Part shown: piece by piece, positions 1 through 64,000 of the stretch
Layout: each line of letters starts with the position of its first letter
Numbering within the stretch: the first letter of the stretch is position 1
NCBI GenBank assembly: GCA_963758525.1
Contig: CAVWVQ010000002.1
Coordinates: 288,001-352,000 of the forward strand
Direction of reading: 5' to 3'
Origin: an uncultured Phycisphaerales bacterium
GTDB lineage: Bacteria; Planctomycetota; Phycisphaerae; Tepidisphaerales; Tepidisphaeraceae
DNA: 64,000 nucleotides
The notes under the pieces: generated by a model
What the model was told of the DNA's origin: nothing
The model's input: the letters and a program-made list of their open reading frames with translations, nothing else
Database searches by the model: none
Translations under genes and position numbers: made by a program

Positions 1-307
1 GCGCGCCGCCGATTTGGGTGAGCCAGGCTTTAAAGGTCATCGATGCCTTGGGCGTGATGTTCGCTCCGTCGAGGGTATAGGAGTAATCCCAGACCAGATA
101 AGTGCGGCTGTCGTACGCCTGCATCAGGATCAGATCGCGGTCAGGAGATGCGTTTGCCGGCGTCGTCTCCCACCACCCAAGCAACTTCTCGTCTACCGTG
201 GATTTTTCCGCATCGCCAAGCGGCACGCTCAGGCAGCCTGCCAGAAAGACGCCGCAGGCCAGCAGGATGCAGCAACGGTTCGACAGATATAGACGCACGC
301 CCATCAT
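1..307 (-). CDS. Hypothetical lipoprotein (partial, runs off window start)
   Basis: Manual translation MMGVRLYLSNRCCILLACGVFLAGC-LSVPLGDAEKSTVDEKLLGWWE...; hydrophobic signal with LAGC lipobox; frame open to position 1; ATGA overlap with the upstream GNAT stop. Confidence 0.65.
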   Translation of the reverse strand, partial: MMGVRLYLSNRCCILLACGVFLAGCLSVPLGDAEKSTVDEKLLGWWETTPANASPDRDLILMQAYDSRTYLVWDYSYTLDGANITPKASMTFKAWLTQIGGA

Positions 308-893
308 CGCCTCCATTCGTGTTCGAGAATGCTGTAGAGAAACGAATTCCGCCACTCACCCTTCGACCAGACATGCTCGCGCAGGCGGCCTTGGCGCGTC
401 ATCTTCAACTTTTCCATGACGCGCCAGGACCCGACGTTCCGCTCATCGGCGGTGCTGTAAATACGATGCAGCCCGAGAGTTTCAAAACCGTATCTCAGCA
501 TCGCTGCGGCCGCTTCCGTGGCGTACCCGTTCCCCCAATAGTCTTTGCGATAACAATAACCCGGCATCGCCGCCTTGGCATCAGCGCCCTCAAGAAATCA
601 GTGCGCGCCGGGTGTGGCGCTCGAAAGTGGCGATCGGCTCCGAGTAGGGCGGGATTCATCCCGCCGATTTGTTGGCCGGCTGAGAAAACGGCGGGATGAA
701 TCCCGCCCTACGATCGCAAAATCTGCAATCGCCACAAATAAAAGTTACACCCTGCGCGCCCGCCGATGAGTTGGTTGCCTTCCTTCAAAACCACGCAAAT
801 CTCAAATGCCCGCCGTGGTGTCTGTCTGGCGTGGCGTTGCATTCGTTCGATGTAGTCCCTGGTCTGCTGCTCGTTGTTCGGACCCCACATCAC
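304..893 (-). pseudogene. RimJ/RimL-type GNAT N-acetyltransferase pseudogene interrupted by a MITE
   Basis: 5' piece WGPNNEQQTRDYI...FEICVVLKEGNQLIGG (893-761) and 3' piece GYCYRKDYWGNGYATEAA...GLHRIYSTADERNVGSWRVMEKLKM..EWRNSFLYSIL (567-304) are separated by the 610-752 element; N-terminus missing; one more frameshift remains after removing the element. Confidence 0.8.
610..752. mobile_element. 143-bp MITE (GGGTGT...ACACCC ends, 8-bp TSD) containing a GTAG-type REP doublet
   Basis: Direct repeat TGCGCGCC at 602-609 and 753-760; bipartite terminal IR GGGTGT-N11-GTGGCGAT; identical inverted copy at 14199-14341. Confidence 0.9.
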
Positions 894-975
894 GTCATAC
901 TACCCGAGCTTCCCTTCCCGGAGCGCCTCACTATAATCCGCCCCTCGTCAAACCGGCGGAGTGAGTTTCGGGAGA

Positions 976-2199
976 ATGGGACTGATCGTTCAGAAATTTG
1001 GCGGGACCAGCGTGGCGGATGCCGAGCGCATCCACCGCGCCGCGCGCCGCGCCATCGCAACGCGAAAAGCAGGGCATCACGTCGTCGTGGTCGTCAGCGC
1101 GATGGGCCAGGCGACCGACGATCTGATCGATCTGGCGAAGAAGGTCTCGGAAAATCCGCCGAAGCGGGAGATGGATCAACTGCTCGCCACCGGAGAGCAG
1201 GTCACCATCGCGCTGATGGCGATGGCCATGCACGCCCAGGGGCAGGAAGCCATCAGCTTCACCGGGGGACAGATCGGGCTGGTGACGGACGAAGCGTTCA
1301 GCAAAGCCCGCATTCAATCCATCAACAAACAGCGCATCTTCGAGCAGCTCGAGGCGGGAAAAATTGTCGTCATCGCGGGCTTTCAGGGAGTGACCGCGTC
1401 CGGGGATCTGACGACGCTGGGCCGAGGCGGAAGCAATGCGACGCTCGTTGCGGTGGGGGCGGTTCTCAAGGCCGACGTCTGCGAGAATTACACCGATGTT
1501 GACGGGATTTTCACCGCCGATCCGCGCATCGTGAAAGGTGTGCGCAAGATCGACCGGATCAGCTATGATGAAATGCTGGAGCTCGCCGGCCTGGGCGCGT
1601 CGGTTCTGCAGACCCGGGCCGTGGAGTTCGCCAAGAAATACAACGTCCCGATTCACGTTCGCAACAGTCAGAACGAGTCGGAAGGGACCTGGATCGTCGC
1701 GGAGACACCGATCATGGAGCACATCGTCGTTTCGGGGGCCGCCCTCAAGAAGGACCTGATCCGTGTGACCATCAAGTCGGTTCCCGACCACCCGGGCGTT
1801 GCCGCCAAAATCTTCGGCGACATCGCCGCCGCCAATATTGTCGTCGACGACATCATTCAGAATATCAGCGACGACAACACCGCCAGCATCAGCTTCACCG
1901 TCGAGCACGGCGACCTGCAGGACGTCAAACCGGTCTGCGATCGCCTCTGCAAGGAACTGGGCGCCACGACCGGCGCCATCTATCACGATCAACTGGCGAA
2001 AGTGAGCGTTGTCGGCGTCGGCATGCGCGTCCACACAGGCGTTGCGCAACGGATGTTCAAAGCGTTGGCCGATGCTCGCATCAACATCCAGAACATCACC
2101 ACCAGCGAGATCAAGATCAGTTGCATCATCGACAAGGAACAGGGCCCCAAGGCTCTGCAGATCGTTCACGACGCGTTCGAGCTGGAAAAGGCTCGTTAG
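976..2199 (+). CDS. lysC: Aspartate kinase
   Basis: MGLIVQKFGGTSVAD, VVVVSAMG, TTLGRGGS, YTDVDG motifs; two C-terminal ACT domains; GGAG upstream. Confidence 0.95.
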   Translation: MGLIVQKFGGTSVADAERIHRAARRAIATRKAGHHVVVVVSAMGQATDDLIDLAKKVSENPPKREMDQLLATGEQVTIALMAMAMHAQGQEAISFTGGQIGLVTDEAFSKARIQSINKQRIFEQLEAGKIVVIAGFQGVTASGDLTTLGRGGSNATLVAVGAVLKADVCENYTDVDGIFTADPRIVKGVRKIDRISYDEMLELAGLGASVLQTRAVEFAKKYNVPIHVRNSQNESEGTWIVAETPIMEHIVVSGAALKKDLIRVTIKSVPDHPGVAAKIFGDIAAANIVVDDIIQNISDDNTASISFTVEHGDLQDVKPVCDRLCKELGATTGAIYHDQLAKVSVVGVGMRVHTGVAQRMFKALADARINIQNITTSEIKISCIIDKEQGPKALQIVHDAFELEKAR

Positions 2200-2210
2200 T
2201 TTCCCCCTCG

Positions 2211-2396
2211 CCTGGTACTGCTCCGAACAGAGATGTGGGAAATTAAGAAATGCCCAATGCCCAATGGTCAACAAAAGCCCAAATCGCAATGACCAATGGG
2301 AGAACCAGCCTTGGGCCTTGGACCTTGTGGCTTTGTTGGCCATTGGGCCTTGGACATTTCTTGATCTCCCACATCTCTTTTCGGAGCAGTGCTAGG
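2211..2396. repeat. Long imperfect inverted repeat: CCCAATG/CATTGGG heptamer-type palindrome inside extra outer arms
   Basis: Left CTGGTACTGCTCCGAACAGAGATGTGGGAAATTAAGAAATGCCCAATG pairs with right CCTTGGACATTTCTTGATCTCCCACATCTCTTTTCGGAGCAGTGCTAG; inner part homologous to 14065-14181. Confidence 0.8.
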
Positions 2397-2557
2397 GGAG
2401 AGAGCAAGAGCGGGCTATCAAGCGAACAGGCTGCCCCGGGAATTCGCGCACGCCCATGCCAGATGCTGCGACGTCGTTAATCCTTGACTCTTGCTCCCCC
2501 CCTCTTTACTGTCAAACCGGTCGGTCATTTTCACACCTGCATCGAAAGGCTCTCCGC

Positions 2558-3853
2558 GTGAATCCGCTCCTGGAAGGCAATGCCTGCGTGTTCGGTCTGC
2601 AATGGGGAGACGAGGGTAAAGGCAAGATCGTCGATTTCCTGGCGGAAGCAGCTGATGTGGTCGTTCGCTATTGCGGCGGCGCAAATGCCGGTCATACCGT
2701 CCGCATCGGCGGGGAAAAATATGCGACGCATCTGCTGCCCGTCGGAGTCTTCCGCCCGGGAGTGATGAATCTGATCGGCAACGGCGTCGTGCTCGACCCC
2801 CAGACGCTCTTCCGCGAAATTGATGAGTTCGTCGCGCGGGGCGTGCCCATCAGCCCGGTAAATCTCCGCATCAGCTACAAAACCCACCTTGTGATGCCGT
2901 ATCACATGCAGGAGGACGCCGCCCGCGAGTCGGCCAGCGGTGTCTCAGGAATCGGCACGACGCGGCGCGGCATCGGACCGACGTATGCGGACAAAATGCA
3001 GCGGGCAACCGCGCTGCGCGTCGCGGACCTCATGCACGAAGAGAAGCTCAAGCAGCGCATCAGCACGACGGTGACGGAGCGGAACAAAGTGCTGAAGGTG
3101 CTCTACGATGCTCCGCCATTGGAATGGCGCAACATCTTCGAGCAGTATCGCGACTATGGCCGGCGGATGCAGCCGTTCGTCGATGACGTGGGGCATCTGC
3201 TGATCAATTCGCTGCGCGAGGGGAAGCGAATTCTCTTCGAAGGCGCGCATGCGGTGCTCCTCGACGTCGATCATGGCACTTACCCCTACGTGACGAGCAG
3301 CAACTGCTCGGCCCTTGGGCTGTTCACAGGCTCCGGTGTTCCCCCCCAGGCCGTGCGGAATTTTCTGGGAGTGATGAAGGCCTATTCCACGCGCGTGGGC
3401 GGCGGCCCGTTTCCAACAGAACAGGCCAACAATATCGGCGACTACATCCGCGAGCGCGGCAACGAATATGGCACCACCACGCGCCGCCCCCGCCGCTGCG
3501 GCTGGTTTGACGCGATGGCTGTCAAATATTCCGTGGACCTATGCGGCGTTACCGCGATCTCGCTCATGCTGCTCGACGTGCTCAGCGGCCTGGATCACCT
3601 CGACATCTGCACCGGCTACAAGTACCGCGGCACGAGACTCGACTACTTCCGCGCCGACATGGACGTGCTGGCCGAGGTTGAGCCCATCTACGAAACGCTG
3701 CCGGGCTGGAACGGAAATCTGACAGGCTGCCGGCGCTTTGAAGATCTCCCGCGAGAAGCCCAGACCTACGTGAATCGCCTGGAGCGGCTCGCCGGCGCAC
3801 CGGTCAAGATCATCAGTGTGGGCCCGGAGCGCACCGCGACAATACTCCGTTGA
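2558..3853 (+). CDS. purA: Adenylosuccinate synthetase
   Basis: GLQWGDEGKGKIVD, GGANAGHT, GIGPTYADK, EYGTTTRRPRRCGWFD motifs; GTG start chosen. Confidence 0.95.
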   Translation: MNPLLEGNACVFGLQWGDEGKGKIVDFLAEAADVVVRYCGGANAGHTVRIGGEKYATHLLPVGVFRPGVMNLIGNGVVLDPQTLFREIDEFVARGVPISPVNLRISYKTHLVMPYHMQEDAARESASGVSGIGTTRRGIGPTYADKMQRATALRVADLMHEEKLKQRISTTVTERNKVLKVLYDAPPLEWRNIFEQYRDYGRRMQPFVDDVGHLLINSLREGKRILFEGAHAVLLDVDHGTYPYVTSSNCSALGLFTGSGVPPQAVRNFLGVMKAYSTRVGGGPFPTEQANNIGDYIRERGNEYGTTTRRPRRCGWFDAMAVKYSVDLCGVTAISLMLLDVLSGLDHLDICTGYKYRGTRLDYFRADMDVLAEVEPIYETLPGWNGNLTGCRRFEDLPREAQTYVNRLERLAGAPVKIISVGPERTATILR

Positions 3854-4357
3854 ACACTTGCGGGGCATGGACTTCATTCCAGTTCGCGAGCGTGTCAGCC
3901 ACGAGGAAGCAGGCTGGAAGCCTGCACCACAACGGACGAGCCGTAGCTTGCCCTTCGCGGGGCCTCCGCGCAGAACATTGGCATTCTCCCTCGTGCGGAC
4001 GCTTCCTGTTCGTCGCGTCCCGTTTTCTTTCAAAACGAGTCAAGGGGCGACGCGCAGATAAGTTGACAATTTCATAAGTCTATATCCTAACTAGGTTAAT
4101 GCGCTGCCACTGGAGTGCGCCGATAGAGATCAGATCGAATCCCGCCGATAAGAGGGCGTATCATGACCAGCAGCCGGCACGGAGGCGGTCGCTATTGACA
4201 GTGGATTAGATCGCGGTTCAAACTGCCGCCCCCCGGCGAATATCTCATCCCTGCAATAGTGCCGGATGTAGGACGTGGCCCTACATGCATCAAGGCTGGA
4301 TAGGCGTCCAACCGATAGCGGCCCTATCGCCGGGACACGGCGGCGGAAAAAAAGGAA

Positions 4358-7083
4358 ATGGCAAAAGCGAAGGGCAAACATCTGGTCATCGTCGAATCGC
4401 CCGCCAAGGCGAAGACGATCAACAAGTATCTGGGCGACGATTATGTTGTGAAAGCCAGCATGGGGCATGTGCGCGACCTGCCGCGCAAGGGGATCGGCGT
4501 CGATCTGGAGACCTTCACACCCGAATACGTCATCATCGAAGACCGCGGCAAGGAAAAGATTGTCAGCGAGTTGAAAAAGCTCGCAAAGCAGAGTGACGAA
4601 ATCTATCTCGCAACCGACTTGGACCGCGAAGGCGAGGCGATTGCCTGGCATTTGAAAGAGGCGCTGGGAATTCCCGACGGCAAGGTGCGGCGCGTCATCT
4701 TCAACGCGATCACCAAGGCGGAAATCCAAAAGGCCTTCAAGAAACCAATGCCGCTGGACATGGATCGCGTCAACGCCCAGCAGGCGCGGCGGATCCTCGA
4801 CCGGATTGTCGGCTATGAAATCTCGCCGCTCCTGTGGCGCAAGGTCGCCAAGGGACTCAGCGCGGGGCGGGTGCAAAGCGTTGCCGTCCGTCTGATTGTC
4901 GAGCGCGAGCGGGAGATTAATGCCTTTGTTCCGCAGGAACATTGGAAGATCGCCGGCGTCTTCACCGCCAAATCCGACGTCAACGAATGCAAAAAAATCG
5001 CTGGCGCCTGGCATGATTTTCTCACCAACACCGGCAATGGCGAGCGCACCAAGATCGAGCGAGAGCGATGGCTCGCCGAACATGAGTCGTTTGTCGCTGA
5101 GCTGATCGAGCTTGGCGGGAAAAAGTTCGAAGCCGACAACAAGGACGACGCCCGCGCCGCTGCCGAGGCGCTGGGGTTTGTGCTCGAGAAGGAAGTCACC
5201 ACCGACGACGCTGACGCCAAAGGTCCGGCACAGCATCTGACTGCGTTTGAAGGGCGTTTGGCGCATGCCCGACGTTCGCGGTTCGCTCGATTGAGAAGAA
5301 GCGGACCAGCAGTCGCCCGCCCGCGCCGTTTATCACCAGCACGCTGCAGCAGTCGGCTTCGAGCCGGTTGTCGTTGGGCGCACAGCGCACGATGCGCCTG
5401 GCGCAAACGCTGTATGAACAGGGCGCCATCACCTACATGCGTACCGACTCGACGAACATCTCAGCCGAAGCGCTGACGATGGTGCGCTCGTTCATCAAAT
5501 CGGAGTTCGGGGACCGCTATCTTCCCGCCAAGGCAAACGTCTACTCGTCGAGCAACAAGAGTGCTCAGGAAGCCCATGAGGCAATTCGTCCCACAGACGT
5601 TGCGCTCTCCCCTGCCGATGCCAAGGGAAAATTCGCCGCCGATGAGGCGAAACTCTATCAGTTGATCTGGAGCCGGTTCGTCGCCTGTCAGATGCCCCCG
5701 GCGGAGTTCGATCAAACCGCCGTCAATATCGCTTCCGCGACCAAGCGCGGCGACGCGGTCTTCCGCGCCACCGGCCGAAAGCTCGTGTTCGACGGGTTCA
5801 TGCGCGTCGCCGGCGTCAGCAGCGAGGATCAGCTGTTGCCCGCCTTGGCGGAAAAGCAGACCGTCTTCCCGATCGAAATTGATCCGACGCAGCACTTCAC
5901 GCAGCCACCGCCGCGCTATACCGAAGCGAGCCTGGTGAAGATGATGGAGCAGCAGGGAATCGGCCGGCCCAGCACGTACGCGAGCATCATTCAGACGATC
6001 CAGGATCGCGAATACGTCGAGCAGCAGGATCGCCGCTTTTACGCGACAATGCTCGGATCGATCGTCACCGACAAGCTGATCCAGGCGTTTCCCGACATCA
6101 TGGACATCCAGTTCACCGCGGGAATGGAACTGAAGCTCGACCAGATCGAGGAACAGCATCTCGACTGGATCAAGCTGCTGCGTGACTTCTACGGCCCATT
6201 CCACAACACGGTGGACGGCGCGCTTGCCAAGATCGAGCACGCGGGCGGAACTGCTTCGCCCTACAAGTGCGAAAAGTGCGGCCGGCCCATGGTCTACCGC
6301 ATCAGCAAGAACGGATTTTTCCTCTCCTGCACCGGGTATCCGGAATGCGACGGCACGCGCCCCGTGGATACGCAGGGCAGGCCGACCGTGCGCGAGGTGA
6401 GTGAGTTCAAATGCCCGGTCTGCGGCCGCGAGATGATCAAGCGTAAAGGCCGGTTCGGCGAGTTCCTCGGCTGCAGCGGATATTCGGTGAAGAATCCCGA
6501 CGGCTCCCCGGCCTGCACGACGATCATCAACCTCGACAAGGAAGGCAAGCCCCAGCCGCCCAAGGTCAAAGTCGTGACCACGGTGAAATGCGAGAAATGT
6601 GGCAGCCCGATGATCCTCCGCGACAGCAAGCGCGGCCCGTTCCTCGGCTGCTCCTCGTATCCCAAGTGCCGATCGACCCGGTACATCAAGAAGCTGGAAG
6701 GGGACGATCTCAAGCAGGTCGAGGCGCTGATTCCATTGCTCAAGGAAGGCGCTGAAAAAGCCCGCGAGATGGCGGCCAAGATCACCGGCGAAGTCCCCGC
6801 CGCCGCGGGCAACGGCAAAGCCCTCTCCAGCATCACCACCGACATCGACTGCGACGAATGCGGCAAGCCGATGATCATCCGCAACGGCCGGCGCGGAAAA
6901 TTCCTCGGATGCAGCGGATATCCCAAGTGCAAAAACACCGGCGAAGTCCCCGCCAAGCTGCTCGAAGAGCTCGGGCTGACCGAGAATGGGGACACGGCCG
7001 TGAAGAACGGCCAGGCGAAAGAGGAAACGCCGGTTCCCGACACATCCACCGACGAGATCGAAACCGAGCTTGAGATCGATTAG
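4358..7083 (+). CDS. topA: DNA topoisomerase I (type IA) with four C-terminal Zn ribbons; frameshift near 5260 probably a sequencing error
   Basis: [30 protein letters not shown] in the first frame; [35 protein letters not shown] in the second; four CxxC...CxxYPxC-type repeats. Confidence 0.92.
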
Positions 7084-7099
7084 CTCATTGCAACTCATC

Positions 7100-7218
7100 G
7101 TGGCATGGGCGTCCCGCGCGTCCCGCCCATGCGGGCGACGTGGAGCTTACGAAATTGCCCGATATCAAGTGCCCATTTTACCACTGCGTCGCTCGCATGG
7201 GCGGGACGCCTATGCCAC
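7100..7218. repeat. GTGG-type REP doublet (REPIN), family GTGGCATGGGCGTCCCGCCCATG
   Basis: Inverted arms GTGGCATGGGCGTCCC...GGGACGCCTATGCCAC; homologous copies at 16802-16910 and 24876-24994. Confidence 0.8.
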
Positions 7219-7243
7219 CAGGAATGAGCTATAATCTCGCCCC

Positions 7244-8023
7244 ATGGCTGAGATAGAACTTCTGTTTCTCGGCACCGGCACCAGCGTCGGCGTGCCAATG
7301 ATCGGCTGTCATTGTGCCGTCTGCAGCAGCACCGATCCACGCGACGCGCGGCTGCGTCCCTCGGTTCTCATCTCCTACTCCGGTTTGCGCGTCCTTGTCG
7401 ACACGACGCCCGAATTGCGGCTTCAGTGCGTCACAAATCACGTGGATATGATTGATGCCGTCGTCTATACACATGCGCACGCCGACCACATCATGGGGCT
7501 GGATGATTTGCGCCGCTTCAACCTCCTGAGCGGCAAACATCTGGATGTCTGGGCGAACGAAAAGACCCAAAGTTCCCTCCGCCGCCGGTTCGATTATGCG
7601 TTTGTCGAACCGGCGCCCGAGCCGCGGGTATTCCGGCCCAACCTGAGACTCAAGACAATCGACGGTTCATTTCAAATCGGCCCCGTCAGTTGGATCCCGG
7701 TACCATTAATTCACGGTCACGGCACGACGCTCGGCTTTCGCATAGGCAAACTCGCCTACTGCACCGATGTGAGCGCGATCCCGGAGGAGTCATTCGCCCT
7801 TTTGGAAGATCTGGATGTGCTTGTGCTCGGCGCACTCTCCACCCATAAACATCCCTCTCACTTCACCCTTGAAGAGGCCTGCGATGCTTCCCGCCGAATT
7901 GCGGCGCGCCAGACCTATTTCACGCATATCGGGCACATGCTGCCACACGAAGCGACCAATCGCACGCTCCCGTCGCCGGTTCAACTGGCTTACGACGGAT
8001 TGCGGGTCGAAGCACGACTATAA
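7244..8023 (+). CDS. MBL-fold metallo-hydrolase (PhnP-like phosphodiesterase)
   Basis: FLGTGTSVGVP..GCHC..C, THAHADH, YCTD, THIGH, LAYDG motifs. Confidence 0.9.
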   Translation: MAEIELLFLGTGTSVGVPMIGCHCAVCSSTDPRDARLRPSVLISYSGLRVLVDTTPELRLQCVTNHVDMIDAVVYTHAHADHIMGLDDLRRFNLLSGKHLDVWANEKTQSSLRRRFDYAFVEPAPEPRVFRPNLRLKTIDGSFQIGPVSWIPVPLIHGHGTTLGFRIGKLAYCTDVSAIPEESFALLEDLDVLVLGALSTHKHPSHFTLEEACDASRRIAARQTYFTHIGHMLPHEATNRTLPSPVQLAYDGLRVEARL

Positions 8024-8167
8024 TAGTACGTTTCCTTCCTCGCCTGCTGCTCCGGCCAAGGGCAAGCATGCATTGCGAGAATCTGGCTGCGCCAAAAGTC
8101 CAATCCGCAACGCCTGTCCTTGCCCTTGGGAAACTCCAAGGTATAAGTGGCGGGACCGCGCGTGGAG

Positions 8168-9292
8168 ATGCGCCTGAATAGTCCTCTTTTTTCCATCATC
8201 ACTCCCGTCTACCGTTGTGAGCTGACGCTGCAGCGAACGCTGGACAGTCTCATGGCCCAGAGCGAGCGCTCGTGGCAGGCGGTGGTCATTGATGACGGCT
8301 CTCCCGACCATTCCTGGAAAGTGGCCGAGGGGTTCGCTTATTTCGATCCCCGCTTCACGCTGCTGCGCCAGGAGAATGCTGGCGCCGGGGCGGCACGCAA
8401 TGTGGCGCTCTCCCACGCGCGCGGCGAATTTGTCATGTTCCTCGATGCCGACGACTGGCTCGAGCCTTCAGCGCTGGCGGTGCTGCTCGCCGAAGCGCGA
8501 CGGGGCGACTGCGATCTCGTCCACGGCGCGTTTCGCTATACAACCAACGACGGCTGGCTGACGGATTGGACAGGCGCGTATCGCGGGAAGCGGCCGCTGT
8601 TCGAAGCATTGTGCGGGTCGAACGTGCTGTCGATGCCGGCGGCGGTTATCGCCCGCCGCCGGGCGATCACTCACGTGGGAGGTTTCGATCCCACCTTGAA
8701 GAATTGCGGCGACTGGGATCTTTGGGGCCGCCTGGCGCGCCGTCGCGGAAACATCGGGCGCGTGGACGAGTGCGTCGCCAATTACCGGATGCGCCCCGCG
8801 AGCCTCAGCCACAATCCGCACACGCTGGTGCGCGATGCGATGCGCACGATGGAGCGTCTGCATGCCGTCGATCCGCGCGTCCGCGACGCGGCCCCGGAAT
8901 TTTTCATGGGCGGCGACCCCGCCGATCTTCCCGGCCGGCGCGTGAACTTCACGCTCTACACGGTCGGCCTTGCGTTGGGGGTGAACGAGGTCGCCACCGC
9001 CGCGTCGATGCTCGACACCATCACCGACTGGCCCGAGCTGTTCGCCAATGAAACCGCCGGATTCCTCTTCTCAGGCATTTGCTTTGCGCGTTGCCAGGGT
9101 CCCGAAGGCGCCGCGGAATTCTGGCCCACCGTCGCCGAAAGCGTCCGACTGATCGCGGCAACGATGGACACGCGCACGCACCAGTCGGGCCTGGGCCACA
9201 AGATTCTCGAAGCCCTGCAGCAACTCAGCGGGGAACCGCTGCCGCCGGCACAACAAACTTCTGATGGGCATCGGCTGGCGCAAAGCGCCTGA
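8168..9292 (+). CDS. Glycosyltransferase family 2
   Basis: FSIITPVY, VIDDGSPD, N.GAGAARN, FLDADD, GGFD...DWDLW motifs; alternative GTG start at 8147. Confidence 0.88.
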   Translation: MRLNSPLFSIITPVYRCELTLQRTLDSLMAQSERSWQAVVIDDGSPDHSWKVAEGFAYFDPRFTLLRQENAGAGAARNVALSHARGEFVMFLDADDWLEPSALAVLLAEARRGDCDLVHGAFRYTTNDGWLTDWTGAYRGKRPLFEALCGSNVLSMPAAVIARRRAITHVGGFDPTLKNCGDWDLWGRLARRRGNIGRVDECVANYRMRPASLSHNPHTLVRDAMRTMERLHAVDPRVRDAAPEFFMGGDPADLPGRRVNFTLYTVGLALGVNEVATAASMLDTITDWPELFANETAGFLFSGICFARCQGPEGAAEFWPTVAESVRLIAATMDTRTHQSGLGHKILEALQQLSGEPLPPAQQTSDGHRLAQSA

Positions 9293-9305
9293 TCCGGCGA
9301 CTTTC

Positions 9306-11114
9306 CTACGTTGCCGCCGGCGCCGGCTCGTCTTCGAGCTTGAGTTGGTGCCGCGCCATCTGGTAGTAATGTCCGCGCAGCGCCAGCAACTCTTCGTGGT
9401 TCCCCTGCTCCACGATTCGGCCCGCATCCATCACGTAAATGCAATCGCAATCAAAGGTGGTGCTGAGCCGATGGCTCACGAGAACGATCGTGCGCTTGCC
9501 CTTCAGGGCGGTCAGCGTCTGCGTGATCATCAGCTCGTTGTGCGCGTCCAGGGCGCTGGTCGGTTCATCGAGCACGAGAATCGGCGCTTCGGTCGCCAGC
9601 GCCCGCGCGATGCTGATGCGCTGGCGTTGTCCGCCGGAGAGGTTCTGGCCCCCTTCGTCGAGTTGCGTGTCGTATTTATGCTGCATCTCTTCGATAAAAT
9701 CCGCGGCTCCGGCCAGTTCCGCGGCGTGACGGATTTCCTGCGGGGTCGCGCCCGGGCGGCCATAGGCGATGTTGTCCGACACGCTCGCCGCGAGGATCGC
9801 ATTTTCCTGGAGGACCAGCGCGATGTGTTGCCGGAGAGATCGCAGCTTGATGCCGCGCAGGTCGTGGCCGTCCAGCAGAATCGAACCTTCCGTCGGATCA
9901 TAAAATCGCGGGAGCAGATTGAGCAGGCTGGATTTTCCGACCCCGCTGGAGCCGACGAAGGCCACCATCTGCCCGGGCAGAACCGCGGCGCTCACGTCCC
10001 GCAGCACCGGTTGCTCCGGTCGATAGTGAAAGCTGACGTTTCGCAGCTCGAGCTTGCGCGGCTGCTTCGCCAGGGCGATCGCATCGGGCGCGTCCTTGAT
10101 CAGCACCGGCGTGTCGAGAATCTCATACACGCGCGCCAAGCCCGCCATGTAGCGCCGCATGTCGGAGCCGCTGCCGCTTAACTTGTAGAGCGGATCGTAG
10201 AGCTGCGTCAGAAGGTAGGTGACGAACATCGACAGCTCGCCGATCGTCAACGCGCCGTGCAGCGAGAGATAGCCGCCGTAGGCCATGACCGCGGCAAGAC
10301 CGGCCGCGAAGCTCATTCCCATGATGAACCAATAGATCATGGTGTGAATGTGCATTTTCGCCCAGGCATTGTGGCTGCTTTGAACGCTCTGATTGAAGCG
10401 GGCGTACTCGTCGTCTTCGCGCCCGAATGCCTGCACGAGACCAATCGAGGCGACCGACCGTTGGATGACCGTTGTGAGCTGCGATTCAATCTGCGACGCG
10501 CGCGACGCGGTCGCGAGAATCACGTGCCCGTATTGACGGATCAGGAGGTAGAGGATCGGCATCATCGTGACGGCGATCAGCGCCAGCCGCCAGTTGAGCG
10601 AGAGCATGATGCAGCTCATGAAGAGCAATTTGAGGCAGTTGATGAAGATCGTCTGGACGATGTTAAACGCCGCCTGAAAGGCATTGGTGTCGCTTCCCAG
10701 CCGGTAGATCGTGTCTCCCTGCGTGCGGGAGCGGTGGTAGCCGAGGCTCAATTCCTGCAGCTTTCGGTACAGCTCGCTGCGCACGTGCAAGAGGCCGTTG
10801 AATCCAATTTTGATCTTGATGATGCCATTCCCCATGCTCACCAGTTCCTGGATGAGCCGCAGAAACAGCGTGATTCCCGCAAGCAGAAGGACCTGCTGCA
10901 TTTTCCCGGCGGGCGCGATCTTGAAGAACAGGCGATAATCCCATTTGGTTGGCCCGACCACCCCGAGCACGCAGTCCATCAGGACCGCGAGCGGTATCGG
11001 CTGAGCCAGTTCGGCAAGCGTGGAGACACCGATCAAGATCGTGGAAAGGATCACCCCTGCCAGATCGTTGCGGTAATACTTGGCGGCACGGACGTAAGCG
11101 CGGGTGACAGTCAT
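9306..11114 (-). CDS. ABC exporter, fused permease/ATPase (MsbA/NdvA-like)
   Basis: N-terminal TM domain; Walker A GSSGVGKS, LSGGQRQR signature, LVLDEPTSALD, SHRL. Confidence 0.92.
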   Translation of the reverse strand: MTVTRAYVRAAKYYRNDLAGVILSTILIGVSTLAELAQPIPLAVLMDCVLGVVGPTKWDYRLFFKIAPAGKMQQVLLLAGITLFLRLIQELVSMGNGIIKIKIGFNGLLHVRSELYRKLQELSLGYHRSRTQGDTIYRLGSDTNAFQAAFNIVQTIFINCLKLLFMSCIMLSLNWRLALIAVTMMPILYLLIRQYGHVILATASRASQIESQLTTVIQRSVASIGLVQAFGREDDEYARFNQSVQSSHNAWAKMHIHTMIYWFIMGMSFAAGLAAVMAYGGYLSLHGALTIGELSMFVTYLLTQLYDPLYKLSGSGSDMRRYMAGLARVYEILDTPVLIKDAPDAIALAKQPRKLELRNVSFHYRPEQPVLRDVSAAVLPGQMVAFVGSSGVGKSSLLNLLPRFYDPTEGSILLDGHDLRGIKLRSLRQHIALVLQENAILAASVSDNIAYGRPGATPQEIRHAAELAGAADFIEEMQHKYDTQLDEGGQNLSGGQRQRISIARALATEAPILVLDEPTSALDAHNELMITQTLTALKGKRTIVLVSHRLSTTFDCDCIYVMDAGRIVEQGNHEELLALRGHYYQMARHQLKLEDEPAPAAT

Positions 11115-13807
11115 CAGGCGACCGACGCGGTTCCTTCCTCGAAATCCAGATCCGGATCGCGCGCAGCGACAGGCTGCGGCACGGACTCCGCCTGTGGCGC
11201 CGGCGTGGCAATCTCCGCAATGGGCTTGGGGGCCTCTGCCGCGGGTTTCTTGGCGAGCACGGGATAAAAGCCGGCCTTCTCAGCCGCGGCGTCGATCAGG
11301 CCCAGGGCCGGATTGACCACGCGCCAGCGATTGACCAGATACATGCTCCACCATGCCATCGGAATCAGCAGCGCAGGCCTGCTGAACGGCCAGGTATGAT
11401 AAATGAGCAGGCCGGCCAGAATGCAGCTTGCTCCGAGCAGCGCGAAGCAGAAGTTGCTCATGATCGGCTCGACGCGGATGCGCGTGAGCTTGCCGACGTG
11501 ATGATGATGCTCGGTGGCAGTCGTCAGCCGGATTTTGATATACCGGCTGCCGAAGATTTCCAGATCCCATCCGTTCCATCCGCTGTCGAGCCGATAGCGC
11601 CACCCGGCCGCGCGGACTTCTTCGTTGATCTTGTCCAGTAGGACGAATCGGCCGTGCTGCGCGCTCCAGTAGCGCAGGCTCGAATAGTCCGCCGGATCAA
11701 AGGGCAACTCGCGCAAGCGCAGATAGCCGCTGGCGTCGCGCCGCATCACCTTGTTCTTCAGCCGCACTGAATAGCGTGCCCAGCCCCGCGTGATTGGCTG
11801 GCGGAAATGCAGCAGTGCGATGAGAGGGCGCGAAAGCCAGTGCGTATGCTTCGTCTGCGGCGCCTGGGCGGCGGCGATGCTGGAAAGCACCATCGGCGTC
11901 AGGAACATCATCAGCGCCACCAGGAGCAGCGGAGGGAATGCCAGCCCCAGAAGGACCACAAACATCGCGAGCAGATGCCATTCGATGCTCATCATCATCA
12001 TGAGCACCAGCGATGCGGGACGACGGTAAATTGTCTGGAACAAACCGGTTCCAAACAGTCCGTGATAGATCACGTCGCCGCCGATGCGAATGCCAATCTC
12101 ATCCCCGCCGTAAATTTTCCCGCGCCAATGGCTGGCGCCCAGCGTGTTGAAGTGATCGGGATGCTTGTACTTGAGCAGGGCCTCGGCTTCGCCGTAGCCG
12201 CGCTGCTGCTTGAGATAGGCCTTGACGGTGTTCCGGCGGTAATGCCACACCTGCGCGGCCGGCGAGAATCCGATCGAGTAGCCCAGGTCCTGCAGACGCC
12301 AGATGACATCGACGTCGTCGCCCGCCTTGCGGAACTGCGGATCGAACCCGTTCACCTGCTTGAGCGCCCACGTGTAGAACGCCATGTTGCAGCCGGGCAC
12401 GTGCTCGGCGGTGCGATCGTCAACCATTACATGCGTGGGTCCGCCCGGCGAAAGTCCGACGCAATCCGCCACCCAGCTTCCCTCGTCGGGAATCAGATTC
12501 GGGCCGCCCATCCCAACAAAACCGCTGCGAACCAGCGCCAGCGCCAGATAGTAGAGCCAGTCTTCGTCAGCTTCGCAGTCGCTGTCGGTATAGACAACGA
12601 TCTCACCGCGCGCCGCGTTCATGCCGACGTTGCGGGCGAAGCTCAATCCCATGTTCTTCTGGCGGATGTTCCGCACCCAGGGGAATTTCTTGAGAATCTC
12701 CTGAGTGTTGTCGGTGCTCCCGTCGTCAACGAAGACGACTTCAAAATCGGGATATTTGAGCCGCTCCATCGAGCTCAGGCACGATTCAACCGTACTGGCG
12801 CCGTTGTAGGAGCAGACCACAACGCTCACTTTCGGCAGCTTCACATCGGCCACCTGCGGCGCGCGCAGAAAGATCTGCTTCACGGCTTCATACGACGGCT
12901 TGGGCGATCGATCGCGCCGAACCAGCCCGAACGACCAGTCTTCAATCTGGTAGCCGTGGGTGAACCAATCGTCGGTGAAGCTGAAGAGGAAGACGCCGAC
13001 AGCGCCCTCGTCGAAGATGGCGCGCATCTGCGCCGCAAGAATCTCCGCCTGCCGGGGCTCGGAATATTCGCGATACGTATCGATCCCGTATTCGCCCAGC
13101 AGCAACGGCAGATCGCGGGCGATGTTCTGCAGGCGCGCCATATAGTTGCGGAAAACCTGCTCGTCGTGGAGATAGACGTTGAAGCAGACAAAGTCGATCT
13201 TTGACGGCCGCAGGTATTCGGTCGTCGGAAAATTCGCGAAGGTGAAGAGGCAGTTGGGCGCTTCAGACTTGCCCACGTCGATCAAGTCATCGACGAATTC
13301 TTCAATCGCGGACCGTCCGCAGAAGCGCACGATGTCGGGAGGAATTTCATTGACGACGCTGATGGCGAAAATGGCCGGATGATTGCCGCACTCACGGGCG
13401 GCGTTGCGGACGGCGGCCTGCGCCTGTGCGGTGACCTTCGCATCGCCGCAGAACGTCAGATTCTTCGGCCAGCTCACATCCAGAAAAACCTTGAGGCCCA
13501 TTTCCTGGGCCAGATCCAGGAACCAGCGGGGCGGGATGTGATAGACCCGCAGGCAATTGCCTCCCATGTCGGCGATTTGCTGAAAATCGCGCCGGACCTG
13601 CTGCCGCTCCGGAAGAAATAGTCCTTCGCGGTTTTTGGCAAACGGGCCGTAAGTCACGCCCTTCACATAGAACTTGTCGTTCCCCAGCCGGAAGAACTTT
13701 CCGTCACGGCGAACGCGGTCGCTGACCACCTGCGCCAGGCGCTGGCGCGAGCCGGCAAGGAACTGAGCAGACGAGGAGGACGCTGGCTTGGCAGTTACCG
13801 ACGACAT
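11114..13807 (-). CDS. Fusion protein: clan GH-A-like TIM barrel + GT2 glycosyltransferase + TM helices
   Basis: N-terminal FYVKGVTYGPF, VVNEIP, LLGEYG, FSFTDDW; GT2 VVVCSYNG, VDDGSTD, YTDSD, AGDDVD, QQRGYG; hydrophobic C-terminal segments. Confidence 0.85.
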   Translation of the reverse strand: MSSVTAKPASSSSAQFLAGSRQRLAQVVSDRVRRDGKFFRLGNDKFYVKGVTYGPFAKNREGLFLPERQQVRRDFQQIADMGGNCLRVYHIPPRWFLDLAQEMGLKVFLDVSWPKNLTFCGDAKVTAQAQAAVRNAARECGNHPAIFAISVVNEIPPDIVRFCGRSAIEEFVDDLIDVGKSEAPNCLFTFANFPTTEYLRPSKIDFVCFNVYLHDEQVFRNYMARLQNIARDLPLLLGEYGIDTYREYSEPRQAEILAAQMRAIFDEGAVGVFLFSFTDDWFTHGYQIEDWSFGLVRRDRSPKPSYEAVKQIFLRAPQVADVKLPKVSVVVCSYNGASTVESCLSSMERLKYPDFEVVFVDDGSTDNTQEILKKFPWVRNIRQKNMGLSFARNVGMNAARGEIVVYTDSDCEADEDWLYYLALALVRSGFVGMGGPNLIPDEGSWVADCVGLSPGGPTHVMVDDRTAEHVPGCNMAFYTWALKQVNGFDPQFRKAGDDVDVIWRLQDLGYSIGFSPAAQVWHYRRNTVKAYLKQQRGYGEAEALLKYKHPDHFNTLGASHWRGKIYGGDEIGIRIGGDVIYHGLFGTGLFQTIYRRPASLVLMMMMSIEWHLLAMFVVLLGLAFPPLLLVALMMFLTPMVLSSIAAAQAPQTKHTHWLSRPLIALLHFRQPITRGWARYSVRLKNKVMRRDASGYLRLRELPFDPADYSSLRYWSAQHGRFVLLDKINEEVRAAGWRYRLDSGWNGWDLEIFGSRYIKIRLTTATEHHHHVGKLTRIRVEPIMSNFCFALLGASCILAGLLIYHTWPFSRPALLIPMAWWSMYLVNRWRVVNPALGLIDAAAEKAGFYPVLAKKPAAEAPKPIAEIATPAPQAESVPQPVAARDPDLDFEEGTASVA

Positions 13808-14064
13808 AGACGCAAACCTTTGGAAGCAGACTATCTTAGGAAACTATACCACACCCACCTACGGAAAAATTCAACAGCAAAAGTGCCGCCACAAAGCAGA
13901 CAATGTCAGGCGAGCACTGGTTGGGAAGAAATATTCCGTCGATTATCAACACTGTCCGATAATTGTTGCGCGGAGGCTCAGCGACGAGGGGCGCGCCCAA
14001 ATCCGGGAACTGCTTTCCGGCCTGCTCCCCTCGTAGCCGGGGGGAGGAACAAGGTGGGGGCAAG

Positions 14065-14181
14065 CAGAAATGTCCAAGGCCCAATGGCCAACAAAGCACC
14101 AAACCCCAAATCCCAAGGCTAATTCTCGCATTGGTCATTGCGGCTTGGGATTTTGTTGGCCATTGGGAATTGGCCATTTCT
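14065..14181. repeat. Heptamer-type palindromic repeat (CCCAATG/CCCAAAT family)
   Basis: AGAAATGTCCAAGGCCCAATGGCCAACAAA...TTTGTTGGCCATTGGGAATTGGCCATTTCT; related to the core of 2211-2396. Confidence 0.75.
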
Positions 14182-14198
14182 TCGTCACGCCCGTCGGG

Positions 14199-14341
14199 GG
14201 GTGTAACTTTTATTTGTGGCGATTGCAGATTTTGCGATCGTAGGGCGGGATTCATCCCGCCGTTTTCTCAGCCGGCCAACAAATCGGCGGGATGAATCCC
14301 GCCCTACTCGGAGCCGATCGCCACTTTCGAGCGCCACACCC
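14199..14341. mobile_element. 143-bp MITE, second copy (inverted relative to 610-752)
   Basis: 8-bp direct repeat CCGTCGGG at 14191-14198 and 14342-14349; identical by eye to the reverse complement of 610-752. Confidence 0.9.
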
Positions 14342-14455
14342 CCGTCGGGCCAGTCGCTGGTTCGGCGTTGACCGACGCACATCCTCCAGCTAAAAGTGCG
14401 CATCATCGGAGCGATCGCCTCATCCTGTCGAAACCCCCAACCGTGAACTCCCACC

Positions 14456-15328
14456 ATGCGCCTCTCCATCGACCAGGTCGTTGATTCCTTCGGGATCGCG
14501 ACCGAAGAGAATCTCGGCGAACCCGCCCGCAACCAGCAGATCGTCGAGCTTCCCGGCGAGGGAGAGCTGTGGATTGCCGGAGATATCCATGACCATCGCC
14601 GCAACTTCGAGCGCATCGTTCAGGCGGCCGATCTGGGCAGCCATCGCTCGCGTCATCTGATTCTCCAGGAGCTGATCCATGGCGACCGATTTGATGCAAA
14701 GGGAGCCGACGGCAGCTGGGAAATCCTCTATCGCGCGGCGGAACTCAAATGCGACTTCCCCAATCAGGTTCATTTCCTGATGGCCAACCACGATCTGGCT
14801 CAGATCTTTGGCGAAGGAATCATGAAGGCGGGGTTGAGCGTCTGCGAGGCGTTCAACTCCGGGATCCGCCGCGATTTCGGAAATCGCTTCGGCCTGGTCA
14901 ACGCGTCGATCACCGAATTTCTCCTCTCCATGCCCCTGGCGGTCAGGACTGCAAATGGGTTGTTCGCATGTCACAGCCTGCCTGCTGATCAGGAGATTGA
15001 TTCGTTCGACTACGGTGTTCTCTCCCGCGAACTGACCGGCGCCGACTACCTGCGAAAGACCGGTCCGGTTTATCAATTGGTCTGGGGTCGTAACATCACC
15101 CCCGCCGCCACCGCGCGATTCGCCGAGAAAGTCGGGGCGCGCCTTTTGATCACCGGCCATCAGCCTCAAGAGTCGGGGTTCCTGGTCAACGGGGAACACC
15201 ATCTCATTATCGCCACCGATCACAATCACGGCGTGGTGTTGCGGGCGAATCTCGCGGAGCAGTATACGATGGAAACGCTGACACCCTGCGTCGAGGCCGT
15301 GGCCGCGCTGGGACATGAATTCGAATGA
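14456..15328 (+). CDS. Calcineurin-like metallophosphoesterase
   Basis: GDIHD, QELIHG (variant of GDxxD), ANHD, CHS, ITGHQ motifs. Confidence 0.8.
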   Translation: MRLSIDQVVDSFGIATEENLGEPARNQQIVELPGEGELWIAGDIHDHRRNFERIVQAADLGSHRSRHLILQELIHGDRFDAKGADGSWEILYRAAELKCDFPNQVHFLMANHDLAQIFGEGIMKAGLSVCEAFNSGIRRDFGNRFGLVNASITEFLLSMPLAVRTANGLFACHSLPADQEIDSFDYGVLSRELTGADYLRKTGPVYQLVWGRNITPAATARFAEKVGARLLITGHQPQESGFLVNGEHHLIIATDHNHGVVLRANLAEQYTMETLTPCVEAVAALGHEFE

Positions 15329-15338
15329 GGGCTTCGTC

Positions 15339-15492
15339 AAATCCGAATGACGAAACCGCCCGGGGAAAATCCGAATGACGAAACCAGAAACCAGAATCAA
15401 GCCCGAATGACGAATGACTGAATGAAGATTGCGTTTTGGAGACCCAAACGAACTTTCAAGTTTCTTCATTCGGTCATTCGTCATTCGGGTTT
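15339..15492. repeat. AATGACG/CGTCATT heptamer-type palindromic repeat
   Basis: Repeated CCGAATGACGAA units followed by inverted TTCATTCGGTCATTCGTCATTCGG. Confidence 0.75.
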
Positions 15493-15592
15493 CCCAGGCT
15501 TCCCGCGACGCCGGGGGTGACCTCCCGATCGAGACAACCCCCCGATCCATCCGTAGAATCACCAGATCGAGTCTTTTGCTCGCACTTGCGCC

Positions 15593-16828
15593 ATGAGCGT
15601 TCAAAATTCAACTTTGTCATGGATCGCCGGTCAGCAGTCGGCGATGGAATCGCTCCTGCGTGAACTGTGTGACATCAACAGCGGCAGCGAAAATCTTGCC
15701 GGGCTGGCGAACGTGAGCGCGGCGCTCCAGCCGAGGCTCTCGCGATTGGGCGGAGAGATTCGCCGGATCGGTCTGGCCGACCGCGCGACTGTCAATTCCT
15801 GCGGGCAACTCGAGCAGTCGCCGCTTGCGCCGGCGATTTCTGTTCGCAAGCGGCCCGACGCGCCGCTGCGGGTTTTTCTCGGCATTCATATCGACACCGT
15901 CTATGGCCCCGAATCGGCGTTCCAAAAGGTCATAGCCAGCGGAGCCGATCGATGGGTCGGCCCGGGCGTGGTTGATGCCAAGGGGGGACTTGTGGTTCTG
16001 CTGGCAGCGCTCGAAGCTTTTGAAAGGAGCGATGCCGCCGATCGAATCGGCTGGGAGATCCTGCTCAATCCCGATGAGGAAATCGGATCGCCCGGGTCCG
16101 GTCCGCTCTTCGCGCAAGCGGCAAAGCGCAATCATTTCGGCCTGCTCTTTGAACCGGCGCTTCCGGACGGCAACCTCGTGTCGTCCAGGAAGGGATCATG
16201 GAATTACGCGCTGGTCGTTCGTGGTGTATCGGCGCACGTCGGCAGGGACATTTCCGCCGGCCGCAACGCGATTCATGCGCTGGCTCGCTGCATCACAGCC
16301 ATCGCCGCGATGCAGGATTTGGACCGCGGGGTCACCGTCAATGTCGGCCGCATCGAGGGCGGCGGCCCGACGAATGTTGTCCCTGATCTGGCAATCTGCC
16401 GATTCAACGTGCGATGCAATGACCTTCCCGAGCACGCGCGCGTCGCGGCCCAGCTGCGCGGCCTGGTCGCTGGGACGAACGCCAACGGTATCGCCGCCGA
16501 GCTGCACGGGACGGCGAGTTGTCCGCCGAAACCGATCGACGACGCCACAGCGAGGCTCTTCGACACCGTGTCTCTCTGCGGAAAGGATTTGGGCTTGCAT
16601 CTGACGTGGCGTCCGACCGGCGGCGTCTGCGACGGCAATCGTCTGGCCGCGGCCGGGCTTCCCACCATTGACACCATGGGTCCTCGCGGAGGAAATCTTC
16701 ACAGCGATTCGGAGTACATTATCCTCGAAAGCCTCATGGAGCGGGCGTCGCTCTGTGCGATGGTCTTGCTTCATTTTGCTCAAAGTAAAGACTCTTCCCC
16801 CGTGGCATGGGCGTCTTGCCCATGCTAG
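15593..16828 (+). CDS. M20-family amidohydrolase, first gene of the ast operon (probable desuccinylase)
   Basis: INSGS, HIDTV, GPGVVDAKGG, DEEIGS, SAHVG, GGVCDGN, NLHS..EY M20 motifs. Confidence 0.85.
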   Translation: MSVQNSTLSWIAGQQSAMESLLRELCDINSGSENLAGLANVSAALQPRLSRLGGEIRRIGLADRATVNSCGQLEQSPLAPAISVRKRPDAPLRVFLGIHIDTVYGPESAFQKVIASGADRWVGPGVVDAKGGLVVLLAALEAFERSDAADRIGWEILLNPDEEIGSPGSGPLFAQAAKRNHFGLLFEPALPDGNLVSSRKGSWNYALVVRGVSAHVGRDISAGRNAIHALARCITAIAAMQDLDRGVTVNVGRIEGGGPTNVVPDLAICRFNVRCNDLPEHARVAAQLRGLVAGTNANGIAAELHGTASCPPKPIDDATARLFDTVSLCGKDLGLHLTWRPTGGVCDGNRLAAAGLPTIDTMGPRGGNLHSDSEYIILESLMERASLCAMVLLHFAQSKDSSPVAWASCPC

Positions 16829-16910
16829 CGACGTGGGAGCAGGAGAACCTTCGATAGCGAGATCTTTCTTAAGCTCGACGCCGCTAGCATGGGCGGGACG
16901 CCCATGCCAC
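16802..16910. repeat. GTGG-type REP doublet overlapping the M20 gene 3' end
   Basis: GTGGCATGGGCGTCTTGCCCATGCTAGCG...CGCTAGCATGGGCGGGACGCCCATGCCAC. Confidence 0.8.
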
Positions 16911-16936
16911 GGAGAGACGGGCAGACGGTGGCCGTG

Positions 16937-18344
16937 ATGACTGAACATCCCGCAAACCAGACGCTTGCTCCGCTCGCGGCAGACGCCTTTCTGGCTGACC
17001 CGCGCGTCGCGGCTGCGCGCACAATGTTGCTTGACGCACTTGCCGGCCATCAGCGAACTCTCACCGGCGTCCGCCCCGCCGATCCGGCGCGTGTCAGACT
17101 ACGAACAGACCCTCAAAAGCTTCGCCGCCCTGCGCGGCGGCGAGCTTTATTATCCCTATCTCGGCAGCGGCATCGGCAACGGAGCGTTGGTGGAACTGGC
17201 TGACGGAAGCGTCAAGTATGACATGATCAGCGGGATCGGCGTTCATTATTTCGGGCACGGCCATCGGATCGTCGTCGGCGCCGCGCTGGACGCGGCGCTA
17301 TCTGACATCGTGATGCAGGGAAACCTTCAACAAGACCGCGAGGCAGTGGAACTCACCACCCTGCTCATCGAGCAGGCCTGCATCGGCGGCGCGCAGCTCT
17401 CCCACTGCCTGCTGACCACGAGCGGAGCAATGGCCAACGAAAACGCCCTCAAGATCGCGTTTCAGAAGAAGCATCCCGCCCAGCGGTTGCTCGCATTCGA
17501 ACATTGCTTTGCCGGCAGGACGATGGCGCTGGCGCAGGTGACTGACAAAGCCGCCTACCGCGTCGGTCTGCCGCCGATGCTTGCGGTGGACTACGTCCCC
17601 TTTTTTGACCCTGACGCGCGCGAGCAGAGCACCTCCGCAGCGCTGCGTGCCCTGCGCGGGCATTTGGCGCGCTACCCGAGGCAGTACGCCGCCATGGTGC
17701 TGGAATGCGTGCAGGGCGAAGGCGGCTACCATGCGGGCGATTCAGATTTCTTCCTCGCGATCTGCCGGGAATTGCGGAAGCATGAGATCGCGATCATCTT
17801 CGACGAGGTGCAGACCTTCGGCCGAACCACGCGGCTCTTCGCTTTCCAGCATTTCGGCCTCGAAGAATTCGCCGACATCGTGACCATCGGCAAACTCAGC
17901 CAGCTCTGCGCCACGCTCTTCGCGCCCCACTACAAGCCTCAGCCGGGCTTGATCAGTCAGACGTTTACCGCCGGCACGGCCGCTCTCTTCACCGGCCGCG
18001 CCATCATCCGCGAACTCGTCGACGGCAACTATTTCGGCCCAGCCGGAAAGATTCAGCAGGTGCACGATTGGTTCCGCACCCGCCTGCAGCGGATGGCCAA
18101 GGAGGTTCCAGGCTCCATCTCCGGCCCATTTGGGCTGGGGGCGATGATCGCATTCACTCCCTTTGACGGGTCAGCCGATACCGTAAAGGGCTTGCTGCAC
18201 CGCCTGTTTGAGCAGGGCGTGATCGCATTCATTGCCGGAAGCAGCCCCGCGAGAATCCGGTTTCTGCCGCCGATCGGCGCGGTGACCGAACAGGACGTAG
18301 ACACCGTCTGTCGAATTCTTGCCAACGCGATGTCGTTGAAATGA
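16937..18344 (+). CDS. astC: Class III PLP aminotransferase (succinylornithine/acetylornithine aminotransferase); frameshift near 17090 probably a sequencing error
   Basis: YDMISGIGV, SGAMANENALK, FAGRT, ECVQGEGG, FDEVQT, TIGK; ast operon context; N-terminal part (MTEHPAN...) in another frame. Confidence 0.75.
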
Positions 18345-18351
18345 CCTGACC

Positions 18352-19431
18352 ATGCTGGTGCTTCGCCCGATCCAACTCGACGATCTCGACCAGTTGATGG
18401 CGCTGGCGACGCTCACGGGCTTCGGCCTGACCACCCTGCCGCGGGATGAAGAACTGCTGCGCGACCGCGTCATTGAGAGCCAGAGCAGCTTCGAGCGAAT
18501 GAGCAAGCGCCCGCGGGGCGAAACGTATCTGTTTGTGCTGGAGGATCTGCGGAACGGAAAAGTGGTGGGCACCTGCGGCATCGTCTCCAAGGTCGGCGGC
18601 TTTGAGCCGTTCTACGCCTACCGCGTGGAGACCTCGATTCACGAATCGGAAATGCTCTCGGTGCGCAAGGAGATCAAAAAGCTCCAGCTCGTGAAGGAGC
18701 ACAACGGCCCCAGCGAAATCGGCAGCCTGTTTCTCTCGCCGCAATATCGCAAGAGCAACAACGGCCGGCTGCTTTCGCTGGGGCGGTTTCTGTTCGTGGC
18801 GGAGCATCTGCAGCGTTTTGACCCGGTGGTCATCGCCGAGATGCGCGGCGTGATCGACGATCGCGGCGCATCGCCCTTCTGGGATGCGATCGGCAAACAC
18901 TTCTTCGAGATCGACTTTCCCCGGGCCGATTTCCTGAGCATGGTGAACAAGAAGTTCATCGCCGATCTGATGCCGACGCATCCGATCTACGTCCCGCTTC
19001 TGCCGCCCGAAGCGCAGGCGGTGATCGGAAAGGTGCACGAGCAGACCGAGCCGGCGCTGAAGATGCTGCAGGACGAAGGCTTTGTCTTCACCAACGAGAT
19101 CGATATTTTTGAAGGCGGTCCCATCGTCAGTTGCAAGCGCGACGACATCAGGACGGTCCGCGAAAGCCGCCGGGCGGTGATTGCGGATGTCGCCGATGAT
19201 CTCACCGGGCCGGACGACTTTGTAGTGTGCAATACGCGCAAGGACTTTCGTGTCTGCAAGGGAGCGGTCGAGACGTCGGCCGATGGTTCGATTCGTTTGA
19301 CCAGCCGCACGGCGCTTTCTTTGAATGTAAAAGTTGGTGATACAATCCGCTTTGCCGCAATTCGCGCCGCACCAGCCGTGGAGGCTTCGGACTTTGTCGC
19401 GGCGGATGCACATCGCGAACTTGGATATTGA
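18352..19431 (+). CDS. astA: Arginine N-succinyltransferase
   Basis: GLTTLP, YLFVLED, SEIGSLFL, LSLGRFLF, IAEMRG, SPFWD, PIYVPLLP, DIFEGGP. Confidence 0.93.
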   Translation: MLVLRPIQLDDLDQLMALATLTGFGLTTLPRDEELLRDRVIESQSSFERMSKRPRGETYLFVLEDLRNGKVVGTCGIVSKVGGFEPFYAYRVETSIHESEMLSVRKEIKKLQLVKEHNGPSEIGSLFLSPQYRKSNNGRLLSLGRFLFVAEHLQRFDPVVIAEMRGVIDDRGASPFWDAIGKHFFEIDFPRADFLSMVNKKFIADLMPTHPIYVPLLPPEAQAVIGKVHEQTEPALKMLQDEGFVFTNEIDIFEGGPIVSCKRDDIRTVRESRRAVIADVADDLTGPDDFVVCNTRKDFRVCKGAVETSADGSIRLTSRTALSLNVKVGDTIRFAAIRAAPAVEASDFVAADAHRELGY

Positions 19432-19437
19432 CGCAGT

Positions 19438-20907
19438 ATGCCCCGAGCCCAGCACTTCATTGATGGCAATTGGATCACCGGCGACGGCCCGGAGATGATG
19501 TGGCTCAGTCCCGCCGACGGCAAGCCGACCTGGCGAGGTCATGCCGCGTCTGTCGAGCAGATCGACTCGGCAGTTGCCGCGGCACGTCGGGCGCTGGCCT
19601 TCTGGATGCGCCGGCCTGTCGCGGAACGCATCACCAATCTCGAAGCGTTCGCGAGCGAGCTGCACACCCGCAAGTCTGATCTGGTCGATGCCATCTCGCA
19701 CGAAACGGGCAAGCCGAACTGGGAAGCCGCAAGCGAAGTCGAGACGATGATTCGCAAAGTGCCGCTCTCGATCGCGGCCTATCGCGAGCGGCGCAGTCCC
19801 GGGGAAACCGAATCGGGCGGCGAATGGTCCGCCACGCGCTACAAGCCGCACGGAGTGTGCGCTGTGTTCGGTCCGTTCAACTTCCCCGGACATCTTCCCA
19901 ACGGGCACATCGTTCCTGCCCTGCTCGCCGGCAATACGGTGGTCTTCAAACCCAGCGAACAGGCGCCACTTGTCGCGGACATGACCATGCGGGCCTGGGA
20001 GGCGGCGGATTTGCCGCCGGGCGTCATCAACTGCGTGCTGGGCGGGCGCGACGCCGGCGCCGCGCTGGCATCGCACCCGGGCCTCGACGGCATCTTCTTC
20101 ACCGGCAGCTTTGCAGCAGGGAAAGCGATCAGCCAGGCGTTGGCATCAACGCCGGGGAAGATTGTGGCGCTCGAAATGGGCGGCAACAATCCGCTGGTGA
20201 TCTGGAATGCGAAAGATCCGGACGCGGCGGCGTATTTCACGATCCTCTCGGCGTTCATCACCGCCGGCCAGCGGTGCAGTTGTGCGCGACGATTGATTCT
20301 CCCCGCTGATGACAATGGCAGCGCGCAGTTGAAGACGCTCGTCGCCGCCACCCAAAAGATTCGGATTGGCGTTCCAACGGATCGGCCCGAGCCATTCATG
20401 GGAACCGTCATCTCCACCACCGCTGCCGACCACGTCCTTGCGGCTCAGGACGATCTCCTTCACCGCGGCGGCGTTCCCCTGCTGGAAATGCGACGTCAGT
20501 CCGCCAGCCCCGCCCTGCTTTCGCCGGGAATCATTGATGTGACAAACGTGCGCGACCGCGCCGACACGGAGATCTTCGGCCCGCTGCTGCAGGTCATCCG
20601 CGTCAGCGATTGGGACGCGGCAATCCGCGAAGCCAATAACACCGCCTACGGACTATGCGCGGGGCTGCTCAGCGACGACCGTGAGCTGCACGACCGTTTC
20701 TACGAATCGGTCCGCGCCGGGCTGATCAATTGGAACCGCCCCACCACCGGCGCCAGCAGCGCCCTTCCGTTCGGCGGCGTCGGCAACAGCGGCAACCACC
20801 GACCCAGCGGCTCGTGGGCCGCGGATTACTGCTCCTATCCGGTGGCATCGCTGGAGTCTTCCGCTTTGCGAATGCCCGCGCAGCGCCTGCCAGGGATAGC
20901 GGAATGA
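19438..20907 (+). CDS. astD: Succinylglutamate-semialdehyde dehydrogenase
   Basis: FGPFNFPGHLPNGHIVPALLAGN, ALEMGGNNP, AGQRCSCARR, WNRPTTGASS..PFGG, GNHRPS. Confidence 0.93.
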   Translation: MPRAQHFIDGNWITGDGPEMMWLSPADGKPTWRGHAASVEQIDSAVAAARRALAFWMRRPVAERITNLEAFASELHTRKSDLVDAISHETGKPNWEAASEVETMIRKVPLSIAAYRERRSPGETESGGEWSATRYKPHGVCAVFGPFNFPGHLPNGHIVPALLAGNTVVFKPSEQAPLVADMTMRAWEAADLPPGVINCVLGGRDAGAALASHPGLDGIFFTGSFAAGKAISQALASTPGKIVALEMGGNNPLVIWNAKDPDAAAYFTILSAFITAGQRCSCARRLILPADDNGSAQLKTLVAATQKIRIGVPTDRPEPFMGTVISTTAADHVLAAQDDLLHRGGVPLLEMRRQSASPALLSPGIIDVTNVRDRADTEIFGPLLQVIRVSDWDAAIREANNTAYGLCAGLLSDDRELHDRFYESVRAGLINWNRPTTGASSALPFGGVGNSGNHRPSGSWAADYCSYPVASLESSALRMPAQRLPGIAE

Positions 20908-20950
20908 GAATCGGGTATACCGAGGCGCGTCAGCCTCTCATTCAATACCA

Positions 20951-21012
20951 GGTTAGCCGCGACGCGCAGCGGAGCGCTTCCGGACGCGCTCCGCTGCGCG
21001 TCGCGGCTAACC
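20951..21012. repeat. REP doublet, family GGTTAGCCGCGACGCGCAGCGGAGCG
   Basis: 26-bp perfect inverted arms with a short spacer; same unit flanks the tyrosine transposase at 28195-28783. Confidence 0.88.
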
Positions 21013-21043
21013 GGAGATGCGCGCCAAGCTTCCCGCGCTCTCA

Positions 21044-22393
21044 ATGACCCCGATGCCCGCACGTGAAGTCAATTTCGACGCGATCGTCGGTCCGACGCAT
21101 CACTACGCCGGATTGGCGCACGGAAATCTCGCATCCCAGCGGTTCAAGCACACCATTTCCAATCCAAGGCGAGCCGCGCTGGAAGGTCTCGCGAAAATGA
21201 AGCGGCTCGCGGACATGGGAATCCCGCAGGCGGTCCTGCCGCCGCATGATCGGCCCGATCTTGCCACGCTGCGCCGACTCGGTTTTCGCGGAAGCCCGGC
21301 AGAGATTCTCGCGGCCGCTGCCGCTGACGATCCTGCGGTTCTCTCCGCCTGCTCGAGCGCTTCGGCGATGTGGGCGGCCAATGCCGCGACGGTTTCACCC
21401 AGCGCTGATACCGCAGATCGCCGCCTGCACCTCACGGTCGCCAATCTGATGAGTCAGTTTCATCGATCGCTTGAGCCGGTGACCACGACCGCGGTGCTGC
21501 AGAAGCTCTTTGCGGACGAATCAAAATTCACCGTGCATGCGCCACTTCCAGCGACCGCGCTCTGGTCCGATGAAGGCGCCGCCAACCACACCCGGTTATG
21601 CGATACTTTCGATTCTCCCGGCATCGAGCTCTTCGTCTATGGCCGCGACGATCGGGCGGGCGGTTCGCTCCCCCGCCGGTTTCCCGCGCGGCAGTCGTGC
21701 GCCGCTTCCCAAGCCGTCGCTCGCCTGCATCAGCTCGACCGCGAGCGCACCCTCTACGTCCGGCAAAATCCGGATGCGATCGACGCCGGCGTGTTTCACA
21801 ATGATGTGATCTGCGTCGGCAATCAAAATGTGCTGCTGTATCACGAAGCGGCATTTGCTCCCGCCGAAGCGGATCGAATCGCTGAAGCTTTTTTACGGGC
21901 AACCGGCGATTCGCTGCATCTCCTGCGCGTGACGGACGAGGAATTGCCGCTTGCCGCCGCCGTGGAGATCTATCTGTTCAACAGTCAGTTGATCACACTT
22001 CCCAACAATCGAATGGTGCTGGTCGCCCCGGCGGAATGTCAGACGAGTCCGCTGGCCCGCGCGGTCATCGATCGTCTGATCGATGAATCCAACCCAATTG
22101 ATTCATGCGTTTACGTCGACGTGCGCCAAAGCATGCAGAACGGCGGCGGGCCCGCGTGTCTGCGGCTGAGGGTGGTGCTGACGGATGCCGAACGAGCGGC
22201 GGTTGCGGGGCGCGTCTTTCTCGACGACGCTCTGTTCGATGAGCTGACAGTGTGGATCACTCGCCACTACCGCGAAGCATTATGCGCGGATGATCTTGCG
22301 GATCCTCAACTGCTGCACGAAGGCCGACGAGCTTTGGACGAACTCAGCAGTATTTTGCAACTTGGGTGTGTGTATGCGTTTCAAGGCCCGTAG
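21044..22393 (+). CDS. astB: N-succinylarginine dihydrolase
   Basis: EVNFD.IVGPTHHYAGL..GNLAS, SAMWAANAATVSPS, DEGAANH, GVFHNDV, SMQNGGGPACLRLRV. Confidence 0.95.
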   Translation: MTPMPAREVNFDAIVGPTHHYAGLAHGNLASQRFKHTISNPRRAALEGLAKMKRLADMGIPQAVLPPHDRPDLATLRRLGFRGSPAEILAAAAADDPAVLSACSSASAMWAANAATVSPSADTADRRLHLTVANLMSQFHRSLEPVTTTAVLQKLFADESKFTVHAPLPATALWSDEGAANHTRLCDTFDSPGIELFVYGRDDRAGGSLPRRFPARQSCAASQAVARLHQLDRERTLYVRQNPDAIDAGVFHNDVICVGNQNVLLYHEAAFAPAEADRIAEAFLRATGDSLHLLRVTDEELPLAAAVEIYLFNSQLITLPNNRMVLVAPAECQTSPLARAVIDRLIDESNPIDSCVYVDVRQSMQNGGGPACLRLRVVLTDAERAAVAGRVFLDDALFDELTVWITRHYREALCADDLADPQLLHEGRRALDELSSILQLGCVYAFQGP

Positions 22394-22484
22394 CCTTGGA
22401 TGTACATCCAGGGCTGCTGTCTCGAGTATCGCAAGGGGCTCGCACTTCCAAGGTGCTCGGCACGGGTCGGAAACCCGTGGTACT

Positions 22485-23282
22485 TCAGCGCCTGTTCGTG
22501 CTCTCAAAGATCTTGTCGGCGGACTTCTCCACAAAGCCGCTGTAGAGCCGGCCGTCGGGCATTTTGTGGCGGAGGGCAAATTCGTAATAGCAGGCGGGGA
22601 TCCGATGCGTCCCATCGGTGAAGCTTGTCTCTACCTGATCGGCCAGCGTGGAAGATTGCTCCAGATAGACCTCTGGCGAACCCTTGATCTCACCTCCGCT
22701 GGCATTGAGCTTGAACCCGTTCTCCTTGAGAAACGAGTTCAGCTCCGTCAAGTCGGCGAAGCTTTTGAGCGCGTTGACCAACACCGTGAAATGGTTTGCG
22801 CGAAACCCGAAAGCGGCCATCCACGCCCCGTATTCACTTTCGGCACGGAGCGATTCATATTCAGCCCAGGAGACGTTCCACGTTCGGCCGGCTACGGGAA
22901 AATCCCATTGCCCGGGCAGGGCCGCCGGCATCTGGTCGATCAGCCGCTTCACAGTGCCCTGCAGCCCGGCTGAAAAATCCCGCAGCTTCAGCTCACTGAT
23001 AAAAATGCGCGGGAACTTTCCGCTGGGATGCTCGAAGTGCCGGGCGTCCAATTTCTTCTCCGGGAACGAATAGTCGCCCATGGGCGCGTAGCCGCACCGA
23101 ATGAACGGCGCGGAGAGCGCTTCGAGGCCGATGCGCGGATCGTTGTAGGTGCGCAGCGCGATGTGGTCATTGACGACACGCTCGCCACGCGATTGGAGCA
23201 GGGAGTGGATCGCGGCAGCCTGGGGGTTGATGGTCCGGTAGTCGGTCCAGAGTTTTTCGAGAAGGTCATCGATCTGTGCCAT
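22485..23282 (-). CDS. DUF1338 family protein (2-oxoadipate dioxygenase/decarboxylase, HglS/YdcJ-like)
   Basis: NDHIALRT, PRIFISEL, ESEYGAW, ANHFT, LEQSST, YYEFA.R, ADKIFEST; GGAGG RBS upstream. Confidence 0.85.
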   Translation of the reverse strand: MAQIDDLLEKLWTDYRTINPQAAAIHSLLQSRGERVVNDHIALRTYNDPRIGLEALSAPFIRCGYAPMGDYSFPEKKLDARHFEHPSGKFPRIFISELKLRDFSAGLQGTVKRLIDQMPAALPGQWDFPVAGRTWNVSWAEYESLRAESEYGAWMAAFGFRANHFTVLVNALKSFADLTELNSFLKENGFKLNASGGEIKGSPEVYLEQSSTLADQVETSFTDGTHRIPACYYEFALRHKMPDGRLYSGFVEKSADKIFESTNRR

Positions 23283-23419
23283 GCGTCCTCCGCGTGAAAA
23301 ATCGCACGGGATTGTATTCCGATTGCGCGACTCAATGCAGCGTCCTGTCGATTTGTGCAGATAACGAAGACCTGCGGAGCAAGCACCGCCGGCGTTGAAA
23401 TGCAGCAAACATAGATGTG

Positions 23420-24076
23420 CTACACCTTGGCGCGTTTTGCGGGGCGTTCGTTTCTGCGCCACAGATACCATGTCGCCAGGGATCTCCAGGGTCGCCATGG
23501 CTCTGCCAGGAGGGTCAGTTCCTTGGTAGTCGGGCGATGATCAAGCCCGTAGACTTCGCGCACCGCATCACGCAGGCCCAGATCGTCTACTGGCAGCACG
23601 TCCGCTCGATTGAGCACGAACATCAGAAACATTTCGGCCGTCCAACGCCCGATTCCATGCACGCGGATCAGGGCGTCGATCACCTGCTGATCGGTCATCG
23701 TCGAAAGGCGGCGCGTCGCGATCTTGCCGGCATGGAAGTGCTCGGCCAGATCGCGCAGGTATTTGGTCTTTTGACGGGACAATCCGCAGGTCTTCAGCAG
23801 GGCGGGATCGCCATCAAGCAGGCTCAGCGTGAGAAGCGGTGTCGGCCGTTTACCGGGGAACCGCTGACGAAATCTGGCAAAGAGGACCGCGGCCACCCGC
23901 GTCGATATCTGCTGTGCGTAGATCGCTTTGCAGAGGACAACAAAATAATCACGCCGCGGGCGGAGCGTGCACGGGCCGACCTTTCGGATAATTTTTCGCA
24001 GCTTCGGATCGACGCGCGCCAGGTGCCTGGCGCCGGCAGTCCAGCAGTCGTCCGCTTCCGTTTGGTCGAACCACAT
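23420..24076 (-). CDS. DNA-3-methyladenine glycosylase II (AlkA-like, HhH-GPD)
   Basis: IYAQQIS, GLSRQK, GIGRWTAEMFL, DVLPVDDLG, WRPWRS.A..YLW. Confidence 0.9.
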   Translation of the reverse strand: MWFDQTEADDCWTAGARHLARVDPKLRKIIRKVGPCTLRPRRDYFVVLCKAIYAQQISTRVAAVLFARFRQRFPGKRPTPLLTLSLLDGDPALLKTCGLSRQKTKYLRDLAEHFHAGKIATRRLSTMTDQQVIDALIRVHGIGRWTAEMFLMFVLNRADVLPVDDLGLRDAVREVYGLDHRPTTKELTLLAEPWRPWRSLATWYLWRRNERPAKRAKV

Positions 24077-24095
24077 TCTTGCGATTCTAGGAGGG

Positions 24096-24263
24096 CAGGA
24101 TTCAGGGTTCAGGGTTCAGGGTTCAGGGAAGAATTTACGTCGGTCGCTTTACTGAACGCGGAACCCTGACACCGTTCTCGGTAGGATTCAGGATTCAGGA
24201 TCCAGGGTTAGAGTTTTATGCTCGTGGCTTTACTGAACCCTGAACCCTGACACCCTGAACCCT
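24096..24263. repeat. TTCAGGG/CCCTGAA heptamer palindromic repeat, two tandem units
   Basis: (TTCAGGG)n arms paired with (CCCTGAA)n arms; 31-bp arm identical to that at 55979-56009. Confidence 0.85.
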
Positions 24264-24368
24264 TCACCGGCCCGCGCGATGTGGGGATATGCCCCTTGTT
24301 GGCGCGGTATGTGATAGCGCGTACAATTCAGGCGGGGAAAATCATTGCTTGGCGCTTGAGGAGACTTG

Positions 24369-24848
24369 ATGAAAGTTCCGTTGAAATTGAACTCGATCGA
24401 TCAGGAACACCTGCAGGAGTTGTATAACGCGGCGGGCGTTGCCCGCGACGAGCTGCCGTACACCGCGGCATACGATGAGATCTGCCAGGGGTTTCAGGAC
24501 CGCACGTTCAAGAACGCGGATCCGGAGCAGCTTTTCGGGGCAATCATCAAATACGTCCGCAGCAGCAGCAACTCGGCCACGGAACTTCCCGAAGGGACGA
24601 TCACGCCCGATCAGCAGAAGCAGCTCAAAGCCGTGCTTTCGCGTCACCTTGTCGGCGGAAAGATTCTGCCCTACAGCGACGAGTTCACCGTCGCCCGTAC
24701 CGAATTCACGAAAGTCTCCGGCACCGATCTGGGCGAGCAGGACTTCTGGCGGGCGATTCAGCGTTTGCACGGGTCCAAACGCCGCGCGCCCAAGCGCGTG
24801 AAGGTCGCAGCCCCCGTTGCGGTCGATGATGACGATGAGGTCGAATAG
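24369..24848 (+). CDS. Hypothetical protein with two internal ~60-aa LPY[TS]xx[FY] repeats
   Basis: GAGGAG RBS, coding-like codon use; repeats ...RDELPYTAAYDEI.. and ..GKILPYSDEFTVA.. Confidence 0.7.
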   Translation: MKVPLKLNSIDQEHLQELYNAAGVARDELPYTAAYDEICQGFQDRTFKNADPEQLFGAIIKYVRSSSNSATELPEGTITPDQQKQLKAVLSRHLVGGKILPYSDEFTVARTEFTKVSGTDLGEQDFWRAIQRLHGSKRRAPKRVKVAAPVAVDDDDEVE

Positions 24849-24875
24849 CGCGTTTTTGCGACGAAGAATTTTCCC

Positions 24876-24994
24876 GTGGCACGGGCGTCCCGCCCGTGTC
24901 AGCGGCCCGGCAGTGGAAAAATATCCGATATTGAAGACGCTTTGTAATCTTGGCGTCGCCAGCATGGGCGGGACGCGCGGGACGCCCATGCCAC
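24876..24994. repeat. GTGG-type REP doublet (REPIN)
   Basis: Reverse complement aligns with 7100-7218, including the GCGTCCCGC duplication and spacer fragments. Confidence 0.8.
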
Positions 24995-25112
24995 GCATGC
25001 CACGGGGATATCTGCGGAAGAGCATTGCAGGGTCTGCCTTGGGGTCGCTATCATTCCCCGCTTGATTCCGCCGGGCTGTGATCGGCCCCGCCTTGAAAGG
25101 ACGTACTGCGAC

Positions 25113-27392
25113 ATGCCCGCACTTACCTGGAGAGAGAAGCTCGCCGGCCAGGTCGATCCAAACCTCACGGAAGAGATCGATGCATTTGAAGCCAAGATCG
25201 AGCTGCGCAAGCAGGGACGCCTCGACGAAAAGGTCTTTGCCGAGAGCCGATTGCGGCGCGGCGTCTATGGTCAGCGCTACGACAACGGCCAACGTCACGA
25301 CGGGATCCGCACGCAGAAACTGCAGTTCCCCCACGCCGAACTCACCAAGGGCCCCGAAACTTTCTTCGACGCCCCAGGCATGCAGCGCATCAAGATTCCG
25401 TTTGGGGGATTGACGCCGCAGCAGATGCTCGTCCTCGCTGAATGCGCCGACGAATATTCCGACGCGATCCTGCATATCACGACCCGCCAGGACGTCCAAC
25501 TCCACTACATTCACATTGAAGATACGCCCCCGATGATGCGCCGCCTTGCGGCAGTCGGCATCACTACGCGCGAGGCGTGCGGCAACTCCGTCCGCAACGT
25601 CACCGCCTGCCCGATCGCCGGCGTCTGCAACGAAGAGGCGTTTGACGTCACGCCGTATGCGAAGGCCTGCGCCTTCTATCTGCTGGGCCATCCCGATACC
25701 CAGGACTTCGGCCGCAAGTTCAAGATCGCATTCTCCGGCTGCAAGAGCAACGCCTGCGCTCTGGTGACCATTCACGACATGGGGGGCATCGCCAAGACCA
25801 AAGTCGTCGATGGCAAGACCATTCGCGGGTTCGAGCTTTACGTCGGGGGCGGATTCGGCGCGGTCCCCTATCAGGCGAAGCTGTACGACGAATTTGTTCC
25901 TGTCGAAGACCTGCTGCCGCTCTCCCGCGCCATGGCTCGCGTCTACGCCCGCCTTGGCGAAAAGAAGAACCGCAACAAGGCGCGCATCAAGTTCCTCGTC
26001 GCCAAGCTCGGCATCGAGGAGTTCAAGCGGCTGGTGCAGGAAGAATTTCAGTCGATGCCCGCCGATGATTCGTGGCGGACCTATTTCGACCAGATCGAAA
26101 AATACGACGAGCAGCCGGCTGCTGCCGCCTCTAATTTGAACGGCGCTGCCCGCCCCGCCGGGTTTGATGACTGGCACAAGACCAACGTCTATCGCCAGCG
26201 CCAGGCAGGCTATGCGACGGTGACGATTACGCTGCCGCTGGGCGATCTCTCATCCGACCAGATGCGTGCCCTGGCTGCGATGACGACGCAGTACAAGACG
26301 CCGCACGTGCGGACGACCGTCGAACAGAATCTGGTGTTTCGCTGGGTGCCTGAGGCAAAGCTGATCGACTTTTACCGCGATCTGGCCGCCATCGGGCTCG
26401 GCGAAAGCGGCGCGGGAACCATCGTGGATGTCGTTGCGTGCCCGGGAACCGACACCTGCAAGCTGGGCATCGCGTCTTCGCGCGGCCTTGCCGGCGAGTT
26501 GCGCCAACGCCTTGCGGCACAGGCGATGAACATGGACGAGGCGATTCGCAACCTGCGCGTCAAGATCAGCGGCTGCTTCAATTCCTGCGGGCAGCATCAC
26601 GTCGCCGACATCGGTTTTTACGGCAACAGCCGCAATGTGGGCGGCTACACCGTGCCGCATTTTCAGGTGGTTCTCGGCGGACAATGGTCGGAGAACGCCG
26701 CTTCCTACGGGCAGGCGATGGGCTCGGTCCCGTCGAAGCGCATCCCCGAATTTGTCGCCAGCCTGACGGAGAAGTTTGTCAGCGATCGTCAGCCGAACGA
26801 GAGTTTCCAGAAATATTGCGGGCGTCTCGGAAAGAAGTCGTTGAAGGCAATGATCGACCAATGGACCAAAGTCCCGCCGCACGACGTGGACGCGAGCTAC
26901 TACTCCGACTGGGGCGACCCGCGCGAGTTCACCATCGGTGACATGGCGATGGGCGAGTGCGCCGGCGAGATGGTCACCACCGCGGAATTCGGTTTCGCCG
27001 CCGCGGAAACGAGCAATTTCGAGGCGCAGCTCGCACTGGAAGCCGGCGACTATCGCCGGGCCGACGAACTGGCTTACAAGGCAATGATCGAAGCGGCTTC
27101 GACGATCCTCAAGACGCAGCTTCCCGATCTGCCGAAAGACAACAACACCATCGTCTCTGAATTCCGCACGCGGTTCGTCGATACGAAGCTCTTCTGGGAT
27201 CGCTTCGCGCACGGGACTTTTTCCAACTACCTGTTCGCCCGCCATGAAGCGCCGCCCGAACGTCACACGAAAGAGACGGCCCATCAGTTAACCGACCAGG
27301 CCAACCTGTTCATCGACGCGGCGCATGCCTGCTATATGAAGCTTCAATCCAACGCCGCCGCTGAATCCGTGAAGCTGCCGGTTTTACCCTGA
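25113..27392 (+). CDS. Ferredoxin-type nitrite/sulfite reductase (siroheme, 4Fe-4S) with C-terminal extension
   Basis: GVYGQR, HITTRQD, ACGNSVRN, RKFKIAFSGC, ACPGTDTC, KISGCFNSCGQH. Confidence 0.9.
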   Translation: MPALTWREKLAGQVDPNLTEEIDAFEAKIELRKQGRLDEKVFAESRLRRGVYGQRYDNGQRHDGIRTQKLQFPHAELTKGPETFFDAPGMQRIKIPFGGLTPQQMLVLAECADEYSDAILHITTRQDVQLHYIHIEDTPPMMRRLAAVGITTREACGNSVRNVTACPIAGVCNEEAFDVTPYAKACAFYLLGHPDTQDFGRKFKIAFSGCKSNACALVTIHDMGGIAKTKVVDGKTIRGFELYVGGGFGAVPYQAKLYDEFVPVEDLLPLSRAMARVYARLGEKKNRNKARIKFLVAKLGIEEFKRLVQEEFQSMPADDSWRTYFDQIEKYDEQPAAAASNLNGAARPAGFDDWHKTNVYRQRQAGYATVTITLPLGDLSSDQMRALAAMTTQYKTPHVRTTVEQNLVFRWVPEAKLIDFYRDLAAIGLGESGAGTIVDVVACPGTDTCKLGIASSRGLAGELRQRLAAQAMNMDEAIRNLRVKISGCFNSCGQHHVADIGFYGNSRNVGGYTVPHFQVVLGGQWSENAASYGQAMGSVPSKRIPEFVASLTEKFVSDRQPNESFQKYCGRLGKKSLKAMIDQWTKVPPHDVDASYYSDWGDPREFTIGDMAMGECAGEMVTTAEFGFAAAETSNFEAQLALEAGDYRRADELAYKAMIEAASTILKTQLPDLPKDNNTIVSEFRTRFVDTKLFWDRFAHGTFSNYLFARHEAPPERHTKETAHQLTDQANLFIDAAHACYMKLQSNAAAESVKLPVLP

Positions 27393-27421
27393 CGCCATCT
27401 CGGCGCTGACAGCGAATTTCC

Positions 27422-27991
27422 ATGGACTCATCCAAGCTCGCGATCAAGTTTTTTGCCGACGACTCCTCGACGTTGAAAGCCGAGGAGCTGGTTCCCGTCT
27501 TTCACCAGTGGATTCAGACGCAGGCCGTTGCCGGACATCAGCCGATCGACGTCGCGGACTACGCGCACGTGAAGAACGGCCCGGGCGTCATGCTGATCGC
27601 CCACGAAGGTCAGTTCGGCTACGACCTTGCCGACGGTCAGCCGGGGCTGCTCTATTTGCGCATGCGGCCTCTCGACGGATCATTTGATACGCGTCTCATC
27701 GCGGTTGCCTCCGCTGCGCTCGGCGCCTGCGCCCGCATCGAACAGGCCCTTCCCGGCAAGATTCATTTCCGATCGGATCGAATCCTCTTTCGCATCAATG
27801 ACCGGCTCAACGCCCCGAATACCCCCGAAACGTTCGAGCAGATCGAGTCGCAGCTTCACGCATTTTTCTCCAAGCTCCTCGGCGGTGCGATTCGCATTGA
27901 ACACCGAGCTGATGTCACTCGTCCGTTTGAGGTACTGATCCGCGGACCCGGTGCTGCGTCGGTCGAGAAGATCCTCGCGACGCTCGTTTAG
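27422..27991 (+). CDS. Hypothetical protein co-transcribed with the reductase
   Basis: 189-aa ORF 29 bp downstream; motif-like VPVFHQWIQ...IDVADYAHV..GPGV. Confidence 0.7.
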   Translation: MDSSKLAIKFFADDSSTLKAEELVPVFHQWIQTQAVAGHQPIDVADYAHVKNGPGVMLIAHEGQFGYDLADGQPGLLYLRMRPLDGSFDTRLIAVASAALGACARIEQALPGKIHFRSDRILFRINDRLNAPNTPETFEQIESQLHAFFSKLLGGAIRIEHRADVTRPFEVLIRGPGAASVEKILATLV

Positions 27992-28019
27992 GGGCAGGGT
28001 TTGAGTGCGTTGCGCACTC

Positions 28020-28156
28020 GCGTTCGAATACGCGCTCCGCTGCGCGTCGCGGCTAACCGCTGATAACGACGATCGTCCGCGTTCCGACGAAGGTGCGGTG
28101 CGCCAGAGTGAGCTTTGGGTTAGCCGCGACGCGCAGCGGAGCGCGTATTCGAACGC
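28020..28156. repeat. REP doublet downstream of the tyrosine transposase
   Basis: GCGTTCGAATACGCGCTCCGCTGCGCGTCGCGGCTAACC...GGTTAGCCGCGACGCGCAGCGGAGCGCGTATTCGAACGC. Confidence 0.88.
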
Positions 28157-28194
28157 AAAGCGGCGCGGTCTCACTCAAAACCCAACGATCTCGT

Positions 28195-28783
28195 TTAAGC
28201 TTCCAGTTTAGTAACAAACGCCCACCTTTGTCGCTTCTTTCCTTCCTTCAGCGGATTTGCCTCCACATATTGGATTGCGCCAGACATCGTCGGGATCAAG
28301 GAACACCTTCCACTCCCCCCGCGCAAATGCCTTTGGAGTTCTCCGACCCTCGCGCCGATATTTCGCGAGAGGATGGATTCCCTCCTTCTCCAGTTCCAAC
28401 GTCGCGGAGGCTTTGAGCTGAATCACTGTCTGTTCCACACGAAGATGCGATCTGCCGAGAACCATATGCACATGATCAGGCATGATCGAGCAAGCCCAGA
28501 CCGGAAGCCCCGATCGCGCCGCATAGAGCGCAAACCCACGGGCGACGGCCCTTGCCTGCAATCCGTTGAAGAGAACGGGCGGATATTGCAGCGCTTTCTT
28601 CGATGCTATGCGCTTGGCGCGGTCGTGCTCGCCGTAGGCGAGCGAATGCGTTTCTGCGGTCGTGGTTGCGCCCCCGTATCGAAACAAGTCCCATGACCCA
28701 ACGAAGTCGGACCATGAGCCGCGAGGGTCGTTCGGGAGCCAGAATCCGTAGGTGCTGAAGATGACGTGGTATCCGACGATCAT
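28195..28783 (-). CDS. REP-associated HUH tyrosine transposase (RAYT/Y1_Tnp-like); frameshift near 28278
   Basis: YHVIFSTYGFWLP.DPRG, IMPDHVH (HUH); catalytic AIQYVEANP in the shifted frame ending at TAA 28195-28197; REP doublets on both sides. Confidence 0.82.
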
Positions 28784-28808
28784 GCGGGTTCATATATTAC
28801 GGTATCAC

Positions 28809-28943
28809 GCGCACGAATACTCGCTCCGCTGCGCGTCGCGGCTAACCTTCGAGCTGGATTTTACCAAGTGCGCTGATTAGTACATGCAGTCGCTGCGTCT
28901 CTGAGGTTAGCCGCGACGCGCAGCGGAGCGAGTATTCGTGCGC
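28809..28943. repeat. REP doublet upstream of the tyrosine transposase
   Basis: GCGCACGAATACTCGCTCCGCTGCGCGTCGCGGCTAACCT...AGGTTAGCCGCGACGCGCAGCGGAGCGAGTATTCGTGCGC. Confidence 0.88.
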
Positions 28944-29043
28944 CAGACGCCCGATTAACCACCTGCGCCCTTTCTTCGTCATCAGTATTTGCCCACGCGC
29001 CATTTCAACGCACCGGGGCGATCGGCCTATTATGTCATAAGAA

Positions 29044-30196
29044 ATGACTCCGTTGCACGATACGATTGCCGTTGAGCGTTCCTCCGTTCCGCAGGAAATT
29101 CCCGGCTCGCGCGTTCGCGTGGCGTTCGGAGCGGGGAATCTGCAGCATCTTGGCGAGATCGCCAAAAATGAAGGGGGCCGGCGCGTGCTGCTGGTCAGCG
29201 ATGCGGGAATCGTCGCGGCCGGGCATGTGGAGCGGGCGGTGCGATCGCTCTACCGATCGGGCGTGACCGTTCGCGTTTTCGATCTGGTGGAGGAGAACCC
29301 CACCACCGTTCACGTCGATCGCGGGCTGCGCTGTGCGAGCGATTTCAAGCCGGACATGCTCGTCGGGCTGGGCGGCGGCAGTTCGATGGACTGCGCGAAA
29401 GGGATCAACTTCCGATTCACCAACGGCGGCCAGATGCAGGACTACTGGGGCATCGACAAGGCGCACTCGCCGATGCTCCCGATGATCGCCATCCCCACAA
29501 CCTCGGGCACCGGCAGCGAAGCCCAGTCATTCGCGCTGATCACCGATCCGCAGACGCATCAGAAGATGGCCTGCGGCGACGCGCGGGCGCTGCCGCGCGT
29601 GGCGATTCTTGATCCGGAATTGACGCGGACGCAGCCACCGCGCGTGGCCGCCGCGACCGGAATTGATGCGGTTGCGCACGCGGTAGAGACCAGCGCTACA
29701 ACAAAGCGCACTGACGTGTCGCGCAGGCTTTCCCGGGCCGCTTGGCAACTGTTGAACAATTCGTACGAACGGCTGATGCGCAATCAGTCGCAGGATTGGC
29801 AGGCGCGAGGAGATGCTGCTGGGGGCGCATCTGGCCGGCGCCGCGATTGAGAACTCGATGCTCGGCGCGGCGCATGCGCTGGCCAATGGGCTGACCGCGA
29901 TGTTCGGCACGGTTCACGGCGTGGCCGTCGGACTCATGCTGCCGCACGTTGTTCGGTTCAACTCGGCCGGCGATGATCCGTATGCAGAACTCGGGCTGGA
30001 CGCCGAGTCGCTCTGCGGGCGCATCAATGCCATGCTCGACGCGGGACAACTCCCGCGAAGACTCAGTGACCTTGGCGTCGGGCCCGACAATCTCGATGAG
30101 TTGGCTGCGATCGCTGCAAAGCAATGGACCGCCACTTTTAATCCTCGGCCAGTAGACGAGGCGGCGCTGCGTTCGATCTACGACGGGGCTTTGTAG
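29044..30196 (+). CDS. Iron-containing alcohol dehydrogenase; frameshift near 29805 probably a sequencing error
   Basis: VEENPT, GLGGGSSMDCAK, IPTTSGTGSE, GIDAVAHAVE; continues MLLGAHLAG..LGAAHALA..HGVAV in the next frame. Confidence 0.85.
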
Positions 30197-30327
30197 CCCG
30201 GTGCTCCGCCCTGCTCCGCAGCATTCCACATTACGCTTGCGCCTCCCTTTCCACCCTGTCACGGTCCAATCACCAATCACCACCTCCGATGGATTTCGAC
30301 GCTCCGACGCACCTATGATGCACCGTG

Positions 30328-31761
30328 ATGAGTCATCCACGCGCCGCCACAGTTGGACAATTAAAAGAGACCGGATATCAGCCTTGCTCGGTGAAGGATG
30401 AGCTGCGAAGGAACGTTATTCGCAAGCTCAGAGCCGGCGAAGAATTGTTTCCGGGCATCGTCGGGTATCGGGATTCGGTCATTCCTCAGATCATCAACGG
30501 CATTCTGTCGAAGCACGATCTGCTGTTTCTCGGCTTGCGCGGGCAGGCCAAGACGCGCATTCTGCGGCTGCTTCCCGACCTGCTCGACGAATGGATGCCG
30601 GTGCTGGCGGGGATCGAGATCAATGACGATCCGATCAAGCCCACGACCAAGTCGGGGAAACGGCTGATTGCCGAGCACGGGGACGATGCGCCGATCGAAT
30701 GGGTAAATCGGTCGGATCGCTATCATGAAAAGCTCGCGACGCCGGACGTGACCATCGCCGATCTCATCGGCGAGATCGATCTCGTGAAGCACGCCGAGGG
30801 GCGGTATCTCTCCGATGAGTCGACCATGCACTTCGGGCTGATTCCGCGCAGCAATCGAGGCATCTTCGCGATCAACGAATTGCCGGATCTGGCTCCGCGC
30901 ATCCAGGTCGGGCTCTTCAATGTTCTGGAAGAACGCGACGTGCAGATTCGCGGGTATCCGATCCGGCTCGATCTGGATGTGTGCCTGGTGTTCAGCGCCA
31001 ATCCGGAGGATTACACCAATCGCGGAAGGATCGTTACGCCGTTGAAGGACCGCATCGGCTCGGTGATTCGAACGCACTATCCGGAGTCAGCGGACGAAGG
31101 GATTGCGATCTCCCAGCAGAACGCATGGCTCGATCGCGGCAATGGCGAATCCGGAAGCGGCGTGCGCGTCGATGTGCCGCGATTCCTGTCGGAAATTGTC
31201 GAAGAGACAGTCCGCCTGGCGCGTTCGAGCCCGCACGTGAGCCAGGCGTCGGGAGTCTCGGTGCGAACCAGCATCGCGAATATGGAGACTGTGGTCAGCA
31301 ACGCCGAACGGCGCGGCATCCTGACCGGAGAGAAACGCGTCGTCCCGCGCATCTGCGATCTGAACTATCTGGTCGCTTCCTGCCGGGGAAAGATAGAAAT
31401 GACGCTTGCCGAAGAGGAGGGCGCGGAGGACAAGCTGATTCGTTCGCTGGTCGGCGAAGCCGTCAAAGCGGTCTTCGCCCGCTACGACGATCCTGAAGCC
31501 CATGAGGGAATCACCGAGCAATTCAAGGGGAATCTGACCTTCCCCGCCGGCGACGATCTGCCGGCCGAGGAATTTGTGGCGAACATGAAGACGATCAAGG
31601 GGCTTGCGCAGGCCGCCACCGTGCTGACCCGGGAGATGAAGCTGGATTCGGCTGATGCCGGCAACCTCGCTGCCGTCGGAGAATTCCTGCTGGAGGGTCT
31701 GTACGTCAACAATCGGTTGAGCAAGTTCAACGCGCGCGGAAAGACGTTTTTCAAGAAGTAG
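30328..31761 (+). CDS. Mg-chelatase subunit I/MoxR-like AAA+ ATPase
   Basis: GLRGQAKTR Walker A variant, INELPDL, SANPEDYTNRGRIVTPLKDR. Confidence 0.85.
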   Translation: MSHPRAATVGQLKETGYQPCSVKDELRRNVIRKLRAGEELFPGIVGYRDSVIPQIINGILSKHDLLFLGLRGQAKTRILRLLPDLLDEWMPVLAGIEINDDPIKPTTKSGKRLIAEHGDDAPIEWVNRSDRYHEKLATPDVTIADLIGEIDLVKHAEGRYLSDESTMHFGLIPRSNRGIFAINELPDLAPRIQVGLFNVLEERDVQIRGYPIRLDLDVCLVFSANPEDYTNRGRIVTPLKDRIGSVIRTHYPESADEGIAISQQNAWLDRGNGESGSGVRVDVPRFLSEIVEETVRLARSSPHVSQASGVSVRTSIANMETVVSNAERRGILTGEKRVVPRICDLNYLVASCRGKIEMTLAEEEGAEDKLIRSLVGEAVKAVFARYDDPEAHEGITEQFKGNLTFPAGDDLPAEEFVANMKTIKGLAQAATVLTREMKLDSADAGNLAAVGEFLLEGLYVNNRLSKFNARGKTFFKK

Positions 31762-31793
31762 AGCGATGCGGCGCAGGCAGACCACCTCATGCC

Positions 31794-31960
31794 CGGTTAG
31801 CCGCGACGCGCAGCGGAGCGCGTATTCGAGCGCCTGAAACCGTAGCTCGATCTGCAAGCTTGAATGAAACGCAATGTATCCTGGATCTCGCTGCGGGTTA
31901 GCTGAGACTGCGCCCGCTTTGCATTCGAATACGCGCTCCGCTGCGCGTCGCGGCTAACCG
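31794..31960. repeat. REP doublet (GGTTAGCC family) between convergent genes
   Basis: CGGTTAGCCGCGACGCGCAGCGGAGCGCGTATTCGA...TCGAATACGCGCTCCGCTGCGCGTCGCGGCTAACCG. Confidence 0.88.
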
Positions 31961-31998
31961 CGGAAAATGCAAGCGCGACGGTGCCCGCAAGAGGATGC

Positions 31999-32636
31999 TC
32001 ACCACGCGGCTTTCGCCGCGAGCGCCTTCTCGACTTCCTCGACGACCTTTGGTTCATTCGGGCTGGTTTGGGTCGCAAACCGGGCAATCACGTTTCCGTT
32101 GCGATCGACCACAAACTTCGTGAAATTCCAGCCGATCTCCCCGGCGAAGTCGCCGTTGGTCGCCGGATCCGTCAGGAATTGTAGAGCGGCGCCATGTCTT
32201 CACCCTTCACGCTGATCTTCGCCATCATCGGAAATTTCACATCGAACGTCGCCTTGCAGAAGCCGTCAATCTGCTCGTTGGTTCCCGGCTCCTGACTCCC
32301 GAAGTTGTTCGCGGGAAAGCCCACGATTACCAATCCCTGGTCGGCATACTTTGAATACATCTCCTCCAATGGCTTGTACTGCTTCGTGAATCCGCACTTG
32401 CTTGCGACGTTCACGATCATCACGACCTTTCCCTTGAAGTCGCTCAGCTTCTGCTCCTTGCCGTGAATCGTCTGCACCGTGAAATCGAGCGGGCTCACGG
32501 GGGAATTGTCAGCCGAGGGCTTGGCGGGAGCGCTGGTCGGATCCTTCGCAACATCATGCGGAGGCGGCGGACCGCCAAGAGACATCACCGCGTTGCACAT
32601 CAGGGCCAGCACCGCACAGATCGATCGTAGCTTCAT
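31999..32636 (-). CDS. Exported glutathione peroxidase-family protein; frameshift near 32180
   Basis: Signal peptide; [36 protein letters not shown] in the shifted frame. Confidence 0.88.
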
Positions 32637-32686
32637 TGTTTGCTCCTTGGTCCAGTCTGGTGTCCGTTCCACGTCCGCAGGAAAAC

Positions 32687-33712
32687 TTAATGTTGATACA
32701 CCGGCAGCAGCCGATACGGCGCCTCGAGCGTGAGGACCGCCATCGCGGTGGCGTACATCACGCCGGGCTCCTCGCCCGATCTGCTTTGCGGAAATGAGCC
32801 GTCCGGCAGCTGCGATTTTGCCAGACGCTCCAGTGTCTGCCCGATCATCACCGCTGCGCCAGGATCATCCGCCTGAAGCATCGCGTGCACGGAGTAATAC
32901 ATTGCATAATACGGATATCGTGTATGCTCATCGACCGGGTGGTCGCGCAAAAATTTCAGTCCGTCCGCGCGCTCGGGTTTCACGTCGGCGCCGAGCAAAT
33001 ACAGGCACAGGACAGCCGCTCCGGTTGCGCCGATCGAAGCATCGCCTCCGCCCGGCTGATAGCTGAAGCCACCCTCCTTCCGATGACACTTGATGACAAA
33101 CGCGATCGCATCGGTCGCCGAGCCGCGGGGAATGTCCATGCCGTCGCCAAGGCAGGCGCGGAGGGCCAGCGCGTTCCAGCCGGAGAGCGACAGATCGCTG
33201 TCGGTTGCCTGCGGCTCATAGCGCCACCCGCCGGAAAATTGCGCGGGCTTGCTCACTTTCTGCGCATCGAGAATGAGATGAGCGGCTTTCTCCACGACCT
33301 GGCGAATACGGGATCGCCGCGAATCGTTTTGTTCCAGACCCCAGGCCTGGGCCAATGCGAGCGTGACGATCGCCTGTCCATACATCCGGCTTCCATCAAC
33401 TTTGCCGTAATACGCGTCCGCCGGAGCCTGTTGCACGAGATAGTCGATGGCGTTGCGCACCGTCGAACCATATCTCCCCAAATCCGGAGGATTTCCGGCG
33501 GCGAGAAATGACAGCAACCCGAGCCCGGTGACGGCCACGCGCGGTCCCTGATCGGTGAACGACCCGTTCGGTAACTGCTGCGCCGCCAGATATTCCAGAC
33601 CGCGTCCGACAGCGCGGTCGACGTTCGGCATCGACGTGCTGTTCGTGGCGGGCGCGGCATCGGCGAACGAGACGGTCAGAAGTAATGCGATCAAAAAAGA
33701 ATTCCACGCCAT
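32687..33712 (-). CDS. Prenyltransferase/squalene oxidase repeat protein (exported)
   Basis: [38 protein letters not shown] repeats; signal peptide. Confidence 0.85.
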
Positions 33713-36700
33713 CAGCGCCCCTCCGCGCGAGCGGCCTGAGCTTTGCCCAAAGCTTGAAAGTAAATCCGCAGGGGCTCTTCATACCCCGCCGGATCGGAAT
33801 CGTGGGTGGGAAAACTCATGGACGTCGTCTGGCCCGGCGGAAGACGCTCCCATCCGCCGGCGATGCTCGGCTGGCCGGGGCTCCGTTGCGCGGCGTCGGC
33901 GGGCGCGGTCGCCGCATATACCGGTTGCATCGATGGCACGATCGACAGGCGGTGCGAGGCGGCATCGTGAATCGACTGATCCCACGCCCTTGCCAGGGCC
34001 CCGGTCGCTCGCACCTGCTGCACCAGCGCCCTGCTCAGATCCGGCGGCGACTGCGCAAGCGAATCAGCCGCCGCTCCGGCAAAAGATCTGGCCGCCAGCA
34101 ACGGGTCGCGCGCGGTCAGTGCGTCCTGCGCCGCGGCCAACTCCCGCTGCACCGAATCGACGGCGGCGCGCACGGCGCTGGCGGCTCGACCGATTGCCGG
34201 TACATCGTTTCCGCGCAGCGCACGGGCGAAGTCCGTCAGCGCGGCAACAAGCTGCGTCTGGAGTGCATTGCAAACATCCGTCGATTCCGGTGCATAGGCT
34301 CCCAGCTCATCGGCCCACGATGCCGCCCGAGCCGGGTCGATCTGAGCCATTGCCGCTTCAAGCCGATCCGACGCTTCGCCGGCCTCGTTGGCGGCTTCGA
34401 CCGCGGCGCGGTGCGCCATTCCCCGCTCTTCGCCCGTTGCGCCCCCGCTCAATCGGGTTTCCGCTTCCTGCGCTCCGCTTGCGCACTGCGCCGCGGCGCG
34501 CTGTGCCGTTCCGGCTGCCAGGGCATCAGCCAACATCTGCGGAACAGCGGCGAGCTGCTCCTGCACGCTGAGGAATGCCGCCGCCGCCTGCCCGCGGGAA
34601 TTGGGTTCGACAGAACCCGAGCGCTCCGTGACTACGGCCGCAATCGCGTCGGCGACCTTTCGCTCGCTTCCCGCCAGATCGCTCCGGTCATCATCTGGCG
34701 CCCCCTGAGTCTGCTTCGCCACGGCATCCTGGGTCTGGCCAATGCCGTCGATCGTGCGAGCCCTTGCCATGGAGGCCGCGACACGCTGGCGACCGATTTC
34801 GACCCCCGCATCCGGGTCGCGCGCCGCACGGCCGGGAATCGCCGCCGCCTCTCCGACACGGTTATTCAGCGCTTCGTCGAGACGAGCGGCACCGTCATAA
34901 TCCCTGGCTGCGGCGGCAGCGCTGGCCTGCAACGCAATATCCTCCGCATCTTTTCTGCCGGCGGCGGAGATCGGACCGGTCGTCGGACGCCCTGGGGCTC
35001 CCGCCACTGCTCCTGCAGCGGTCAGATCCTGCGCCCAACTAATCATTTGCTGCCGGGCCGAGGTCGCGGCGGCTGTCACGGTTGCGGTCTCATGGGCGGG
35101 GCGCGACGAAGCCGGTCGCAACCGCAGTTCCCATTCCCGTTGCAAGTCAGCCAGGGCGCTGGCAAACGCAGTCACCGTGGCGGCCGCGGCGGAATCTTCC
35201 GGGCGTCGCTCATTGAGCGAAGACTCAATTGCGGCAGCGGCTTTCGACGCCAATTGCAGATCGCGGGCGCGTGTCAGATCGGACTCGGGCCGGACGGCTT
35301 CGGCCTCCGCTGCCGCGCTGAGCCGGCGGCTGATACCCGGCGCCGCGTGCTCCCCGCGCGAAAGCTCCTGCGCCGACATCCGCGCTGCTTCCGCATAATC
35401 GATCGGCCGGGCCGCATCTATCACCGACTGGCCTGCGCCGATCTTCGCTTGGAGTTGCGGAGCGATCCCGGCAGCGCCAGGATCGATGTTCAGTTCGCGC
35501 AACACGGCCTGGCTGCGCGGGCCGGAGATTGGATGCTTCGCGCTGTCCGCGTCCTCTCGTTCCGCGAGTACTGCGATAGCGAGTTGACCCTGCCACAGCG
35601 TGGTAACGTCAGCCGAGAGACGATGGGACTGGTCGATCGCCCGCCGCAGGGCTGGCTCAATTGGCTGCAACCGGGCGGTGGAGTCGCCGCGGACGCGAAA
35701 TAATTCGTCGGCGGCCTCCGACAAAGATTCCGCCGAGTCGCTCAAGGCAGCCAACGCCACCGAAAGCTGCGCCGCGTGCGTGTGCAGGATGGCCCGGCAC
35801 AGGCATTGTCGCAGGAGGGTCGCCGACTCGGAGGCATTCGCCAACGAGAGATTGGCATGCGCCGATGCCGCGGCAAATCCGCTCGACTGTTTGTCGGCGA
35901 TCCCATCGGCCTGCCCGATCGCGCCGCGGGCTGTTTCAAAATCGCCGATCATTCTCATGGCAAAACCGCTGGCCGCGTTGAGCTCGGACACACGCTCCCG
36001 CATATCCAGGTCAACGGGTCGCGCGGCGATGCGGATGCGGAGCGGTTCGCTGCTGGCGGCCTGGCCGGCGGAGTCACTGGCGACGATCGTAACCGTCGCG
36101 AGATCACCCACCTTCAGCGGCAGCGACGCAAGATCCAGATCGACGCTCCCCTCCTGCCCGCGGAGGTGCCCGACCAGATGGATCGGACGATTGATCGTCT
36201 GTCCGCTGCTCAACTTCACCGCGAGCGTCAGCGCATTCAGAGCGTAATCGTCCGCGGCCTGATACGTGAGTGTGATGATGTCGCGCGGCGTCAGGCGAAC
36301 GTCCTGGCCCGCTTGAAAGAGCCGGGCAACCGGAGGCCGGTTGATCAGCGGGTGAATGCGGGTGCCCGGCGGTCCCGAGCCGGCCACTTCACGGGCGCTG
36401 ATCAAATCCAGCGAGTACGCGATGTCCTGTTTCACGGTGATCGTCGCTCGACGAGCAGCCTGGTCGCCGGACCGGGACATGAGAATCTTTTCTGCGCCGA
36501 TGGTGAGCATCGCGGATTGCAGCGGATCGCTGCAGAAGATGGTCAAGGTTGCCCGCGAGCCGACCGGTGCTTCGATCAACCCGTCGGTGTTGGACACCAC
36601 CAGCGGCTCACGCCGGACGTAGTCGGGAAATAGGTACGAAATCTGGAATTGAGATACGGTCGGCCTGCGCAACACGCGCGCCAAAAAGGTGCGCGTGGCC

Positions 36701-37527
36701 GCATCGCCGGCGGTCACATAATAATGAATGTCGCGATCGACCGATGCCAGCGGATAGCTGAAGTGCGTCGCATCCGTCGGGTTCATCACGACGCGGTGCC
36801 AATCGCCCTGCGTGTTCAGGAACAAAAAGACCGAGTCGCCGATCAGATGCTCCACCTGCGCGTCGATGCGAAGCGGGTCGGACTGAACGATGTCGCGATC
36901 GCCGGGAGAAACGGTGATCTGTGTTGTTGTCACGGGCGGCAGATCTGATCCTGGCGTGACAAACCTCTGGACCAGTTGGCGAACGCCAATTTGCGGATTG
37001 CCGTTCAGGATCAGCGCCGATGCGATCAGCACCAGGCAGACCATCCAGGGTACGACCACGGGCCCAAGGGAAAGGAGCGAGCGACGCCTGCTTTCGGCGA
37101 TGTGCAATTCCACGTCGCGCAGCAGATGTGAGAGAATTTCCGCCGATCCCCGGTTCGTGCGATCCCCGGTCAACTGCGAGACGACGGTCAGCAGCGACTG
37201 CGAAAATTGCGGATCCCGGCCCTCGATCTGCCCGGCGATGTCGACCCAGTCGATCCGCCCGCGCAGCTTCCACAGAGAGCGGGCAACGACGCCGCCGCAC
37301 AGAGCGCCGCCGCAGATGAGCAGCAGGAAGCGAATCGCAGGCGAAAGATGCAGAAGACGGTCCAATCCGCAGGAGATCGCGCTCCACATCAGGAACAGCG
37401 CCACTGCGATTCCGAACCCGCGGATCAATGCGAGACGTCGCACGGCAGTCGCGAAGTCGCGCAAATACGATGCCACGGTCGGCGGCAGATCAACGGCGGA
37501 GTTCATGGGACCGATATAGCTACTCAT
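33712..37527 (-). CDS. Large membrane-anchored Ig-like/helical protein (DUF4175-like)
   Basis: N-terminal TM helices, beta-rich middle, ADDYAL motif, Ala-rich helical tail ending YEEPLRIYFQAL; coupled to neighbours. Confidence 0.7.
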   Translation of the reverse strand: MSSYIGPMNSAVDLPPTVASYLRDFATAVRRLALIRGFGIAVALFLMWSAISCGLDRLLHLSPAIRFLLLICGGALCGGVVARSLWKLRGRIDWVDIAGQIEGRDPQFSQSLLTVVSQLTGDRTNRGSAEILSHLLRDVELHIAESRRRSLLSLGPVVVPWMVCLVLIASALILNGNPQIGVRQLVQRFVTPGSDLPPVTTTQITVSPGDRDIVQSDPLRIDAQVEHLIGDSVFLFLNTQGDWHRVVMNPTDATHFSYPLASVDRDIHYYVTAGDAATRTFLARVLRRPTVSQFQISYLFPDYVRREPLVVSNTDGLIEAPVGSRATLTIFCSDPLQSAMLTIGAEKILMSRSGDQAARRATITVKQDIAYSLDLISAREVAGSGPPGTRIHPLINRPPVARLFQAGQDVRLTPRDIITLTYQAADDYALNALTLAVKLSSGQTINRPIHLVGHLRGQEGSVDLDLASLPLKVGDLATVTIVASDSAGQAASSEPLRIRIAARPVDLDMRERVSELNAASGFAMRMIGDFETARGAIGQADGIADKQSSGFAAASAHANLSLANASESATLLRQCLCRAILHTHAAQLSVALAALSDSAESLSEAADELFRVRGDSTARLQPIEPALRRAIDQSHRLSADVTTLWQGQLAIAVLAEREDADSAKHPISGPRSQAVLRELNIDPGAAGIAPQLQAKIGAGQSVIDAARPIDYAEAARMSAQELSRGEHAAPGISRRLSAAAEAEAVRPESDLTRARDLQLASKAAAAIESSLNERRPEDSAAAATVTAFASALADLQREWELRLRPASSRPAHETATVTAAATSARQQMISWAQDLTAAGAVAGAPGRPTTGPISAAGRKDAEDIALQASAAAAARDYDGAARLDEALNNRVGEAAAIPGRAARDPDAGVEIGRQRVAASMARARTIDGIGQTQDAVAKQTQGAPDDDRSDLAGSERKVADAIAAVVTERSGSVEPNSRGQAAAAFLSVQEQLAAVPQMLADALAAGTAQRAAAQCASGAQEAETRLSGGATGEERGMAHRAAVEAANEAGEASDRLEAAMAQIDPARAASWADELGAYAPESTDVCNALQTQLVAALTDFARALRGNDVPAIGRAASAVRAAVDSVQRELAAAQDALTARDPLLAARSFAGAAADSLAQSPPDLSRALVQQVRATGALARAWDQSIHDAASHRLSIVPSMQPVYAATAPADAAQRSPGQPSIAGGWERLPPGQTTSMSFPTHDSDPAGYEEPLRIYFQALGKAQAARAEGR

Positions 37528-40197
37528 GCCAGTCCGCATTGTTTGCGCATCGCCCACTCGGCGGCCAGACAACCGCCGATGAACAAAAAGAGGTAGGGGC
37601 TGTCCCAGAGCTTGAGATCCACATAAAGCGATCGGGGGTCGCTGAACGCCGCAAGCCGATCGGGAAGCGACTGAATCTGGTCGATGCGCAGGAATTCCCC
37701 GCCCGAAGCTTCCGCGAGGCGGCGGAGAAAGTTGTCGTCGCCGGACAGATCCGCAAGCTCCGCCTCACTGCTTTGCTGCACACGCAACGGCAACACGACC
37801 GCATCATCGCCCGCGCCCAGTTTCAGCTCATAGTTTCCCGCGGGAAATGACAACGTCGCCTCATAGCGCCCCGATCCGAGCGGCGCAATTGGCAAGAGCG
37901 TCTGGAGGCCAAACAGCCTTCCATCACGGAGGATTTGAATTCTGCACTGCCGATTCGGCTTCTCGGAGCGGTCCAGCATGCGCACCCTGACGCGCACGGG
38001 CGCATTAGGCGCGACGGCAATGTGATCCGCGTCCAGCGCAAGAGTTTGACTGTTTGCGAAATAGGGCTCCTGCGCCGCGTAGTGAATGAGCTGACGCCAG
38101 AAGCGCTCCTGGTCGCGCCCCCGACCTTGTATCGCCACCGCCAGGTCTCATCCGTGCAGAGCAGGAACGTGCGTCCCGCCCCAAGCGTTCGCTCAAGCAG
38201 CACCGGCGCACCCGAGTCAGCCTCGACCAGCAGCGCACGGGTTCCGGGCGCAGCTTCTCCTCGCTGATGCCGGGCAGTTGCAGAAATCGATAGACCGGCG
38301 GCAGCTCCTGCCAGCGACGCCACGCCACCAGCGGATCATTTGATAGTTTGAGAACGTCCAGCGCGCCCTCCTCCGCGGCCGGGACAAAGCGGAACGCTGG
38401 CTGCTCGCCCGGCCAGACGCGGAAACGGGGCATCAGCGGCGGCGCGAACGGGAGCAGCGAGGAAGTCGCCAGCGTGGAGGAGTACTCCGCCGGGAGATGT
38501 TCTCCGACCACAAGGATCACGCTCCCGCCACGCTCGGATACGAGCCGGCCGACGGCATCCCACTGGCGTGCGGACAATGCAGTGACGGGCGGATCACAGA
38601 GCACGATGACGTCCTGCCGGAGAATGTCCTGCGGCGACATTTGCAACGGCGCCGCGCCGCCGCCAAGGATCGCGCGAGAGAGCTCGATTTCCCCCCGGCG
38701 TTCCAGCATCGCACACAGCTCCTGCGCGTCCCACGTCGGCCCGCCGGACCACACCGCGACGCGCATCCGCTCGGGCATCACTTTCATCCACCGTTCGATG
38801 CGGTTGTTGGCGTCGGTCGCCTCGCCAGCGATCTTTACAATCGACAGCACCAGCTTCAGGCTCCCCGCCTGTTCCTTCTTCAACTCCAGCGGAAATTCGA
38901 CAAACGCCGGTTGTCCGCTGCGCAGCTCAACTGAGCGAATCTGATCCGGAGCGTCGCCCGCCGCCAGATGCACCTCGGCGGCAACCCCGTCGATCCCGTC
39001 GTGACCGACTTCCGCGCGCACGACTACGGTGTCGCCGATGAATGCCCCGGCCGGCACCGCAACATGCGTGAGGACGGCATCCCTCGGTGGCGCGGCGGCC
39101 GCGACTCCGACGGTAAAGATCGGTACGCCCGCGGGCGCAAGCCCCGCGACTGCACGCGCGTCTCCGCCGACCTGACGCCCATCCGAGAAAAGAACGATTG
39201 CACGGGCGCGCGTCCGGCCGGCAACGGCCGCGATTCCTCCGGTCAGATCGGTCGTGACGCCGTCGGGGCCTTTGCTCAATTCCGCAACCGGCTTGCCGTC
39301 GCGCTGCAATTCCAGGGGTTCGATGTTTGCCGCCAATGAAAACCCAGCAACCGGCATCTTTGGTATCAGCCGTGTGACCAGGCCGACGGCGGGATCCAGC
39401 AGCGCCCGCTGAACCAGCGAGTCGCGTGACAGCCGGCTCTCCTCCTGGCACGCCTGGTGCACTTGCGGATCGGACTCGTAGAGATGCTGATCGAAAGCCG
39501 CGCGAAATCGCGCCAGCGCCTCGACGGCGGCTGCGAGCTGCTTGGGCACCTTGGTCTTCCATTCCCTGGCGGCCTGCGCATCGGGCGGCTTGGCCAGGTT
39601 GGCGACTGCGCGTTGCAGTTGGGAATCTTTCGTCACCTGCGCCTCGGCCATCAGACCGCGGACCAGCTCCAGGTAATGCGCAGCGACCTGTCGGAGCTGC
39701 TCGCGCCGCGGGCCGATGTCCCGGCCGGAGATCGTGGCAAAATCCAGATCGTCCTGCGCCGCCCGCACGCTGCCCAGGGCGGCGTGAAGTCTCTCCAGGT
39801 CGCTGCCGAGGCCCATCGCATTGGCGGCGCGGATGCCCTGCGGCAACTGTCCGAGCGCATCGGCCAGCTCAACACGCTCGGCATCGGTGCGGGCATTATC
39901 GACGATGCTCATGCTGCGCGAGCGGTCGACGACGATCTCCACCGCGCCCCGTTCATCGGCAGTTGCAAGCCTCACGGCGACGGGTTTGAGCAGAGAGAGG
40001 AGCAGCGCCAGCAGCGCGGCTGTCCGCAACGCCGGCAACAGCCAGCGCGAGGGAAGGCCGACCGATCGCAACTGCGACGGATACAGCAGCGCGATTGCCA
40101 GCAGCAGCGCAACGGCTCCAGCGGCCACCGCGGGCCACAGCTGCGGGGCTTCCCAGTACACCTGTGCGAGGTGCACGGAAGGTATCCCGTCAATCAT
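37524..40197 (-). CDS. vWA + GATase1-like membrane protein; two frameshifts near 38245 and 38120
   Basis: VDRSRSMS, FSDGR, IFTVGV, NNRIER, GAGRTFLLCTDETWRWR, FWRQLI, EWAMRKQCGLA across three frames. Confidence 0.75.
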
Positions 40198-42388
40198 GAT
40201 TCCATCCCCCCCGAGAAGCGCCGTGCCAGGACCATTTCCAGCGCGCCGACGCTACCACGCCAATCAGCAGCGGCACCCGCAGCTCCCGCCCCGAACGCCC
40301 CGCCGATGCCACTTCGCGCAGCGGCTGCTCCGTCGGCTCGATGCGGTGCATGCCCAGGTTCTGCTCAAGCCAGGTCCATCGCGTCTCCGTCAGTTGCTTC
40401 AGATCGCTTTCGACTTGAGGCGGACTGACAACGTAATACAGTGCATAGGGACTGCGGCCCGCCTCTTCGACGTCGAGCCGGTATTGGCCGATCATCGATG
40501 TGTTTGTCACGCGAATCTCCCCCTGCTGCGCATAGCGCACGATATCGACCGCGCTGCGATGGTCCTGCGGATCGGTCAACCAGACCCGACGCGGCGCTTC
40601 GCCATCCGAAAAGCTGAGCTGGATCGGCTGGCCCGGCGCGAGGTTGCGATCCGCTGGATTGGCGGCCAGGTAACGCACCGCATTCTGCAGGAAGGGCAGA
40701 TAGAAATTCGAGAGCGGCAGGGTTGTCCAGTCGGCATCCAGCGACGTCGTCATCAGAATCACGCGTCCCCGTTCGGAGCTGCCTTCAATCAAAAACGGAT
40801 CACCCGAGGCGTACCATGCCAGCGGCCACGCATACGTCTGGCGCGCCACGGCGGGAAAGTAGCGCCCGATTGTCGCTGAAGGAATCGGGTCGGGCTTGCC
40901 GCGCAGAAACTGGAAGATCGAATGCGTGGCATCGTACCCCAGCACCGACGTGGAGGCCGATCCATCGGCGGGAGTCGGCGGCTGCAATTCGGCGGGCAGA
41001 ATTCCCGCTCCATCGCGATAAAGCTCGGCGTTGTAATCGTCAACGCGCGACAAATTGCCGGGAGCGATCAGCAGTCTTCCGCCATTATAGACGTATCGTT
41101 CCAACGCTCGCACCTGCCGCGGCGAGAAACGCTCGACGTTGGCCGCGATGATGACCTGATACCCGTCGATCTCCGGGCCGTTCCACTCATCGGCCGCCAT
41201 GATGGTTACAGAGCATGGATCCGGATCCTGCTTGAGACCCGCGGCCTGATGCGGCGAGAGGGCCCATCGGACGAAATCGGTCTCACTCTGAAAGGACCCG
41301 GCCCGGGAGTCGCCGCTGATCAGCAGGACTTTGATCGGATCGATCACGTCGATGGAAGAATCGGCGCGATCATCGGCCACATAGCCGGAAGTGGAAATCT
41401 CCGCCGTCAGCACTTGCGAACCGGCGTTGGGGAGAACGAGCTTGTGATCGGGCGCAGACTCATTGTAGCGAAGCGAGATCTCCTGATCGGCGGCCAGGCT
41501 GACGCGCGTCTGCAGAAGGGTCCGGCTGCCCGCTCGGATGGCCAGGGGAACGTCGGAGCGGGGATTGGCCGAGTAGTTGTGCAGGCGGACTTCGATCTCG
41601 ACGGGCTGCCCGCGAATCGCCGGGGGATCGGTCAGCCGAATGCTCTCGACTGCGATATTGTCGGCGTCGGTGGTGCCCACGGGAACCACGAACGTCCTGA
41701 CGTTTACCCCGCGCGAGCCGGCGGGTTTTGGCGACTCCATCCGCCTGCGCCACTTCGCGGCAAACTCTTCATCCAGATCGTGCCAACTCAACGCTTGCCG
41801 GTCGCATACGACGTAAACATCGCGATTGTCTTTCTCGCTCCGCTCGAGAATTTCCGCCGCGCGGGAAAGCCCGTCTTTGAGATCAGCGGCGAGGCAGTCG
41901 CTGTGCAGTTGCTCAATCCGATTGGCGACCGCCCTCAGATCCGTCGTCGGCTCGGCGTCGGCGGGCTGCGACGCAACCCCCATCGGGACGAGCGCGACCC
42001 GATCGCCCGGCCGCATCGCGGCGAGAATCTGTTCGGCGGCGCACTGCGCCAATTCGAAGCGGGTCCGGCCGTTCTCGTCAAAGGACATGCTCCCGGAGCA
42101 ATCCAGCAGAATGACGGCGGTGACCTTTCCCGCTTCAGCGCCGACGAGACTTCCCTCCAGCACCGGCCGGGCCAGCGCGATCGCGAGCGCTGCGATCATC
42201 GCCATGCGCACCAGCAGAAGCAGCCCCTGGCTCAGACGCGCGCTCTGCCGCTGCTGGAGGTCCGCGCCTCCCAGAAAGAGCATCGCGCCCCATTCGACAT
42301 CCCGGTAGCGCGCCCTGCTCAGCAGATGCAGCAGCAGCGGCACCACCGCGGCGCCGAGGCCAGCGAGCATAAGGGGATGCAGGAACAT
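40190..42388 (-). CDS. BatA-domain/vWA membrane protein
   Basis: MFLHP..L.GL....PLLLHLL....V.WGAM.FL BatA N-terminus; LDCSGSM; WTTLP..FYLPF; probable late frameshift near 40250. Confidence 0.85.
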   Translation of the reverse strand: MFLHPLMLAGLGAAVVPLLLHLLSRARYRDVEWGAMLFLGGADLQQRQSARLSQGLLLLVRMAMIAALAIALARPVLEGSLVGAEAGKVTAVILLDCSGSMSFDENGRTRFELAQCAAEQILAAMRPGDRVALVPMGVASQPADAEPTTDLRAVANRIEQLHSDCLAADLKDGLSRAAEILERSEKDNRDVYVVCDRQALSWHDLDEEFAAKWRRRMESPKPAGSRGVNVRTFVVPVGTTDADNIAVESIRLTDPPAIRGQPVEIEVRLHNYSANPRSDVPLAIRAGSRTLLQTRVSLAADQEISLRYNESAPDHKLVLPNAGSQVLTAEISTSGYVADDRADSSIDVIDPIKVLLISGDSRAGSFQSETDFVRWALSPHQAAGLKQDPDPCSVTIMAADEWNGPEIDGYQVIIAANVERFSPRQVRALERYVYNGGRLLIAPGNLSRVDDYNAELYRDGAGILPAELQPPTPADGSASTSVLGYDATHSIFQFLRGKPDPIPSATIGRYFPAVARQTYAWPLAWYASGDPFLIEGSSERGRVILMTTSLDADWTTLPLSNFYLPFLQNAVRYLAANPADRNLAPGQPIQLSFSDGEAPRRVWLTDPQDHRSAVDIVRYAQQGEIRVTNTSMIGQYRLDVEEAGRSPYALYYVVSPPQVESDLKQLTETRWTWLEQNLGMHRIEPTEQPLREVASAGRSGRELRVPLLIGVVASARWKWSWHGASRGGWNHD

Positions 42389-42461
42389 CGCTGGAAAAGC
42401 CTCTCTGGAACCTGGGCAACCAAACGTTTTGGGAGGAAGCGCCCCGCGGCAAACGGCGTTC

Positions 42462-43356
42462 TCATCGTGCTGCGCCGGTTCGACGCTGCAAGAACGCCGT
42501 CACGGAATCGATCACGGGGCTCTTTGTCACCATCGAGTAAAACTCCACGCCCAGCGCCGAGCAGGTTTCTGCCAGTTCGTGCCGGTGGCGCGCGAACGCA
42601 TCGAGGTAGCCCTTTCGCGTCACCGCCGGCTCAAGCAGCTGCGCCCGCTCCCCTTCCAGCCCCCGAAAGCGCGACCAAGTCTTAAACGGAAATTCCACCT
42701 CATCGGAATCGACCACGCGGAGGACGATCGTTTCGTGCCGGTCATGGCGGAGCCGTGCCAGCCCTTCCCGCAATGATTGTACGGGGGCAAACAGATCAGA
42801 AACGAGAATCACGAGGGATCGCTTTCCGAGCCGGTCGGCGGCCTGTTGCAGCGCCGGCGTCAGCCGAGCTTCCCCCGCCGGCGAAGCACGTTCCAGCGCA
42901 TCGATCACGCGGGAAAGTTGCCCGCTGCCCGCGCGGCGCAAGCCAGTGGTCGAGCTTTGCGCCGCACAACGCCATGCCAACGCTTTCTGATTGCCCCAGC
43001 ATCAGGTACGAGAGCGCGGCGACGAGCTTCGCCGCGTAGTCGAACTTGCGGCCGGATTTTCGGCCGTAGGACATGGAGCCGCTGGTGTCGAGCAGCAGCA
43101 GGGAGCGCAGGTTCGTCTCTTCGTCATATTCCTTGATGTAGGGCCGGTCCGTGCGCGCCAGCACCCGCCAATCCAGGCGGCGCGGTTCGTCGCCCGCCGT
43201 ATAAAAGCGATGCTGGCGGAATTCAATGCTGGCGCCTTTGACGGGACTGCGATGCAGACCTGAAATGCTGCCTTCGACAACACTGCGGGCAGAGAGTTGC
43301 AACTGATTGAGCCGCTCAACGAGCGCGGGTTCGAGATAGCGGCTGACGAAGCTCAT
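42462..43356 (-). CDS. DUF58 family protein; frameshift near 42930
   Basis: GLHRSP..G.SIEF..HR.Y..GD...LDWR, KEYDEET, LDTSGSM; LVSDLF in the second frame. Confidence 0.88.
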
Positions 43357-43408
43357 GCCCGGAGTGTAATTGCAACGCCGCGGATCAGCACGTCGGCGAA
43401 GCGCGTCC

Positions 43409-44794
43409 TCAATACTCCCGCGTCTTGCGGCCTGGCTCGGGCTGCGGGTACATGCCGTTCGCGTCGGGCAAGAGCGGAGCTGGCGAATCCGCCGTCAGCT
43501 TGTCGATGCCGGGGGCGAACTCATGCTCGGAGTTGAGCATCGCATCGAACGTGATCTGCTGGCCGGTATGCGCTGCCATGCGTCCCATGCTGGTGACGAC
43601 GCTCGCCTCAACGCCCCGCTTCACCTCGTTGTAAGGCTTGTCGTTGATGATGGCCTCCATCAGATCATCCCATTCATTCTGATAGGGCGCGCTGCGATCG
43701 GTCGATTCCCAGATCAGGTTCTCCGGCACGGCCGCGAGGCCTTTGTAGGTGCTGGAGGGAGCTCCGCAGTCGCCAATTCTCGAAGCGATCGCGACGCCCT
43801 TGGTGCCGTGCACAAAGCTGTTATACATTGCGGCGGCGCCTGTGATGCATCGGCCGTCGAACAGGAGCTTGGCGCCATCGCCGAAAGTGTATTCGATTCC
43901 ATAAGAGTCGAAGTTCTGATCGACGTAGCGAACGCCGCCGTCTGTGAATTGATGGTGACGCCCTCCCACGCCCTGGGCCATGACGGGCCACGCATTCTTC
44001 ATCCAGCAGAGATGGTCGATGATGTGAATGTTGAAGTCGCTGAAGCAGCCGCCGCCCGACCAGAGGAAGCTGTGAAATCGCCGAATCTGGTATTCCAGAT
44101 CGCTGATGCCGGCGGGCTTGGGCGGCGAGGCAAAAGTCCCGACGGCCCCCGCCATGCGGTAGCCGCGCATCAACACGATATCGCCGATCTCCCCGTCGGC
44201 GATGCGCTGGTGCAGTTGCTGCAGCGGACGCGCGTGCCGGGACATCAATCCAACCCCCACCTTCAGATTTTTCGCCGTCGCCTGCTCGGCCAGCGCCAGC
44301 ATCCGCCGGCTCGCCGCCCCGTCGGCAGAGAGGGGCTTCTCCATGAACACGTTGAGCCCCTTCTCAATGGCATACGCGAAATGCACCCAGCGAAATGCCA
44401 ACGGCGTGGCAAAAATCGCCACGTCCCCCGCCTTGAGGCAATCCATCGCCTGCTTATAAGCATCGAACCCGATGAACCTGCGTTCCGGCGGGACGTCCAT
44501 TTTGCTGGCGAGAAAACTATCATCGGCGAGGCGTTTGTACGAGCTGCTCAGGCGGTCCTCATACGCGTCGGCCATGGCGACCAATTTCGCCTGTACGCCC
44601 CTGACCCGCAGGGCGTCGCCGACTGCCCCGGTCCCCCGGCCGCCGCAACCGATCAGCGCGATCCGGATGGTCGAATCGCCCGCCGCATGCGCACTGGGAA
44701 TTGCGATTGCGGCCAGGGCAGAGATCGCCGCCGCCTGCCCAACCCGTTTACCCAACTCACGCCGCGTGATCCCGGAGTTTTCAGTGGTTCTCAT
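43409..44794 (-). CDS. Gfo/Idh/MocA oxidoreductase with Tat signal
   Basis: TRRELG twin-arginine signal, LIGCGGRGTGA, FMEKP. Confidence 0.88.
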   Translation of the reverse strand: MRTTENSGITRRELGKRVGQAAAISALAAIAIPSAHAAGDSTIRIALIGCGGRGTGAVGDALRVRGVQAKLVAMADAYEDRLSSSYKRLADDSFLASKMDVPPERRFIGFDAYKQAMDCLKAGDVAIFATPLAFRWVHFAYAIEKGLNVFMEKPLSADGAASRRMLALAEQATAKNLKVGVGLMSRHARPLQQLHQRIADGEIGDIVLMRGYRMAGAVGTFASPPKPAGISDLEYQIRRFHSFLWSGGGCFSDFNIHIIDHLCWMKNAWPVMAQGVGGRHHQFTDGGVRYVDQNFDSYGIEYTFGDGAKLLFDGRCITGAAAMYNSFVHGTKGVAIASRIGDCGAPSSTYKGLAAVPENLIWESTDRSAPYQNEWDDLMEAIINDKPYNEVKRGVEASVVTSMGRMAAHTGQQITFDAMLNSEHEFAPGIDKLTADSPAPLLPDANGMYPQPEPGRKTREY

Positions 44795-44872
44795 GAAGAT
44801 AGGTACTGCAAGGCCGCCTGAATGTTTCGCCGTGAACCAGCACACAATCACCCGGCAATAGTTGCGACGGAT

Positions 44873-45978
44873 TTAGATCGCTGGCCAAAGAGGCGTACCA
44901 ATAAACTCGGCGCGCCTGGCGCGGTTTTCCCCGCGGGGCCGGGCGCTGTTGGCCGAAGAAACCCCCGGGATGAGCCATACGGTCCATTGGGTGCGTTGAA
45001 TGAGGGCGAGCAGGCCGATTGAGGAGGTCGCCGTCAGAATAAAGACCGTCGCATCGGCCCAGAACGTTCCGCCGATGCCCAGATGCCGCAGCGAAATCGA
45101 CCAGCAGCCGATGAGAAGCGGATGAATCAGATAGATGCCAAAGGATTTCGGGGCGAGTTTGAGCAATGCCGGCGGAACATTCGCGTTCGGCAGCGACAGC
45201 CCGAGCATCATCAGTCCGATGCCGCCGAGGCTTCTCATCAGCACCGTGACGCCATCCGTCCACCCCAGGAACAAGGCGCAAGCGATCGCACCCAGCGCGA
45301 CCATTGGAAGCTTACCCGAACTCCAGCGCCGCTCCGCTGCGGCATCCTGAGCCAAACCAATCGCCAGGCCCCAGAGCGCGCACGGCAGGATGTGCATCGC
45401 TCGCGCAACAAAGATGCCGATCGAGGTTTCCCGCAGGTAGCTTTCGGGCTGCGGCAGGCGCAGAGCGCAATGCCGATGGAGATGCAAAGCGCGACGGCAG
45501 TTCGGCGCACCGCGGCCGCGCGCAATCCCCAACGGGCGATCGGGAAGGCGAGCAGTGATGCGAAGAAAATAAATGGAAGGAACCAGAGTTTATTGTCATA
45601 ACCCAGCAGGAGCGTGGAGGGGGTCAGCGGAATCACCGGCCGTCGCTCGATCAGGTGGTCGCAACAGACTCGCATCAGGAAGTAGCAAACGTTCCACGCA
45701 ACAAAGGGAATGATGAGCCGCACAAATCGGGTTCGGGCGTAAAGCGGGTAGGAACGCGAAGGATCTTTGCGCAACCCGCGCACCAGGAAGTACATCGCCG
45801 CGGCCGCGAAGAACGACGTCCCCATCAAACCCGGATCGGTGAGACGCGCCAGCCAGGGAACCCGCGCCGTATGGGCAAGCACGATCGCCAGCGCGCTGGC
45901 GACGCGAACCGCATCAAAGCCGGTGCTGCGCCGCCCCGTCGCCGCCTCCACGACGCCGCTTTTTTGACGGGCCGACAT
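44873..45978 (-). CDS. Acyltransferase family 3 (OafA-like) membrane protein; frameshift near 45445; start uncertain (alternatives 46047, 46065)
   Basis: FDAVR..A...IVLAH, RFVRLIIPF, LWFL, SFGIYLIHP motifs. Confidence 0.78.
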
Positions 45979-46255
45979 AGACGGATGGTCTCCGCGTGGG
46001 AAGGAAGTTCCGGTCGAAGTTGCCGACGACAGAGCGAGAACGTTCATATTCTTTGGATCCTTCACGCCGGCGGGCAGGCCGCTCGCCTTGTGACGTCTGC
46101 TCCCGGGCTTGACACGCGTTCAGACAGCGGTCGAGCATGCCCTGGACGTAACAATTATCGGACGACGTAAGGGTCCTTCATTTAGAAAAACCCTCGAAAA
46201 GTGCTCCGATTCTGAACTGCGGCGGAACGTAGCTGTTGTTGGACGACCTCTGGTC

Positions 46256-46297
46256 CCTTCTCCCGGTACGCCGGGAGAAGGTTAGGATGAGGGTGAC
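46256..46297. repeat. Short palindromic repeat CCTTCTCCCGG-TACG-CCGGGAGAAGG
   Basis: Perfect 11-bp hairpin downstream of map followed by TTAGGATGAGGGTGA; loosely similar to 14027-14060. Confidence 0.5.
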
Positions 46298-46332
46298 TGA
46301 TCTGTACTTCGGGCGTGCAGGGCCGCGTTCCC

Positions 46333-47124
46333 CTACAACTGCGGCGGGCGGCCGTCGGTGAGGATGTCGGCGCCTTCACGGGTGATGGCAACGGTGTGTT
46401 CGAAGTGGGCGGCGGGCTTGCCGTCTTCGGTGACGACGGTCCATTGATCTTCGAGCAGGCGTACGTCGCGCTTTCCGGCGACCACCATCGGCTCGATCGC
46501 CAGGGTCATGCCGGGGCGCAGCTCGAAGTCGCCGCGCAGTTGCTCGAAGGTGACGAAATTGGGAACCTTGGGGTCTTCGTGCATGGAGCGCCCGATGCCG
46601 TGGCCGACAAACTCGCGCACGACAGAAAAACCGTGGCTTTCCACGTGGTGCTGCATCAGGCGGGCGACGTTGGACCACTTTCGGCCCGGCCGGATGTTTT
46701 GAATGGCGAGCGTGAGCGTTTGCCGGGTGATGTCGAGGAGCTTCTGGGCCATCGGACTGATTCTGCCGACGGCGACGGTGGTGGCAGTGTCGCAGCAGAA
46801 TCCGCCGAGCGAGAGGGCCAGGTCGAGAGTGACGACGTCCCCCTGCTTGAGCGTGCGCCGGCCCGGCACGCCGTGAACGACCTCTTCGTTGACGCTGATG
46901 CAAGTGTAGCCGGGAAAGCCTTCGCCGTCCTTATAGGTTGGATAGTTTTTGGAAAGGGCGATGCCGCCGACCTTTTCCAGTTCGATCCGGGCCAGCTCAT
47001 CCAGTGCGGCGGTGGTCGCTCCCACCACGGCCGCCTGGCGCATTCTGGCGAGGATGTTGCACCCCACCTGCCCCGCCCGACGCATCATTTCAATGTCGTG
47101 TCGGGATTTGAGAATGATGGGCAT
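46333..47124 (-). CDS. map: Methionine aminopeptidase type I
   Basis: CISVNEEVVHG, DTATT, FVGHGIG..MHEDP, AIEPM, AHFEHT. Confidence 0.95.
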   Translation of the reverse strand: MPIILKSRHDIEMMRRAGQVGCNILARMRQAAVVGATTAALDELARIELEKVGGIALSKNYPTYKDGEGFPGYTCISVNEEVVHGVPGRRTLKQGDVVTLDLALSLGGFCCDTATTVAVGRISPMAQKLLDITRQTLTLAIQNIRPGRKWSNVARLMQHHVESHGFSVVREFVGHGIGRSMHEDPKVPNFVTFEQLRGDFELRPGMTLAIEPMVVAGKRDVRLLEDQWTVVTEDGKPAAHFEHTVAITREGADILTDGRPPQL

Positions 47125-47133
47125 GGGAGGGGG

Positions 47134-47241
47134 AAGGGACTAAGGGACAGAGGGACCAAGGGACAAAGGGGAGAATAGACGCGTGACCACGGGACATCTC
47201 TCTTCACCTTTGTCCCTTCGTCCCTTTGTCCCTTCGTCCCT
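47134..47241. repeat. GGGACNAA octamer palindromic repeat between secY and map
   Basis: Four AGGGAC-containing 8-mers mirrored by four TTNGTCCC units. Confidence 0.8.
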
Positions 47242-47251
47242 GCTCCCCTTC

Positions 47252-48652
<1,401 letters not shown>

Positions 48653-48738
48653 TTTTCCAGATTTCAGATTTCAGATTTTCAGTCGGCCCGGCTTACCAAA
48701 ACTGAACACGGAAAAACTGGACGCGAGCTTGCTGGCGC

Positions 48739-49350
48739 TCATTCCGCGGCGGGTTTTGGCTCCTCGGCAGCCACGGGCTTTTCGACCGCCGCGGGCGCTG
48801 GCTTGGCAGGTTCGGCGGCGGCGGGCTCGTCGGCCTTCACCTTCTTCTCCGGCTCGCGCTTCACAAACCGCTTCTTGGGCTTGGGAAACTCGAAGAGCTC
48901 ACCCTTGACGTTCTGCGGCGCGCCGCCGGCTTCGGTGATTTTCTGATGGGCGGACTTGCTGTACCAACCCGCCATCACCGTCAGCTTCTTATCGATCGTC
49001 CCCTCGCCGAGAATCTTCACCGGCTGTTTATCGTCGGGAACCAGCCCCGCTTCGATGAGCGCGGCAGCGTCAACCGTCGATCCATTTTCGAAAGCGGACA
49101 GATCGGCGAGGTTGACAATGTGGAAGCGACGCTCGAAGTCAAAGTTGCTGAAGCCGCGCTTGGGAAATCGACGAAAGAGCGGCGTCTGACCGCCTTCATG
49201 GCCGCGCTTGATGTACGTTCCGGTGCGAGCCTTGGCTCCCTTATTTCCCCGACCGCAGGTTTTGCCACGGCCGCTGGACTCACCGCGGCCTTTGCGCTGC
49301 GTGCTCTTGTAACGGGGGGTCCGGGCGGTGATCTCGTGAGTCATGCTCAT
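48739..49350 (-). CDS. rplO: 50S ribosomal protein L15 with Ala/Pro/Lys-rich C-terminal extension
   Basis: RKGRGESSGRGKTCGRGNKG, EGGQTPL.RRFPKRGF, VKILG.G. Confidence 0.95.
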   Translation of the reverse strand: MSMTHEITARTPRYKSTQRKGRGESSGRGKTCGRGNKGAKARTGTYIKRGHEGGQTPLFRRFPKRGFSNFDFERRFHIVNLADLSAFENGSTVDAAALIEAGLVPDDKQPVKILGEGTIDKKLTVMAGWYSKSAHQKITEAGGAPQNVKGELFEFPKPKKRFVKREPEKKVKADEPAAAEPAKPAPAAVEKPVAAEEPKPAAE

Positions 49351-49363
49351 GGTAACATCCAAC

Positions 49364-49446
49364 GTAGGGCGGGAATTCATCCCGCCGATTTTCAATGTCT
49401 CGCGCGCCTCGCTCCCAAACTCCCGGCGGGACGAATCCCGTCCTGC
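49364..49446. repeat. Degenerate GTAG-type REP doublet (same family as the MITE core)
   Basis: GTAGGGCGGGAATTCATCCCGCC...GGCGGGACGAATCCCGTCCTGC, without MITE ends. Confidence 0.75.
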
Positions 49447-49455
49447 AAGAATTCG

Positions 49456-50190
49456 CTAGGCGGTAACGAGTTCTCCGGCACCCTTGGGCAATGCAACGCC
49501 GCGTGTCTGCTCGACCTGTTCGCGGTTTTGCAACTGTCTCAGCGCGGCGATCGTCGCCTTGACGAGATTTTTCGGGCTCGTGGAACCGTAGGCTTTGGTG
49601 AGGATATCCGTCACCCCGGCCAGCTCGACGCACGGCCGGACGCTCTTGCCGGCGGTGACGCCCGTGCCCGGACGGGCGGGAACGAGGATCACCGTGCTGG
49701 CTCCGCTGGTTCCCGTAACCGTATGAGGGATGGTGGTGCCCTTCAAGTTCACCTTGAACATGTTTTTGCGGGCATCCTTGGTGGCCTTCTCGACGGCGGG
49801 AGGAACTTCGTTCGCCTTGCCGTAGCCGATGCCCAGGTTGCCCCGACGATCGCCGGCAACGACCAGGGCGCCGAAGCTGAACGTGCGACCGCCCTTGACG
49901 ACCTTGGAGCAACGGTAGATCCGGACAACTGAGCTTTCCAGTCCATTCTCGTCCGCGCCGCGATCGCGGCCGCCTCCACGCTGGCCTCCGCGCTGCCCGC
50001 CGGGGCGTCCGCGCCCGCCGCCGCGGTCCTGACCGCCGCCACCGCTTCGTTGTTGCGGACGGCGCTGTTCGGTGACAGGCGCACCCGTCCCGGCTCCGGT
50101 TGCCGCGGGCGCGGGCGCCTGGGCTGCCACGGGCTGCGGCGCTTCTGGAGCTTGAGGCGGTGTCGTGGGTTGCTGCTGTTCTTCGGCCAT
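49456..50190 (-). CDS. rpsE: 30S ribosomal protein S5 with long N-terminal extension
   Basis: KVVKGGRTFSF.ALVV.GD, GKANEVP, PARPGTG. Confidence 0.96.
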   Translation of the reverse strand: MAEEQQQPTTPPQAPEAPQPVAAQAPAPAATGAGTGAPVTEQRRPQQRSGGGGQDRGGGRGRPGGQRGGQRGGGRDRGADENGLESSVVRIYRCSKVVKGGRTFSFGALVVAGDRRGNLGIGYGKANEVPPAVEKATKDARKNMFKVNLKGTTIPHTVTGTSGASTVILVPARPGTGVTAGKSVRPCVELAGVTDILTKAYGSTSPKNLVKATIAALRQLQNREQVEQTRGVALPKGAGELVTA

Positions 50191-50319
50191 AAAACGTTCC
50201 GGTTGATCCAGTTTCTCAATGGGTTGCGCAATCGGGCGCTGTCAAACTCACCTTAAACCGCTGCCGTTGGGCAGCGCCATCAGTTCTAATGACGCGAGCG
50301 CGTTGCGGCACCCGCTCCT

Positions 50320-50691
50320 TCAGAAGCTCAGGCCGCCCTCGCGGGCCGCCTCGGCCAGCGCCTTGACGCGACCGTGATATTGGCGACCGCCGCGGTCAAA
50401 GGCAACCTTGCTGACGCCAATCTGCTTGGCGCGCTCGGCGATTGCCTTGCCGACGCGCTGAGCGGCGGCGACGTTGCCGCCGTTCTTCAGATCGCCGCGA
50501 ACATCCGCCAGCGCCGACGACGCGGCCGCCAGCGTTTTGCCGGCGTAGTCGTCGATGAGCTGCGCGTAAATGTGCTTGTCGCTGCGGAACACCGAAAGAC
50601 GCGGACGCTCGGGGCTTCCGAAAATTCGCGAGCGGATGCTCCACTTGCGGCGCTGCAGCCGCTTCTGTTTTTCCTTGCTGATATCCGACAT
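50320..50691 (-). CDS. rplR: 50S ribosomal protein L18
   Basis: [29 protein letters not shown]. Confidence 0.97.
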
Positions 50692-50748
50692 GATTCAAAT
50701 ACCTCGTCGCCGCGGAAGCCGTTGCTCCGCCACGCGTACTGTTGGCTG

Positions 50749-51306
50749 TTACTTGGCCGCACCTGCGCCGGCGAAGGCCTTGCCCGGCTTGATCTTGACT
50801 GCTTCACCCTGATAGCGAATGCCTTTGCCCTTATAGGGCTCGGGCTTTCGCACGCGCCGCAGGTCGCTGGCAAACTGCCCGACCAGTTGTTTGTCGGGAC
50901 CGCTGATGGCGATCTTCGTCGGGCCTTCGAGGGCCACATTCAGGCCGGCGGGAATCGGAAGCGTGATCGTGTTGGCGTATCCAACTGACAGCACGATCGT
51001 CTTGCCCTTTTGCTCGGCTTTGTAACCGACGCCGATGATCTCCAGATCCTTGCGATATCCCTGCGTGACGCCTTCAATCATATTCGCCAGAAGCGAGCGC
51101 GTCAGCCCGTGCAGAGCCTTGGTCGGCTTGTCGTCATCGGGCCGGGTCACGACCAGTTCCTTCTTCTCGGCATCGAGTTTTACCGTGATGACCGGATGGA
51201 CATTCAGCTCCAGCTTGCCCTTGGGTCCTTCGACCTTGACGTGCCGGTCAGCAACCGAAACTTTGGCGGCTCCGAGCGGGACAGGTTTTTTGCCGATACG
51301 ACTCAT
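50749..51306 (-). CDS. rplF: 50S ribosomal protein L6
   Basis: MSRIGKKP, GVGYKA, PEPYKGKGIRY. Confidence 0.97.
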   Translation of the reverse strand: MSRIGKKPVPLGAAKVSVADRHVKVEGPKGKLELNVHPVITVKLDAEKKELVVTRPDDDKPTKALHGLTRSLLANMIEGVTQGYRKDLEIIGVGYKAEQKGKTIVLSVGYANTITLPIPAGLNVALEGPTKIAISGPDKQLVGQFASDLRRVRKPEPYKGKGIRYQGEAVKIKPGKAFAGAGAAK

Positions 51307-51317
51307 GATAGTTGTCC

Positions 51318-51716
51318 TTAGCTGACGGTGCAGAGCAACTCGCCGCCCACGTTGGCTTCACGGGCCTTGCGGTCGCTCATGACGCCCTTGCTGGTGCTGA
51401 CCACGACGATGCCCATGCCGTTGAGGATCGTGGGCAGATCGCCCACCTTGCGATACACCCGGCAGCCGGGCTTGCTTTCGCGATCGATGGTATGAATCAC
51501 TTTCTCACCGGACATGGAGTATTTGAGCTTGACGCGGATCTGCCCCTGCTGCTCGTCATCAATGACGTCGAACTCCTCGATGTACCCCTCCTCGCGAAGC
51601 ACCTGCGCGATGCCCGCGCAGATCTTGCTTTTGGGGATGAGGACAAGACGGCGGCCAACGCGATTGGCGTTGCGAATCCGTGTCAGCATGTCGGCGATGG
51701 GATCTTGATTATTCAT
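51318..51716 (-). CDS. rpsH: 30S ribosomal protein S8
   Basis: DPIADMLTRIRNA, SKPG.RVY, STSKGVM, GGELLC. Confidence 0.97.
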   Translation of the reverse strand: MNNQDPIADMLTRIRNANRVGRRLVLIPKSKICAGIAQVLREEGYIEEFDVIDDEQQGQIRVKLKYSMSGEKVIHTIDRESKPGCRVYRKVGDLPTILNGMGIVVVSTSKGVMSDRKAREANVGGELLCTVS

Positions 51717-51725
51717 CGACTCTTC

Positions 51726-51995
51726 CTACCAGCTTGCCTTCTTCATTCCGGGAATGCGGCCGGCCAGGGCCAGCTCCCGCAGCATGATGCGCGATACCTT
51801 GAACTTGCGATAGACGGCCTTGGAGCGCCCCGTGATCAGGCAGCGGTTATGCGAACGCGTCGGGCTCGAATCGCGCGGAAGCTTCGCCAGGGCGGCGAAG
51901 TTCTTCTGCTTCTTGAGGTCGCGGCGAATTTGGGCAAAGCGCGCAACCAGCGCTTCGCGACGCTTCTGTTTTGCAATCCAGGCTTTTGTGGCCAT
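51726..51995 (-). CDS. rpsN: 30S ribosomal protein S14 (89-aa, zinc-independent form)
   Basis: [30 protein letters not shown]. Confidence 0.96.
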
Positions 51996-52029
51996 ATCAA
52001 CTATCCTTGTGACGTTACTGCGTCAAAGA

Positions 52030-52793
52030 CTACGCTTTGGGTCTCTCGACTTTCGCTTTTTCCTCGATCACGCGGAACGGGATCCCGAACGCCTTGAGCA
52101 GTTCGCGCCCCTCCTCGACCGAGCCGGCGGTGGTAACCACGGTGATGTTCATGCCCTGCGTGAAAGTGACGGCGGCGGTGTCGACCTCGGGGAAAACCGT
52201 CTGTTCGGTAAAACCGAAGTTGTAGTTTCCCGACTTGTCAAACCCGTTGGGGTTCAGGCCGCGAAAGTCCTTTACGCGGGGAATCGCCAGGGCGATCAGA
52301 CGATCGACAAACTCGTACATCCGGGCGCCCGGAGGGTGACCTTCAAACCGGTCTCCATTCCTTCGCGCACCTTAAAGTTGGCGACGCTCTTCTTGGCCTT
52401 GCAGCGAACCGGCTTCTGGCCGGCGATCACTCCCAGCTCTTTTTCCGCCTGCTCGAACTTGCCCTTGTTGGAGCTGTCGGTGGCGAACTTGCCCAGGCCC
52501 ATCGAGATCACGACCTTTTCCAGCCGGGGGACCGAAAGCTTGTTCTTGTAGCCGAACTGCTGCACCAGCGCCGGCACAATCTGATCGCGATAGGTCGCAA
52601 TCAAACGCGCAGGAGGCGCCGGTTGCTGCGGCGCGTCATCGGTGGTTTCCTGCCCCGCATCGGCGACCTTGGGCTTGCGCTTTTCCTTGCCGCCGCCCTG
52701 CTTCTGCTTATCGCCGCGGCCGGCGCCCTGTCCCGCGCCCTCGGGCTTGGGCTGCCGGGGCTGCTTCTCTTTCTTCTGTTTTTCCTCTGCCAT
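52030..52793 (-). CDS. rplE: 50S ribosomal protein L5 with N-terminal extension; frameshift near 52327
   Basis: VPRLEKVVISMG, IAGQKP, FKVREG, KVTLR then MYEFVDRL...PRVKDFRG in the next frame. Confidence 0.93.
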
Positions 52794-52892
52794 AACCGCC
52801 TCCGGCCTGTTGGGGGCCGACTTTTCCGATCGAGCTCAAACGCCTTCATTCGAGGCCGCGGATCTACGTCCGCGGCTCCGTCGGAAGCGCGA

Positions 52893-53228
52893 CTACTTGC
52901 TTGCCCTTCCCAGCTTTCCGAGATCCGTGCCACTGGAAACCGATACGCGGCGCTTGGCGCCGTCGCGCATCTCGAACTTCACTCGCGTTCCCTTGCCGGT
53001 GGAAGGATCCAGCAGCATCACGTTGCTGATGTGAATCGCCGATTCCTTCTGAATTCGGCCGCCCTGCGGGTTGCGCTGGTTGGGACGCACGTGTTTCCAG
53101 ACGCGCTTGACGCCTTCGACGACGACGCGGTTCTTGTCGGTGATGACGCGCAGGACCTTGCCGGTCTTCGGAGCGTCCGCTCCCGAGATCACCACGACCA
53201 TGTCGCCTTTTCGAATATGCCGGGCCAT
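52893..53228 (-). CDS. rplX: 50S ribosomal protein L24
   Basis: HIRKGD.V.VISG, VVEGV, IHISNV. Confidence 0.96.
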   Translation of the reverse strand: MARHIRKGDMVVVISGADAPKTGKVLRVITDKNRVVVEGVKRVWKHVRPNQRNPQGGRIQKESAIHISNVMLLDPSTGKGTRVKFEMRDGAKRRVSVSSGTDLGKLGRASK

Positions 53229-53239
53229 TGGGGTACCTT

Positions 53240-53626
53240 TCAAACAACTTCACTCGCCAGCGACACGATCTTCATAAAGTTCTTCTCGCGCAACTCGCGG
53301 GCGACGGCACCGAAGATTCGGGTGCCGCGCGGGTTGTTTTCCTTGTCGATCACGACCGCTGCGTTGTGATCGAACCGCACATAGCTTCCATCGCTCCGCA
53401 GCGTCGGTTGCTTGGTGCGGACGATCACGCAGCGGATGATTTCTCCCTGCTTCACATCGCCGGCAGGAGCGGCTTTTTTCACGGCACAGATGATCACGTC
53501 GCCCACGCCGGCCACGCGGCGCTTGAAGCGCCCCTTGCTGCTGCTGCCGCGCAGCACCTTGATGCACATCGCTTCCTTGGCGCCCGTGTTGTCGGCGATA
53601 TCAACCCAGGTCTGTTGCTGAATCAT
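53240..53626 (-). CDS. rplN: 50S ribosomal protein L14
   Basis: [33 protein letters not shown]. Confidence 0.97.
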
Positions 53627-54012
53627 CTTCGAATCCTTCGGCTGCGAGCCGCACGTTTATCGCGCTTCGGCGCCTTGCCGGTCATTACTTCTTCGGCGGA
53701 CACCTGCACGGCTTTTTCCGCCGCCTTGGAGACCACGCGCAGCAGGCGGTGGTGCTTATGCCTGCTCAGCGGCCGGCACTCGGCGATCTCGACGGTGTCC
53801 CCTTCCTTGGCCTCGTTCTTCTCGTCATGCGCGTGCAGGACGGTGCTGCGCTTGAGGTACTTGCCGTACTTGGGATGCTTGGTCTTGTAATCCACCACCA
53901 CCTTGATGGTCTTATGCGCCTTGTCGGAAGCGACCACTCCGCGAATCGTGCGGAGCAATGCTCTTTGCGGGGTCACCGGTGCGGTCGCTTGTTCTGTATC
54001 CGCCATAGTCAT
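53623..54012 (-). CDS. rpsQ: 30S ribosomal protein S17
   Basis: GVV.SDK..KTI.V, HPKYGK, HAHDE.N, ECRPLS. Confidence 0.95.
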
Positions 54013-54039
54013 GCTCTCTTCATTCGAACTGTTGCGACG

Positions 54040-54252
54040 CTACTTCGCCGCCGTCGTCGTTGCCGCCAGCTTCCGCTGGCGGAGCACCGTCTTCAGACGG
54101 GCGATGGTCTTCTTCGTCTTCCCGAGCTGCGTCGGGTCTTCCAGCTTTTCAGTCACGGCCTGCGTGCGCAGCTCGAACAGGTGCTTGCGGGCGTCGAGCA
54201 GCTCGTGCTCGAGATGACTGTCATCCTTTTCCAAAATCTCTTTGATCTTCAT
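54040..54252 (-). CDS. rpmC: 50S ribosomal protein L29
   Basis: LFELR.Q, IARLKTVLR; position in the operon. Confidence 0.93.
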   Translation of the reverse strand: MKIKEILEKDDSHLEHELLDARKHLFELRTQAVTEKLEDPTQLGKTKKTIARLKTVLRQRKLAATTTAAK

Positions 54253-54289
54253 GGCTCTCTCGCTTCAGCTTCCGCCGCGCTCGATCAGG

Positions 54290-54712
54290 TCAGGCCACCG
54301 CATGTTTGCGATGCACAAACCGGCACGGCACCGGCATCTTGTGCGCCACGCGCGCCAGCGCCTTCTTGGCCGTCGGTTCATCCACGCCGGTGATCTCGAA
54401 CATGATCGTTCCCGGCTTCACGATGGCTACCCAGTATTCCGGCTCACCTTTGCCCTTGCCCATGCGCGTTTCCAGGGGCTTGCCCGAAACCGGCTTATGG
54501 GGAAAGATGCGGATGAAGATGCGCCCTTCGCGGCGGAGGTAGTGGGTGCACGCGACGCGTCCGGCCTCGATCTGGCGGGCCGTGATCCAGTGCGCCTTGA
54601 GCGACTGCAATCCGAACTCGCCGAACGAGACGGTGTTGCCGCGGGTGGCGTTCCCTTTCATTTTGCCGCGCTGGCTTTTGCGGTAGCGAACGCGCTTGGG
54701 CATTAATGGCAT
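54290..54712 (-). CDS. rplP: 50S ribosomal protein L16
   Basis: LMPKRV.YRK, RQIEAGR, RMGKGKG. Confidence 0.97.
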
Positions 54713-54724
54713 AAAAACTTCCTT

Positions 54725-55420
54725 CTACCTTCTTCCGCGCCTCGGACCCGGGCCGGGGCGTACATCCGTCTCCGACACTTCTTCACCATACAACCCGCGG
54801 TAGATCCAGACCTTCACGCCGATGGTTCCGAAGGTCGTGAAGGCAATTGCGTAGCCGTAACCAACGTCCGCCTGGAGCGTCGTCAGCGGGACCGAGCCGG
54901 TGGTCTGCTTTTCGGTCCGGGCGATTTCCGCCCCGCCGAGGCGGCCGCTGACGGAAATCCGAATTCCCTTGGCGCCAGCCTGCATCGTCGCTTCCATCCG
55001 CTGCTTGAGCACGCGACGAAAGCTGGCGCGCTTCTTCAACTGCTCGGCAATCAACTCGGCTACGAGTTGCGGGTTGAGATCGGGATTCTTGATCTCGATG
55101 ACCTTGATCGGCGCCACTTTGCGCTTGATGAGGTCTTCCAGCATTTCCCGCAGCGCGTCGACTTCAGCGCCCTTTGAGCCAATCACCAGGCCCGGACGCG
55201 CGGTTCGCAGCGTGATAGTGACCTCTTCGCGAGTTCGCTCGATCAGGATCTCCGCCACCGCGGCCGCCTGCTGGCGATTGAGCTTCCTGTCGATGAGCTT
55301 TCGCAAGCGGTAGTCCTCGACGAGGAAAGCGCCGTACGCCGCCTTGGGGGCATACCACTTGGACTTCCAGTCCTCGGTGATGCCCACGCGGAAGCCGGTT
55401 GGATTGACCTTCTGACCCAT
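54725..55420 (-). CDS. rpsC: 30S ribosomal protein S3
   Basis: MGQKVNP.GFR, RPGLVIG, SGRLGGAEIAR, GVKVWI. Confidence 0.97.
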   Translation of the reverse strand: MGQKVNPTGFRVGITEDWKSKWYAPKAAYGAFLVEDYRLRKLIDRKLNRQQAAAVAEILIERTREEVTITLRTARPGLVIGSKGAEVDALREMLEDLIKRKVAPIKVIEIKNPDLNPQLVAELIAEQLKKRASFRRVLKQRMEATMQAGAKGIRISVSGRLGGAEIARTEKQTTGSVPLTTLQADVGYGYAIAFTTFGTIGVKVWIYRGLYGEEVSETDVRPGPGPRRGRR

Positions 55421-55502
55421 GGTGTTCCTCTTGTGAATGCGTGCGAGTACGCACACATACCAGGCGATTCGCTGCCCAAGGGCAGCCGTTAAACGTTCCT
55501 CA

Positions 55503-55841
55503 CTACACGCCGCGCTGGTCGAGCGTCACCACCAGATGACTGGTGCGCTTCTTGATCTCGTACGCCTTGCCGCGATCCTTCGGCTGAAAACGCTTGATAA
55601 CCGGACCCGGATCGACCCACGCCTTGGCAACGAACAGCGTGTTCCGCGGCGGAGTGTCTGTCTCGTTGGCATTGGCGACCGCGCTGCGGACGACCTTTTC
55701 GATCATCCCGCTGGCCCGCTGCTTGGCAAACCGCAGCAGCGTGATGGCATCATCCACGTCGCGTCCGCGGATGAGATTCATCAGCAGCCGCGCTTTCCGC
55801 GGGGAGATGCGTGCATAGCGATGTTTGGCTTCGTAAGGCAT
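55503..55841 (-). CDS. rplV: 50S ribosomal protein L22
   Basis: RISPRKAR, SAVANA, KRTSH. Confidence 0.97.
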   Translation of the reverse strand: MPYEAKHRYARISPRKARLLMNLIRGRDVDDAITLLRFAKQRASGMIEKVVRSAVANANETDTPPRNTLFVAKAWVDPGPVIKRFQPKDRGKAYEIKKRTSHLVVTLDQRGV

Positions 55842-55847
55842 CTTTTT

Positions 55848-56009
55848 AGGGTTCAGGGTGTCAGGGTTCAGGGTTCAGTGCGGACAGATGCCGCCGTCAC
55901 CAAATTCTGTAGCCTTTGATTCCTCGAACTCTCCTTTACTTCGGGTCGGGATTCAGGGTTTACGGTGCAGGCTATTTCCTGAACCCTGAACCCTGACACC
56001 CTGAACCCT
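55848..56009. repeat. TTCAGGG heptamer palindromic element between rpsS and rplV
   Basis: Perfect 31-bp inverted arms AGGGTTCAGGGTGTCAGGGTTCAGGGTTCAG / CTGAACCCTGAACCCTGACACCCTGAACCCT. Confidence 0.88.
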
Positions 56010-56010
56010 C

Positions 56011-56301
56011 TTATGCTGGCGCCGCTCCCGGCGTGGTCGGTTTTCGTCCGCTGTGTCCTTTGAACGTGCGTGTCGGCGAAAACTCGCCGAGCTTGTGACC
56101 GACCATGTCTTCCTGCACGAAGACTTTCAAAAACTTGTTGCCGTTGTGGACCTCGAACGTGTGTCCCACGAACTCCGGGATGATGGTGCAGGCCCGGGCC
56201 CAGGTGCGGATCGGCTGCTTGGCGCGGTTTTCGTTGAGCTTCGAAACCTTGCGGAACAGCTTCTCGTTGACGAACGGACCTTTTTTGGCGCTTCTGCTCA
56301 T
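56011..56301 (-). CDS. rpsS: 30S ribosomal protein S19
   Basis: [27 protein letters not shown]. Confidence 0.97.
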
Positions 56302-56304
56302 GGG

Positions 56305-57171
56305 TTATACGCTCACCGTTTGCGGACGCTGCTGATGTTTGCCGAACTTGCGGCGACGGAGAATCAACTTCTCGCTGTTCTTTCGCTTGCTGCGGGTGAT
56401 GCCGCCCTTGGAAGGCACACCCGTCTTGGAAACCGGATGGCGTCCGCCGTTGCTGCGGCCTTCCCCGCCGCCCAGCGGATGGTCGATCGGGTTCATGGCC
56501 TTGGCGCGGGTATGGGGGCGAATGCCCATGTGTCGCGAACGACCGGCCTTGCCGAGGCTGACGTTAATCCAGTCGAGATTGCCGAGTTGGCCGATCGTCG
56601 CGCGGCAGGCGCTGCGAACGCGGCGCATTTCACCGGACGGAAGAATGATCACCGCCCACTCCCCTTCGCGCGATCCCAGCCGGCCCACGCCGCCCGCCGA
56701 GCGGACAAGCTTGCCGCCCTGCCCGGGGTTCATCTCAATGTTGTGGATTTCCAGGCCGGTTGGAATGTTGGCGAGCGGCATCGCGTTGCCAAGCTCCGGC
56801 GGGGAGTTGGGGCCGCTGATGACCGACGCGCCCACTTTCAAACCATTGGGCAGGAGGATGTAGTTCTTCTCCCCGTCTTCATATTGAATCAAGGCGATGA
56901 AAACAGAGCGGTTGGGATCATATTCGACTGCGAGCACCTTGGCCGGCATGTCGTCTTTGCGGCGCTTGAAGTCGATGATGCGATAAAGCTTCTTATTTCC
57001 GCCGCCTCGATGCTTCACGGTGATCACGCCGTGGTGATTGCGCCCGTTGGCACGGATGCGTCCGACCGTGAGCGAGCGCTCCGGCTCAGATTTGGTGAGA
57101 ATCGCGCGGTAGTCAATCACGCTCCCAGCGCGTCGTCCCGCGGAAGTCGGGTTATAAAATTTGATGGGCAT
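56305..57171 (-). CDS. rplB: 50S ribosomal protein L2
   Basis: HRGGG.K..YR.IDF.R, EYDPNRS, AMNP.DHP.GGGEG. Confidence 0.97.
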   Translation of the reverse strand: MPIKFYNPTSAGRRAGSVIDYRAILTKSEPERSLTVGRIRANGRNHHGVITVKHRGGGNKKLYRIIDFKRRKDDMPAKVLAVEYDPNRSVFIALIQYEDGEKNYILLPNGLKVGASVISGPNSPPELGNAMPLANIPTGLEIHNIEMNPGQGGKLVRSAGGVGRLGSREGEWAVIILPSGEMRRVRSACRATIGQLGNLDWINVSLGKAGRSRHMGIRPHTRAKAMNPIDHPLGGGEGRSNGGRHPVSKTGVPSKGGITRSKRKNSEKLILRRRKFGKHQQRPQTVSV

Positions 57172-57276
57172 AACGAAACTCGCTCGCGTTCAACATCGTG
57201 CAATATCGCTAATGCAGTTCATCACCGTTTAGCGGGTGCCCCAGAGGGCACCGTTCTTCATTTCGGCGCACATTCC

Positions 57277-57555
57277 TCAGAACAATTCAATCCGCGAATC
57301 CTCCGCCAGCACGACTACCGCGCGCTTCCAGTTGCTCGTCGTATCCATCTTGAACTTCGAGCGGCGCGGCTTGCCCTTGCGGTTCATCGTCCGCACTTCA
57401 ACCACCTTCACTTCATACAGCTTCTCGACCGCAAGACGAATCTGCGGCTTGGTCGCTGTCCGGCTGACCTTGAACGCATACGCGTTCCGCGTTGCCTGCT
57501 GATGCGTGCTCTTCTCCGTGATCAGCGGCTTGATGATGACGTCTGTCTTATCCAT
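57277..57555 (-). CDS. rplW: 50S ribosomal protein L23
   Basis: PLITEKS, ATK.QI, WKRA.V. Confidence 0.96.
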   Translation of the reverse strand: MDKTDVIIKPLITEKSTHQQATRNAYAFKVSRTATKPQIRLAVEKLYEVKVVEVRTMNRKGKPRRSKFKMDTTSNWKRAVVVLAEDSRIELF

Positions 57556-57568
57556 AGCTCTTCAGGCG

Positions 57569-57650
57569 AAGGTTCGGGGTCAAGGATTCAGAAAAGAGTG
57601 CGGTCGTTTCCTCAAATTTCCTGAACCCTGGACCCCGAACCTTGAACCTT
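57569..57650. repeat. Degenerate TTCAGGG-family palindrome between rplD and rplW
   Basis: AAGGTTCGGGGTCAAGGATTCAG...CTGAACCCTGGACCCCGAACCTT. Confidence 0.7.
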
Positions 57651-57652
57651 CC

Positions 57653-58267
57653 TCATGCCAAAATCTTTTCCAGGCCCTGGCGAGTCATCAGCAGGGTCCG
57701 ATTCTGAAGAATGTCCCACGCGTTGAGCTGATCCACGGTGGTCAGCGTCGTGCGGGCAAGGTTGCGGGCCGATCGCTCGAGTTGCTCATCGCGACCCGGC
57801 AATGCCAGCAGGCAACTGCGATCAATGCTCAGTGCCTTGAAGATCTCCGCAACAAATTTTGTTTTGGGCTGGTCCAGCGTGATCTGATCGACCACACGAA
57901 TATCGCTGCTCTGAATCTTGGCGAGAATCGCGCTGTTTCGGGCCAGGCGGCGGGCCTTCTTCGGCATGGCCTGACGCCAGTCCTTGGGTCGCTTCTGCTT
58001 GGCGTGACCACCGCCGACCTTGATCGGATTGCGGATGCCGCCGGTGCGGGCGTTGCCAGTTCCCTTTTGGCGGAACATCTTGCGGGTCGAGCCGGCGACT
58101 TCGCCGCGCGCCTGCGTGCGAACGGTGCCCTGCCGCTGATTGGCGTGATACATCACCAGCGCCTGCTTGAGCAGATGGTCGCGGACGGTGCCGCCCAGCT
58201 TGGCCTCGTCGAGCGCAAAGGTCTCGATCTTGTCGCCCTTCTGATTATAGATTGGAACTTCGATCAT
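57653..58267 (-). CDS. rplD: 50S ribosomal protein L4
   Basis: RQGT, RQKGTGNAR, PKTK, SARN. Confidence 0.96.
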   Translation of the reverse strand: MIEVPIYNQKGDKIETFALDEAKLGGTVRDHLLKQALVMYHANQRQGTVRTQARGEVAGSTRKMFRQKGTGNARTGGIRNPIKVGGGHAKQKRPKDWRQAMPKKARRLARNSAILAKIQSSDIRVVDQITLDQPKTKFVAEIFKALSIDRSCLLALPGRDEQLERSARNLARTTLTTVDQLNAWDILQNRTLLMTRQGLEKILA

Positions 58268-58297
58268 GAGTGGGTCCCTCGGAAGGGCAGTGGCGAA

Positions 58298-58964
58298 TTA
58301 CTTGGGTTGTTCCTTGGGAATGCGCTTCGTGTAGCTCTGACGAATAAAAAGGAGCGTGCCGTTTGGTCCGGGCAGCTCCTTTGATCAGCAGCAGGTTGTT
58401 GTCGGAGTCGATCTTGACGAGGGGATGATGAAGACAGGTGACCTGGTCCATGCCCATGTGCCCCGCCATGCGCACGCCCTTCTTGGGCTTGCCGCATTGA
58501 CCTCGCCACGTGGCGCGCGATGCGATCGATCCGGGAGATCGGTGCTTGCGCTCCGTGCCGTGCGAGGCGGGCTGACCACCGAAGTGATGCCGCTTCATGA
58601 CGCCGGCCGTCCCCTTGCCTTTGCTCGTCCCGATCACATCAACCCATTTCACTTCGCTGAAGGACTTCACGTCGACCGTGGCGCCGGCAGCGAGCGTGGT
58701 CGCCTCTTTCAGGCGAATCTCGCGGAAATGCCGCCGGGGGGTCGTGCCACTCTTGGCACAATGACCGATCAGCGGGAACGTGCTGTACTTGGCCTTCACT
58801 TCTCCAAAGCCGATCTGCACGGCGTTGTATCCGTCGCTCTCAACGGTCTTGACCTGCGTGACGGCGCATGGCCCCGCCTGCACGACGGTCACGGGAATAA
58901 CGCTTCCCTTCTCGTCATAGATGCGGGTCATGCCCACTTTGGTGCCCAGCAATGCAGGAGTCAT
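58298..58964 (-). CDS. rplC: 50S ribosomal protein L3; frameshift near 58374
   Basis: KVGMT, DGY.AVQ, SKGKG, HRSPGS, MAGHMG; LLIKGA continues PGPNG in another frame to TAA 58298-58300. Confidence 0.94.
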
Positions 58965-59020
58965 ATCCAATCCGTTTCTCGCCTGCTCGCTTAAAAAAAG
59001 CGAACGACAACAACTCACCT

Positions 59021-59098
59021 GGACACGCGGCCCTTTGCAGGGAACGGGTTCTTGGCTGAACCCCGCGGTCCAAAAGAAAGGCCCCTTACGGCAGGGGC
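59021..59098 (-). promoter_or_regulatory. Candidate structured cis-regulatory RNA in the rpsJ-rplC spacer
   Basis: Minus strand: hairpin GCCCCT-N6-AGGGGC followed by CTTTCTTTT, then a three-way junction with a GCAA tetraloop. Confidence 0.4.
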
Positions 59099-59114
59099 AA
59101 ATGAGAGCAGAAAT

Positions 59115-59420
59115 TTATGCCTTGATCTTCACGAAAACGCCAGCCGGCACAACCAGGCGATTCAAAGCTTCCACCGTGCGCGCGGTCGGCTCGAAGATAT
59201 CGATCACGCGCTTGTGCGTGCGCATCTCGAACTGCTCGCGCGATTTCTTGTCAATGTGAGGGCTCCGCAGAACCGTGTAACGCTCGATCCGGGTCGGCAT
59301 CGGAATCGGCCCGCAAACCCGCGCATTGGTCCGCTTGGCGTGATCGACGATTTCCTTCGCCGACGCGTCAAGCGAGCGGTGGTCGTAGGCTTCCATTCGA
59401 ATGCGAATCCGGCCGTCCAT
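59115..59420 (-). CDS. rpsJ: 30S ribosomal protein S10
   Basis: [33 protein letters not shown]. Confidence 0.97.
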
Positions 59421-59594
59421 CGTTTCCTGTTCCTCTCGACAACCCTCGTTCCCGCGGAAGCAACCGTGCTCCAGAACAAAACGGGAGGGTCAACATTAGT
59501 CAAAATGAGATAAGTGTCAAGCTCCGCGGTACGCAAATTTTCACCGATCAGCCGGCGGCGACAGGTTTTGCTGCACGTTTCCAACCGGAGCGCC

Positions 59595-60098
59595 TCACTT
59601 ATTACCAATGTTAAGCGCGTAGAAACCATCAAAGATACCTTTGCCGTCCATCTTCAACGTCCCCAGGTGACGGAGAACAACAGCGTCATCGATATCGTTT
59701 GTTTCGTATTCCTCAGTCCCGCCCGCATCGGTTGATGAAAGCGTCACGTGAAGATGGAAGAGCCCCTCGGCATCGTAGTTCATCTGAATCGCTGCGATAT
59801 TCGTCCCCTGCAAGATCCGCCAGACCATTAATAAAATCTCAGGGGAAGCAGCCGAGTCGACTACTTGGAAGAACGCCCGTACTTTGTGAGGATTCTTCTC
59901 GTAAGCTACCGCCAGGGATTCCGAGGTAAGAGCAGGTGCGTTGCTCCCCAGCCGCGTCAGAGCCACCTCGTTCATGCGATGAAGCACCGTCTGGATATGA
60001 CCGATCGCGCGTGCGCGAGGCCTGTATCCATCTATCAGCCATCCCTGGCCGGCCTCGCGGATCAACTTCTCGAGGGGATCTACGACCGTTGTGGTCAT
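59595..60098 (-). CDS. Hypothetical protein, gene 3 of the coupled cassette
   Basis: 167-aa ORF; ATG overlaps the upstream stop (ATGA at 60095-60098); GAGG upstream. Confidence 0.7.
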   Translation of the reverse strand: MTTTVVDPLEKLIREAGQGWLIDGYRPRARAIGHIQTVLHRMNEVALTRLGSNAPALTSESLAVAYEKNPHKVRAFFQVVDSAASPEILLMVWRILQGTNIAAIQMNYDAEGLFHLHVTLSSTDAGGTEEYETNDIDDAVVLRHLGTLKMDGKGIFDGFYALNIGNK

Positions 60099-60484
60099 GC
60101 AGCCTCGCTGGCAACCGCGCCGGCAAAAATCTCTTGCGAAAGGCTTCGCCGAAGGCTGTTTACGAAAGACTCAATCTGAGGCGGCGGAGTCGCGTCAATG
60201 GCGACCGTCAGCTCGCCTTCGGAACGAAGGAGATGAATGAGCGTTCCATCCAGCGATGGGTCGGCGCCCAATTCCCCCCAAAGTTTAGCGGAGACGGGGT
60301 CGCGAAAGGCGAGAATTTCGCGCCGGCTTGCAAAATCGATGTCGGCGTAACGACGGAAAACTTCTCCGGTCTTCGCATCCTCTAACACCACATCGTGCCA
60401 CAAACGGGTGATAGCGCGCACCGCCAGATCCAACGCCTCCACGTCTCGCGCCACTGGGATAATAACATCACGTCCGCCGATCAT
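60095..60484 (-). CDS. Hypothetical protein, gene 2 of the coupled cassette (possible immunity/antitoxin)
   Basis: MIGGRDVII... 129 aa; ATGA overlap at 60481-60484; GGAG upstream. Confidence 0.65.
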   Translation of the reverse strand: MIGGRDVIIPVARDVEALDLAVRAITRLWHDVVLEDAKTGEVFRRYADIDFASRREILAFRDPVSAKLWGELGADPSLDGTLIHLLRSEGELTVAIDATPPPQIESFVNSLRRSLSQEIFAGAVASEAA

Positions 60485-60795
60485 GGCAGGTTCTCCAAAC
60501 TCCCGTGATACCGTTGTCGCGATCTGGTCACCGTGTAATCGACCGGACTCCAAAAGACATATGCGCCCTTTGCGCCACTAATCGGCAGCAATCCGTCCTG
60601 ACCATCGAAACTAAAGACGAATGCCTGCTTTGCCTTGGGGATCCGGGTTCGGGCCGAAAATCGGTGCGCGTTGGGTCGCAAGGTTGTGAAGTATACCCCA
60701 AATGGCCTGTCGGCGGGTGGCTGCGCTGCCTTGAACACCCAGTCCACCTGTGAACTGATCGCTTTGTATCCCGCGTCATCCGTATAGTGCAGCAT
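60481..60795 (-). CDS. Stand-alone HYD1-signature ADP-ribosyltransferase-like protein (Tox-ART-HYD1-like)
   Basis: LHYTD..GY.AI, G.YFT.L.P and a late acidic residue (PVDY) fit the H-Y-D ART pattern; 104 aa; no signal peptide or carrier domain. Confidence 0.6.
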   Translation of the reverse strand: MLHYTDDAGYKAISSQVDWVFKAAQPPADRPFGVYFTTLRPNAHRFSARTRIPKAKQAFVFSFDGQDGLLPISGAKGAYVFWSPVDYTVTRSRQRYHGSLENLP

Positions 60796-60857
60796 GTTTG
60801 GCGCGTCGAATTATAAGCACTCAAGCTCGGCGGCCCCGTATGGTCGGTTCGCCCGTG

Positions 60858-61907
60858 CTACCTGATTCTCACTTCCCGCCCCTGTTCCGCACTGGCGTAG
60901 ACCGCATCGAGCATCTTCTGCACCATCAGTCCGTGTTCGCCCGGCACCTCGTTGGCCCGGCCGTCCCGGCAGACTTCTACGAAGTGCTGCATCTTGTACT
61001 CGAAGTGATCCCACTTCCCGAGGGTCGGCACCGTGCAATTCATCAGGTAGCCGCCGTGGTCGGTGAAAATCTGCGACGACTCCCAGTTGGCGCCGGCCTT
61101 CTCACCCATGATGGTGATGTTCCAGATGTCCCTTTCAATGTGCGCGGCGAAGCTCGACTCAATCGTCAGCGCGGTGCCGGTGTCAAAGCGAATCATCCCC
61201 ACGGCCAGGTCTTCCACGGTGTAGGTTTTGTAGTCCCACGCCCCCCACGGCGCCAGCGCCTTCATTGGCTTGTTGCCAAGATAGGTAAACGTGCTGCCGG
61301 TGGCGCTGATCGGCTTCGGGGAGCCGATTAGATAATGGGCCGCTTCGAGGCAGTGAACGCCGATGTCGATCATCGGGCCGCCGCCCTGGAGTTTCTTCTG
61401 CCCGAAGACTCCCCAGGACGGAATTCCGCGGCGGCGCAGCGCCTGGGCGCGGACGTACAGGATTTTCCCGAAGTCTCCCGCCACGATCTGATCGCGAATC
61501 ATCTTGCTGCGGGGCTCGAAGCGATGTTGGAACCCGACAATCAGCTTTTTCTTGTTGCGCTTGGCCGCGTCGAGCATTTTCCGGCCCTCCCTGGCGTTCA
61601 TCGCCATCGGCTTCTCGACCATGACGTCCTTGCCGGCATCCAGCGCAGCAACGGTGTGCTCCAGATGCAAGCCATTGGGCGTGCAGACGCTCACCGCTTC
61701 AATGTCGGGGAGAGCTTTGAGCATTTTCTGATACGTCTCGAACGTTTGCGCCACGCCCAGATCCGTGGCCGCAAGGCGCGCAGATTCCTTGATGTCAGCG
61801 GCTCCGACGACATCGGCGCCAGCCACCTTTTTGAGGAGGTTCATCTGAAGCTGTCCGATGAACCCGGTGCCAATGAAGCCGATTTTCAGAGTTTTTGGAT
61901 CGCTCAC
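60858..61907 (-). CDS. Gfo/Idh/MocA oxidoreductase
   Basis: IGFIGTGFIG, VCTPN, VEKP, GGGPMIDIGVH; GTG start after GGAG. Confidence 0.9.
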   Translation of the reverse strand: MSDPKTLKIGFIGTGFIGQLQMNLLKKVAGADVVGAADIKESARLAATDLGVAQTFETYQKMLKALPDIEAVSVCTPNGLHLEHTVAALDAGKDVMVEKPMAMNAREGRKMLDAAKRNKKKLIVGFQHRFEPRSKMIRDQIVAGDFGKILYVRAQALRRRGIPSWGVFGQKKLQGGGPMIDIGVHCLEAAHYLIGSPKPISATGSTFTYLGNKPMKALAPWGAWDYKTYTVEDLAVGMIRFDTGTALTIESSFAAHIERDIWNITIMGEKAGANWESSQIFTDHGGYLMNCTVPTLGKWDHFEYKMQHFVEVCRDGRANEVPGEHGLMVQKMLDAVYASAEQGREVRIR

Positions 61908-62050
61908 GTCTGCTCCCGCGCGCTCCATTTCTGTAGCGGCTAACTGTATGGCTCGCACGCGGTAGTCGGGCCGACCGGCGCCCACCCCGGCCCAACGTCA
62001 GCGACGCCGACTGCATCGGAATGACTGCACCGCCAAATCCCTTACCGGCA

Positions 62051-62518
62051 TCACAGCGACGCGACCAGCGCAGCCAGGTCGTCGGTCTTGCGCGGCTCGC
62101 GCATGGCGACTTCCTGGTAGTACGCGATCTTGCCATCTTTCCCGATGATGACGGTGCCGCGTTTGCTGCAGTTGAAAGGCTCCTCGCCGGCCCACATGCC
62201 GTAGGCCTTGGCCATCTTTCGCGTCGGATCGGAGAGCAGCGGATAGGGAATGGCGTACTGCTTCGCGAATGCCGCGTGGCTGAAGGGGCTGTCGCAACTC
62301 ACGCCAAAGACGACGGTATCGGGTCCTCCCTTGATCTGCTCGACACCCGGCCCAAACGTGCAGGCCTCGGTGGTGCAGACGGGAGAGAAGTCCATCGGAT
62401 AAAACAACAGCACGACTTTTTTCCCCAGCAGCGAGGAGAGCGAGATCTTGTTCTTGTCCTGATCCATCAATTCAAACGCCGGGGCGATGTCGCCCGGTTT
62501 TAATGTCGGATTTTCCAT
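62051..62518 (-). CDS. Peroxiredoxin (AhpC/TSA, BCP/AhpE-like)
   Basis: FYPMDFSPVCTTEAC, GVS.D, LLSD, RGT.II. Confidence 0.9.
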   Translation of the reverse strand: MENPTLKPGDIAPAFELMDQDKNKISLSSLLGKKVVLLFYPMDFSPVCTTEACTFGPGVEQIKGGPDTVVFGVSCDSPFSHAAFAKQYAIPYPLLSDPTRKMAKAYGMWAGEEPFNCSKRGTVIIGKDGKIAYYQEVAMREPRKTDDLAALVASL

Positions 62519-62591
62519 CAGTCACTCCTTGTAAGAGGCGACATGGTAAAGTCGCCGGTGGTCACAATCCACGGTTCTGCGGGAAGTTTTC

Positions 62592-63506
62592 ATGCAACGC
62601 GCGCGTCACGTATTGCTTTTTGCCAATCCGATCTCCGGCCGCGGGCGCGCAAAGGCGCTTGCCGCGCTGATCGCGCGCCGCTTGCGCCGCGATGGATACC
62701 ACGTCGACACGCACTATGAGCCGCCCGAGCAGATCACCCCGGATCGGCTGACCGAACGTGCTCGCGCCGCGGTTGTGATCGGCGGCGACGGAACACTGCG
62801 AACCGTCGCCGATCGGTTGCTCAGGGCCTCCCACCCGCCCCCGTTGATCCCGGTGCCGATGGGAACCGCGAATCTGATGGCGCGCCAGCTTCGCATGCCG
62901 CGCATCTCCGCCGCGTCGGCCGCAAGCTGGGTGAGCGGTGCGCTGCAATCCGGCGACATTGTCCGCTTTGATGTCGCCCGTGCGAATCAGAAGCTGTGTT
63001 TGCTGATGGCGGGAATCGGGTTCGACGGGGAAATCGTGCATGAACTGGCAAAATCGCGGCGCGGCCCGATCCGGTTTGCCAGTTACGTTCTTCCCGCGGC
63101 GCGGGCGTTTGCGTCATACCGGTTTCACTCCCTGCGCGTCTTTGCCGACGGAAAGAATGTCTTTCCCGGCCGGCCGGCGATCGCGTTCGTCGGCAACTCC
63201 CCCGAATATGGCACGGGATTTCCAGTGTTGCCCCAGGCCGATCCGCGCGATCGTCTGCTCGATTTGTGCGTTCTCCCCTGCCGTTCGGTTCCAGAACTGC
63301 TTCAATGGGGCCTGGCGGTATTGACCGGGACGCATCTGGCAGGCAAAGGAGTTGTTTCGCTTCGCGCAAAACACGTTCTCATCGAATCATCGCAGCCGGT
63401 GCCGGTGCAGGTTGATGGCGACGCCGCCGGTTACACGCCAGTGGCAATCGACTTGCTTCCCACACAACTCAGCTTTATGGTCCCCGTCAAACAGCCCAAC
63501 CTATGA
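62592..63506 (+). CDS. Diacylglycerol/lipid kinase family protein
   Basis: NPISG, GGDGT, PMGTAN, GIGFDG, QVDGD. Confidence 0.9.
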   Translation: MQRARHVLLFANPISGRGRAKALAALIARRLRRDGYHVDTHYEPPEQITPDRLTERARAAVVIGGDGTLRTVADRLLRASHPPPLIPVPMGTANLMARQLRMPRISAASAASWVSGALQSGDIVRFDVARANQKLCLLMAGIGFDGEIVHELAKSRRGPIRFASYVLPAARAFASYRFHSLRVFADGKNVFPGRPAIAFVGNSPEYGTGFPVLPQADPRDRLLDLCVLPCRSVPELLQWGLAVLTGTHLAGKGVVSLRAKHVLIESSQPVPVQVDGDAAGYTPVAIDLLPTQLSFMVPVKQPNL

Positions 63507-64000
63507 GCGTACTCAATCAGCAACTGCGCGACGCCAGGCTCTTTCTGATCGCCGGCCCGTGTGTCATCGAGTCGGCAGATCTGTGCCTTTCCATCGCGGC
63601 ACATGTCAAAGCCATCTGCGAACGCCTTGGCATTGTTTACGTCTTCAAGGCAAGCTTTGACAAAGCCAATCGCACGAGCAACGCCAGCTTTCGCGGACCG
63701 GGGATGGAGGAAGGGCTCGCGGTGCTCCATCGCGTGCAGCGCGACATTGGCGTGCCTGTTCTGACCGATGTGCACGAAACAGAACAAGCCGCTGCCGCCG
63801 GCGAGGTCGTCGACATCCTGCAGGTTCCTGCTTTCCTTGCGCGGCAGACCGATCTGCTGCTTGCCTGCGGCAAAACCAACCGCGTCGTGAACATTAAAAA
63901 GGGACAGTTCATGTCCCCCGCCGAAATGGGGACGGCCGCGGAAAAAGTGCGGTCTACAGGAAACGCAAGGGTCTTGCTGACGGAGCGCGGCACGTTCTTC
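63503..64000 (+). CDS. kdsA: KDO-8-phosphate synthase (partial, runs off window end)
   Basis: Manual translation: LIAGPCVIES, FKASFDKANRTS, TDVHE, QVPAFLARQTDLL, NIKKGQF, ERG. Confidence 0.93.
   Translation, partial: MSVLNQQLRDARLFLIAGPCVIESADLCLSIAAHVKAICERLGIVYVFKASFDKANRTSNASFRGPGMEEGLAVLHRVQRDIGVPVLTDVHETEQAAAAGEVVDILQVPAFLARQTDLLLACGKTNRVVNIKKGQFMSPAEMGTAAEKVRSTGNARVLLTERGTFF

Follow-up and report, generated by a model that had tools for sequence, protein, structure and literature searches.

The minus strand of the window (the whole 64,000-nucleotide stretch analyzed) carries, at positions 59595-60815, a cassette that is a real, conserved and apparently undescribed three-gene toxin module. 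Our preferred reading, to which we assign a probability of roughly 0.45, rests on analogy with CmdTAC (PD-T4-9): the cassette would be a toxin-antitoxin-guard module derived from a domesticated toxin/immunity pair and working as a protease-gated intracellular switch. No description of it was found in the main texts of the open full-text literature, among them the available portions of PMC9825190 and PMC13617354 and, by term search, PMC9503650; neighborhood tables in supplements could list the trio. None of the PADLOC models matches any of the three genes.

The initial annotation had placed the cassette between a Gfo/Idh gene and rpsJ and described three minus-strand ORFs (104, 129 and 167 aa) chained by ATGA overlaps; the location (between a Gfo/Idh/MocA gene and rpsJ, the latter identified from its translation) and both overlaps were confirmed. 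ORF1 (60481-60795, minus strand; 104 aa, pI 9.75) encodes a stand-alone Tox-ART-HYD1-like ADP-ribosyltransferase, a likely toxin, with residues H3, Y35 and D86. ORF2 (60095-60484, minus strand; 129 aa, pI 4.76) encodes a likely antitoxin of alpha/beta fold and polymorphic-toxin immunity origin, and ORF3 (59595-60098, minus strand; 167 aa) a proposed guard or sensor with a helical N-terminal half and an alpha/beta C-terminal half. Coupling of ORF1 to ORF2 (60481-60496, minus strand) involves a Shine-Dalgarno-like GGAG motif (60496-60493) and the ATGA at 60484-60481, an overlap retained by most related loci, while ORF2 and ORF3 overlap in the ATGA at 60098-60095. ORF2 terminates with two Ala codons (GCT GCA; 60098-60103, minus strand), a predicted ClpXP degron, the final base of which also opens the ORF3 ATG.

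All three ORFs are under purifying selection. In 18 of 18 comparisons (three genes, 6 related loci), dN (0.10-0.47) was far below dS (1.1 to saturated), which indicates that these are real genes and not chance ORFs. The TATAAT hexamer reported in the initial annotation is indeed located 14 nt 5′ of the ORF1 ATG (60810-60815, minus strand) and may be a −10 element; because it has no consensus −35 partner and a sigma-70 scan of 58000-62500 returned 0 sites, we do not treat it as an established promoter. If used as a −10 element, it would possibly give a short leader devoid of a Shine-Dalgarno sequence. No common upstream motif was evident by eye among 34 related loci, and the inferred ORF1 start is TTG or GTG in 12 of the 34, consistent with a weakly translated toxin gene.

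The identification of ORF1 as a HYD1-type ART standing alone, proposed earlier from its motifs, is supported: the motifs are present, with the score of the protein itself against the Pfam model Tox-ART-HYD1 (PF15633; E 0.2, 12.7 bits) lying below the cut-off of 25. The same model was matched by 43 of 63 ORF1 family members at E ≤ 0.1 (best 7e-6). Searched against 1.84 billion representatives, a profile of the family gave 191 proteins with E ≤ 0.001, of which 150 were listed; among the matches listed, 27 longer proteins were scanned, 16 of which contain RHS or HINT domains and six of which passed the HYD1 cut-off. Since these profile links reach both the HYD1 model and RHS/HINT tips, we infer that ORF1 has an ART fold; a PDB sequence search with ORF1 profiles matched no solved structure.

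The residues of the ORF1 family agree with the HYD1 requirement for a His in strand 1 and a Tyr or Phe in strand 2. H3 and Y35 are present in 35/35 trios and in 38/38 stand-alone rows, and D86, the candidate late acidic residue, in 33/35 and 35/38, respectively, while the carrier-borne tips have the His in 24/24 cases and an Asp at position 86 in 10/24. Thirteen positions are invariant across the 35 trios, including the basic residues K56 and R93. Judged by these sequence features, ORF1 very probably has ADP-ribosyltransferase activity.

One of the closest described parallels is the pair Tre23/Tri23. Tre23 of Photorhabdus, an ART-HYD1 toxin, needs H8 and Y33 and ADP-ribosylates 23S rRNA, and Tri23 blocks it by binding, according to the accessible text of PMC8661411. 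The trio shares with this pair (Tre23 being compared by description) the HYD1-type domain with its strand 1 His and strand 2 Tyr, and a small downstream gene as inhibitor, a role that is putative for ORF2; it differs in adding a third gene and a predicted degron. By analogy with Tre23, and in view of invariant K56 and R93, there is about an even chance that the target of ORF1 would be RNA or translation.

In polymorphic toxins the toxin domain is fused to a carrier, whereas ORF1 is unfused and its fused relatives occur elsewhere. In the available part of PMC3482391, HYD1 appears solely as a toxin borne by a carrier, paired with Imm-My6CBD, and planctomycetes are not among the groups given for it. 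The RHS/HINT carrier and secretion system associated with Tre23 and PF15633 are absent from the trio, and for this reason the cassette is likely cytoplasmic; the maximum 19-residue hydropathy is 0.6-1.3. The tree requires two changes between tips and stand-alone forms and is compatible with the latter having arisen once as well as more than once. One candidate ORF1 fusion (L027) was rejected, as it consists of an open GC-rich frame preceding a stand-alone ORF1.

The proposal that ORF2 is an inhibitor gains support from a Streptomyces locus (L067), in which a 691-aa carrier-plus-tip protein with an ORF1-like end is ATGA-coupled to a gene matching the ORF2 profile moderately well (hhalign 90%, E 1.5e-6) that occupies the immunity-gene position. 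A second candidate, the gene behind an RHS tip in L056, was not borne out as an ORF2 homologue (hhalign 2.5%). The median pI over 35 trios is 4.6 for ORF2 versus 9.2 for ORF1. Because a homologue follows the Streptomyces tip and ORF2 is acidic where ORF1 is basic, ORF2 is, on sequence evidence, highly likely to be the antitoxin of ORF1.

As the initial annotation had noted for both ORF2 and ORF3, ORF2 belongs to no recognized family: its 42 members gave no consistent Pfam match, including none to Imm-My6CBD, and it has no NCBIfam, PADLOC or PHROGs family. Its AlphaFold2 model has a pLDDT of 90, falling below 50 at residues 126-129 (mean of the last block, 51). The best fold match (Z 7.6, rmsd 2.7, 87 aligned, phosphopentomutase) was not taken as an identity, since it reflects a common KA1/helix-grip-like arrangement.

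A comparison with DarTG and other two-gene ART toxin-antitoxin defense systems bears on the mode of inhibition. The antitoxin of DarTG, DarG, is enzymatic. ORF2 gave no macrodomain, NADAR or ARH match, and it therefore likely blocks by binding and not by reversal; we infer a binding antitoxin. The trio thus differs from DarTG in its antidote and in having three genes instead of two, and resembles it in that a stand-alone intracellular ART toxin is followed by an antidote (available part of bioRxiv 10.1101/2024.02.24.581848).

Some ORF2 homologues occur in other settings. A lone 103-aa homologue (L092:1378-1689, plus strand, G438:C22; hhalign 98.6%) lacks Ala-Ala, ORF1 and ORF3. Its surroundings are prophage-like and include an integrase, a methyltransferase and a match to a virion protein; it is the one instance of this kind and may represent a phage-borne antidote or counter-defense gene, or an orphan immunity gene. 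In other copies (L040:376-1005, L059:1050-1709, P0313 and P0314) ORF2 carries an extra C-terminal helical domain (WSxDELACHPxxAxxFC) without a Pfam, NCBIfam or PADLOC match, and in L058/L059 no ORF3 follows.

The descent of ORF1 and ORF2 from tip/immunity pairs, together with the existence of orphan ORF2 copies (L092, L095), would also suit an orphan tip of a polymorphic toxin accompanied by two immunity genes, serving as a reservoir or as protection against incoming toxins and involving no intracellular switch. We consider this quite improbable. The start of ORF1 coincides with the boundary of the domain, an in-frame stop lies shortly before it and the cassette homologues measure about 100-120 aa; the cassette loci contain neither a carrier remnant nor an adjacent carrier gene. 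Moreover, ORF1 shows the strongest conservation within the trio (mean distance 0.50 versus 0.66 and 0.65), the cassette is single-copy in the host genome, where no second strong ORF1-like match was found, and a degron gives an immunity protein no benefit.

Taken as a whole, the initial annotation was partly supported: a likely toxin and likely inhibitor in a co-occurring trio hold up, enrichment in defense islands is not supported, and a second effector is disfavored. It overlooked the ORF3-linked Ala-Ala end of ORF2. This end was present in 34 of 41 ORF2 clusters followed by ORF3, versus 0 of 10 without ORF3 (the ten include one tip immunity gene and two orphans; L018 and L038, ending in AA, L022 in AI, L037 in HA and L040 in QR were dropped as contig-edge rows). 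The remaining 7 of the 41 end in TA, AV, VG, AI, TV, VA and VA, and the pattern [AVT][AV] covers 39 of the 41. The host baseline for Ala-Ala, from rough gene calls, is 8/171 and 10/202 ATGA-coupled ORFs; it was found at 0/35 ORF1 ends and at 0/17 other ATGA junctions within the loci, and at the ends of 29/61 ORF2 database homologues of uncertain context.

The penultimate Ala is encoded by GCG (11), GCC (10), GCA (7) and GCT (6), and the last Ala persists where ORF3 starts with GTG (L063) and where there is no overlap (L103). Since all four codons, a GTG start and loss of the overlap are tolerated, the constraint on the tail acts at the protein level. Viewed by eye, a semi-conserved [DE]-[ILM]-[FL] motif is followed by a linker of variable length and then by AA.

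The Fisher test for the link between Ala-Ala and ORF3 (p 1.5e-6) overstates it, because kin share tails and related loci are not independent; on the tree, the six ORF3-less rows require six separate changes. In addition, deletion of ORF3 could itself remove or mask Ala-Ala, as the codons overlap the ORF3 start, and in L003/L004 the tail changes right at the ORF2/ORF3 junction, which suggests mechanical masking by deletion. On present evidence the Ala-Ala end is probably a ClpXP degron; the host encodes clpX, and its tmRNA tag ends in MAA. For the host tmRNA gene (G000:C3) the long predicted tag is ADTNSVAGRIGFAAGPVRMAA (21 aa), ARAGORN having marked the tag as not identified.

ORF3 is a protein without a known family. 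Its 57 members share no consistent Pfam family, ORF3 has none in NCBIfam, PADLOC or PHROGs, and 0/57 members match Pfam SecB at E ≤ 0.1. The model (pLDDT 91) has the order helices-3 strands-helix-2 strands, from which the topology of SecB differs. Comparison with 48161 chains gave no clear match (best Z 5.2), SecB being absent among the best 50 fold matches listed. There was likewise no match among viral structures. Across the cassette, PDB sequence searches with four profiles yielded nothing significant and the ESM Atlas no usable lead; no SecB turned up in the host assembly, which is 90.9% complete.

D138 is the sole invariant ORF3 residue in the 35 trios, R143 is kept in 34/35, and H144 is missing from divergent members. 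With so few invariant residues and H144 lost, ORF3 looks more like a protein that binds than like one that catalyzes, and the suggestion that it might be a second effector is disfavored. By analogy, we tentatively propose that ORF3 may protect the tail of ORF2. The distances of ORF2 and ORF3 correlate best (Spearman 0.67 versus 0.52 and 0.40 for the other pairs), which can be explained by linked inheritance alone. Two ORF3 homologues (L048:1383-2183 and L049:987-1790) carry a further domain of roughly 100 aa at the C terminus, which would be expected if the sensed thing varies.

Other roles for ORF3 and the tail are conceivable, and we regard them as improbable. ORF3 could act as an adaptor that hands ORF2 over to the protease, or could itself be a second toxin that ORF2 holds as well; Ala-Ala could serve as an end that binds ORF3 or ORF1, or could result from translational coupling. 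The retention of D138 and R143 would fit an adaptor or a second toxin. If an adaptor were lost, the tail would not have to be lost as well. The C-terminal half of ORF3 has a weak likeness, in alpha-beta-beta-beta-alpha order, to eL38 (Z 5.0, rmsd 3.0, 60 aligned) and HicA (Z 4.7, rmsd 2.2, 44 aligned); both Z-scores are, however, at background level, and divergent members lack H144. A binding end would have a parallel in another ART immunity protein, whose C-terminal helix should, according to a prediction, obstruct the active site (available part of PMC13617354). The persistence of Ala-Ala after loss of the overlap and its absence from comparable junctions speak against coupling as the cause.

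The cassette is conserved yet rare, and is found mostly in Planctomycetota, to which the host belongs, at unrelated insertion sites; in environmental bacteria the same gene order recurs at dozens of sites. Searches yielded 33 matches among 35 candidates (57-182 aa) for ORF1, 61 among 7995 for ORF2 and 71 homologues among 154 for ORF3, and 62 metagenome and 5 genome loci were retrieved with the ORF1 alignment. ORF1 is near-full in 66/70 loci examined. ORF2 follows it in 57/58 loci with enough downstream DNA (40/41 dereplicated); the ORF2 profile was built from the same loci, yet the ORF2 of the window alone had already recovered most of them. ORF3 follows ORF2 in 37/49 testable loci.

Co-occurrence of the trio was thus borne out, with all three genes in 32/41 dereplicated clusters and a full trio with the Ala-Ala tail in 4/4 new, out-of-sample genomes found via ORF1. 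Matches to ORF3 were obtained in 3/400 other genomes of the phylum, all with ORF1 (frameshifted in one of the three) and ORF2, and matches to ORF1 in 5/140 other genomes of the order, the four new genomes being among these five. No intact ORF3 lacking ORF1 and ORF2 was seen where the context permitted the test. The trio is also present in one Myxococcota genome; of 301 genomes from the phylum to which Byssovorax belongs, the Byssovorax genome alone matched. Two proteins (P0164 and P0171) join the N-terminal part of ORF1 to the C-terminal part of ORF3, and are likely internal cassette deletions or assembly artefacts.

The cassette DNA had been described as A/T-richer and acquired, and both statements hold, the first modestly. 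Its GC content is 0.560 versus 0.607 +/- 0.024 for 1.2-kb windows of the host genome, only 3.4% of which reach so low a value; GC3 is 0.60-0.64, versus 0.69-0.80 in 8 flanking genes; and the cassette is missing upstream of rpsJ in the same-genus genomes G001 and G002. A tie to the ribosomal operon was rejected because the cassette occupies unrelated sites in other genomes; it is also countered by a TTGACA-type motif (seen by eye) that rpsJ carries upstream on its own.

The site before the S10 operon (59421-59595 in the window; L077; L078) differs in three same-genus genomes, containing the trio, a small 75-aa gene or a divergent Gfo/Idh gene, and may be an insertion hotspot. G002 retains just two C-terminal ORF3 fragments at separate sites (L079:4249-4494 and L080:4055-4393, both minus strand), which suggests repeated gain and decay. 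In the window, the rplC frame (58245-59018; 257 aa) runs over into rplD and has an atypical C terminus, the rplC product of G002 being ~231 aa, and 58245-58384 (minus strand) possibly contains an assembly or sequencing frameshift near the rplC end.

Enrichment in defense islands, which the initial annotation had suggested as a check, was not observed. Three partly overlapping sets of neighbors (111, 64 and 28 proteins), chosen from longer loci, consisted mostly of housekeeping genes. The sole defense-operon locus is L104:5889-13114 (plus strand, G510:C59), in which an ATGA overlap couples the trio to the restriction gene (res) of a type III system, with the methyltransferase gene (mod) downstream; the latter is apparently broken into pieces by additional small ORFs. 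The remaining PADLOC matches among the neighbors are generic helicase, kinase, AAA, HEAT or HTH proteins. With the queries used, no ORF1 or ORF3 relatives were found in viral contigs, no ORF2 relatives in 50,697 phage records and no ORF3 relatives in 72,556 plasmids.

Solo insertion of most loci between housekeeping genes, patchy presence among other genomes of the phylum and order, and decayed copies (the G002 fragments; frameshifts in L036, L051, L052, L058/L059 and L087) would all agree with another use of the same toxin-antitoxin pair and degron, with ORF3 stabilizing ORF2: a general stress response or a selfish addiction element, not directed at phage. We think this rather improbable, given the copy that sits within a type III RM operon and is coupled to it, the tail-less ORF2 homologue alone in a prophage-like region, and the lack in most loci of accompanying mobility genes, which an addiction module usually needs.

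The preferred reading, a CmdTAC-like toxin-antitoxin-guard module, draws on the following published features (available parts of PMC11618068). CmdTAC combines an H-Y-[EDQ] ART toxin with a SecB-like chaperone, CmdC; the antitoxin CmdA has an LAA end and is broken down by ClpP when not protected by CmdC; and the T4 capsid protein competes the chaperone off the antitoxin. AA/VA degrons are recurrent in TAC antitoxins, according to the available part of bioRxiv 10.1101/2024.02.24.581848. The trio shares the tricistronic order of toxin, antitoxin and third gene, and ORF2 too ends, by its sequence, in an aliphatic ClpXP-type dipeptide. As the order and the tail are the same and the third gene accompanies the tail, we propose a TAC-like mode of working with ORF3 as guard or sensor.

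There are also differences from CmdTAC, as far as the accessible text describes it. The third gene of the trio has no SecB match, either among its 57 members or among the fold matches listed; ORF2 is folded and of immunity type, whereas CmdA is largely unstructured, with two helices and a long disordered chaperone-addiction (ChAD) tail; and the toxin is a 104-aa relative of HYD1 tips. CmdTAC sits in E. coli prophage hotspots, while the trio is located mostly at chromosomal housekeeping sites of Planctomycetota, and CmdTAC is a known antiviral system, a role that is putative for the trio. Since the ORF3 sequences reveal no SecB homology and the fold comparison gave no clear match to anything (best Z 5.2), we do not file the trio as a TAC member.

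According to the proposed mechanism, ORF1, a likely NAD-dependent ADP-ribosyltransferase and kin of secreted toxin tips, would be held in check by ORF2, which likely binds and blocks it. The Ala-Ala tail is predicted to route ORF2 to ClpXP, and ORF3 would cover the tail and so keep ORF2 from the protease. A trigger, likely a phage protein, would displace ORF3 from the tail; the resulting loss of ORF2 would free ORF1, which would stop translation. That phage in particular would be the trigger is suggested by analogy and put forward with reserve. A bolder version, which we consider unlikely, is that the cassette represents a second, independent invention of the TAC antiviral switch, in which a secreted ART tip of the Rhs type was domesticated together with its immunity protein, the latter acquired a ClpXP degron, and a protein unrelated to SecB and without a known fold became the phage sensor guarding it; the degron-less prophage copies of ORF2 would then act in counter-defense.

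Because the cassette stands mostly alone between housekeeping genes, methods based on defense islands would miss it. As the unit measures 1.2 kb and encodes three small soluble proteins, each step of the scheme can be tested experimentally. If the scheme is true, the degron-plus-guard switch of TAC systems can do without SecB, ORF3 represents a new family of sensor or guard proteins without a known fold, and the conversion of an interbacterial toxin/immunity pair into an intracellular switch becomes traceable; Planctomycetota would also gain an extra defense candidate.
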